Program-made: the position numbers and the translations under genes
Shown here: positions 1 to 64,000 of the stretch, piece after piece
Numbering within the stretch: position 1 is the stretch's first letter
Layout of the letters: every line of letters starts with the position of its first letter
Source: Spizellomyces punctatus DAOM BR117
Lineage: Eukaryota
Direction: 5' to 3' (one strand)
Length of the DNA: 64,000 nt
NCBI GenBank assembly: GCA_000182565.2
Contig: KQ257456.1
The notes under the pieces: generated by a model
Seen by the model: the letters and a program-made list of their open reading frames with translations, nothing else
Database searches by the model: none
What the model was told of the DNA's origin: nothing

Positions 1-179
1 GCAGTGTTCTTCCCGTCTTCCATTGTCCCCGCAAACTTGACGCGCCAGACAAAGTTCGCATGGCCTCCCGAAAGCCTTGTCACCTCGACTGCACGAGGAA
101 AATCAGCCGGAAGGGTAGTGACAAGATAACTGAGGATGCCAGCGTCGGTCGTAAGGTCGAGGTCAGCCGTATTTCTCAT
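1..179 (-). CDS. Partial (5' end) aminoglycoside-phosphotransferase/choline-kinase-like protein
   Basis: Minus-strand ATG at 179 reads MRNTADLDLTTDAGILSYL...VTRLSGGHANFVWRVKF and runs off the window. LSGGxxNxVWRV resembles the Gly-rich N-lobe loop of APH-fold kinases. Confidence 0.6.
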   Translation of the reverse strand, partial: MRNTADLDLTTDAGILSYLVTTLPADFPRAVEVTRLSGGHANFVWRVKFAGTMEDGKNT

Positions 180-461
180 GCCTGTCCTCAATGAATCTAT
201 GCACAGTCAGTGTTCGGAATATGCAAGATGCCCTCACCCCATGTCGACAGGATGGAAGTCGTTGGGCTTGAGTGACCTCCCCTTCTTGAGCAATTCATCG
301 GCTATAACCTGGTTAATTGTGGAGACGGTGGACACCTTAGTCACGTGTGCGCGGCTGTTGTGGTTATTACGGATCATGGGATTGTTTTCCCTCCCATGTT
401 TCCTACTTTTCAAGATCCCATTTGCACCCCACTTCCTCTGTCATTTGCACGGTAATTCACA

Positions 462-2137
462 ATGCGCAGAGTCTCGGTTAATGCCGCATTGCGGACTCTT
501 CCTCGAAGCGCCTACGCGCACCAGCATTTTAGACGGTACGCTACTCCCGCTAGTCCGCCTCCAGCGGAGGGTTTCATGCCCGGCGTTGCAACATCCAAAT
601 TCGTAAAGCACACCAAAGAGCAGGCTCTCGCAAACCCCGAGCTTTCGTCGCTAAAGAACTGTAAGATAGCTCGCATCACCTCCTCTCTCGTTGCTCCTAG
701 TTAACGTTTCTAAATATTCCAGCTGAAACCAAGAAACTCAACCTTTTCCAATCGGTGAACGAAGCAATGGACTTGGCGCTGGCGTCGGATGAATCTGCTG
801 GTATGAATATACTTTGACCTATGAAGCTACGGAGGCTTAAACATCCGTTTTCGAAAAGTTGTCTTTGGTGAAGATGTCGCGTTCGGCGGAGTGTTCCGTT
901 GCACAATGGGATTACAAGAGAAGTACGGTAAGTGGTTGAAGTTAGAATCCAAGCCATCGAGTGAATGCACCTCTAATGGGTGCTTGCTGTGTAGGCAAGG
1001 ATCGTGTATTCAACACTCCATTAACGGAACAGGGATTGGTTGGTTTTGGGATTGGAATGGCGGCCGCGGGCGCCACTGCTATAGCCGAGGTTCAGTTTGC
1101 CGACTACGTTTTTCCGGCCTTTGATCAGGTTAGATTTGTCTGAATGTAGTCAATCTGAGTGGTGTTGCTTACTCCTGGTTGCAGATTGTAAATGAGGCCG
1201 CAAAATACCGGTACCGTTCCGGGAACCAGTTTGACTGTGGTGGATTGACGATTCGAATGCCGTGCATGGCTGTTGGACATGGCGGTCATTATCACTCTCA
1301 AAGCCCCGAGGCCTACTTTGCCCACACCCCCGGACTGAAGGTGCGGACGGGGAAATGATATATATGTTTACCTGGCGAAGGGCTAATCTAGTCCGCATAG
1401 GTTGTCATTCCACGTTCACCCATCCAAGCAAAAGGCCTATTGCTCGCCGCCATCCGTGATCCGAATCCAGTCCTCTTCATGGAACCCAAGATCTTGTACC
1501 GTGCATCAGGTGAGACCACCGTACAATCATGAGAGCATTGATGACCCGGAACCACGTCAATGATACCTCACCTTTAGTGGAACAGGTGCCCGTAGATGAT
1601 TACACGTTACCCATCGGAAAAGCTGAGGTCATGAAGCAAGGTAAGATTGGATAGTTAAAGCCGTCCGTGTCAAGGCTAACTCGTTATCCTAATTTTGCAG
1701 GCAAGGATGTGACCGTTGTGGGCTGGGGCTCTCAGATATACGTACTCGAAACAGCAATTGCGATGATTGAAAAGGAGATACCCGGCCTGCAAGTCGAACT
1801 TATCGACTTGCGATCTATCTTGCCGTGGGATGTCGAAACGATTGAAAAGGTAAGGTCACGGCACCTGAACTCCTCTTGCCATCTCGTGCTCATTATCAAT
1901 GATCGTTAGTCCGTAAACAAAACTGGACGTCTTGTCATTGCACATGAAGCACCAGTCACGGGCGGTTTCGGTGCGGAAATGGCAGCCGCCATTCAGGAAC
2001 GTTGCTTCCTCCGTTTGGAAGCGCCCATTCAACGAGTGTGCGGCTGGGACACCCCTTTCCCGCTTATATTTGAGAAGTTTTATGTACCCAGTGCGATACG
2101 ATGCGTCGAAGGTATCAAGAAGGCTTTGAACTACTAG
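462..2137 (+). CDS. BCKDHB: Branched-chain 2-oxoacid dehydrogenase E1 beta subunit, mitochondrial (multi-exon)
   Basis: Spliced exons give an Arg-rich presequence, [61 protein letters not shown] and [10 protein letters not shown]. Stop TAG at 2135-2137. Confidence 0.95.
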
Positions 2138-2355
2138 ATAGTGTACAGCTCGTGTACAGGTTAAGAAAATCACGATTCCTGAGAAATGTTAGAATTGCAC
2201 CACAAGGACGATAATTGATAAAAGACTGGCTGACGGGTATAAATACGGGAGTTCACTTGAATGAAAGAGATTCGTCTATTAATGAAATAAAAAATGAACA
2301 CTTTGCCCAGCCCGCCATGATTCCCCACACCATGCGCAAAAGCGAGGAAGCACGC

Positions 2356-2908
2356 TTAAGCTGTGGCGTCCTTAAGGTATGCAATAACATCTGCACGTTC
2401 CTGGGGCTTCTTGAAGCCAGCGAACACCATCTTGGTCTGCACAAAACATCCAAACGTTAGCGAATAGCGGTAGCCCAAAATATCGCGACTATCGCGTAAG
2501 ATACATACACCAGGAACAAACTTCTTGGGGTTCTCAAGGTAGGTGAACATGTTCTCGTCTGTCCACGTCACTTGCTTCTTTTGCATAGCGGCGGAGTACG
2601 AGAAGCCTTCAGCGGTACCAGATTGACGACCGAAAAGGCCGTGCAAGTTGGGTCCGACCTTGTGGGGTGCACCCTATAGCACAACACGGTTATTGACACC
2701 ATCGTGACTTCACCATTCGAATGAATGGACACTCTACCTTTTCAACAACGTGACATTGAGCACAACGAGTCTTGAAGAGCTTGGCTCCGTTAGTGGCGTT
2801 ACCTATTGATTTACACGTAGCATGGCCATATTAATTCCTGCAACCGGGGGATGGCGGAGGACGCCAAACTGAAAACTGGAAACAATACATACCAGCGGGG
2901 ATAGACAT
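2356..2908 (-). CDS. CYC1: Cytochrome c (4 exons)
   Basis: [43 protein letters not shown]...[21 protein letters not shown]. Contains the CxxCH heme motif and the axial Met. Confidence 0.97.
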
Positions 2909-3170
2909 GTTTTATGTGATGTGTTTTAAAAAGGGATGGAGTGCTTTGTGTGGGTATTCCTTGCAGGACGAGTAACGTCGGAGAGATGTAGCGAGTTGGA
3001 GAAGAGTACGGAGACCTGGCGAATAACAAGCGTCTTTTTGTTTTGTTTTTTCCCGTTGCTAATCCCGGTTCAAATCCCCGATTTGTTCCGACGATGACTT
3101 GGTTGCCAAGGCTAAGCTTTGCTTATGTAATGGATTACGTTGGAACTGCGTCAGTCTGTATTTTGTTTAT

Positions 3171-4866
3171 TTATTTTCGCAGCTGCTCAATTTCTGCTTC
3201 AGCTCGCCGCAGTTCTGTATACATGTACAATAGTTCCTCCTCTAAAGCATCGCGCTCACGCTCCAACTGCGACACGGTGGTTTGTATATCAGACATTGGT
3301 AGGGTTGCTTGATTATCAGGAAGATGGAGGCCGTCAGTCGGTAGTTCACGACTGTGTTTGTCTTGGGTGAGCAACAGGCTTTGATCCAACAGTCCAGAAT
3401 TTGTCGTGGCTTCCATATTGGTAGATATTGCATTTGCACTTTGCTCGTGATCTGCCCTAGACACGAGCTCTAAAGTTGCAAAAACGCCGTTCAGGGATGC
3501 ATCCTTATCAAGCCATTCCAGTTCCTCTCGCTGCATGTGGGGGATTGGAGGTGGGGGCATCGTCTCCGAACATTCCACTATGAATTGCTTTGAGTCACTC
3601 CGGAACACTTTGCGTGGACTATCCTTCAAGTGACTGCTGCCCCGTCTAGTGCTTTGTGTCTCCATTTGCTGGCGAAAATCTGCCACACAAAGTTCAACAT
3701 CATGTTCTGACGACAAGGACTCATCGCAGGCTCCAGAGATGAAATTTCCCTTCTGCACTTCGGATGCTCCCTTAAAGAGCCCATCATGATTCACAACTTC
3801 CGACCGAGAATGGGACCGAGACAAGGGTGCAGCGCGCCCACAGCCCTCACTAGCATGCAATTCTCCCAACGTATTGATCTCGTCTACCTCACCAACCAAC
3901 TGTGTGGTTGTTTCCCTCTCAAGCGACCGATTGCATTGTTCACAGCGTTCGCAGCGCGCTTTTAGCGCCTCACATTCTGTCTCAAATGTTGCGCACTTGA
4001 CTTTGTACTCTGCGATCTCCGCTTGAAGAGACGTTATAGTGGCCATTAAGCTAGATATCGGATTTGTCTCTGCGACATGGACAATTGCTGGCTTTCATCA
4101 TATATGTAGCTTCTAATGAGCCCCATGCATCTTGTGGTAAAACTGTTAAACTGTTACCTCGTTTCTTGGGGACATATCTGTGCAATTCTTGGTTATAGTG
4201 AGACGTAGAACGCGGATTTCGTCGGTCTGTTCAGCTATCGTCTGTTGCGCGTCGGCCAAGAGGGTCTGAAGATGCTGAGAACGGACACGAAGATCGTCGC
4301 GCTCGCGAATGAGCTTCGCTTGATCTTCATTATTGAGAATGGTGTGTGGGATGGTAGGGGGATGAGCCACTCGTAGAGGCGGAACAGCTTGACTGCGAAG
4401 GGGAACCTCTCGTTTCCGCCTGTTTGAACCTTGCTTGTTCGACGTGGTTTTTAACTGGATCGCCTTTTTATCTGTCGCGTTGCTTATATTTCGTTGCATC
4501 CCAAGGTTCCCGTCCAGTGTGCTATAGGCGGCCTGTGGCAAAAACGCGGACTATTTATAAACTGCGCCACGCAACTAAAGTGAGATGGCCTGAAGCATGT
4601 CGTCCTTCATTTGACCGACATTCCAGCCCATCACTGGCGTCAACTGACCGTCGGCCGAAGCCATAGGTTTTGTCCGCGCTTGGCAAGCTCCCGTTATTGA
4701 AAGCTATAGGGGTCGGCCACTGAATATCCGAAATTGCGTTGATGAGTAAACAAAGGTCGCATTCCAATGGCGCTTCGAATGCAATATAGCCATTTATGTA
4801 TGATAATAGTTGGTTACAGTGTCCGACAGGCGGTTTGCTGGGAACAACTCTCGCAGTCTTCGCCAC
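3171..4866 (-). CDS. Hypothetical coiled-coil protein (multi-exon; 5' end uncertain)
   Basis: Three consecutive minus-strand ORFs (4555-4866, 4146-4541, 3171-4046) separated by intron-sized gaps, with heptad-rich E/L/Q segments. No family recognised. Confidence 0.55.
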
Positions 4867-5041
4867 AGCTTCATCGCGTCAACGATTCTTCAGATCGCTG
4901 TTCATTTTGCAAGCAAAACTAGTTTAACTAAGAGTAAGTCAAGTTTGTCTGGGCCGGATGGACATGGTGGACAATCTAGAGTTAACAGATTACCCTAGAA
5001 CCCACTTCATACGAGTTTGACCAAAAGTCCCCAGGACAACA

Positions 5042-9096
<4,055 letters not shown>

Positions 9097-9391
9097 AGAA
9101 TGTCGACGCCAAGGAAGCATTACTATTCCTAGAGTCTACATAGTCTGGTAGCGATACATTCAAAATCTGTTATTGTGAGAAAGTTTAGCAGTCCAATGAT
9201 ATCTGAATTGCCAAATATGTAATGCATAGATGATGTTTCTGCGACAGAGTTCAACAGAGTCTTTCAATTGCGTAACGTTATATATAGCGTAGAAACGGAA
9301 ACCGAACCAAAAGGCGACCACCCAAATCATCAGAGGGTTGTAGAGTAGCGAAATTGGATTGTTGACATGATGTGCATGTACAAAAAGTCAA

Positions 9392-10959
9392 TTAAAGTTG
9401 CCCGCAGTCCGCAATCACCACTCGCTTCTTTGGTTGACCGGCTGCTGTCCCTATTTTCTCCATTTTGCGCACCACGTCCATGCCAGTAATGACCTCCCCA
9501 AACACCTGTCGTTCAACATCACGGGTTGGTCAACTATGGCCCTAGAGCTTCGAGAGTTTACGGTACAAGTACTTTGCTTACCACGTGTTTATCATCAAGC
9601 CAGCTTGTCTTTTCCGTTGTGATAAAGAATTGCGAGCCTATCACAGAGCCGTCAGCTTTTAGTTACTTCCCAACTGGTATGCGACATCTCACCATTTGTA
9701 TTTGGTCCTGCATTTGCCATGGAGAGCGTCTGGGAAACATTATATGAGTGAGCCTACGATCATAGCCCATTCATACATGGATGCAACACGTACCCCGGGC
9801 TTGGTATGTCTTAGAAGAAAGTTTTCATCTGCAAACTTCTCCCCATAGATGCTCTTTCCCCCGGTACCGTTATGCTTGGTAAAATCACCTAACACCAATG
9901 CCAAATTAATTTCACCTCCGTACAGCCAACCGATAATATCTGGTACAAACCTCCTTGACACATAAATTGAGGAATTATTCTGTGGAAGGTGGACTTTTTG
10001 TATCCAAACCCCTTCTCGTGTGTACATCTGTTGGTACAAAATTCCATTAGAGAAGCATCCGCAATGTGCGCGAACGGACAAGGTGGCTTACAGTGCACGA
10101 AAGTTTTCCGCCGTTTCTAAGGAAGAGACATGGGATTAATACACATTCCGACCGGGAGTTAAAAAATGATATGATAGACGCACTTGGAACAACATCTGCT
10201 CGCAAAAGTATGACAATCCGCCCAGCCATGACTCCACCAATCTCAATATCAAAGTACACTCGAGGATTTCCTCCACCACCAGTGCTGCTAGCTGATGCCG
10301 TTTTTGTTCGTTTTGCAGGTGGCGCCGTGCTTTCGGTCCCGTTTTCCGTATCCTCTTGTGCTTCACCATCAACGACCACTTCCTCACCATCCGCCACTGC
10401 TCCCGTCTCTGGTATGCCAGCAGCATGCGTTTTCAACCAAGATTCTTCGTTCCATACTGATGCAAAAAAAAAACTAGTAACTAAGACTGCCAAATAAAAC
10501 TCTTAGATCTGTGCATGACACTCACCTGCTTTTGTTGTGAAGACTTGTCCTTTCATCGGCTTGGCCAGGTTAACCTTGATTACTTTCCCATGTATTTCAG
10601 CCAGGTTCATATTCTCTATTGCCGCTTGTGCATCTTCCGGAAATTCATATTCAACAAAACCAAAGCCGCGATGAGGGTTACCTGTAGATTGTGGAAATCA
10701 GAGGGCGTTCCGATAAAAGACAACTCAGGAGAAAGGTAGACTTACGTGAGGACGGATCTGGGGGTATCTGAACTTGCACAATGTCACCGAACGGTATAAA
10801 GGCCGCGTGAAGTGTGGTTTCCGTCACATTATCCTCCAATCCACCTACAGATCAAAAGAGTATATCTTTAAATTTCGCCGTTTAAGCAGCTCAAACGCTC
10901 GACCTCTCCCGCATACCAACGTAGATTGTTGTCTTATTGTTCTTTGTGATGTTTTCCAT
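9392..10959 (-). CDS. PPIE: Cyclophilin E / Cyp33 (RRM + cyclophilin PPIase)
   Basis: N-terminal RRM ([11 protein letters not shown]...AFIPFGDI...[20 protein letters not shown] linker region), then [42 protein letters not shown] and IADCGQL*. Confidence 0.93.
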
Positions 10960-11218
10960 AAGCATTTTGACGATTTCTCCCGATCTTCAAAATGTGATCT
11001 TCAAAGGCGGTTTGGCCGAATACAAGCAACCAAGCACACGTGACTCTGAACCTTTGCCAATTATCGCTGAAACCACATGACATCATCTCAAAGGGGTTGG
11101 CGCAATAACGCCAAGCTATATATTCGTCCTCATTTCGTCCTTTAAATTTCCATCCGAATTTTCTTAAACAATTTTCCACAGAGCACTACACAAACTTGTA
11201 AAGACAGCACCAAAAAAT

Positions 11219-11657
11219 ATGTCTGGTACGTATTTGCTTTTACACCGAACGCACTGGGATGATGGTTACTTGAACTGTATCATATCTTTTTAGGCAAATA
11301 CATTGTTGTTTTCAAATCGGACACTCCCCAGGAAGTCATCAACAAGGCCGCAAATGACGTCGAAGCTTCCGGTGAGCGGACTAATGGCAGCATCAACATC
11401 TGCTTGTTACCTGAGCTGAATATTCTCATGTCACTAGGAGGTACTATCGGTCACCGATACGACTCTGTCATGAAAGGTTTCTCCGCGACGCTCCCAGACA
11501 ATGTGCTGAGTATGTTTCACTACGCTGCCCTTTCGGAAGCAACGTTTACTAATATACTCCGTTTCCAGCAACATTCCAGTCCCACGACAAGGTTGACTAC
11601 ATTGAGGCGGACGGTGAAGTATCTGCCTACGCAAAGAGCAAGGGCATTGGGAAATAA
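11219..11657 (+). CDS. Small peptidase inhibitor I9 (subtilisin-propeptide-like; POIA/Pbi2 type), 4 exons
   Basis: Spliced product is MSGKYIVVFKSDTPQEVINKAANDVEASGGTIGHRYDSVMKGFSATLPDNVLTTFQSHDKVDYIEADGEVSAYAKSKGIGK. YIVVF, GFSA and YIEAD are I9 motifs. Confidence 0.88.
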
Positions 11658-11801
11658 TGCGGAAAGATATAGTCTTTTACATACATCTTATGTAAATAGC
11701 ACCTGGGTATCTACTTTTGCTGAATGCTACCGCTGCAATTTCACTTGAAAAGATGTTTCATCTGTACAAAATAAATAAAGTTGCTATTGGCCCGATCTAT
11801 C

Positions 11802-13575
11802 CTAATCAACGTCCTCCTTTTGTGGATCAACCCGAGCATCCCATAAAGGTATTATCGGCGTGTCCGGTCCAAAGTACCCCCCTGGACTCAAAGCATCACC
11901 ACTTCCAGCAATCCCATGATTTGCGGTTAGACCCCGTGACACCCACTCTCGTTCCACTCGAAAGAACACCCACATCCATCTTCGCAGAACTTCCAATACT
12001 TTAAGAGCTATATCCACCGCTGCCAAAGATTGCTTGACTCCTTCTTTAGGAGTTCCAACACCGTCCACGACTTGTTGGAGGATAGCGACTCTCACTATCC
12101 ATGACATTCGGAGAATCGTGTCGAGAAGAATCGCAGCGTAGTAAACAAAGGGATACCGGAAGTGAAGCACGGGTCGAAGGAGAACAGGATACTTTGAGCT
12201 ATTGCGGGATGTGCTGCGTCGCCTTTGAAGGTTTCCAAGATGCCAATCCATCACGATATCCCAGTACAAACTGAAAATCGAATTTACAACCGAGAAAAAT
12301 ACCCTAAGTAGCAAAAACAAATTACGCTGCGAACTTTCGAAAATATCATCATGATCGAGCATGTTCGTACCACAAACCCAAAGAGAGACTCAGATTCCAC
12401 TGGGCATCACGAAGCTGGGTATGCTTCAGAACGTTCTCTTGATGATGATCATGATACTTCGTCTCTAGCCAGTTTATCAGAAAGCCCGTTATCACAACGG
12501 GTAAAGCTGACAGATATTTTATGGCATTAGCCAAGTGCCGAGTGCGAGCGGAAGGGGAGCTTGACTGGGTATATTCGGCAAGACATTGGCGGAGACGAAA
12601 TAGGTATGGGAGACTGTATGACAGGGCATGCAGATGAGCAAATTCGGAACTCACAATGCAGGCAGATGTGCGTTCTAAGCTGACCAGACAAGAAACGGAG
12701 ATACGAAATCCAAAAAACGGAAATTGCGGAGTGTTGATACTCGTAACGAAGTGGCAGATGAAGCTTCTCTACTCATGACAACGTTTTTAGGAATAGCTCC
12801 GGCTTTCGCGAGCCCGTGGGAAACTTCCTCTGTAACAAGATCTGCAAATACTATTTGCAAATCTCCCATGATCTTTGAAAAAGATGTCAGGATATCCGCC
12901 AAGATCACGTCGCAGAACGGGACGGTAGAACCCAGACCCCCAAGAATAGTGCGTATTAGGGAACTGACAGTAACGCAAAAGGTGGTACAAATTAGATCTG
13001 ACGGAAACTTTGATGTGATAATTCAATTTCCAATCCCAGATTACATACCGTGTAAATCTACCCCTCTCCCGTGCAAAGAAGCCCTTGCGAGGCCACAAAA
13101 TCAAAGCCGTTAACAGCACAAAGGTAAGCGAGGGTACAATCTCGGCAGCTTCTTCACCCCATTTGGCTTCTAGCTTTGCAAATATTGCCAAGCTAAGGAA
13201 TGTGATGATTGTAAACGTCGCGGCAATCCCATATAGAGCAGTAGTGTCCTCCGATCTAGAGACGGACGATGGTTTCCTGACTTGCGCATCTAGAACGCGA
13301 TATAGATCTATGCCTGTCGCGACAAGCACATGAACATTTGTAGCCCAACACCATATGCCAAGGTCGACCAGTAGTAGCAGGCGAAAATAGGGAGGTAGAG
13401 ACACAAAGCTTGCAAAGGCCCACGCTCCCCCATCATATAAAAGATAAATAAGGACAATGGTAACGACAAGTGCGAGGAACCGAGCAAAGTAGTCCAGTTG
13501 GAAAGGTCTACTTGAAATGTTCCCAAACGACACCAGTGCAGGCGAATCAACCGTCGGTTCCTTCGTGTCCTCCAT
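11802..13575 (-). CDS. ERD1: EXS-family membrane protein (ERD1-like)
   Basis: DVILADILTSFSK, RLRQCLAEY, HLANAIKY, YWDIVMDW and LEVLRRWMWVFFRVEREW; no SPX domain. First ATG is at 13575. Confidence 0.85.
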
Positions 13576-14106
13576 CACCAAGCCTGGCTCTTTAATCGCA
13601 TCTGAAAGCCGATTCGCAATACGATGTTGCGGGAAAATATCACTAGTATTCGAGGTAACCGAGTGTGGTGAAAATAGTATTCCTGCCGAAGGAAGACCAG
13701 CCGATGCGCGCGACGAGAAAGACTCGCCCACCACCAGCGGGTACAGCGTTCTTTTCTAAAAGGAATGAACAACTTGGTTACCTTGTTTGCTTGCACCCAG
13801 CCTTGACTATCCTTTAAACTTGCCTGTTTTGGGGACGGAATTCTGCTCCAAATCCTACTTTGCAAAAGGGCAAACTCTCCAAAAAACGCGCTTCGCTTGA
13901 ACGCGACCGATCAAGTCGTGCCTTAAATTGATCACCGCAACTGTGCCTTTTCAGTGAGGCGGAGGGTTCCTTTGCTTGTTCCCCGTCGAACTGTGCGAGG
14001 TAAAAGTGGAAGCGGCGTTTTGGAACATTTTCAAAAGCATTTATTCATTGTACAGTGTCGCCTTTCGAAATCACAGCGACCTCACCCTCGATCTCATTTT
14101 CAAAAG

Positions 14107-15796
14107 ATGCCGGGAAAAGAAGCAAATGGTGTCGCGGCCGTCGAGCGGAAGAAGGCGCCCGTCAAGCCTGATCAGGCAACCTTTGAGCGGGTACGTTTCA
14201 GTTTTTCTCAAGGCAGCTCACCATAAAGATGCACCTAGTGTGTTTTCTAAATTACCGGGACTCTCTTTTAGGAACTCAAGGAAATTGACAGCAACATTGA
14301 GGCGTTGAAAAAGCAGCTGGTACTTTCTACACTTTCTGTTTTAAAGGGAAGGGGTATCGCGAAGCTAAAAATCCACTTATTTGCTAGGCGGAGGCTCAGA
14401 ACCGCATCAGCGAAACTGACACCAAGGACGCTTTCACAGATCGCAGAAAAGATCTGCGCGAGCAGCAGGATGCACTGATCAAGCAGCGGAATGAGCTCCA
14501 AGATCAGCGAGGGAAAATTTTCGATCAACTAAAGGCTATCCAGGCCAAGTTGAGGAAAAAAGTAAGGAATGCTGTGGATCAGCACAAGAAAGGTTCTTTT
14601 GTATAATTATACTTCTTCTTAGACCGACGACGCAAGGTCTTCAAAGGACCGTCTTGGGTACAAGTCTGTGGAGGATGTTGACAAACAGATCAGGTGAGAA
14701 AGCAGTCACTGCGAAGATGATAGTCTGATGGCCTATGCTTATTCAATCGTCGCTCTCTAGCACCCTCGAGCGCCAATTGCAATCTGGTGAAGCATCCCTG
14801 CACGAGGAAAAGCGCATTGTTGCTGAAATTTCAAATCTGAAAAAGGCACGAAAGATTTTGGAGGGATTCAGCAGTCAACAGTCGTCGGTGGAAAGTGATA
14901 AGAAGCAACTCGATGACTTGCGTGCTCAGTTGGATGCGATTGAACCTCAGCGCAAGGAGATCCATGCCAAGATCGATGCTGTGAAAGCTCAGTTTACTGA
15001 TCTCGACAATGAACGTAAATCAAAAAAGGGCAATTTGAATGACCTCGTAAATGACCGCAAAAATATTAAGGCCGATCTTGACGCTGAATTTGACAAGCTC
15101 CGTGCATTGAAATCCAACTATAAGAAGCAGAAGGACGAATGGTTCACATGGCAACGTGAAGAACACGCGCGAAAACACGAGCAATACTTGGCCCGTAAGC
15201 GGGAGGAGAGCGAAGCACGGCTGACAGCGCAGGCAGAGCGAGAACGAGAAGCGGCCGAAATTCCAGCTTATTCTGACGAGATCAACCAATGCGCCACCCT
15301 CATAAAGTTTCTCGAAAATTACTCGTCTAAATCGGAAGCTACAAAGACAAATTCCGCAGATGCCTCCGCGAGCACACGACCGGTGGACACTGGACTGCCG
15401 GAAGGGGCGGTCCTCTTGAAGAAGAAGGATGACGAAGAATACATGGTTCTCGGCAACAAGAAGGGCAAGAAGGGCCGCCGACAGGGGGGTAGTGGACAGA
15501 CTGAAAAGGTCAAGCCTTTCAAGTTGGACTTTGACATCATTGACCAGTTTGTGAAGCTCAAGATTGATCTCCCAGTATCTGCTGCCGAAATTCCTGCCAC
15601 AATTTCTGCACTCGAGGAAAAGCAGAAATGGTTCAAAGACAATCAAGCAGAAGCTACTGCTAAGGCAAAGGCTGCGGCTGAGGCTAAGATTGCTGCCTTG
15701 AGGCGAGGGGACTCTGCCAACGGAGATAGCACACCGGTAGAAAAGGTAGAAAACAAGGTAGAGGCAGCCGCAGAAGTAGATGCATCTGATATCTAG
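14107..15796 (+). CDS. BFR1: Bfr1-like nuclear segregation / mRNP coiled-coil protein
   Basis: KPDQATFE, LGYKSVEDVDKQI, LHEEKRIVAEISNLKK, PAYSDEINQCATLIKFL and LEEKQKWFKDNQ resemble Bfr1-family proteins. Confidence 0.75.
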
Positions 15797-15850
15797 AGCA
15801 AAACACATTGTTTATGAAAGCTAAATACATATCGACTGGACCCATGTGCC

Positions 15851-18800
15851 TCAGAATCGACTCACGTCCCTTTGTGAAAAAGCAAAAAATTAGAAATTGG
15901 ATGGATGGACAATAGGAGGAATTCAAAAATCGCTACCTTCCGAATAATTTACTAAAGTTGACAGAACCTCGCATCAGCTGGGTCATGAACAACAATGGCA
16001 CGAAATCAATATTTCATTCTCATACCTTTTGATCCAGTCAAATGCCAATAATACCCGTGTGCGCATGGACACTTGCCTAGCGAGATAGGCTCCACGCCAT
16101 AAGAGGAAGACGCCTGCAAAATATATGAAGTGTAAACTTTTTGCAAGGCGAAACTAACATGATTGAGAACAAATGCCTACCAAAACCCCCACCCGTTCTG
16201 CCCTCGCCCAGGTCAATCACCGCGGTTTCTTAAAAAGGACCATCAACAACAGGGTTAAAAAGTGAAATCAATATCACAAATGAGTGACAGATGAAGGCAA
16301 CGCACTTTCACCAATGTAGGAGAAATTTCCTAGATGTTTGTAGTAAAACGGCGGTAATGTTTGCTCTACAACTGGGCGCAAATCAGACGGTGTGAACGCC
16401 AGACTGTTAAATTTCCGAGCGAGGTAGGCCCCTTGCTGCCTTGCAACCTGAGCAGTGGCGGGCAGCGAGGTTAGCTTTTTATCAACGTCGTCAAGTAGTT
16501 TCTGTGCAAGATCCAACGATGAGGTCAGTGTCTTTATCCGAGCCAACCACAATGTCTGAATTCTACCGTGATTTCATCCAGATCGAGGACATTGTTCTTG
16601 TCAATGTCGTATGTGTCAAACAAACTGCGTAATTTGCTGAGATGAACTGCCGTTTGCGGATATTGATCTACAATGCTACCGATAACCTGATATCGGAAAG
16701 CGCAAGGCCAGGTCAGTAAAATCCGTAGTCCTTGCATAGAAACCAAGACGTGCAGGTAATGTAATCACCGATTGAAATTGTTGATACGTCAGACGGTCCA
16801 TTCCAGCTTTTTGAAATCTGTTTCAAAGCTTCTTGAGCCATGCGTATCATATAATTATGAATCCGGCGCTTCAGCTATTCGCACCAACCTCTCTTTCACA
16901 ATCTCCAGCATTCTGGGATTTTCAATGGTCGCACAGTCGCCTATGCTGTGAATTAAGAGGAGCGAATTAGACAAGTACCTTGATTTACTTGTAGAAAGCT
17001 AAGACCTACGCGTAAATATTGGGATCCCCTTTAAGTTTCAGGCGGGAGTCAACTTCAAGTGCTCGCGTGTTCTCTTGTTGCTGTAATTTCCCAACAAGAC
17101 GCCGTGTAAAATCGCGCATTCCAATACCCGTGCTGTGCCAAGACCTGTAAATTCCTTCCATCAAGTCCGGAAGAATTCAAATGTGGCATACCTCCATAAA
17201 CAGATACCGAATGGGAGCCTGGAACCCAGGATTACTACAGATTTACAGGATCCATCAGCTTGTAATCAATGACCTACACAAATGTGTTCGGCTCTCCTTT
17301 AGGAACATTCTTTTTTCGATACGTAATGGCCGCGCTATCGACTTCAGTTACGCGAGCGTTAGTGATTACATTGATCTTATGTTTTCGTAGTTTCTCCTCC
17401 GCAATTGCGGAGATGGCTGGTTTGGTGAAGGTTGCGTCAAAATTTGGAAGTGCGACTTGGCGTTTCGAAAACCATCCAGGCCATACCCATCGAAAACGTA
17501 TTTAAGATATGATCCGCGCTCTGTATGATTGTCACGCTCACGTCTTTCTCCAATATATCAGGGAAGTAGTTTATGAGGTCCTGCATTAAGGGAAAGACAA
17601 CACATGAGCTTCAAACAAAACGGAAGCAGAAGAACGCTATTCCAATGTGCACCAACCTCGTGCAGAAAATCATAGAGTTCTGTTGACATGGAATCAGCGC
17701 GCGTTCAATATAACGTTGCACTACTCCAAAATGCTTTATACACACCAGACGCATACTCCACGCCAGTAGGACCGCCTCCAGCGATAACGAAACTTAACAA
17801 TCTCTAAGATGTAGTAAGGACCAATCAGCGACCGCCAGAAACCTCGATAAGGCCAACTTTTTTGAATCCTCCTTTTTTTGAACAAACCTTTCGTTCCAGC
17901 TCTGATGTGGTTGGCAGTGCTGCGAGTTCAAAGTTTGTCATTAGCTCAACGCGTAGCCTGCGGGCATCCGCAATGGTTTTCAGAAAGCGAGTATGTTCTT
18001 GAACACCGGGAACCCCGAGAGTGTTGTTTTGAGCTTTTAGTAGAAGCAGTAAGTATCTCTCGAATGACGCTTTCATTGGGTCGTATTTTGAACGTACCAC
18101 CGACAGCAACAACTGCAAGGTTCACCCGAGCATTATCAGATGAGCGACGAGTTTGGCATCAACGGCATGTCTTCGTCATGAAAGCTCACCTAGTCGATCG
18201 TACGGAACTAGAAAATGGCGTCCGTCTTCACCCACCACCTCAACCACTTTTTCCTTGAGGTGAACATCTAACGTTGTATATCCAATATTAGTCGTAATTC
18301 TACCCTTGGAGAACGACTGGACTGTTCAGTACCATACGCCTCGGCTTCACAAAAGTGAGCACGTGGTGTCCGACATATATACCGTATGCTTTCCTTTGCA
18401 AAAGTTGCAAGTAAATGTGTGTGAGACGATCGCCGACGCGTTAAAGCCATTTCGCCTATGGTTACGGCGTAATGCGGGGCTTACCAATAAACTCCTGGCT
18501 TCAACGGTTCCTGTTGTTGCCTAAAGCACCGTTCAATGCAACACCTAAGGATGGAACCCATGAAAAGCGGCGATATACCTCTGGCAGGAGTGGAGTAAAG
18601 AGGAAGTCTAGTTCATCGTGAGCCATAAGCATTCCCGGAATGACAAAGAGAAACCATCCACATACAATTTGTTGGCGAGATGACAACCGTGTCTGTAGAG
18701 CAAAAGATAATGATTCTCAGCGGTGCCATCAAAGATCTAATAGATGGTAGGGCTCCTACTCACAGTAGCCATTCGGCTCGAGATCCTATATCCCAATATA

Positions 18801-19332
18801 TAATCAGACCAAAAAAATATCAGAGCAGGTCGTCACGCCTTCACTGGCTATATCAAGACTCTGGGTTTAACTCCCATGTTACGGTTGTCATACTGACCTT
18901 GAGCAAACTCGTCGCACCCCATCCAGAGCCCAAAATAACAAGCCTCGGCTTTCCTAGATCTGAGGTATCGTCTCCAAAAACAGTAACAACTGGTAGTTCC
19001 TTGTCGTATATCGTCATTGTCGGCGGGTAAGATGTATCCGCCGCTACGGGTAGGCCGGGCGGCGTAATGGGAGCGGCAATTAGCGGACTGGAATCCGTCA
19101 AAGACTCTGCACTAATGAACGATGGGCTTTCGGCACCAAGTAATATGGCTGCGCCGGTCCCGAAAGCTACTGCACCGAGGATAACTTTGTGCATCTTTGC
19201 CGTCTTTACAAGGACCGCATTTTTGGTAGGCGCGGTAGATAGGCGGGCGACGAGTGGGGGCCAGGCGGGTTTGGATCTTGCATGGTTCAAGGGACGGCAG
19301 ACCGCCCGGAGATATCTTGCAGCGTTGGTCAT
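15851..19332 (-). CDS. Type II (alternative) NAD(P)H:quinone oxidoreductase with EF-hand insert; many short exons
   Basis: Mitochondrial presequence, LVILGSGWGA, FLFTPLLP, AGGGPTGVEYA, EF-hand FDTYDIDKNNVLDLDEI, LPATAQVARQQG and C-terminal FGRDVSRF* (TGA at 15851-15853). Confidence 0.92.
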
Positions 19333-20157
19333 TAAGCTGTTCTCTTTGGAAATTGCAACGATCCGCGGATTGTTAATAATGCTGCCGAGACGGGTGTGAG
19401 GTGACGCGATAAATCCGACGGCCTATGTCATCAAGATCAATTTCATATATCTTTGAGCCGTTTTGGACATAGAAGGGTCCAGCAAACCGTTCGCAAATGC
19501 CGAAAGCAACTTCAAAGTTTAAGATGGTCGATGATCACACGTCGATCGCTGTATAAGATCATCATTAAGGGTTCATGTCGTCGATCATCCGCAACATTAG
19601 CTGATATGTGTGGGGGATGTAGTGTGGTATATGGACATTCTTTTTGCTAATGGAAATGAAGACCATCGACAGAAAAAATAAAACAAACCATCATTGGTAA
19701 ACTTGCAACAGAGTTGGGATTGATGATGCAGGTTTTGTCAGAATCAAATTGTAGGGCACATGAAAGGGTGTTCCAGGTATTTGCACGGATTTGGATTACG
19801 ATGAATAGAGGAAATTTGAACTTGGAGTAGGTGTATGGCAGATGCGTCTTGGGAAAACCAATAGCGATACCAATCATGCCAAATGCCCCCATTGCTTGCA
19901 CCGTGCAACGGACCCAGCAAGTTCAAGGACGGAACGACAGTCTCCCCGTCCTACTACAGTACCTACTTGAGCAATACGCCCTTGCTGGTCGTTCCTTGTT
20001 GCTATGCCAATTGCACACGCACAGACGCGGGCGTGCGCAAAGGTCAAGCGACCGTCCAGCCTCGCACTTTTGTTATCTTGCACAGTGTTATCTATAAGCG
20101 TCAACTATTTATATGGGATAGAGCTGCTCCTACTCCCCTTATTTATTCGCATGTACA

Positions 20158-22019
20158 ATGTCACTTCCCACCCCCGCTCCCATAAACATTCCGTTATCCG
20201 CCCGTTTTCGGTTTCGCGATGATATCCCCGTGTCCGCATGTTCGAGTCCACGTTCTATCGCAGTATTCTCTGGCGGGTCGGCTATGAATACCTTTGTCAC
20301 GCTGCTACAATCCTTTACAGATGATACTGCCTACATTATGCCCGTGTCCGATGATGGTGGGGGATTAGACCGTGATGTCACATTTTGTTGGACCAGCACT
20401 AACTCTTTGTGCTAGGCGGATCGACGTCGGAAATCATCAAAGTCTTGGGTGGACCTGGAATAGGAGACTTGCGATCTAGAGTGGTTCGATTGGCGGAAAC
20501 CGGGTCGGCAGAGGTGTGAGTTCAATTTTAAGAGCTTCGCAGTGTCCTGGTGTCATACCGATTGATTTTTTGGGCGATAAAGTCAAGAGCAGTTCACGAT
20601 CTCTTGAGCTACCGATTACCATTTGATACCTTGAATGCGAATAGTCCCACTTCCAATCCGTCTATCCCTACGGCGAAAGCTGTCTGGTTTGAGATTCTTG
20701 AGGGGCGGCACGTACTATGGCAAGGAATATCCGATCCTTATCGAGAGACAATCCGAGCCTTCCTTGCGCATTTTCAACATGAACTTGTAAAGTCTGCAAC
20801 GCGACGACCGCCATTCGAGTATCAGGGCGGTTCAATTGGGAATTTCTTCTTGACGGGATCGAGACTCTTTTTCGACAATCTCGATGCCGCAGTATTTCAG
20901 TTTGCGCGAATAATGCGTGTACCACCGAGAACAGAGGTAGTACCGGTGCTTGCAACCGCACGGGGGGTTGTCACAATTGCGGCTGCCCTTCGAAATGGAG
21001 AGGTCATTGTGGGTCAGTGCGACATATCCCATCCGGGGCAAATGGTACCAGAAGGCTCCCGCTCACGAACAGGGTCACTCGGCTCTTCGGACGGAAAAGG
21101 GTCGGCCACTCTCTCTACACCACCAACAGACGTCCCACGAAGTCAACCAGAGCGACTTATCCCTTTTCAATCCCTAAGTCGACATCCTAGCCAGAATCTT
21201 ATTTTTTCAAAGACCGCCTGTCCCTCTCTACCCTCAGCAATACGTCGAATTTACTACGTCAACCGTGAGCGGCAGGAGATATTTCCTGATTTGAATCCCC
21301 TTGTGGTAGCAAATCTGGCCCGGAAGCGGACTATCATATATGGTTGCGGATCTCTGTACACGTCAATACTTCCTTGCTTGGTTGTACCCGGAGTAGGGCG
21401 GCTTCTAGCAGACCCGCTATCTAGGAGCTCGGTGGACCGCTTCAGCATTCGAACCTCGATACCTTCCCCCTTCCCGTCCCGAAGTCATTTGTCGAGGGTA
21501 AAATTGTTACTTCTCAACGGAACTCATGATCGGGAATCCAAAGATTATACCGCGATGGATTTTGTGCTGGGCATAACAGATGCTTTAAACTACTCATGTC
21601 TAGCAGAGGAACGAGCGCGACGTGCTGTGGGACGGCAGCCATCCTCTCGAAGTATAATCCAAGAAATGGAAGGTTCACACCCATATGGCGGGAATAGCAA
21701 TGGCAAACCGATTAGTCCGTCATGGTGGACAGGAAATACGGCGGCAAGCAGCGACGGGGACTCGGGGATATCTGCGGGAAAGATAGTGGAAATGCACAGC
21801 GATTCGGGTCGCAGTTATCTTGCAAGTCCTCATCCACCAGGTGCGTACATTACCCATCTACTGTATCCGGAGGATGGAGAAGTCAAGGTGGAGGTGGAGA
21901 AGATAGAGTCTTTTGGAATACGATGTATCAGAGTGCGCTCTACAGGCGTGGAGGGATCTCAGAAAGGGCACTATGGGATTGATGAGCTGAAGGAGGTGTT
22001 GGACCATTTGATAATGTAA
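20158..22019 (+). CDS. UPF0052 / CofD-like (YvcK-related, YNL011C-like) protein
   Basis: IAVFSGGSA, PVSDDGG/GSTSEI, GPGIGDLRSR, SIGNFFLTG, IIYGCGSLYTSILP and LLLNGTHDRES. Confidence 0.85.
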
Positions 22020-22163
22020 TCGCAATCATTTTCATGTATAAACAAACGGCTTCAATTTATCTATCACGTGATACTCAAATCGTGGGGAAATTTCATTTTC
22101 GTGGGGCTTAATGAGCCTTTTTTAGGCCGTGCGCAGACCTTGCCTAATGCTTAAACTGCAGCC

Positions 22164-23385
22164 ATGACTGTAACAATGAACGAGGAGCCAGCAAATGGGC
22201 AGCAATGGGGACTCACATTTGAAGGAGTGAAGACAGTGCGTGTGCGTCAAGTACCCATCCCGACCATTCAGGAGCCCACCGACTGCATTGTGAGTTTCCG
22301 AATTTACTAATGTCGTTCAATGTGCACGCTGTAAACTTTCATGCATTTTCTGTAGGTCAGGACGTCCCTTGTTGGCGTTTGCGGTAAGAATCATATTGTA
22401 TTGCGACGCTGTTCCCATATTACATACTTATAGCACGTCGCAACCAGGCTCTGATTTGCATGCCTACCATGGTCGTGAAGCAGGCTGTGACCACGGCACA
22501 GTCATGGGGCACGAATTGGTTGGGATCGTCGATGCAGTGGGAGCATCAGTAACGTCGCTAAAAGTTGGAGATCGCGTCATGTGTCCTTTCACTACGAACT
22601 GCGGCTCATGCTTTTACTGCAAACGGGGGTTGACGGCACGTTGCACTACCGGACAGCTGTTTGGATGGAAATCTGGCGGAAAGGGTTTGGACGGGGGCCA
22701 AGCACAGTATGTTAGAGTACCTTTGGCAGATGGTACGCTATCGCGCATTCCTGAAGGTGTGACAGATGAGGAAGCTTTGTTGCTGGGTGATATCTTTTCC
22801 ACTGGATTCTTTTGTGCCGACAATGGCGGCATCGAAGCTGACCAAGATCAAGTTGTTGCGGTTATTGGATGTGGGCCGGTGGGATTGATGGCCATTTTAG
22901 GTGCCCGAGAATTAGGGGCAAAACGTGTTATTGCGATCGATATGGTCACTGATCGCTTAGATCTTGCCAAAGAATATGGCGCTGAGCCGGTTCATTTGAA
23001 AGAACAGGATCCCCTTGCTGCCGTGCATGCAGCAACGGAAGGACGCGGAGCTGACGTTGTACTGGAAGTTGTAGGGTCAGAAAGTGCAATGGAATTGGCA
23101 TACAAACTTTTGCGTCCTGGTGGAACCTTGTCATGCGTTGGAGTTCACAATGAGGATAAATTAGCCTTTAGCCCGAACGATGCTTACGACAAAAACATTA
23201 CATTTCGGATTGGAAGGTGTCCAGCTAGACATTTTATGGAGAAACTGGTCCCCGTTGTGGTGAGCAAAAAGTATGATCTGACACGCATCATCACCCATCG
23301 CATGGACTTGAAAGAGGCGGTCGAGGCGTACGATATGTTTGATAGAAAGTTGGATGGCTGCATCAAGATTGTGCTCAGAACGTAG
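22164..23385 (+). CDS. Zinc-dependent MDR alcohol/formaldehyde dehydrogenase-like protein
   Basis: GVCG/SDLH, GHE, structural zinc motif CGSCFYCKRGLTARC, GGQAQYVRVP and Rossmann GCGPVG. Two short 5' introns. Confidence 0.92.
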
Positions 23386-23839
23386 AGCTAGGACGTAGAC
23401 GGGGAGGGAGATGGAGTAGAGATTAGCTGTACCACTCATATGAAGAAAGCACACATTGCATGCATCTTGTTGGTAAAAGCCCAATGCGTTTAATAACTGT
23501 AATTTCTTATCGATTTTACTTTGGGGCTGAATTCCAAACACGTGTTTGCACTTGTCACACTTACTCGGCTAATCCTCCTGCCCACATGGGGGCAGAGACG
23601 GAGACAACAATGGCCATTGGGTTTTGGGAAAGTGTAAACTGTAGGAGACCACTAGTGGCGAGATCTCGAACAGCTGAGGTTTTCTTTTTTTTCAGTTTGT
23701 TGTCGGCAGCATTCCCTTTTGCCCTTCTTCTGACTACCGATAAGCATATCTTTGAGGCGACTTGCAAGGGATAGCGGTCACCGACAAACACTCTTGTCGT
23801 CACTCGATTTCGCTTGGAGGGAACTGCCGTTGTAATTCA

Positions 23840-26778
23840 ATGTCAGACTGTCAAGTTCCCCAATATTCTGATAATGTCACTCAACGCTTGAACAACATGC
23901 AAGGACCACCTCTCCCACAGCACTCTCTAATCTATCCCAACGTTCCTCTAAAACGGACACGAAGCACTCGGGCTTGCGACACTTGTCGACGGAAACGAAC
24001 AAAGTGTTCTGGCGGACAACCATGTGAAGGGTGTATCGCCTTTGGTTTGGTTTGCGCATACACCGCACCTCAAAAGAAGCGCGGCCCACCAAAGCGAGCC
24101 GAGGCTCAAAAGACGCAGACAACGCTGGGCGAACGCCTCAAAACTGTGGAATCTCTTCTCAGCGGACTAATAAATGGAGCTCCGTCCTTGCCAGCAGCAG
24201 CGAAACGTGACCGCTCCCTTTCCGAAGCGTCTGAAGGATCTTGTTACCGAACCTCTTTCAGTCAGTATTCGGACTCGGAGGATGATGATGAGGATGAAGA
24301 AGACGGTGTGGAAAGTGATAATACTCATAAAGGGTTTAGTGGAATTGCCCTAGCTATACATCGCCCAAAAGCCCGAGAAGTCGGCGTGGCAAGAGTGTCT
24401 TCGCCTGATTCGGATCCTGGTGCGTCTGCTCCGACTTTCTGTCAAGTGCCCTGGAGAGCGGGTGTGACAGTAACCGATCCAAAGAGCGGCGTGCTTGTGC
24501 AAAGCTTGTCGCTAAACGATGAGTCTGTCATTGCTCATCGATTTAACAATACAACCGGGAACATAACAATCGTAGAGGATGTAGTGACGGACACTGTTCT
24601 CTTTTACGGAAGTACCAGCACATCCAATACACATTCGTTACGCCAGAGTCCCCGTTTTAACGACGGTGTCATGTCCATCGCCTTGCGGTCAGATGTTGTT
24701 CCAGCTAATACTCCCATATCCCTCGATTCTCCTCCCTGCTCTCCTGATCTCGTTCACCATCTCGTTTCCCTGTATTTTACACACGTGCATCCATATTTTC
24801 CTATGGTCGATCGGACCGCATTTACTCGCCAACTCAAGGAGAAGCAGACAGAGGTGAGTTAATTGCAAGTCGAATATATTGTGATTGCTAGGATGACTAA
24901 ATGAAGGAACGTAGCATTTTTCTCTCTTGCTCAACAGCATGTGTGCTCTTGTAACACAGCAAACAAGGTCGCTTGCCGCATGGGGAATATCAAGTCCATC
25001 AGAGCTGCATCGTGCTTTCTTCGAGCGGGCTCGGGCGCTGTTAGGGAAGCAATTTGACTGGCCTCACATCAACAATGTTCAAGCTCTTTTACTTTTGACA
25101 TTGGTTGGTGCTGGGACGAATACGAATGCGGCCAGTTATCAGTACATTGGTAATATTGTAGTTACCGCTCAAAGCTTTCATTCGGAGCTGACGTATTGTT
25201 TCCCTGTATTTAGGCATAGCACACCGCCATGCGGTGGAATTGGGAATGCATAGAAATTTAGAAAAACTGAACCATCCTGGTCTGGATAATGGAATGAAGG
25301 AACAGATGCGTGCGACATGGTTTTGCTTGTACATTCTGGACCGCTACACTGGAGTCCACCAAGGAAGACCATTCGCGATCAATGATGATGGTAGGGGGCT
25401 TAGCATATGAAAACTTAAATTTCGGCAATTTTGACGTGAAGTTAATCCGCCATGGTTTCATCTTAATTTAGACTGGGATACTCCATTACCGTGTCAGGAC
25501 GAAACGTCCGATGTTGCTCGAATGGTTCGGCATGTTTCGTTGTGTTCCATATTGGGACAAATTGCCAACTACGTTAATCGGCCGTCTGGGCGCCGGCGCC
25601 GAAGCCGGTCTAGTCGCGAGCAACTCGTACGAGATATGGATGGCGAACTCGCGCAGTGGCATTCTCTATTACCAGATGATTTAAGGCGCGATCCAACGCG
25701 CGATGTGGGCTCTTGGTCGTTTCATCATCACCTGCATGTGATGTACCATACGGCGGTGATTTTACTACACCGTATCGCTACCGGCCGTTTCGGCGGGGTT
25801 TGTGTAGCAAGCGCAATTGCTATTCGACAAACCCTGGAAGCACTTCCAATGTCAGCCAGCAGCGGCACAAGTGTGCCGGACGATTTCGTGTTTGTCATGC
25901 CTATTGTTGTCTATTCTGGGCTTACAGCCTCCACTTTATTCTTGGACATGGTTCTTGATGGTCGAGCACACTCCGCCAGGCCCACTCCTCGCCGCAAGCG
26001 GTCAAAAGGTGAAGATGACGTGGATGGCGAGATTGCCTTGGAAAGCGGCATCAATGCATTGGAAGAGCTGAAGAAGAGCTTGCCGGTCTTTGAAAAGCTA
26101 AAAGACACGTCAATGTTTTCCGTGTACTACGGACAATTAGTCGCGGAATGTGTCCGTGGAAGTGGTGTGAAGGTGGGAGAGACGGACAGAAGGACGGGCA
26201 ATTCAGATCAAGGAGAAGCCGCACCGTCAAGCAATCGGGCGCACGAAGTGAACCGAGCAAATGGGAGTAACGAACATTTGGGCGATACTGGAGGACCGTG
26301 TGCTGCGTCGGTTTACAGTGGAAGTACGTCGTACGCTTCTCCGGCCATGGGAAATCCTGCACCCGTACAGGTAGCAGCAGTGCCAGACACACTGGGTGCG
26401 AACAGCGAGACCGGATATCCAGGACCAGGTGGAATGAACCCAGGGGTTACCAATACAATGGGAGGGCTGAATCAACCGATGGGACCCTCTTCATCAGGAC
26501 CGTACTTTGCCGATTCTATCTTTTCCGAACTGTTGAATCCATTTTTCGATCCATCTCCTGGTTGGTGGGGGGACGTGGGTTTGGCCAGCCCGCCAAATGC
26601 ACCTGGCAATTACCCTCGTGACGGTCAAAATGCACCGGTTGTCAGCGTTGCAGACGGAAGAGGGCTTTCAGGATCTCCTGCAGATTATTTTGCCACTCCA
26701 ACGAGCTCGTCTCCGCAATTATACGATGGAATATTGACCACCGACTCGGAAGTGGACGGGGGAAAAGCAGCATTTTGA
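23840..26778 (+). CDS. Zn(II)2Cys6 transcription factor with fungal-specific middle homology region
   Basis: ACDTCRRKRTKCSGGQPCEGCIAFGLVC, YFTHVHPYFPMVD, VQALLLL and AVELGMHR. Confidence 0.93.
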
Positions 26779-27240
26779 TGGAAATAATTACTTTTGTATA
26801 TAATTCAATGGAGGGCGTGTGTACATGTATTAGTACAAAGTGAATGTAGATAGCTTTGTGATATCACAACGTAGTTTTTTAATTCTTGGTAACCTTCTTG
26901 TTGCAAGTCTTTAATCGGTTGCGATTTGTTTACGTTCATGAGTCCAAATATAGGGCATTCTGTCATCAAGTCACGGGGTCCGCCAAGACGGAGCACGACT
27001 TTGACAATAGAAACAATCTTGATTTTGCATACAGCTTGATACCACACAGTCTACTCTCCGAGTCTCCTCAAAAGTGCAAGGATATCGACTCATCCTCTCC
27101 GTCTCTCTCGCTATTTACGTGTTTCATTATTGCATTGCATTCCTTTCGGTTTTTGACGGTGGCAAAGAAGAAGAGACGTACCGGAGATAGAGAGGCCCAC
27201 ATTAAAGCAATCCTGCAATCTACAAAGAAGGGAGGCAAGC

Positions 27241-28145
27241 ATGAGTGGCATGGATAGTAAGTAGTGCTGGGATTTGAGGAGAGCCGAATCACTTCTGCGT
27301 AGCTTTACTTTTGCGTAGCTACTCTGTGTCCCGATGCTATGAACTTTTAAACTAACGCGTGCTTGTGCATTCTAGAACATCTCTTTCAGCTCAAGTTCAC
27401 GGCGAAGCAGTTGCAGAGACAGGCCAAGAAGTCGACAAAGGATGAGGCAACAGAAAAGGCAAAATTGAAGAAGGTGTGTGGTTATTGCAGACGGAGGTTC
27501 ATTAACCAAGAAGAGAGGCGTGCCCTTTGGGAGCTACAGTTTTAATACGGGTGTAGGGTCTTGGTTAACACGGTGCTTTTCGTTCCAAATAGGCTATTCA
27601 GCAGGGGAATATGGAGGGCGCTCGAATTTATGCTTCAAATGCCATCCGTAAGAAGAACGAAGCACTCAATCTTCTTCGGTTGGGATCTCGCATTGACGCA
27701 GTTGCTTCACGTGTGCAAACGGCGGTTACTATGCGGAGAGTATCGACTTCCATGGCGGGAGTGGTGAAAGGGATGGAGAAGGCAATGAACAGCATGAATT
27801 TGGAGCAGGTAGGGTACAAACAACATCCCTATCGATTGAATAGCTTACTGATGCGTTCCCATCATTTGAAAGATCTCCATGATTATGGACAAATTCGAAT
27901 CCCAATTTGAGGACCTGGACGTACAAACCCAATACATGGAGTCATCAATGGGCCAGACGACGGCCATGGCAACACCGCAAGACCAGGTAGAAGATCTCAT
28001 GCAGCAAGTTGCGGATGAGAACGGATTGGAGTTGCAGATGGAGATGCCTGGTGCAGCCACTGGTACTCTGGCTGTTGGAACAGCTACGGTGGAGAAGGAG
28101 CAAGATGAGTTGACTGAGCGACTGGCAAAGTTGAGAAATGGTTAA
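27241..28145 (+). CDS. DID2: ESCRT-III associated CHMP1/Did2/Vps46
   Basis: [44 protein letters not shown] and C-terminal MIM1 [11 protein letters not shown]. Confidence 0.93.
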
Positions 28146-28329
28146 ATATGGCGCTGTGTAGTGGAGGATTGGGTTTGGGTAGTGATTTTGGGTTTCGTCA
28201 TTGCACATCGTACATTTAATAGATGGAAAAAATTGGAAAGGTTTGCGTTTCACGTCTTACGCTACATACGGTGTGCTTTCAGTGAATACTACATGTGACT
28301 CAAATATGTTGGTCAGGACTGTGATCAGC

Positions 28330-28403
28330 GGTCTCGTGGTGTAGTTGGTTATCACATCAGTCTAACACACTGAAGGTCTCCAGTTCGAACCTGGACGAGA
28401 CCA
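28330..28403 (+). tRNA. tRNA-Val (anticodon AAC)
   Basis: Acceptor stem GGTCTCG/CGAGACC plus discriminator A, D-arm TGGTGTAGTTGGTTATCAC, anticodon arm TCAGT-CTAACAC-ACTGA and T-arm TCCAG-TTCGAAC-CTGGA. No intron. Confidence 0.96.
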
Positions 28404-28423
28404 TCTTCTAGTTGGTTGTCGTC

Positions 28424-28430
28424 TTTTTTT
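28424..28430 (+). terminator. Pol III terminator (T7) of tRNA-Val
   Basis: Run of seven T about 20 nt after the tRNA 3' end. Confidence 0.7.
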
Positions 28431-28778
28431 GTCCCGCGGTCAACATTTCTAGGTATATGCAACTATTGTGAGCTAGAATATATAATGAGGGTCGCAGTTG
28501 GATTGCTCTTCCAAATGGTTTTACGACTGTGGATATTTTTGTTGACGGGATGCAAAAGTCAAGCAAGAAACCGTAAATTGCCAGAATTTTTAAGTAGCAA
28601 ATGCCTTCTTGGGTGAGTCATAAACAGTCCTACTTGACGAAATCTTCGAACAGGAAATGGTTTAAACGGGGACATGACGCAGACATCATCTTCATCAGTA
28701 CACCTTTTCTAAACTGTCGGCAAGCGAATTAGCTATGCGTATAAACATCTATATAACCTTACAGTAGAACAGAAAGCA

Positions 28779-30738
28779 ATGTCAAATCCTGTCCCCGAAT
28801 TCACGACCACCCCTCTCAACTCCATTCGGTATTCCCAATCAAATATATCAGCATGTTTCTCTGCACGAGGGGGACGTAAAGAGACGGCTGTCCTCAATAA
28901 GAAATTGCTGACAGACTTGCCGCCTATGGTTGTTGTGCCCTTGGAATCAAATAGCGTAACTACAGCGGATAATCGACGACGCCGTCACTATGAACATCAT
29001 AATCAAACCTCGTGCGATGTTTTGAAAGTGCCGCACGGTCATTCGATTCAAAAGTATCTGGTGGACAAGATTTATCAGCTTCCACTGCTGAAAGACAAGA
29101 AAGCCGCATCCAAAATTTCGGGATTTTACTGTATGCACATCGGATATTGGAGTAAAGAGAACAAAGATTTAGTGCTGCTCACCTGGCGTATCCGTACTCT
29201 AGGACAATTTGTAGAAGCACGCTGTCTAGCTCAGGAGGATGATTTTCCAATTTATGGCAGAATAGCACCGGTCCCCACTGTAGGGTCCCATTCCCGAAAG
29301 GAGTTGAATATCCGCTTGAATGACAGAGAACCTCCAGACTTTTCCCAAGCCAGCAGCGAAATCTTTCGGAGCTCACGCATATATGTTGCCACAAATACGG
29401 ACGCAACTCCAAAAGCAAGTCTTTTCACCCACGAGGTGCGATCAGTTGATAGTATTCGCGACTGGTTAGCAGCTCTTCGTTCTCCGGAAATCCGTGGATG
29501 TTACACAATTATCACCGGAGTAATTCTCGACCAGCGACGACAACCGAGTACTTCCCCGCATGAGTCGGAAGAAGATTCGGACATAGATTTAGGACAGCAA
29601 GAGTTTCCACCTCTTGGTCAAACAGAAGTGAAATCTGCAAGTTCCCAAGTCAGCAAATCGAAAAACCGCAGGTCACGACCCGAAGACGCCGATATCGATA
29701 ATCTGATTGCAGAGTCAATTGCAGAAAGTATTTTAGATGACCATGCTGATGAGGACCTTGATGAGGTGTACAGATGGACTGTAGGAGTGGAGGGCCATAA
29801 TGCTGGACATTATACAGTGACTTCAAATGAGGACCTCGAGCAAATTCCTGTTGGCGGAAGTTTTGATGCCACCAGAAGAAACATGCTCCTATGGAATGAA
29901 GATTGGCTTCGCTTTTTCTCGGCTGACGATGATTCTGGATCCTCTGAGGTATTATCCAGTTTATTTGAATGATTCTTAATTAAATTCACCTCGACATATC
30001 TAGGCGGATGATGATACAAGTCAAAAGATTGCTGACTTGAGCGTGAGCTCGAAAACGCAACAAAGCACGATCGCCCGGTATTCTGAAACCTCTGAGGTAT
30101 TATCTAGTTTATTTAAACGATTCTTAAATAAATTCACCTCGACATAACTAGGAGGATGATGATATAAGTCAAAAGTTTTCTGACTTGAGCGTGAGCTCGA
30201 AAACGCAACAAAGCACGATCGCCCGGTATTTTGTCAACTTCTACGTACAGCAGTCTGGCGTGACATTGGGAGCGATTGCTCTGGCTTGGATGAGCAAGGT
30301 CGGTGGGCCCGTTAAGTGTGCGATAATGAAGAATCTACCTGGATCGAGTAAGTATTAGTATAGAGATACATGACAGCTTCAAGCTGATTTTTGATTCAAT
30401 GTTTTGCAGCAATTGTCACCTTCGTGATGGAGGGTCAAGAACCCAAGGTCCTCCCATCTTTTGACGTGAAAAATAACGGAGAAACAGTTCACGTTCATAT
30501 TGGATGTGTTGGTTTTGACACTAGCGCAATCGATCAAGCGAGAGTATGCGGAGATGATGATGAGATCCCAACCACTTTCCAGTGGCAGGATTTTGATAAT
30601 CCATCTGCGACAGTCGATGCACCCTTTACGTTAAGAATCCCTGCTGAAAGAATCTCGACGATCTCGACGATTGAGACCTCGATGCCTTTCCTTAGAGACA
30701 AAAAGCGGCATTCCTTGTCAAAATCCAGTCAAGCGTGA
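28779..30738 (+). CDS. Uncharacterised ~595-aa protein with putative N-terminal ParB/sulfiredoxin-fold domain (4 exons)
   Basis: Exons 28779-29948, 30004-30096, 30152-30347 and 30410-30738 are joined by GT-AG introns with consistent phases (0,0,1), giving one ORF. N-terminal motifs are IRYSQSNIS, LPPMVVV and TADNRR. Confidence 0.7.
29941..30230 (+). repeat. Tandem direct repeat, period 148 bp (55-nt intron + 93-nt exon)
   Basis: Copies 29941-30082 and 30089-30230 align without gaps, with nine substitutions by my count; the last ~50 nt are identical. Confidence 0.95.
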
Positions 30739-31912
30739 GGGCTCATTGTGTTGGAGACATAGTTAGATCAGGAAGGGATAGTTTGGTTTTTGGTTAGTCT
30801 ATTTTTCATAGACTATGTAATTAACACAAAGGATTTGTTCCTAGACTAATATAACCTTTCTCTACTACCAATCCTAATTACATCTATACTGAACATTTGG
30901 ATAATGTTTTAAGAAAGCTCTTTCATGACGGATTCTCTATAAAAATCCTTGTACTTTGCGACAGCCGATCGGTACACAAGCTTGTCTCAAGGCCTTATAT
31001 AATTCGGCTTCGTTCCAGCACGCTATTCTGCAGTATTCTGTACATGCCATTGTTCTTCTGTACTGGTTCTCAAGTGTGTTTTGACTTATATAATACAACT
31101 TCAATCGGATCGAAAAACATCATCCATGTAAACTCATTTCAACAACACAATATCTCTGATATAATGTGCAAGAGGTGCATGTCGGTGCAAGCGACGCTTC
31201 AGTCAAATAAGTTGAGTGTTCATCGCTAATAACCTTCCAAGTAAATTGTGATCGTCTGCAATAATTGGAGATGGAACTATCATTTCTTTTTTGCTGCAAA
31301 CGTCAAGTCAAAAACGGTCCGATCGCATGATGGATGCTCTGTTGCGCCTTTCCGCCTTTCATCGTTGCAATCTAATTCCTTTTGCGAGGGGAATCTCTCG
31401 ATGGGTACAGACAAAGTAGTGTCAATGCACGTGTGAGCATGCGCTGTGTATGCATTTCCAAAATGGACTATTGAAGCGTGGAAAAACAAGCCTTGTTTGC
31501 CATGAATTTGGTCTCCTGCTGTGGGCTATGCCCCAACGCTGCAACGCAGTGTGCAAAGCAAGGAAATCTGGCCGGTAAATAAAGCGTGTGGATGACGTGA
31601 TTAGGAACAAGATTCTATTTTTGTCCGAATTTCCGTCCGAATCTCCTGCTTTCTTCTTCTTTGGGTTTTTTTTTGCCTCTCCTCGCATGAGCGTCCAATT
31701 TTCTTTTTCACCCCCTTTTTTCTCGTGCTTTGTCGCCTTTCGTCATTGGAGGGGGACTCAGCGTGGGAGACGGTCGTCTGGGCGCGGGGTATAAAAACGT
31801 CAACGTCGCCATCCTCCTCTTGAGTTGAACTTGACATTCCAAAAGGACTTGTCAAAAGCTCGCGCAACCATCATACATACTAGAGACAGCAATAATTAGA
31901 GTACAGTAAAAC

Positions 31913-32404
31913 ATGAAGTGCACACGCTCCCTTCTCGCTACTCTGGTCGTCTGCTGCGCATTCCTCGCCTTGGCTGGAACACCCGTATTCGCGCAACCAT
32001 CTGTGACTGGCCGCCCGTCATCTGGTGTGCCCGCCATCACAGCGCCTCCGTCCCTCCCGGCACTCCCTAGCGACACTGAAGGACCAAGCGGCATTACGGT
32101 GCCAGCCACTATCACCGCTCGGCCTTCAAGTGTGACTTCTGGAGTCGTTGTTCCGACGCCTATTAATGGCACCATTGTCGGCAATGCTACCAGACCTGTC
32201 ACGGGCACTGCCATTGTGCAGCCAACGCCAATCCCAATCAATCCCCGACCAGCTTCTCCCACCGCTCGTTCCACTGCTACCGTGTCACCTCTCCCTCCTT
32301 TCAATGTGAATGCTGCCGGTCGCCTTGCTGAAAACATGGTGGGAGTGACGTGGATCATCACCCTGGCTGTGGGAGCTTTTGTCTATCGCATCGCAGAGTT
32401 TTAG
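31913..32404 (+). CDS. Secreted Pro/Ser/Thr-rich, probably GPI-anchored surface protein
   Basis: Signal peptide (MKCTRSLLATLVVCCAFLALA), P/T/S-rich body, NAAG-like omega site and hydrophobic C-terminus. TATAAAA at 31790-31796. Confidence 0.8.
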   Translation: MKCTRSLLATLVVCCAFLALAGTPVFAQPSVTGRPSSGVPAITAPPSLPALPSDTEGPSGITVPATITARPSSVTSGVVVPTPINGTIVGNATRPVTGTAIVQPTPIPINPRPASPTARSTATVSPLPPFNVNAAGRLAENMVGVTWIITLAVGAFVYRIAEF

Positions 32405-32569
32405 ATGTATATATCATGATGTACCTAGCGCAAGTATTATGGATATTGTGAATAGTGAAAGAATAATAATGTAACGAAAATATACGAAATCACAAGGAAC
32501 ACCAGTCAAATAGCGTCAGTATAATATAACCTAATAGGTGTCTTTGCTGCGAAACATTTCATAGGCATT

Positions 32570-33996
32570 TCAACGCAATTTGACTCCAACCGCTTTCTCA
32601 AATCCAAAGAAATGATTCTCCAGATTCTTACGGCGTTCTTCTAGAGCTTTCCCTTGCTTGGCCAGAACAGCTTTGTGTGCAGAGAGCTCTGATAGTACGG
32701 TCGAGTAAAATGTGTCGTTTTTCCTAAAAAGATCACCACGATTTAAGATGCGAATTTCAACGCAGCCAGCAGAGGGAGACTGCGTACTCAAACGTCTTGT
32801 TAACGTCTTCAAGTTTACTAGCCATCTTGCGTCCTAGCTCTGTGAAAACATCCATACGGTCAAGCGGGGTATACAATGAGCAATTTCTAACGGTTTGACC
32901 ACCTTTCAGCCTGTGACGTATGTCGTCGGCCGTCATACCATGGAGACCATAACGTTCTTCTATGGTCATCTCGGCATCGCTATGCGGCGCTCCGTTCGTA
33001 TCGTTGTCCATAGTGGCATTGTTGACATGATCGTGATGCTGAGTCTGTGTTGGAGCACTGTTGGTCATCATATAGTCCGTGTAGTGTCGTTGCTCAAGTT
33101 GTCGGTGGTTATCCGAATCAGCCGGATACGACTCCCTCATGTGCTCCTGATCCTGCAGCTGTTGCTCCTGGTTCCTTTTGGATGCACTTCGAGCACTCCG
33201 CGCCGAATCTATTCCGTGCGACGCTGCTGACTCTCCCGTAAATGTCTGCTTCTGCGTCCCGACAATATAGACGACCGTACCTTCTGAACCCTGTAACTTT
33301 TGGCTCATACCACTAGATTCAGCTGAATATGATAGCAGCTCTGACTGACTTTGGGATAAACGTGCTTTGTAACAACATGGGTGAGAATAGCCAATGTGAA
33401 ACAACACCGTTGTGGAAAGAAGAATGCACGTACACATGTTGACATAGGATAACTCTTCTTGTTCGCCATCCTTTACGCGGATACCATTCAAGCTGAAGCA
33501 ATATCACTTTTGAATCCGTAGTCATACATACCATTCGCGCGATCACATATTCGTCATCATATGGTTCTACCCATTCGTCCTCATCCTCTGAATATGCAAG
33601 CTCAGTATCTGCGAGACTAGACTCTCGGCTAATTCGTAGCTTCTTCGCCAGCCCAACATTGTTCACGACCAATGTGCCCTCATCTACGTCTTCGGCGTAT
33701 CTCTCTAGCATGGAACGTTTAGGAGCAAGTTTGGCATTGAGAGTAGGCTTGCATGTGTTTTTCGTTTCGGCGTTCCCGCCAGCCGTCTTGGTAAGGTGTG
33801 CTACAGGTGCAGCTGGCTTTTTGAAAGACTTTAAAGAGGGTGTTGTAGTGTCGACATTACCGGATGAGGAATTGGCTGGTCCCGAAGGGCGCAAAAATCG
33901 GTCAATATTTTGAAGGCCGACTGGCGCCTTTATTCGACACTGCGACGAGGAGGATTCACTACCATCTTCTGTGGGCTGCAAAGGTTGTTTTGGCAT
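32570..33996 (-). CDS. Hypothetical low-complexity protein (about 3 exons)
   Basis: Chained minus-strand ORFs 33319-33996, 32757-33491 and 32570-32812 with intron-like junctions and a short C-terminal coiled coil. No family recognised. Confidence 0.55.
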
Positions 33997-34416
33997 TTGG
34001 GTTTACCAATAATTTTGATGAGCAGCAATGCAATGTAGCGCTGTGGGAAAACTGTAGAGTGCAGTGGCTGGCTACTTCATAAGCCCTAAAATGGTGAAAT
34101 AACACAGAATTGTTACGTAATACATTCTCAAACTCCGCTGCAATTCGAAGCTGCGAATCGCGTTGCCGGAACACGAGGGTAGGCAAAGTTGAGCTACCAG
34201 CCGACGATCGCACTTCTTGACGGCTTTGGTAATATCGACAGCAAATATGTTCCTTCTAATCCAATCTTACGAAGACAAGTCAGTTGTGTCAGCACCCTCC
34301 GCACGCGAGACGTCGCCTCAACTGCAATGTTGCTGCTGTTTACATCGGAAACAGGAAATAAACAGATATCCCAACTATTTGAACAACCAAGCTGAAGTCG
34401 AGCGTTCTCCATAAAC

Positions 34417-35623
34417 ATGCCCGAAAGCCCGCATAGGACATCACAAAAGCCCCCTCCGATTCCCTCAAAAAACATTGAGAGATACTCTAAAGGAACGGTA
34501 AACTCACAATCAACACCGCGATATTCGTACATTCTCCCACCGTCCATTGTTGTTCGAGACTCCCTTGAAATTCGAGGAAAGACGAACGATCCACTCTATG
34601 TGGTCGCTTCAAGTAAACCCAACCCAGAGATTTACGACGATGAGAACCCTCGCTCGAATATGGACGACCAACCTGCTGCACCGCGAAACGCTGCCCAACG
34701 TATATCCAGATACAGCGCGCGCAGCTATATCTCGAATTTGAGTTACCTTAATAAGAAAAACTTGGCGCGATTTGGTAGAAGTAAGACCACGTTCCTTATA
34801 AGCAATTCTGTGGTACGCGTTCCATCAGCTGTGTTGATTTCAGATGTATTGTTGCTGTTATTTATGTGCTCTCTATCCATCTACAGCTCATGTTTATTAG
34901 CCTTGCAATTGCGTTATTTGGATTGTTCACCTTTATAAACCACTATCCGATGGCACCCCTTGTTCGTCTAGTGTGCGCCGATCTACTCTTTCTTATTACG
35001 CTGACAACGGCTCTATTTGCTTCGATCGGTTTCGTCGGGTTCTTAGGTGCATTTCTGCATCGCAAAAAGTTGCTCACAATTTACAGTATTCTGCTATGGC
35101 CGGTTCTGGGGGCTGCCATAGTTGCTGGATATATTGCGTACAAGGATGTGAATGGAAATGAATGGTCAGAGAATTTGAGTGAGAGATGGGTAGTCTATGG
35201 CGAGCGAAGGGCGGATATACAAAACAAGGTAGATTGCGTTGATCTCCCATTGTTCCCAACCCAACTAATTTGTTGGCCCTGCGTATGTAGTACGCTTGTT
35301 GTGGATTTTATAGTGCCCTCGATCGTCCACTTCTTGTCGATCATTGCGTCCTCAGCTCTGCTCCGTCAGCTTCGACCGCTAACGCCCCTAATCCTCATCG
35401 ACGTAATCACCTATTCAAGCGGCAAGAGACTCCTGCCGACGCAACACCCTTACGGAAGCAGGTCGCTCGGGATCCCGCAGACATGCAGGGCTGCTACGAA
35501 CCTTGGAATGAATTTGCCAGATGGATCTTGAGAATGATTTATATTTGCGCCTTTTCCTCTATCCCCTTAGTCCTCTTTGTGTTTATTATTGGTTTACTGG
35601 CGGTAAATCATATTTACGACTGA
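34417..35623 (+). CDS. Tetraspanin (Tsp2-like, long N-terminal cytosolic tail)
   Basis: Four hydrophobic helices, GFVGFLGAFLHRKKLL, and a large loop with IQNK/YACCGFY (CCG motif) and later Cys residues. Ends GLLAVNHIYD*. Confidence 0.8.
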
Positions 35624-35856
35624 TACGCAATATGCATTTTGCGATGAGCTGATGCCAAGTATGTGTTAATGAAAATAAAGGATGTGACTGTAAAGTAAAT
35701 AAAAATACATATTGTACATTAAATGAACCTTCCGGCCTGCCTATCCCATATGTCCTTTCACTAGTTGATATACGACGCTACTTTCAATATGGCAAACCAC
35801 TAAATATATATCTTACTCAATATTTACAACAGACGTCCAAGCAACGTCCGAGCTGC

Positions 35857-37071
35857 TTACTCAATATCAGCCATTGCTTGCTCAACAGATTCCGAGGGCA
35901 ATTTCACCAACATCTGCTCTTTCCAAACAAGAAAGTCTTTATATCGTTTTGTCTGTCGTATGTCGGTATGAACGATCTACCAATAAAAAGCAGATTGAAT
36001 GACTTGGTTCAGAAGAGGTGCCGAGATAGTTGCTTACCATTGGGTTAATTCCGCTGACCGCTTCCTCGACATCCCCTTGCTCCGTTCGCCCTGGTGTTCG
36101 GGTGAGCGGAACAGCGGCAGCAGATGACCCCATACGGGCTCGTTTCCTTGGAGTCGGAGTAGCTATCCCAACATCCCCATCCTTCATACGCTTGCTCGGT
36201 GTTCTAAAGCCAGATGGAGTTTCCACTGTGGTCTCTGCGCTACTCTCATCCAGGTCTTCAGTTTCGCCTGACACATGAACAGTGGCGCGTCTTCCACGAC
36301 CCTTCGTAGGCGTCTTTCTGGGAGTCTTTGGTGAAGCCTCATACTTTTCCTTGTCACTTTTCAACTCCTTAATCTCTTCTTTGCAGTGCTCTTCAATTAG
36401 CTGAACAAAGTTGCTGAACTGTGTCGGATTTGACGCTAGTGCCGACGCTTCTCGTTTTCCCAATTTCATCTGCAAGCATGCGAAAGCGGTCATCATGTGG
36501 TCAATCAGGGTCTTTAGAGCCATTACCTACCACCGTCTTGCAGCAAACAAAAAATATCGCGACAATAATATCAGGTCCGTCCCAATCGATTCGTCTTCTT
36601 TGCACGGCCGATAAAGTCGCTCCATAATTTGCCTTGAAGGCCTCCAACAAAAGGTCTGCAGCTGGTATCATTTGGGTCGCTCCAATGCGCACGCCAAGAG
36701 AATGGAATGTGGTCGGTGGTGAAGCGATCTCGAGAATGCTGCGGACTTTTGAAAGTGCACTTGAATACTGGGAAGCAGGAACCTTGAGCTGACTTATAAC
36801 TCGCTGATAGGGGAACATTTCATGTTCACTGAGCCAGAAGTGCCCGAGCATTGGTTAATATGAATTTCCTTGAAATCTTTGCCATGTTTAATAGAACGTA
36901 CAGTTCGCAAGCGAGATGAATGCAGACGAAAGGCAGACAAGAAAGGTATTTTCCGAGACATGCTGCTGCGTTACGGCTGTGAGCAACGCGGAATAGTTCT
37001 GAGCATTTGCCCAGTAATCTCTTATTCAGATTCAACCCCAGTTTCTCGGCTGCATCCTCTATCTCAGACAT
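35857..37071 (-). CDS. ORC6: Origin recognition complex subunit 6
   Basis: N-terminal helical region (CLPFVCIHLACE; TFHSLGVRIG), S/T-P CDK-type sites and C-terminal RYKDFLVWKEQM matching the ORC6 YxxWK-type helix. Confidence 0.8.
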
Positions 37072-37360
37072 AATGGAAAAGCTCAGAGTGGTCGGAAGTA
37101 CCCAGCAGATCTTGCCAGCAACAGTGCTGGCGACGACGTGGTTGTGGCACGGTTGCGGCACAGCAGTTCTTTGGAGATGGGTTGTCTTTGAACCCTTGAG
37201 AGCTTGTGATCTCTGAGATTTTATGCTGTTGGGTTTGAAAAGGTCGTTGACAAGCGCTAGGTTTGAGATTTCCCAACGGTTACCCAGGTAGTTTTTATGT
37301 AGGAAAGATGCAGTCTCAACTGCGTGCTAAACAACCTTTTGTCAGACGACAAAGCCCGTT

Positions 37361-38328
37361 ATGACAGACGTAGAATCGGCATCAGCACATCCTATGGAAG
37401 GCATTGACGAAAGGTTATTGCTACTTCGTATGCGCCTGTATTGATTGTGCTGGGATTGACCGAGCGACTGCACATGTAGAATAACATCCAAGCGTCCGTT
37501 GGACGATGATGAACAGCTGGCAAATAAGCCGGAAACCTCATCCCCACCAGCTCATATAGAACCTGTAAGATATCGTTGTTCTGTGGCTTTCTTGACGACT
37601 TTACTAACAAGCCTTGCGTCAATCAGATGAAGCGCCCTCGGCTCAGCATGGATGCAGGTTTGGAAAAGCGGTCAAAGAGGTTTCTAGGTGTACTCAAGGG
37701 TACTCTCAGCCAATTTATCAAGGAGACTTCTCATAAAACCGAAGCGGTTGGTATCCTTATAGTCTGGGCTGGTTATTTTCCATAGAGCGCTGACATACTT
37801 TCCGCAATTTTTAGGAGAAGAAGCGGGAGGAATTGGAACACAGATTGGCGGAAAAGCTAAAGAAAGATAAGGAGCAGTTGGCGGAAAAGGTCAAGAAAGA
37901 GCAGGAGGAGAGATTCGCTCGACGACAGCTGGAGAAAAAGCAAGAAGACGAACAACGAGAACAGCAGGCGGTACGTTGGTTCGTTCACATATCGTCCTTA
38001 ATGGTGTTGCTTACGACAACTATTGGATGTTTTGCAGAAAGAGTGGATTCGTCAACAAAAGCGCAACATATCCAATTTCATTCAAACGAAATCCGTACCA
38101 CCAATCTTTTTCCTTCCAAAAAATCACAATGACACAACACTCGAGCTTTTAGCTGAAGCTAAACGGCACCTTGCTCTAGAGACGGCAGCCGAGCGTACTG
38201 ATGGGAAGGAAGAAGACGACAAGCCTGAAGAAGACGAAGGTATGGCTCAAAGTCCTGCTGATAAAGTCGAGGAAGGTCATAGCCCAGGAGAAGATAGAAT
38301 GGATATGGTTGAAGAACGTAGCGGTTAA
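37361..38328 (+). CDS. Pinin/SDK/memA domain protein
   Basis: KRSKRFLGVLKGTLSQF, KREELEHRLAEKL and NFIQTKSVPPIFFLP; intron phases are consistent. Confidence 0.8.
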
Positions 38329-38551
38329 CTGAATGGTTTACTCTTCTTGTATGTATGATATCTAAAGCTGTGAATGTGCGGAGCATTGAATCCGTTGATG
38401 TATTTGGAAATAAACAAAACGACTCGACCACTTGGCCACCCATAAAATCCAATGCATTCCATTCGTCGATGACGTGATGACTCAGACATGATCGGGATGC
38501 TTTGCCTAAACCTCAGATGGCAGTCTGCAAGGACAGACAGCATCGTCGAAA

Positions 38552-40359
38552 ATGTCACCTCCCAGCTTGACGAGGGGCTCGCCCTCTACCGTCTCTTTAG
38601 CAGTATCTCTCATTTCGGCCGCACTTGTACAAATCACCGCGGGTACTATCTATTTATTTTCCCTTTACGGCCCTCAGGTACTTCATTGCAGAGGGGCATT
38701 CAACTCTAATTTCGTTCGTCTCACCGCACACTTTTCGTAGTTGACAGACCGCTTCAATTACACACAGAGTCAAACTGCCTTTATAGCTGCTTGCGTGTCA
38801 TGGGGAACGGGCCTCGCCGGTCCACTTGCTGGGTAGGTCAACGAGGGCGAAACTGGACGAGCATCCATTCATGCATATCCCCTAGCCAATTAGTGGACAA
38901 ACATTCCAAGCGCCCGTGGCCAATATTTGTTGTTGGTGGTTCCTTATTGGGAACTGCCTATATGCTCATTAGGTGGGTCTGAAAAGTAGTTATCTTGCAA
39001 GATACATCGAGAATGACAGAACGGATATGTATCTTTACAGTTTGACTTATACTGGATACCTCTCAGGAACCTCCTTTCTTATTGTGGCGGCATACTTTGC
39101 GGCAAGTGGCGTAGGAAGGTATGCTCGCGCAGATAGTCAGCACATTTTAGCATCTTTAATATGTTTGATCTTTCTAGTTCGGCCTGCTATCATTGCGCCC
39201 TAGCCACTAACCTTCGCAACTGGCCACAACACAGACGAGGCCTAGCTGTCGGAATTCCTGTAGGATTTTTCGGTCTCTCAGCCTTCATCTTCGCATCATT
39301 AGCGTCGATGATCTTTTTTGAGCAAGATGAGACCGGTGTCTTCACGCTGAACGTTGCAGCGTTCCTTTGGTTCTTGGCAGCTAGTGCGGTTGGCGTAAAC
39401 GCCATAGCGGCAGCATTGTTAAGGGATTATCGGTATGATGATGACGTTGTAGAGAGATCGCGTGAAGAATGCGATGACGAGGATCAAGCCCCACTTCTCC
39501 CTGGTCACTCAGACGTGTCTCCCGATACCTCAACACCTGCCACCGCCATTCAACGTAGCTTCATCGACGATAACCCGATCTATCGGCAAATTGACTTCTA
39601 CCTTTTGGTAATTACATTTGTCACCTTAGTAGGAATCGGACTAATGTATATTCAAAATGTGGGGGCAATGGGTAAGCATCTCCCTGTCACTGGCTATGTG
39701 GACTACATGTATTAACATGAATTACCTTTTGTCAGTCGTATCCCTTAGCGGAAAGGATGCTACGCCAGGGTCCTCTGAGGTTCAGGAAGCACAGAACCTG
39801 CATGTGACGCTGTTTTCATTATGCAGCTGCGCTGGCCGGATGGGAACAGGCATTCTATCAGATACCGTTTCGTCCAGGCTCGGGGTACCACGGCTTCTTT
39901 GGACAACGGTGGCTGCATTTGTAATGCTGTGTGCCTGCGCGCTTATGGCGTCCATCAACAAATTGAATGAACTGGTGGCAGGCACCGTGTTAGTTGGCCT
40001 GGCGTTCGGCTCCATTTGGACTTCCACCCCTACCCAGGTTGCCGAATTTTTTGGCGCCCACAAATTTGCCACTCACTGGTGAGAGTAAGGTAAATTTGAT
40101 TGAATCAACGCTTTCTAACCATCATAACGTTATTAAAAGGGGTTGGATGACATTGACGCCCGCATTTGGAGGACAGCTTACATCGTTAGTATTCGGCCTC
40201 ATCTACGATGCAAATAAGGCTTCGTCGCGACATTGCAAGGGCTCTTCTTGTTTTGCGCAAACCTTTCTAATTGCGGGGGGCCTTTGCACCCTGAGCCTTA
40301 TATCTTCCCTGATATTACTTAGAAGACGACATCCAAGGATGTTCCAATGTGCTACCTAG
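38552..40359 (+). CDS. MFS transporter, nodulin-like/Mch1 family
   Basis: GTIYLFSLYGPQ, NWPQHRRGLAVGIPVGFFGLSA, GLMYIQNVG, GRMGTGILSD, EFFGAHKFATHWG and CKGSSCF. Confidence 0.88.
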
Positions 40360-41034
40360 GTTTGACCTGCCCATCTAGACCAAAAATGCCAACAAAAGAC
40401 ATTGGAATCCAAAAAACAAATGTGACCAATGACGTGCAAATACCTTTATGTGCGTATATAGCACACATCAATCCACTTCTTCCATTTTCTTCTGCCCTCA
40501 GTTCTTCTACAAATAGAAATTTCTCCTGGAGGTTTCCCCGCCGAGGGTTCGGATAACGTCAAGACCTGCGCCACATTTGGAAATCAACTGCAAAACGCGT
40601 TTATCGCCTTTTGGGATTTTCAACAACTGGTATTTTGGTTCTTTGGGCTCCTATTTTCGCTAATCGTCCAAGATCCGTAAACATTAGCAAGTGCATAATA
40701 TCACGACGACGTCGCGGCTTCATCAAGGTTACCTGGTTGTTGTAACATTTGCTAGGGCGCCATCGCTCTTGTACCTCGTCACCTTTGGGCTGGCCTGCTG
40801 TTTGTGTGGGCAGGCTCAAGGCAGTTCTCAGTTGTGGGTAAGTTTCACAACATTGAAGAAACCGCATACGTTTGTTCAAACGATGGGACGGGCTATGCTC
40901 ATCTTATTTCCTTGGAGTATAGTCGACAGTTGTTAATTTTTGTTCCAAACGTCCACCGTGATTCACGCAAGAGGGGAGCCGCCTTGCCACCTCATCTGGA
41001 AACAGCGCTGGCTTAACGTTGGGACACCATAACG

Positions 41035-44000
41035 ATGCGTCCTACGGAGCCCTCTGAACCACCAGACCGCCGGCACTCCCGAACTAATTCCCGTACCAAT
41101 TCCTTTCATGAAGACGCTTTGGCTATTACACCTTCCCGCCCCAACGAATTTCCGCCTGATCCGGACACGATTCTGTATGGCAGTTACGCCCCACCGTCGT
41201 CTATCGAAGAGGAGGGTGAATTTGAAGTTGAAAGGCCTGCAGCAGATGAAGATGTTATACCAGAGGCGAATCATAATGGCATTCAAATTGACGAGGAGGA
41301 GGAGGAGGACGAAGATGATGAAGAAGAGGAACTAGTGAAGCCAGGGAAAGTATTGGGAAACATGCTTCGCGGTAAGGCTGCCGCAAGGCTACCTCAGCGC
41401 GCTGCAGCGATGGCCAGCCGTACGACTCGCAATGGACCCGGATATGGAACACTGGCGACCAGCGTTACCTATGATCAGATTCCCGTCCCATTGTATGATC
41501 AAGAGTACGAAGTCGACGAAGAAGTTCGTATTTTTATTTCTGGTCATCGATGGTCTCGACCAAAGATGTATATTTACTACACCCTCTGCATCTTGACTGG
41601 CGGCGTGCTGTGGCTTCTGTGTCGATGGTTCCCGCGGTGGGAATTGGCTTTGAGAACTGCTCGCTGTCCGCTGTCTGAAGCGTCTATTGTCGCAGTAAAA
41701 AACCAATGGAATCAATTACAAGTTGTTCCTGTGAAGAGGGAACCATTTGCTGGTGCTGTAGCGGATGTTTTCCAAAAGAGCGGCGTCTCAAAGGAAGGAC
41801 ATGCGGACAACGGAGAAGATACGCACAACTTGCGTGACTGGAAGCTTCCTTACTTGATAAAGTTTGAATACCGCTATGTGCAATTTATATTTAACCCGTT
41901 TACCGGCCAGTACGAGCCGAATTTGTACTGGCGGGACTACCGATGGACCTCAGTGGACAGAGTTGTGAAGGGTCTGTACAATGACGACCTCGTCGAGCAA
42001 CGTAAAAAGATTTTTGGACAGAATGCCGTTGAAATCAAGGAGAAGCCTATTTTCCGCCTTCTCATGGATGAGGTTTTGCACCCATTCTACGTATTCCAAG
42101 TTGCGAGTATTATTCTTTGGTCTTTGGACGATTATTACTTCTACGCTGCCTGTATCTTCATTATTTCGACCACTTCCGCCATGGCAACCCTTTTTGAGAC
42201 ACGGGAAACGATGCGTCGCATGCGAGAGTTGAGTCGCTTCAGCTGCGAGGTAAGAGTTTTACGGCAAGGCCAATGGCGTGTTATGCGGTCCGAGGAAATT
42301 GTACCTGGGGATGTGTATGAAGTATCTTCAAGCATGCTGCAAGTTTATCCATGTGACGGGGTCCTTCTCGATGGTGACTGTATTGTCAACGAGAGCATGC
42401 TCACCGGTGAGAGTGTCCCTGTGTCGAAAACTCCTATCAAAGACGTTGAGCTCCGCACGCTGGATATCTGGGAAGAGGATCCTGCCAGCAGCAGTCGCAT
42501 GTCCCGATTCTTCCTCTTTGCCGGTACCAAAATTATTCGAGTGCGACCGGGCAGTCGGTCAGGTACCGCCACTCCTGTTGGCCCTGACCCCTCTTTGCAA
42601 TATGGTCAAGCAGGGGCATTGGCGTTAGCGGTTCGGACGGGGTTTAACACCACAAAGGGCAGCCTGGTGCGCTCGATGCTATTCCCTAAACCGAACAGTT
42701 TCAAGTTCTACAGGGACTCTTTCCGCTTCATCGGCGTATTGGCAATTATCGCAGGACTTGGATTCATAGGATCATTCTACAACTTCGTTGTGCTAGGCGT
42801 AGCAGGAACAATGATTTTGATTAGAGCCTTGGATCTGATCACAATTGTGGTACCGCCAGCTCTACCCGCGACAATGGCTATCGGAACGAGTTTCGCTATA
42901 GGACGGTTACGCAAAGGGGACGTGTATTGCACTAGTCCTCCTAGAGTCAACATATGCGGAAAGCTGGATCTTATGGCATTTGACAAAACGGGAACCTTAA
43001 CGGAAGAAGGGCTCGATGTCCTTGGATTTCGCTTTACAGTTCCCAGTAACGTTATTGCGGACACCCCCGTCGAAGCCGTAGCCGTGTTGGAAGGTCCGCT
43101 GAGATTTTCCGCCTTGTACAGAAGCGTTGATGCTGTTATACCACCTGGAGCTTTACACATTCAAGGTGAAGCCTCTCCAGCCGAGTGGGTCCCACCTATT
43201 GAGAATGGCGGAATGTATGATCCACCGTCACGTGCACTTTCCGGGTTGTCAGTGTCTTTGGGAGTGATTCCCGGTCATCCCAATGGCTCAGAACCGGATT
43301 TTCCGTATCCTCTCATTGTGTGTGCTATGTCAACATGCCATTCCATCAAAGTAGTCAATGGAGAGTTGATCGGTGACCCGATGGACGTGAAAATGTTTGA
43401 GTTTACTGGCTGGCACATTGAAGAAGGGGGAAGTGCTGGAGGGCGCAAAAGCGGAAGCGCGACCCCTGAAAGAGGGGCACTGCCGCGCAAAGGGCCGGAT
43501 GAGAAAGCTGTGGCAGTTATTGTGCGACCGCCCGATCCAGTGGAGTTCAAACGTGCAGAGTGGGGTTTGACCGGTAAACCTAAACCGGAGCGTAAGGTGT
43601 ACACTGAGCTCGGAATCATCCGATCATTCGAATTTGTCAGTGGACTACGTCGGATGTCTGTCATCGTTCGTCGGCTCCGGTTTCTTCAAGGTTTCATGTT
43701 CCCCTCTCAGTCTGGGTTTGGATTACATGATGGGTTTGCAGAGAACGGCCCAGTATTGGCCGGAGAAAAGGAGTTTGAAGTCTTCGTTAAGGGTGCACCA
43801 GAAGTTATGCGGGCTATCTGCTTGCCAGAATCGCGTAAGTTGTGTCGGCGGTCCTTCATGTTATTTTGAATGCTGAAACCCTAAACCGGAATTCTCTATA
43901 TGAAAATAGTACCAGCCGACTATGAGCAGCAGCTGAACGACTATGCCCACCACGGTTACCGTGTCATAGCTTGCGCATGGCGACGAATTGAGGGCATCAG

Positions 44001-45927
44001 TTACCACAAGGTCATGCGGATGAAGCGCGAGGCAGTCGAGCGTGATCTGCAATTTCTCGGTTTCATTATATTTGAGAACAAGCTTAAACCTGGAACGGCG
44101 CCGGTTGTAGAAGCCCTGAGAAAGGCTCGCATTCGAGAGGTTATGTGTACCGGTCAGTAAAGATACAAGCGTCTATGCCAGGAAAAAGACAGAAAAAGCT
44201 GACAGAGTACTGTATCAGGGGACAACATCTTGACAGCTATATCTGTTTCTCGTGAATGTGGATTGGTGGATCCTCACGAGAAAACATTTGTCCCTCACTT
44301 TTTACCAGGTGCTCCACCGACATCTGAGGATGCGCAGATCGTGTGGGAAGACGTCGATGGGAGCGGGGCGACCTTGGATTCGGAGACCCTTTTGGTACGT
44401 TTTCAGCATTAGATATATAGCATGACATTCTCACAAACCATTTTCCTGTAATACAGCCCAAAACAGGCCCAAAGCCGCTAAGGAACACTTTGCCTTTGCA
44501 AAGCATGCCAGATTTCCTTCGCCAATCTTCACTGCCGTCCTATGAGGAGCTGGATGGCGCTAGTTCGACGCGCAGCGACACGGAGGAATTTATTGTCGAT
44601 GTGAACTCCATAGCGGCGAAAGTCGGCGAGTATAACCTGGCGGTAACAGGGGATGTCTTCCAATGGATGCTAGAGTTTGGTTCAGATGACAGCTTCAACA
44701 GGGTATGTGGTGTGAATCGCGATTTACCATCATCACAGTTCGATTCATTGGCTCCCCTTGAATAGATGTTAGTGAAGGGTCAAATCTACGCACGCATGTC
44801 TCCGGATCAGAAGCACTTTCTAGTGGAGAACTTCCAGGAGCTTGGCTATTGCACTGGTTTCTGCGGTGACGGTGCTAATGACTGCGGAGCGCTGAAGTCA
44901 GCTGATGTCGGCCTGTCACTCTCTGAAGCCGAGGCCTCTGTCGCTGCTCCCTTCACGTCGCGTTCCACGGATCTCGAATGTGTCCTTCGCGTTATTCGAG
45001 AAGGTCGGGCGGCGCTCGTTACATCTTTCAGCTGTTTCAAGTACATGGCATTGTATTCCCTCATCCAATTCACGTCCGTCTCCCTTTTGTATTCCCTTGC
45101 TGGCAATCTGGGAGATTTCCAGTTCCTGTACATCGATCTTGCCCTGATCATTCCCATTGCTGTCTTCATGGGTCGATCAGGCGCTCATCCTCGGATCTAT
45201 CGCAAGCGACCAACTGCAAGTTTGGTTAGTCGGAAGGTCCTAACGAGTTTAATTTGTCAAGTTATTATTCAAGCCGCTTTCCAAGTTTGGGTCTTTTTGT
45301 GGGTACGCCGCCAACCTTGGTACCGGCCGCCTCGGGGACATGTGGATGACAAGATTTATACCGGTTACGAAAACACTGTGGTGTTTTTATTAAGTTGTTT
45401 TCAGTACATTGCGGTTGCCGCAGCTTTTTGTGTTGGGCCACCATATCGGGAGAGTATGTGGAAGAATGGTGAGTATGGGACTGCTTGGCTTGAATCGCAC
45501 CTTAATACGCGCAAATAACGCAATTTCCCGTGTATTAGTACCCTTCCTTACTACGGTGACTTTGCTTGTCGCCTTTTCTACATATATCACGTTATATCCA
45601 TCGCCGTTCATCTCTAGTATGCTGGATCTCGTAGACATTCCCTTCTCCGGACGATTGGTTGTCTTTGGCCTTGGGGTGGCAGATTGGATTGTAACATGGA
45701 CTGGTGAACATTGGGTGTTCCCGGCTGTGGCAAAGGCAATAAAGGGTGCCGGCGTCGGTAAACGAGCACTGGTGGCTGGCCGTGGAGGCACAGCTCCTGG
45801 TGGGGAAGCTGCTGCAGCTCGGAAGGCGAAGATGGAAGTGAAACGGGAGAGATGGAGGAAGAAGGGAAAGATCTACAAGCTTGTCATGGATGACATGAAA
45901 ACGGAATCATGCAATGGGATTAGCTGA
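41035..45927 (+). CDS. YPK9: P5B-type ATPase (Ypk9/ATP13A2-like polyamine transporter)
   Basis: LTGES, TM4 PPALP (P5B signature), DKTGTLT, KGAPE, TGDN and [11 protein letters not shown]. Confidence 0.95.
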
Positions 45928-46187
45928 CATTGGGCTGGGGGTAGCTTCAGCTTGGTAAATACTGATTTAAGGCGCTTGAGTGCGGGCGTTCCTTGTTCAT
46001 TGATGTAATTTGGCCGTTTAAAAAAAATGGGACTTTTTCTGGTGCGAGAGTTTATGTTTGGATTATATGATGCGTGACATGTACGTGAAGGCATACTGTA
46101 GCAGGTAACGAAGACTTTCCACGGAAGCCAGTAATTGATTCTTTTTGTTGGACGTTTCACTGGAACTTGACTCAAGATGTTCTACAT

Positions 46188-49100
46188 CTATTGAAGGGCA
46201 GACGCCTGATGTTCCTCCCGCCATCTCTTTAAAGCATCTGTCCAAACGGGGATCTCATATTTTACGCCGTTCAGCACCTCGTTCAAAGCTTGTTTCCACA
46301 TGTCCGTCAAATCCACTGCCCTCCATTCTCCCATCAATCCAGTTTCTCTTGGATCTATTCCAGTTAGCTTTGCAAATATATCGGCCTCCTTTTGATATAC
46401 GTTCACTTCCTCTGGGTCCACCCCGAATACCATCTCTCGACCGTCCTTGAATGATAGAATAAATGCTGCAGATGGGTCTGGCAAATCGTCCAGATCGTCT
46501 TCTGCATCATTATCTTGCCTTTCAGCCATGGATACCGACCATGAGGAAGTTGTGGAGGCGGTTCGACAGTGAGCGTTCCTCGTGTAGCTGTGCCATGTTT
46601 CAATGTTTTTTAGTTCTATCGTGAAGAGATGAGCTTCGTGGGTTTGTGTCAGTGGGGGTGGGAGATGGGTTTCATGGTGGAGGTCATGGGTATCCCAAGG
46701 GGTGTGAATGATGGTCGGTGAGGCGGCGGGTTGGTACACATGCAGTTTGGCACCAATCAAACGGTAATATCTTCGGCGGTATTTCTTGGAAATGATGTTA
46801 GGTTAGGCATGGGGGGGAGTATATATGGGCGATCTGGTTTTTAGATACCTTTTGAACGTCACCTCCGAGCTGCCACAGGTGTCCCTCCATCGATAATGCG
46901 TCGTTCCATTCTTGTACTCTGACGGATAAATCGTATTCATCCCACGTCTGTGGCAGAAGCGAAAGCTGGATACGACAACGAACGATTGAGAGTTGGGGTA
47001 AGAATTAATGCATGGAAGAGTATTCTGGGCTTGTCCGACAAACTGAGTGCCATCCTTACCTCAACGTCATTCATAAACGGTAGATAACCCATGCGACAGG
47101 CAATCTTCCCCACCAAGTCCCCATGAACGAGTGCACCTCTCCACTGGAGGACGTGCGCATCAAAAACACGCTCCCTTATTTTGCCGGTTGCTTCCTCAAG
47201 GAGATTTCCCCAATCCGATTCTGATAGCTCTGTTTCGGCTACTAGGAGGGAGCCAGGCAAAAAGTTCCATGTGTCGCCGGCCTTATGGGGCGCTGGGGTA
47301 TCTGCGGAAAACTGGTGGGTGAAGGATGATAGAGAAGATGATCTGGACGTTGAAACGGGAAGGTTTCGGTTACTGTTGGCGTCCAGCACTTCTGATGTGG
47401 AATGATGAGTAGAGATTGGCGGTCGGGTTTTGGGTAGAGTCATGTCTCCTTGCTTTCGGCCGCGGAATAGTTTGGTAAGACGTTTGGATTTGCGTTGTGG
47501 TTGTGAATCGAGGCGTGCGTGGTGTCTATTGGTGGATGGTGCCGTCACAGAGAGGTCGTCAGCATTCAATCGGGATTTGAAGTAGAATACGAATGAGAGA
47601 GAGTGCTTTGGCAGAAGGGGACTGTTTTGCGAAACGAAAAGTATTGATGTTAGTGCAGATTCAATCTAAACTCTCCACAAACTGCGACGGTACATTTCAC
47701 ACTCAAAGTCAAGGATGACGTGGTTTTCCCCGCTTCGCAATGTTGCGTCCGTTTCCAACTCGTATTCTCGCTCGGCTTTTTGTTGTCGGATATTGATGGT
47801 AACATCAATGTCTGGTGGCAGCGATCCGTTAATTTGATGCCAGATGACGGAGACTAAATATAAACTTACCATGATCCGTATTAAATACCATGTCTTGCAT
47901 CCGACATACTATCCACGAAGATTACTGCATCAATCGCTCGTCCAAGCGCGCGATAATGGGATGAACAAAGACTCACTTTTCAGATACAGTATACCAGTTC
48001 TGCCCTTTGGCCATTCGGATGCAGGGATGAGCATTTCGGACGTGCTGTACAGTATTCGTTTTGTTTCAAGTTCCCCTTTCCAGGCCCGCTTTTTTGATAT
48101 CAATGATATAGGTATTGGTCAACAAAAAGTTTTGCTGATATTTCACAAACGATCTTCAAACCTACCCCGAACCGCACTGTTTTTCTCTTTCCGTTATGCT
48201 TTTTTACAGTCTTCATCTTGCTGCCAATGATATCGTCTACAATAGATGCCAAGCTATCTTCCCTCGGGAGCTTTGCTGGAGGTGCTAATGTTGCGTACTC
48301 GATGTCTTCCTCGAAACCTTCGTCGATTGAGTCGACGAGGGACAGAGTGCTATCTTCTGAGTCGCGGTGCGTGAAGACTGTCACTGCATTAAAAGTACAT
48401 GCATAGATTTGTGTGAGCGGTAACTGCATAGAACGACGAGTGTCAAGTGTTGTTCTCATACATTGGCCAAGACTGTCCCGCCGACAGGGTGATGAACCTG
48501 TCCGTGGTGATCCTTTAGTTTTCACTTTTGCTCCCTTCTCATGCGTCTCCACCTCTGCTGCTGTAGCTACGTCAACAGCTACAGATTCAAGAGAGGCGGT
48601 CGATTGCGCCTGTGCAGAGTCCTCCACGGTAGACGTTTTGGACGATTTCGAATGGGAGCCCATGAATGAGGATAACCAGTCAGAATCCTCAAAGAAAGAG
48701 CCAAGTGACACGGAGGGGATCTGAAATTGTGGTATTGGTTGATTTGTTATTGGCATGAACGATACATTGGGACATGCACCTGCAACTTGGTTGGGCTCCA
48801 TATTCTTTTTATGCGATTTTTCATGTTATTGGCGGCCGATGAAGGAATCCGCGGTTCCTCTTCTTCCGTCGTCGTAGGTGGTTTGCTTCCCAGAACGATC
48901 TTGGGCTCTTCCTTTTCATCCACTTTTGTCGAGACATGCTCTGTATTGGAAGTATCGGGTTCTGGTACTTGAAGAACCGGCTCGGTAGGGGTAATGTGTG
49001 CAGAATGCAAGGGTGCAGCGGAATGTTGGTCGAGACATTGATCATTGTTGTCTTTGGTTATTGAAGATTCGTTTGCCAAATTCTGCTCTGTCCCACTCTC

Positions 49101-50616
49101 AAGCGGTAATTCTACAGCGTTTGACGGCAATGGATCTACTTTGGCCGCTCCAAGCATGTGGCCGCATATTGCAGTAGCGGTGGACGCTACGGGTATAGAC
49201 TCTACAATGTCTTGCTCTCTTTCTATTGTCGGTATCGTATTGGCAGGATTCACTTTCAAACCTTCCGGGGAGGTAGCTGATAAGCGCTGGCCAAATCTTT
49301 CCGATGATGAATTCTCAGTGATGTCAGGGACTTTGTCCTCAACTGTGTACGCTGGGACGCCATTGCCCGTTGATGCAGGTGTTTGTCCAGTTTCTGTTAG
49401 TGTGCTCCCACTGGGCGTTTTGCCACCCACCTCGCACTTTGAGGAAGTTACTTGACCTGATTGCGATTTGCGCTTATCTGGTGACCCCTTCCGGATTGGC
49501 CAAAAGCCGTGAAATTTCATCGATATTCCTTCACTCTTCTGCTCCCCTATTTGCTTGACGGTTGCATTTTGGTTAAGGATCTCAGCCTTGTCTTCCCCCT
49601 TGCATTTGTCGCTGTTTGTGGTTGAAGTATCCAGTTTTGATTTGCCTGAGCGCGTATCAGCAACAGGGCCTTTTGGAATGACATGATTGGAGGCATCGGT
49701 CGACTTCCACATATCCATACTTGGTAATGATCGCTTCTGAGACCAAGCCATGGCCAGCTTTGGCAGAGAGGTGAGAGATTCGTTAGATTCGTTGGATACT
49801 GTGCCGTTCGGTGCATTGAATTGTCTAGCAAGCTGGGCTTGAAGCTGGAACCATACAGTCATATCAGTCATGTAAAGCAAAAAACAAGTGAAAAAAGGCA
49901 TCCCCTGCAGCAGCCTAAAAACGTACCGAGCCCTTGATCTTTGATGGGAGAGTATTGCTCTTACCTGCCCGATCCGCTAAAAGGAAAGGATTTTGTTTGA
50001 ACGAAATAGATCCGCTGTCGCATGGATGGTTGTTTAAGTTGTCTGCAGCGTGTTGGTCAGTGTTTGTCTCAGTGGCTTTTGAGGTGGAGTCCGATGGGGC
50101 GAGAGAATGTCCTTGCTCGGGAGGGACCACTGGTTGCGTTGGTTGTACGATTTGCCCTGTGGAGGTGTCCCGGTTTACATGAGGTTCGGCTGCAGCTTCG
50201 GCGGGAGAGGTAGAGCAGCCTGTCGATGAACCATTGGTTAGATTTTCATTTTCCTCGGCGGGCAATGAGCGGTGTTGACCGGACATTGATCCGCTGTTTG
50301 GCGAAATATTCAGATTCGCGGTGTGATCACGATTCCTATCCTTTCCCTCCTGTCTTTTGGCCAAATTGACACTTGTTGGACCATGAGGAGTGTCATTCAC
50401 AGCTGGCCCCCTTCCCACGAGTCCCTCCTTGTTCTTCATCATTGCTAAAAAGGGGCTGTTGCTCACGGCACCTCGTGTTCGAAGGGAGGATATGTCCATT
50501 TCCCGGGTCTCCTCCTCTGCTGACTGCTCGAATTCAGCCGCTAGAGCGAACATCGGTTCTGTATTGGTGCCAGATGCAGCTGCAGTCCGCTCGCCGGATA
50601 TAGACGGATCTGCCAT
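46188..50616 (-). CDS. Anillin-like (Bud4/Mid2-type) protein with long disordered N-terminus and C-terminal PH domain
   Basis: Multi-exon. C-terminal VGKIACRMGYLP ... EGHLWQLGGDVQ/KYRRRYYRLIGAKL ... WKQAL follows the Bud4/anillin AH-PH pattern. Confidence 0.7.
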
Positions 50617-50981
50617 ACCGTATTCTGGGCACTGTGGGGAAAATATCTCCAGGGAGGTATCAGGGTCGGTGTCCTACCGCTGTATTTCCGACCTTAAGGT
50701 TGCTGACAGCGCCAGCACCAACTGCGTTCACAAAGTCCGAGCACTGCTATATACAAACAGGCCAGATATATCATGGGTGATCAGATTCGCTCAGCCCTTG
50801 TTTGTGGTGCTGCAGCAAGCCCTCGAAGGGCCATCCTTGAAAGGATGTGTAGGGATACTAGGCGCGTTCTTTGCCTGGCAGCTGACAACAATGTCTCTTC
50901 CTGCAGATCCTTATGAGGCTCGATATCATTTTACTAGTACAGGAATCGTCATCTATCTGGTACATAGACTACCATCTAGTT

Positions 50982-51640
50982 TTACAATAACACAGCGGCA
51001 CCCATAATAGCCGCTCCACCAATGATGCTCAGGGTGCTTCTAACTGTGTCACCAGAGTTTGTCTTTGAGTCTGCGGGCTTCACGGTAGAGGGATTGGCGA
51101 AAGGGTTTGATGTAGGCGATGGTGGGAGAGGATTGGTAGTGTTACGGGCTGCAGGTGATTCCGCTGAGATAACTTTTTGTGTCATCTGCACGCAGGTCGT
51201 AGCGGGGAGAGCAGCGGCACCAGCAATCTACAGATTAAATTGACAATCAGTACATTCTCGTTTCTACTGACCCAACAACCACCATGGACAGTAACCTGTG
51301 TAGCTTCCAGTTCACATCCGGGAATCTGTCTCAAGCAGTTTGCGACTGTTGTCAGCTGTGTCTTTTGCGCGCACAAGCTGTCGGCGGTTGCTCCATTGAA
51401 GCAAGTTGTTCGACGCTGAAAATCGCAATTACCAGCTGCAGGAATGGTCACATTTCCCGCTGGAGGCGCCGTTCCGTTGACATTTGTGGGTCTAGGGAGA
51501 ATCGACGTTGTGGTTGACGGAGACGGTAAGACGGATGAAGACGTATTGGGTGCCGCAGAGCTAGGAGAGGGTGACGGCTGGGCAATGGACAATGGAGCAG
51601 CAAGAAAGCCAAAGAAAAGTGCGGCTGTAAACAACTTCAT
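50982..51640 (-). CDS. Secreted Ser/Pro/Thr-rich, six-Cys, probably GPI-anchored protein (2 exons)
   Basis: Signal peptide MKLFTAALFFGFLAAPLSIA, PST-rich stalk, six-Cys domain across the intron, NSG omega-like site and hydrophobic tail. TATA-like element at 51737-51744. Confidence 0.8.
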
Positions 51641-52485
51641 AGCGTTCGCAATACTTGTAAATAAACGGTAAAAATCAGCCCGACGACTAAAGGCCAAAGT
51701 CAGCTTGCGGGGGCCTTTTTGATGGAATAGCTTGCCTATATAAAGCCCACCGGCAATGTGTAGCCTATTTAACGTAAATTGGACAAATTGGCAATCAACA
51801 AGAATGGAATTTTCGCTAATTTGGACCAGTTGCAAATGTCACCAACCGATTGGAAAAGCGTTCAAATGCCGAGAGATGTCTTTGCAAAAATGTGTAAGAA
51901 ACGTAACGTTCCAAACAGTAAGTCGTCGTCGTCGTCGTTGTCTTTCAACGTTCTCCCCCCCCCGCCGTGGTCAAAAAGCTTTTGCTCGTCGTCGTCGTTT
52001 CGTTGTGTTGTTTTTTGCATTTGGAACGCGACGCTTTTTTACTCGAAATTTTCCATTCCGCTTCGTGTTGCCAAAAAGCAAGGTCGGCTGTTTTTCTTTT
52101 TCGTCTTCTTCTTTTTGGCTGTTCGTTTGGTCGAAACGGTTTTTTTTCCTTTACTTTACTTGTAAGCTTACGGCTGTCGTTCAACTTTTGGGTTGTTTAC
52201 CCGCTCGTTGGTTTGACGACGAGAAGCAACGCTTTCAGTTCAACCCCGCCAACGTGTGTGTTTCTTTTGACTCTTTTGCCCATCCGCATTTCGTTGTGTG
52301 CAGCAAACAGAGTTGACTTATTCGCACTTTTAAGCATTTCCGCGTTCCTTCTCCGCCTTGGTTGACCAAAACTCGAGGCCCTCCAGGTTCAAACCTGTGC
52401 CGCTAAACCTCCCAAAAACCCCCCACCAAAAAGCGCGCACCTTTGGGTCTTTTTCAACCATTTTCCAAAGGCCCAACCCATAGAC

Positions 52486-54019
52486 ATGCAATCGACCACA
52501 GCCACTACATCGCTTCCACTTCCCTTCTCTCTTCCCTTTTCCTTTTATCCTATCACAAACTACCTTCCTACCATACCCCTACCAAAGTTCTTGATCAAGG
52601 CAGAAAACCCTGATATACGATTGCCGGAAGATCTGCTCGATTTCCTATGGTTCGCAATTGGTTGGGCGATACTACATGCCGTGCTGCTGAAATATGTCTT
52701 TGAGGTACGTATTCCTGAGCTTGAAAGCAGGGAAGATTTTGCCAAAAAGTTGGAGATGCCGTGATTTTTACTGGCGAACAAACGGCAAAGGGACTTCCCG
52801 CTTGGCCCTATCATGGCCACAGGAGAGAGAGAGAGAGAACGAGTGGCAGATATTCCTGTTCTGTCCTTTTGCTCACGGTCATGTCTCTTGTGTGGTGTTC
52901 AGCCTCTAGCTCGTTACCTTGTTCCTCCACCCAATGCTCCTACGAAAGCTGACCCAAAAGTTGCCGATGCAATCGAGGGCTGTTCGTCTTCAACTACCAG
53001 CAAATCTGCTCCAAAGATTCGAGCTAGGAAAGGGGCAAACGGTATCAGTGCGACCCATCCTCACAAAAAGGCTCCACGAGAGCTCGCGCGTCTGCCTCCC
53101 GTAGACGATCGAACGAAATTCTCTCTGTCTGCTTGGAAGCTAGTTACTTATGGTGCGAGTACAGTGACAGGGCTCTACATTCTGTTTTCGGAAGACTGGA
53201 TGTTGACCCCAGACATGTATTGGGAGCAAGTAGGGCAACCCGGACGGATGAGGTAAAAGAATGACCTCCAGTCCAATGCCAAAGATGGAGCTGATACTAA
53301 TCTACCAAATTGTGGGCATGTGTAGCGATCTCGTCAAATTCTATTATAAGCTGGGGTTCAGCAGCTATCTCTATCATTCCGTTACCATCTTCTTCGAACC
53401 AAAGCAGAAAGATTTCCCGGTGATGGTGACCCATCATCTTGTCACTCTCATCCTCATGTTTTTGAGTTATGTGTGGCCGTATTACCGAGTTGGATGCGCA
53501 ATCTTATTGCTGCATGATTGCAGCGACCCGATTATGGAGGCGGCCAAGATGGCACTGTATTCTGGCAAAACACGGGTGAGTGCACGCAGAGTCAGCCGAA
53601 GCAGAAATGTTACTTATGGATTACGATCCTTAGGCTGCCGATGCACTTTTCGCGGCCTTTGCGGCCGTGTTTATCTGGACGCGCAACTGGATTTTCCCAG
53701 TCTACGTTATCCGGAGTTGCTAGTAGGCATTCAGTCCCTTTTGGCAGTTGCATTTTTACCAAGATGTTAATTGTTGCCGATTTTCAGCGATTGGTCATTC
53801 AAGGATAATACGTCACTGATCACCCCGGCAACCGCAGCGACAGCATTTTTGATATTGTTGGAAGCCTTCCATTTGTATTGGGCGTCTCTGGTGAGCTGCT
53901 CTTTTATTCAGTCATTTGATGTGGTTTGAATTGCTGACACTCTGGTACTTTAGATATTGAAAATGGCCAAAAAGGCCATCCTAGATAAAGGTGTCAGTGA
54001 CGATACACGAAACCATTAA
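52486..54019 (+). CDS. LAG1: Ceramide synthase (TLC/Lag1 domain)
   Basis: KFSLSAWK and Lag1 motif QKDFPVMVTHHLVT...RVGCAILLLHDCSDPIMEAAK. Ends DDTRNH*. Confidence 0.9.
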
Positions 54020-54471
54020 GGACTTTTTCTCTAAGCACGCGCGGTTAGATGTGGTATCAAAGAATGGCCTTGGTTATGAACCTTATAAAGATTATTATGA
54101 GGGATACATAGGCTGACATTCGCTCGAATGTTGGTCAACCTTTTGCAGACTGTTTTTAGAGAAGGGTTGACCTTGAAATGAAATCATTGCATATATCACA
54201 AGGCGCTCGATTGTGACAGTTGGCAAAGAACGCATTGAACAAACGTGACCTGTACGCGACCGTCATGAACATCATCTTGTCCGACTTCCTTCATTCTACT
54301 TCAGATAGAACCATTTATCGCCCTTCCCTTGGCAAATAAAATACCGCCCATTTCCCCCACTGTATGAAACCCATCCAAATAGATAAGCGCTACCAAAATA
54401 CATTAGCTATTTCTCAAATAACAAAAAAAGAAAACTGGGAAGACGCAAACTATTAATGGTAAATAACATCA

Positions 54472-56004
54472 TTATTGAAAGACGGGTTTGTACAAAACAG
54501 TCGTAATGTACTAATGACAGGAGTGTTCATCAGTTAAAAAGACTTTAAGAGAGAATAGTCACCACACACAGCGAGTGCACTCACCTTCATTCGATACCTG
54601 GTGGTACACCCAACCGCCATGACGCCGTCTCTGATCGAACAAGCATACATATGGTTTAACGTGACATGGTTCGGAACCGGCAGTATACTTCGATCATCGC
54701 GTGACACCGCATGAGAATTGAGTAGCACTTTCTCGAGGTGAGGCGGGAGCTGTGGAGGTGGATCCGTTGGAGGGGGCGCGGGAGGGCCGGTCGACGATGA
54801 TGGAATTAAATGATGGGAATTGAAGTGCGAATGAGAATGGGAAAGAAGATAAGAGGGTATTTCGGAGGTATAAGCTTCCGGCGGAGTTGAAGAGAGAGGT
54901 GGTGGCGTTACTGGTGAAGGGAAAAGTACAGATTTAGATAGACCATACAAAGATCAATAGAATTTTCAACATACGTCGGCCGTCTGATAGCTTCGACAAG
55001 CCATCCAGTCCGTCTCCCTGTCCCTCCCCAGTTTCATCTGTCACTTCCAAGTAGTTGACGAGATTTCCGTCAGCATCTGATGCGATGGGCAAATCTTCGG
55101 AGCACTTCCATTCGTCGTCAACTATAAATTTGAAGCGATGGGTGCCTGGCGGCATGTCAATCACAGTGGTAAAATCGGCATTGCTAGAAGAGCAGGGACG
55201 AATTAATAAGTTGCATCATTTGGTTGGTAGCCGCAGTGGCTTACCTTCTTGTCATCCGAATCTTTTGCTTCCAATTATTAAAGGTGCCAGTAACATACAC
55301 GGCACCACCGCCCTGCGCCCAGCTTATCATTATTGGTATCACGCCATTCGTCTTTTCCACTTCTAGCAGGGGATAATAGTAATTACATTAGCTAAAGTCC
55401 CTTACGAGTAGAGATTCTTTGTCAAGATTGTACCTCTCCGATTCATTCCATATCCATGTGATATACGAGAGGTATTTCGATAACTTCTTTCATTAGGTGG
55501 CTGTACATAGGACTGAGAAGGTGCGGGAATGGGTATAGATGTTGGCCCATCTCCCTTGCCCAGTGAAGCGCCAGCGCTGGTGTTGAGCTCTGCGGAAGGT
55601 CCAGTGTCAAACTCCATGCCTCCTATCCCGGCAACCAAATCATCTTCTGATGGACCACTGAGCCTGTGGGGTCCAGGATTTCTCATAGTGGCGGCAGCCC
55701 ACTCCTCTTCTCCAAGTGACGAGTTACGTGAAGGCAGTCGTTGATGTCCGAGTGGACGTAGTGAACTGCGAGGTGCAGGGGCGTGTGCTAGTGATTGACC
55801 AAAGTTGTCGGACACCATAAGAGGTGACCCGACGAATGGCGAGTCGTGTACAAGAGCTGCTGCAGGTCGATTAGGTATACTTGTGGGTGAAGTTGTCGAT
55901 TGTGATGGAGCACTGTTGTTTGACTGTTGATTCTGGCCGGAAGCAGAAGAAAAACTCAAACGTGGTTTTCGGCTGTTGGGATTCGTAGAGTTTGCGTTGC
56001 CCAT
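54472..56004 (-). CDS. AMPK/SNF1 kinase beta subunit
   Basis: Myristoylation-type start MGNANS, glycogen-binding domain (VTGTFNNW, HRFKFIVDDEW), PPQLPPHLEKVLLN, LPVPNHVTLNHMY and YITTVLYKP. Confidence 0.93.
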
Positions 56005-56466
56005 TTTCGTTCCTAAATACTATGACATGGAGAAAATGGATCTCAAGACTCAAGATCCTGCACGATCTTTGGGCAGCCGCATGCACTGCGCAAACAAGCA
56101 AAGCTTGGAGTCAGCAAAGGGAAAGGAAGGTCTCCAAGTCGCTGCAGCAAAATGGGGAACGTTCAGGCCACCAGACAACTTGAGGTCTCACAATCTACAC
56201 CTCAAAACAATCGATGCCGAGAAGTGCCAGAAGGTCCCGACGGGCGAACTCAAAATGCGTCCGTCGTCGTCCAGGCCAAGGCACTGGCCACCAGCCACAT
56301 TCAACATCATCAGACCCAAAAAAGGGAACATGATGTGGCACGTGTTGTGGCGTGTGCTGATGACCAACAATGCCTCGATCATGCCAAGGTTTCGCCAGGT
56401 TGCCCTTCCGCATCGCCTTACCATCACGCCCAAACAACTCTGCAACCTTATCTCTGTGTTCAACGT

Positions 56467-57454
56467 ATGCGGGATAAGAGGTATTCCAGGTCGCGCACTC
56501 GCTCTCGATCTCCAGCTCGAACTCGCCGATACTCGTCGAGGTCTGAGCACGACGCCACTTCACTGCACCATGGCCACCGTCGATCCCGTTCAAAATCTGG
56601 TAGCCCAGACAGGAGACGTAGTTCCTCTCACGGGGCACAACCTAGTAAGGACAGACATAGGAGGAAAGCTCATAAGCGCCCCACTTCCGTGTCTGGTAGC
56701 AGCTCTTCCGAGAGTTCCTCGTCTGACACGGACACGGAAAAGCGTAGAAGAAAGGAAAGGAAACATAAAAAGCATAAACATGGTAAAGACAAAAAGAGCA
56801 AGAAAAAGTCCAAAAGGAGAAGCAGTGCACTCGATGGGCTCGGAACTGGGATCCTAAGTTTAGTTGAGAGCGAATTGGTCAATTCTGCGCCAAAACCAAG
56901 CGAGAACAGCTTGATCAATGGTAGTGCTCACAGCCATGTTTACGTCATAGAACGTATGTTCAGATATCGGCTTTTTATGTATAGCCCATCGCTATTCAAC
57001 AGAACCTGTCAAGCCGCCTTCCACTATCACGCTGAGTAGCAAGGGCTCAGTACCATTGGCGTCCAGCCATCCTGCTGGACACGGTAGACGTCATGTGGGT
57101 GCCCCACAAACTCGGGAGGAGTATGAAAAAGAACAGAGTGTGGTAAAGGAAGTGTTTGATCCTTTTTCGGGAAGAATGAGGTATGTATGTGCGTCTCTAT
57201 ACTTTTTCTTTTTGCACTCGGTACATGGCTACTTTGAGCATGAGATATGGAGGATTTTTTAAAATCTTGTCTTTGTGCACTCTTCTCTCCCTGTCATATT
57301 GCTTTACGTCGAGAGACTGGTCAAAGGATCCGGTGAGATCATTGAGCGCATTGTTACCCAAAATCAGCATCGAGAAATTAACAAGATCGCGACGCTGGGC
57401 GACGGGAACATGTATGCGAGCACATTGGATAAGGTTGCCAAAGGCGGTCGATAG
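56467..57454 (+). CDS. ARL6IP4/SR-25-like splicing-associated protein (start uncertain; frame is open from 56152)
   Basis: RS-rich and K/H-rich N-terminus. C-terminal [39 protein letters not shown]...HREINKIAT. Confidence 0.82.
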
Positions 57455-58324
57455 AGCTCTAGTATTTGAATAGTGATTCCTGCTGCTCATTCTCACAAAT
57501 GTCTATGAATGTCGTCTGTCCATCGCTTGAAATCAAAGAATGCGATACATGGCGTGTCCTGATGCAGCGATTCCAATTGTAAATGCGTGCATGTGTTCCA
57601 TGGGCCTGCGTTAAAATGGATTCTGCATGTGCAGCAATAAATCAATAAAAGGATGAGACATGCAGCAAGGAATTCACTGAAAGCTATGGAAGGATATCGA
57701 ATAAAGAACAATTTGGAAGCTCATAGAAATTGGATGTGATGGTCCAAAATGGATTTCCGTTTTGCTTTCCGCGCGACGCTCTTTTTCTTTTTACTTGTCT
57801 TCTTTCAACAAACCCCCCCTTCTTCTACTTTCTCGTTGAAAACGATACAAGGAAGAAAGCGAGAGTTCAAAAGGTAATAAAAGCCCTTGCTTTTGCAGTT
57901 TGCTTTTACGTAGAGTTTGTTCGCGTCATCAGCCAGAGCGCCCTTTTACCTGGCAACGCGACGCTTTCAATTTATTTCTCGCTGTGTGAAATACTTTTCA
58001 TGCTGACTATCCCTTGTCCATCCCCATTCCTTCCGTCATTTGCTTGCTAGCTCGCTCGCGAAGATTCCCTCTCAATCCTTCTCCCTATTTGGCACCCTCC
58101 TCCCGACACCGGGCACTAACCTCGCCGCAGATATTCTCATCGGCGTCGTCGCTATTGGAGTTGTAGGCCTACTTGCAAACTTCCTCTTTCGCAGAACATC
58201 AAGCAGCACCAAGCGTCGGCGTAATAAAAAACGCACGAAGCAAGAAGCTACTCATCGTCAACAGGAGCCGCTTTTAGACGAGCGACATAAAGACACTACC
58301 AGTAACGGACCAAAGATCAGCACA

Positions 58325-61131
58325 ATGTCTGTCGTTGGTATCGATTTTGGAAACTTGAACACGGTTGTGGCTGTTGCAAGGAACAGGGGCATCGATGTTA
58401 TCGTCAACGAAGTATCCAACCGTGCTACCCCGTAAGTGTTATACTTGCTTTCTACGGCGCGACGCGGGAGCGGTGTGAGATCTTTGGTGGCAACGCGAAT
58501 CATTGTCATGATCTAACTTTGATATCTTCATCTTGCAAGATCCCTAGTATCTTTTGGCGAAAAACAGCGATATCTGGGAGAATCTGCAAAGACACAGGTA
58601 ATGATGGAGATTTTGCTTCTACATTGCTCAGACATTGAATTTTACTCATAAAAATGATCTCCTTCACCCCACAGGAAATTTCAAACTTTAAGAATACCGT
58701 CGCGGGATTGAAGCGTCTAGCAGGGCGACCGTTCAGTGATCCTGATATCCAAATTGAGAAGAAATTCATCAATGCAAACTTGGTCGAAGGCGAACGCGGC
58801 GAAGTCGCAGCGTCGGTCTTTTACCAGGGCGATCAGCGCTCTTTCACTTTCACTCAACTTTGTGCAATGTTCCTTGGTAAGGTGAAGGAGTTCACCGGAA
58901 AAGAGATCAAGACGCCTGTTACGGACGTTGTTATTTCATGCCCTGGTTGGTTCACCGATCGCCAGCGGAGAGCGATCTTGGACGCAGCCGATGTCGTTGG
59001 GTTGACTGTTTTAAGGTTGATGAACGACTCCACCGCCGCTGCTCTTGGATACGGTATCACAAAGTTGGATCTTCCTGATCCATCTGATGCGAACGCAAAG
59101 CCACGTAATGTCGTCTTTTTCGATCTTGGGCATTCGTCGTGCCAGGTGGCCGTTGTATCATTCGTCAAGGGCAAGCTGGTCGTGAAAGGTACTGCCTACG
59201 ATCGCAACTTGGGTGGTAGGGATTTCGATGAGGTGCTTGTCGAACACTACGCCAAGGAGTTCAGCACCAAGTACAAGATCGATATCAACAGCAATGCCAA
59301 AGCTAAATTCCGGTTGAGACAAGCAGCTGAAAAGGTTAAGAAGATCCTCAGTGCAAACGCTGTCACCATGCTGAACGTCGAGTGCATCATGGACGATAAG
59401 GATGTATCAGCCCAAGTGCAGCGATCCGATTTTGAGGAATGGGCGGCACCTCTTGTTGAACGCTTGTCTGTGCCGATTAAAGAGGCACTGGCAGCGGCCG
59501 GTATCACCCCTGAGGAAGTGGAGTTTGTGGAACTCGTTGGTGGCAGCACCCGTATTCCCGCCGTCAAGCAAACTCTTTCCGACTTGTTCGGGGCAAACAA
59601 GTTGTCCACGACCTTGAACCAGGATGAGGCTGTTGCCCGTGGGTGCGCTCTCCAGTGCGCCATGATCTCTCCTGTCTTCAAAGTCCGTGACTTTGCTGTC
59701 CAGGATTGGAACAGCTATCCCATTGAGCTTGCGTGGAGCTCTCCTGAGAAGGGCGACACAACTATGGAAGCCTTCCCAATTGGAAATGCTATTCCTAGTA
59801 ACAAAGTATGTAGCATGACTATGTCAGAAATTTGTTCCATACATGTCGTTTTAACATTTGGGGTTTCTGCAGGTTTTGTCCATCTACCGTGCCCTCAACG
59901 ATGACGAGCTGAGTGCTCAAGGAGGCTCTGTTGCCGTTGATATTGAAGCTAACTACGGAGAGAAGAGGGCTGAGCGCCACTTCCCTGAGGGTACTGGACG
60001 TTGGATTGGCAAGTGGACCGTCAAGGGTATCAAAAAGGTTGGCACACCCGAGAGTCAGACCAACGGAGCGTCCGCACCGAAAGCATCTATCAAAGTGAAG
60101 ACCAAACTGGACGGAAACGGCCTTGTAGCGTAAGTTGATGTGAAATGCTTGCAAGATGATAATCGCAGTGTCCTAAAAGTTGTCATTGCAGCGTGGATAG
60201 CGCCACCCAAATCGAGGAAACGGTTGTTCCCGTGGAACCGACAAAACTGGAGGCAGAGAAGAAGGAAGAAGGAGCGGCCAGCATGGATGTTGACAACTCG
60301 GCAGAAAGCCCAGCTGCGGAGTCGCCAGCGGCGGACGCGCCTAAAACCAAGCGTGTGACCATAAAGCACAACCTTACTGTTGTTGCACAGACTACTGCTG
60401 CCCCAGCTGAAATACTCAACAAGTGGAAAGATGAAGAAGGCCAGATGTCCGCGGCCGACCGTCTTGTGATTGACACAGCTGAAGCCCGTAATGCCCTCGA
60501 GGAGTACGTTTATGACACACGGTCCAAACTCGAGATGGCGTGGAGTGAATATACCACAGAGGATGACAGGTCCACGTTCATGAAGAAGCTGAACGATATG
60601 GAGGAGTGGCTGTACAGTGATGAAGGAGAAAACGCAGGCAAAGGCGTGTACCTAGAGAAGCTGAAGGAACTGAAGAAGCTCGGGGATCCTATCCGCCGCC
60701 GTTTCCTAGAGCACGAGGAACGACCGCGTACTGAGAAGCACCTTCGGGACTACATTAACTCCGTACTTGTCAACGTAAGCGCTGGGGATGATCGCTACGC
60801 GCATATTCCCAAAGAAGACCTAGACAAGGTTGCAAAGGAAGCCCAGACCAAGTTGAACTGGCTCAATGACTCGATTGCCAAGATCAATGAACAACCAAAG
60901 CATCAAGATCCTGCTATCACCGTGGATCAAATCAACAAGGAGCGTGAATCGTTGCATATCTTTGCCACTCCCATCTTGAACAAACCCAAGCCTGCACCAA
61001 AGGTGGAAAAGAAGGAGGAGAAGAAGGAAGCAAAAAAGGGAGAGGCGAAGGAAGACAAGATGGAAACGGATGAGAAGGAGGGCTCAGACGAGGGAGCCAA
61101 GGATGAAGGCAACCGGATGGATGTCGACTAA
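58325..61131 (+). CDS. SSE1: Hsp110/Sse1 chaperone
   Basis: [56 protein letters not shown] and C-terminal MDVD. Confidence 0.96.
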
Positions 61132-61682
61132 GGATCAGCGGGAAGAGTACTTACATAGACGGTCAACTGCGGGAGGCGACGTGCTTTCCGTTTCGACTGG
61201 ACAGTGGCGGATTTCTGGGGGGTGGGGGGTTACTGGCTTTTTCATTGTATTTGAATACTGTGCTTCATTTGGAAGGAGCTTTGTGCCTTAGACTGGAATC
61301 TTCATATTTTTCCTCGTATGTATTGAACATGACATGGATGCTGAGATATGACATTTCGCTTTGAAAATGATTTCATTTGAACAATTCATAATAATTCTTG
61401 CAGTTATGCTGGGAGTCCAAATCTACCTGTTACACCTCTGCGTACTCACTTCTGGATACCCTCTCCATGGAAATGATGATGGCGGTGAAAGGGGCAAAAA
61501 CGAACAAAGGGAGCGGAAGGTCAAGCACTTAGTTTCTGACAGCAGCTGATTTCAAATTTACATGTATTCATTGAAACGCCGCCCCCTCATATACAAGATT
61601 TCCCTCCACATATTCTCATTAATTTGGCACCACTATCCCAAAGCGAGAAGCCAGTTGCATTCAGCACAACTGCCAGAACAAA

Positions 61683-64000
61683 CTACATGTTCACAAATAA
61701 CTTGTTCATAATGCTCAACGTCTCGCTCGGAATTCTATACTGCAGCTGTCCCGCATACATGGTCAAAGCAGCCGCTAGCTCCTTGAGCTCCGCTAGGTGT
61801 CGGTCCCGTCCTGGTGCTTGTCCAGCCGTCACCCGCTGCATCGTGAGTGTTTGGTGGATATGGCTAATGGCTGTACAAGCTGCAATCAAAACATCGGACA
61901 TGGTCTTGCTCACTAAATCCGAAACCAGTCTGAACGCGTTGGCCTTGGCATGAACCTCATTCACATTGGTTGGCACCAGCCCCGTCTGCAGTAGAAGGGG
62001 TAATGCGGCATCGTAAGCTGTTCTGTCGCACAGCTGCATGAATCGCATTAATCTGGTGAGCAATTCACATGTTTGACGAGCTTCAATGGTAATTCTCCCC
62101 AGCATTTGTGGATTACTCTTGTAAAAGTCCAACAGCTGTTGTGCCAGCTCCACAGGATCGCCAACGCGCACAAACACGTCCGTTATCTGTCCCGAATGGT
62201 CATCACGCGATATCGAATCCACATCATCGCGGTATCGGTGAGCAATGAGCCTGTCGCTAAGTTGCCGACTCAAAAGCTCAATAACGCGACCGTGCTCTCC
62301 AGCAAGATAGTAGAGCCGTAGGGCGTCCTGGAATCGACCAGCCCGCTCTGCTTGCTCTGCCGATGGTATTGTGATATATAGCTTGAACTCTTCCGCATTG
62401 CGTATGTGGAGGAGGGATCGATACCGTTCAGCTTCACCAGGCACGTGGGTTCCAGTAGGCCCAGCCTCTCCAAGAAGCTTCTCAAAGTCCTTTGACGCCA
62501 AAGCCACATCACGAATCAGTCGATGCGCAAAGGTGGTATATTGCGGGCCCCCTTGCGAAGAAACCGATTGCGCCCGTTGTCCCCATGCAAGTTGCATATC
62601 TTGATGTGTGAGCGGCTCACCCAAAAGACCGAGGAAGAACACGTATTGTAGGGCAGCGATTGGATCACTTCGTCCAAGATCCCCTACAAACGCTCCAATC
62701 AATTGCGCGACGTTGAAGTTGTACACTGTGTAGGTTGTTTTGGAAGGAAGAGAGACCTGTTCCGCCACAATTAGCATATTCCCATCTTGAAGTTCATTCG
62801 GATTCTTTGGCACCCGTAAAACGCCATAATAAACCATTGCGATCGCAAAGTGAAGTGCGTCCACCGAGAAAGCTTCCTGCTTCAACAATTCAGATATCGC
62901 CAATTCGAAATCACCGCAGAGCAGAAGCATCTGAAACCATATCACTGGGTTTTTGAAGTGGTCAAGACCAAAGTGCCGGACTTTGAGAGAGACGTCACGT
63001 AATGTGTACCGTTCTTGTAGCGCATCAGTTTCGAGCACTTGCTCCTTTGCAAGCATAAACTGCAGCCACATGTAGTCCTCGGCTGACCCGATTACGTTAG
63101 AGTTGCGTATTGTTTTAATGGATACATCGCAACGTCCAATGATTTTGTACAGCGCGAGTTGGAAGGGATCGACTTCGGGATCATTATCGTGATCTCGCAA
63201 ATGGGCGTTCCATTCCTGGAGCAATCGATTACGCAGTTCCCGCGCGAGTCTACCGGAAGGATCTTGTGCCCAAGCTTTAAAGTATGCCGCAAAATAGGGG
63301 GCGGCCGTTTTCAAAAAGTCTGCGTGCTGATCGATATGTTGACTTGCCTCTTGGATCAATCCGCATCGCACCAAAGTGAAGACATGTGCCCAAAATGGAT
63401 GACCGTGGACGAGTCTTAATCCCCTCATCCAGCCAGTATTCCTACAGAACCGCATTTCCAACATGGCCTTCACTTCGCTGTGCACAGTCGGATTGCCTCC
63501 AACAGCTGCATGCTGTCTGCGAACAAAATCCGAAACCCAACTACGATAGTTATCCTCCAGCCAAGCGCGCGCGCCTTTGGCGATTTTCTGTCGAAATTCA
63601 CCCGCTGTAGCAGGGTTTGCGAGGACACCGGCGAATTGACGTGGCTCCAAAAGCGGTCGGCTGGGATCTCTTGCGTAATCGAGATCTCCTCCAAGCATTC
63701 GGTACAAAAGGGTCCAGCATCGTGCCAGCATGCGCTGGGACGTGTCGTTGGTCGCAAGTGTCTGAGCGGCTTCGAAAAATGCAATAATGACATCAACGTT
63801 TTGTCCTGCCAGTCGCCTCTGATTGATCTCTCGCACCACTTTGAAGTACGCTCCGAGTCGCGGATGCATGCCCATACCGCCTAAGAGATATGGATTAGGG
63901 AGGTTTGATCCATATAGTTCTGCCATCAACAATGCCTTACTCTCGGTCCTAGAAGTATCGGTACCAGCTCCAGGGCCCGCACCAAGGCCACCTATTCCTG
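61683..64000 (-). CDS. NIC96: Nucleoporin Nic96/Nup93 (5' part outside window)
   Basis: ARAWLE, PFWAHVFTLVRCG, DPFQLALYKIIGRC, EDYMWLQF, ALHFAIAMVYYG and C-terminal YAGQLQYRIP. Confidence 0.9.
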   Translation of the reverse strand, partial: GIGGLGAGPGAGTDTSRTESKALLMAELYGSNLPNPYLLGGMGMHPRLGAYFKVVREINQRRLAGQNVDVIIAFFEAAQTLATNDTSQRMLARCWTLLYRMLGGDLDYARDPSRPLLEPRQFAGVLANPATAGEFRQKIAKGARAWLEDNYRSWVSDFVRRQHAAVGGNPTVHSEVKAMLEMRFCRNTGWMRGLRLVHGHPFWAHVFTLVRCGLIQEASQHIDQHADFLKTAAPYFAAYFKAWAQDPSGRLARELRNRLLQEWNAHLRDHDNDPEVDPFQLALYKIIGRCDVSIKTIRNSNVIGSAEDYMWLQFMLAKEQVLETDALQERYTLRDVSLKVRHFGLDHFKNPVIWFQMLLLCGDFELAISELLKQEAFSVDALHFAIAMVYYGVLRVPKNPNELQDGNMLIVAEQVSLPSKTTYTVYNFNVAQLIGAFVGDLGRSDPIAALQYVFFLGLLGEPLTHQDMQLAWGQRAQSVSSQGGPQYTTFAHRLIRDVALASKDFEKLLGEAGPTGTHVPGEAERYRSLLHIRNAEEFKLYITIPSAEQAERAGRFQDALRLYYLAGEHGRVIELLSRQLSDRLIAHRYRDDVDSISRDDHSGQITDVFVRVGDPVELAQQLLDFYKSNPQMLGRITIEARQTCELLTRLMRFMQLCDRTAYDAALPLLLQTGLVPTNVNEVHAKANAFRLVSDLVSKTMSDVLIAACTAISHIHQTLTMQRVTAGQAPGRDRHLAELKELAAALTMYAGQLQYRIPSETLSIMNKLFVNM

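What the first reader, a model, noticed from the sequence alone, without database searches (positions are those of the whole stretch)
28779..29030. Unrecognised gene beside tRNA-Val with a ParB/Srx-like catalytic N-terminus
Seen: the N-terminus reads LNSIRYSQSNISACF...LPPMVVVPLESNSVTTADNRR. Knowledge: the order IR(F/Y)(S/T)Q, then P-hydrophobic strand, then (T/S)xDN(R/T)R is characteristic of standalone ParB/sulfiredoxin-fold domains, including Tox-ParB of polymorphic toxins. Inference: this is a ~595-aa fungal protein with a nucleotide-handling ParB-like head, an acidic linker and a C-terminal region I do not recognise. It is unlike the housekeeping neighbours and may be a conflict/defence effector, possibly horizontally acquired.
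Basis: partly seen in the sequence, partly recalled or inferred. Interest (0 to 1): 0.7.

Follow-up and report, generated by a model that had tools for sequence, protein, structure and literature searches.

The report
Chytrid protein with ParB-like toxin-type domain
A soil fungus carries a real, expressed gene whose front end is a distant version of a nucleotide-binding domain that bacteria use as a weapon against each other, here fused to extra domains and apparently kept inside the cell, with its target still unknown.

Summary
The ATG at 28779 starts a single-copy, four-exon, 595-aa gene (SPPG_04807, Spizellomyces punctatus, as named by the database). It is polyadenylated at 30871 in one RNA run.

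Residues 7-84 carry IRYSQ..P..TADNRR. The motif is kept in all 4 homologues that have a head. An AlphaFold model from family sequences alone returns only ParB/sulfiredoxin structures at the top (best Z 7.7, next unrelated 3.2). Profile links lead to bacterial RHS/MafB-type warheads with SUKH immunity, that is Tox-ParBL1, whose presence in eukaryotes including fungi was reported in 2012. The link to the Neisseria type form is transitive only.

New here is a small, patchy subfamily missed by Pfam. It has an inserted hairpin, an RC-x2-Q-x3-FP-x2-G tail with a conserved Cys, and a second conserved domain inside the supposed acidic linker. All of this lies in one exon.

It is not a polymorphic toxin system: no secretion signal, delivery domain or recognisable immunity gene. 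The best reading is a domesticated cytosolic NTP-hydrolysing or phosphotransfer enzyme; a defence role is untested. No bacterial donor is resolved and the transfer is not recent.

The parts
28330..28403 (+). tRNA-Val(AAC), upstream neighbour; no evidence of a functional link
   Evidence: tRNA genes are dispersed in this genome, at least 63 scored
28779..29948 (+). Exon 1 (residues 1-390): holds the entire core shared with homologues
28797..29030 (+). ParB/Srx-fold core, Tox-ParBL1 type (residues 7-84)
28824..28838 (+). IRYSQ motif with the family's N-terminal Ser (S19)
   Evidence: S in 15 of 16 rows of A7
28968..28979 (+). DNRR phosphate-binding motif; R67 inferred equivalent of the GxxR arginine
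   Evidence: N65-R66-R67 in 15 of 16 rows; equivalence by inference from PMC3482391 section 25 and the ToxB preprint section 7
29127..29192 (+). Inserted beta-hairpin (residues 117-138), absent from the short bacterial warheads
29196..29258 (+). Tail helix and motif T140..R148-C149..Q152..F156-P157..G160
   Evidence: equivalence to the bacterial tail is weak on its own
29289..29528 (+). Family-specific extension (residues 171-250), poorly modelled
   Evidence: conserved in P0003-P0006; pLDDT mostly under 60
29685..29933 (+). Second conserved, acidic domain (residues 303-385; YxWTxG..V...PxGxxFxAT..M..N..W); no known fold found
   Evidence: 35-46 bits to P0003, P0004, P0006; 7.8 to P0005; none to P0009; best Z 2.9
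29932..30227 (+). 148-bp tandem duplication (93% identical) that copies a 55-nt intron plus 93 coding bases, adding 31 residues in frame
   Evidence: junction spanned by one Logan contig (X4 record 17)
30004..30096 (+). Exon 2 (residues 391-421)
   Evidence: no junction reads
30152..30347 (+). Exon 3
30410..30738 (+). Exon 4 with stop; with exon 3 it encodes a C-terminal region (residues ~443-595) weakly shared only with the Rhizophlyctis homologue
   Evidence: 10.9 bits vs 2.6 best of 200 shuffles
30871..30871 (+). Poly(A) site
   Evidence: 22 reads with A tails in run X8

Best explanation
A cytosolic enzyme built on a Tox-ParBL1-type ParB/sulfiredoxin domain. It descends from the warhead family of bacterial polymorphic toxins and has long been resident in chytrids. 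The core binds Mg-NTP (ATP most likely) through S19 and D64-N65-R66-R67, with R67 in the place of the GxxR arginine. It hydrolyses the NTP or transfers the terminal phosphate to a macromolecular target. The tail helix (R148, C149, Q152) completes the pocket. The hairpin, the extension and the second acidic domain were added in this subfamily and choose the target or hold the enzyme off, which allows steady expression without an immunity gene. Shown: gene, expression of the 3' end, motif conservation, fold, kinship with bacterial warheads. Inferred: NTP binding, catalysis, cytosolic location, regulation by the added domains, lateral origin.
For: Motif kept in 4 of 4 head-bearing homologues at 27-48% identity. 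Family-only AlphaFold model: the top 8 rows of 48,161 chains are ParB/Srx-fold proteins (Srx 6ky4 Z 7.7, rmsd 2.7, 82 aligned; next unrelated Z 3.2); same picture. The head profile found 7 new proteins, 7 of 7 with [IV]RYSQ..[DN]NRR; hhalign to four of them 97.5%, E 5.8e-12. Bacterial relatives carry the domain C-terminally, one on RHS repeats, one before a SUKH-like gene; via L004, a MafB-SUKH locus. Non-clamp ParB-fold proteins (SerK, SbnI, Srx, ToxB) use ATP. No hydrophobic signal or TM segment. Poly(A) reads at a depth like the Snf7-family neighbour.
Against: No Pfam, NCBIfam, PHROG, PADLOC or PDB sequence match. No structural hit reaches Z 8 or Foldseek-PDB E 0.001, and the tool warns that Z 7-8 is common. 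The family HMM does not score the Neisseria MafB domain above shuffles (2.3 bits vs 5.9). A bacterial tail-only HMM does not score P0002 above shuffles (82 of 500 as high). The query departs from SLDNRRL (TADNRRR). One homologue (P0006) lacks the head as called. No ParBL1 domain has a measured activity in the papers found, and sequence does not predict nucleotide choice. The tree gives no donor.
Confidence: 0.55

Rival explanations
1. Cell-autonomous defence effector: a latent toxin that, when the second domain senses an invader (virus or endoparasite), consumes NTP or attacks a conserved process and kills or arrests the infected cell.
For: Kinship with toxin warheads. A ParB-fold toxin, ToxB, is toxic in bacterial and plant cells in an ATP-dependent way. 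Very patchy, fast-diverging family. Multi-domain layout.
Against: Single copy, ordinary neighbours, no repeat sensor or NLR-type domain recognised, no PADLOC match. Nothing here tests toxicity.
Confidence: 0.2
2. Catalytically decayed ParB-like domain that now serves as a binding module or scaffold.
For: Drift from SLDNRRL to TADNRRR. P0006 keeps the downstream domains without the head. The same genome holds a second ParBL1-like gene with DNQQ in place of DNRR.
Against: S19, N65, R66 and R67 are kept in all head-bearing members, among only 8 invariant columns of 100.
Confidence: 0.12
3. Sulfiredoxin-like thiol chemistry with a relocated cysteine: ATP-driven phosphorylation of an oxidised sulfur, resolved by C149 on the tail helix.
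For: Srx is the best or joint-best structural match and the alignment reaches residue 151. C149 is present in 8 of 9 extended-family rows, missing only in headless P0006, against 1 of 7 bacterial rows. PF02195 finds no match in this genome.
Against: No Cys in the phosphate-binding motif, where Srx has it (recalled). The position of C149 relative to the pocket could not be inspected. The genome search is weak for intron-split genes.
Confidence: 0.07
4. Exported antibacterial or anti-competitor toxin, or a nuclease, as proposed for Tox-ParB domains in 2012.
For: PMC3482391 section 25 argues that some ParB toxins may be nucleases. Chytrids take up bacterial genes (PMC11291939 passages).
Against: No signal peptide by hydropathy; domain is N-terminal with no delivery region; ToxB caused no detectable DNA damage.
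Confidence: 0.06

Closest known systems
Tox-ParBL1 (Zhang et al. 2012, PMC3482391)
   Same: N-terminal Ser, [NT][RT][RT] motif, predicted ParB fold, already reported in eukaryotes including fungi; relatives found here sit on RHS and MafB with SUKH immunity, as described there.
   Different: Domain is N-terminal, about 50 residues longer through an inserted hairpin, has a conserved Cys in the tail and is followed by an extension and a second conserved domain; no delivery domain or immunity gene. Chytrids are not in that paper's table; its Additional File 1 was not readable.
ToxB, CdiA ParB-fold ATPase toxin (bioRxiv 10.64898/2026.05.05.722872)
   Same: Stand-alone ParB fold without HTH or clamp; a phosphate-binding motif with Asn and terminal Arg (G-N-H-R against D-N-R-R, equivalence inferred).
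   Different: ToxB keeps the Gly of GxxR, is a C-terminal CDI warhead and has an immunity protein; no sequence comparison with ToxB was made.
Sulfiredoxin (6ky4, 1yzs), SerK, SbnI
   Same: Best structural matches (Z 5-7.7); ATP-using ParB folds without DNA-binding domains.
   Different: 5-12% identity; no Cys in the motif (Srx motif recalled); no PF02195 match.
Canonical ParB/Spo0J/Noc CTPase clamps
   Same: Core fold (Foldseek top rows, E 0.003-0.03).
   Different: No GxxR, no PF02195 match, no recognised HTH or dimerisation domain, no ParA partner.

Membership tests
Tox-ParBL1 domain | Conserved N-terminal serine | tested here: met
   S19; 15 of 16 rows; definition
Tox-ParBL1 domain | [NT][RT][RT] motif in place of DGHHR | tested here: met
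   N65-R66-R67; 15 of 16 rows
Tox-ParBL1 domain | ParB fold | tested here: met
   top 8 rows are ParB/Srx-fold; Z at most 7.7; searches agree
Tox-ParBL1 domain | Homology to the Neisseria type protein (NGK_2271) | tested here: inconclusive
   NGK_2271 itself not available. A N. gonorrhoeae MafB C-terminal domain with DNTR matches L004 (E 6e-10, 85% cover) but not the family HMM directly; family to L004-type HMM 16.6-19.7 bits
Polymorphic toxin system | C-terminal warhead on a trafficking/delivery protein | tested here: not met
   domain is residues 7-165; no RHS, FilH, MafB, WXG or signal segment
Polymorphic toxin system | Adjacent immunity gene | tested here: not met
   flanks are tRNA-Val, a Snf7-family gene and a 163-aa Pro/Thr-rich gene with no Pfam match
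ParB/Srx superfamily enzymes | Metal-dependent NTP binding and hydrolysis or phosphotransfer | not testable with these tools
   needs biochemistry
Canonical ParB CTPase | GxxR P-motif and PF02195 match | tested here: not met
   DNRR; no PF02195 hit at E<=10 or in the genome
Canonical ParB CTPase | HTH and C-terminal dimerisation domain | tested here: inconclusive
   no family match, but residues 170-250 and 390-595 are poorly modelled
Sulfiredoxin | Catalytic Cys within the phosphate-binding motif (recalled) | tested here: not met
   sequence reads TADNRR
ToxB | GxxR motif (G105, R108) and cdiBAI context | tested here: not met
   Asp in place of Gly, no CDI context; definition

The most novel reading that the evidence does not exclude
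An interbacterial toxin warhead was captured as one intronless module and turned into a self-inhibited intracellular immune or suicide effector of zoosporic fungi and some protists. The acidic second domain would act as built-in immunity or sensor, and the acquired Cys149 would give the ParB fold a covalent chemistry not yet described. It would be a ParB-fold counterpart of TIR or gasdermin-type effectors in eukaryotic microbes.
Probability: 0.15. Interest if true: 0.78.

Novelty: new variant of a known kind. Interest (0 to 1): 0.42.

Why it matters
Recent surveys of the ParB fold rest on PF02195 and describe sulfiredoxin as the main eukaryotic member. This gene and its relatives are invisible to that model. 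They define a distinct eukaryote-associated branch of Tox-ParBL1, a family proposed in 2012 for which the literature searches here found no biochemical study. A single-copy, expressed member with the catalytic module in one exon is a practical handle for asking which nucleotide ParBL1 domains use and what a toxin-type domain does once kept inside a eukaryotic cell. The general fact, ParBL1 domains in fungi, is not new.

Tried and rejected
Family libraries gave nothing credible: Pfam, NCBIfam, PHROGs, PADLOC, PDB sequences. ESM Atlas gave no usable feature hit, and its own model is too poor (pLDDT 0.30) to use.

P0008, 1 of the 7 hits, was dropped as a TPR protein.

Genomic context of the unnamed homologues could not be obtained. 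Metagenome scans and viral scans (29, 30, 33, 67, 105) confirmed no relative; phage tblastn was empty. A giant-virus or phage origin therefore has no support, though these scans are insensitive.

Complex prediction of residues 1-250 with 298-390 returned no answer (score 0.00, alignments not used).

The second domain and the C-terminal region found no fold above Z 3.2, but they were not folded alone, so this is untested rather than negative.

The bacterial tail-only HMM was significant for P0003 (0 of 500 shuffles), marginal for P0017 (4 of 500), and not for P0002, P0004, P0005, P0009 or P0011. The motif regex (0 of 100,000 shuffles) was written after seeing the motif and is given little weight.

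A recalled likeness of the tail to ParB Box III (ENLQRED) and of domain 2 to the RNase H1 hybrid-binding domain was not supported by any search. tRNA adjacency as an insertion signal was not supported: no flanking repeats and tRNAs are dispersed. Run X1 (small share, root metatranscriptome) holds one 260-base contig on the head, which may be DNA. The gene is not listed in the supplements of a fungal HGT survey.

Full report
1. The gene. A model with four exons and three GT-AG introns (55, 55, 62 nt) translates exactly to the 595-aa database protein P0002. The database names it SPPG_04807 of Spizellomyces punctatus, uncharacterised. The 397-aa first frame has one match in the 24.1-Mb genome, itself, and so has the last exon. 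tRNA-Val(AAC) ends 375 bases upstream. The neighbours are a Zn2Cys6 factor, a Snf7-family gene (E 5.6e-5, under the cut-off; DID2/CHMP1 by recall) and a 163-aa Pro/Thr-rich gene without Pfam match.

2. Expression. In one raw RNA run of the same species label (X8, about 6% read, 60-base reads piled at 3' ends), 22 reads carry poly(A) behind 30871 on the + strand. Depth is about 50 at 30553-30739, against 72 for the Snf7-family gene and 121 for the downstream gene. No splice joints were seen. The join of exons 2-4 to exon 1 therefore rests on canonical sites, the annotation, the absence of a 3' peak after exon 1, and a weak C-terminal match to the Rhizophlyctis homologue. Exon 4 has its own in-frame ATG, so a separate short gene is not excluded.

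3. Homologues. phmmer of residues 1-254 over 1.84 billion representatives gave 7 hits at E<=0.001. Six are family members: P0003 (48%), P0004 (37%), P0005 (27%, Rhizophlyctis rosea), P0006 (39%, lacks the head as called), P0007 (42-aa fragment) and P0009 (33% over 150 residues). P0008 is a TPR protein and was dropped. All but P0005 come from unnamed Logan or ENA contigs, and their context could not be fetched. In the four homologues with a head, S19 and the NRR are invariant. Pairwise scores by region against 200 shuffles each show four conserved blocks. The head matches P0003, P0004, P0005 and P0009. The hairpin plus tail (110-170) matches those four and P0006. The extension (171-254) matches P0003-P0006. 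A second domain (300-385) scores 35-46 bits to P0003, P0004 and P0006, 7.8 to P0005, and nothing to P0009. The region after residue 443 matches only P0005, at 10.9 bits against 2.6. All shared blocks lie in exon 1, and four of the five long homologues end soon after them. I infer an intronless module that later gained C-terminal exons in chytrids.

4. Fold. AlphaFold2 on the six-sequence family alignment gave a weak model overall (pLDDT 40) with a better head (blocks of 58-75 at residues 11-20 and 41-90). Against 48,161 chains the top 8 rows were all ParB/Srx-fold proteins: sulfiredoxin 6ky4 (Z 7.7, rmsd 2.7, 82 aligned), PadC 7.1, SerK 6.5, Atu1540 6.4 (fold assignment recalled), KorB 6.2, SbnI 6.1, human Srx 5.7, pNOB8 ParB 4.5. 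The first unrelated row was 3.2. Foldseek agreed but with best E 0.016. A second model of residues 1-254, from an alignment that included seven bacterial domains and so is not independent of them, reached pLDDT 63 and pTM 0.67. It gave the same proteins (best Z 6.6), PDB best E 0.0029 and three viral hits at E<=0.001, two named ParB-like. No single score is strong, and the tool notes that Z 7-8 is common. The weight lies in every top row being from one superfamily.

5. Which ParB family. Zhang et al. 2012 (PMC3482391; passages and section 25 read) separate DGHHR-type Tox-ParB from Tox-ParBL1. [quoted passage not shown] A profile of five family heads found 7 new proteins (E 2e-4 to 0.13; 8000 candidates scored), 7 of 7 with [IV]RYSQ..[DN]NRR. 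Four of them, aligned, match the family profile at 97.5%, E 5.8e-12. A scan with them gave 10 confirmed bacterial loci of 22 pattern matches. The domain lies at or near the C-terminus in all ten. L008 carries RHS repeats, L005 peptidoglycan-binding domains, and L004 is followed by a SUKH-1-like gene (E 5.2e-5, just under the cut-off). An HMM of 12 such domains scores P0002 at 16.6 bits against 4.5 (best other of 439 window frames) and 5.5 (best of 2000 shuffles); a 7-sequence version gives 19.7, 7.8 and 7.9. The L004 domain finds a Neisseria gonorrhoeae locus at E 6e-10 that has MafB, a DNTR-type domain and SUKH-1, as in the 2012 description. Against this, the family HMM scores that Neisseria domain at only 2.3 bits, below shuffles, so the link to the type form is transitive.

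6. What is different. P0011 (unnamed) and P0014/P0017 (Chromulina nebulosa) were found by the head alone, yet share the downstream T..RC..Q...FP..G motif (hhalign 97.5%, 155 columns). In the 16-row alignment this motif lines up with the bacterial tail T[WFY]G.A...RI..Q...P.GS after an inserted hairpin, which two actinobacterial proteins (L007, L009) also seem to have. That equivalence is weak when tested alone: significant for P0003, marginal for P0017, not for P0002. Cys149 is present in 8 of 9 extended-family rows (two of them near-identical), absent only from headless P0006, and in 1 of 7 bacterial rows.

7. Origin. A tree of 20 domains and 140 columns (P0006, P0007, P0014 left out; P0012 and P0015 represented by L003 and L002) groups P0002, P0003, P0004, P0005 and P0009 (UFBoot 86). 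P0011 and P0017 join as weak sister (65), and no bacterial donor is resolved. CDS GC is 0.467 and GC3 0.445, against GC3 0.436-0.557 for five neighbouring exons. With three introns and a homologue in another chytrid genus, any transfer is old. The patchiness (two named chytrids, one chrysophyte) fits lateral spread or heavy loss with fast divergence.

8. How it most likely works. ParB folds that lack the DNA clamp use ATP for enzymatic work (SerK, SbnI, Srx; passages of bioRxiv 10.1101/2025.10.10.680097). The one characterised ParB-fold toxin found here, ToxB, is a slow ATPase whose GxxR arginine is needed for binding and toxicity (bioRxiv 10.64898/2026.05.05.722872; abstract, sections 5, 7, 9, 11). 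By motif register D64-N65-R66-R67 corresponds to G-x-x-R, so R67 is the predicted key residue (inference; residue-level superpositions were not available). The protein has no hydrophobic signal or TM segment, no delivery domain and no recognisable immunity neighbour, and it is expressed steadily. I therefore read it as a cytosolic, regulated NTP-using enzyme (0.55). Rivals are a latent defence effector (0.2), a decayed scaffold (0.12), Cys149 thiol chemistry (0.07) and an exported toxin or nuclease (0.06).

9. Novelty. ParBL1 domains in fungi are known, so the kind is not new. The architecture and subfamily match no library searched. Literature searches found 'ParBL1' and 'Tox-ParB' in this sense only in the 2012 paper, and nothing for ParB with chytrid and horizontal. 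Most subscription papers are outside the library. The 2012 Additional File 1 was not readable and may list chytrid members; bioRxiv supplements were closed. PMC11291939 (passages and supplement search) does not list this protein. Earlier scan notes held nothing by sequence or place, and one unrelated fungal ParB-like fusion by words. Verdict: real, new variant of a known kind, interest 0.42.

Noticed in passing
L013 1396-2166, - strand (G000:C17, about 385.7-386.5 kb): A second ParBL1-like gene in the same genome, closer to the short canonical type (38 bits on the bacterial HMM) but with DNQQ for DNRR and no SQ, so probably inactive.
   Followed up: partly
window 28330-28403 and L013 471-544, 919-993: Both ParBL1-like genes of this genome lie within about 400 bases of a tRNA gene (Val; a pair of Ile). 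tRNA genes are dispersed (at least 63), so this may be chance.
   Followed up: partly
window 29932-30227: A recent 148-bp intragenic tandem duplication produced two near-identical 55-nt introns and 31 extra residues in frame: intron gain by duplication. 11 differences, 5 in the intron and 6 in coding bases.
   Followed up: yes
P0005 residues ~605-636: The Rhizophlyctis homologue ends in a Cys/His knuckle (RC..T..G.PC.R......C..H) that the window's protein lacks; the likeness to DUF5763-type fingers is recalled and not confirmed by Pfam.
   Followed up: no
P0004 and P0009 C-termini: Two otherwise divergent unnamed homologues both end in IPD..GIK.FYC.
   Followed up: no
L007 1276-2777 and L009 1213-2789: Two actinobacterial MAG loci encode stand-alone ParBL1 proteins with an inserted hairpin and an FPL.GS tail like the eukaryote-type family, each overlapped by a 277-aa downstream frame without a clear Pfam match.
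   Followed up: partly
P0013 (JGI contig): An 816-aa protein fuses a canonical ParBL1 head to KH domains, C2H2 fingers and a weak DnaJ-like end, suggesting RNA-linked roles for some ParBL1 proteins.
   Followed up: no
window 20532-22013: Frame with a CofD-like (PF01933) match, E 1.5e-14, beside a zinc alcohol dehydrogenase frame at 22294-23379.
   Followed up: no
L014 (NZ_CP119142.1): A 2.17-Mb record filed as a plasmid looks like a Neisseria chromosome; its first mafB gene lies in two reading frames.
   Followed up: no
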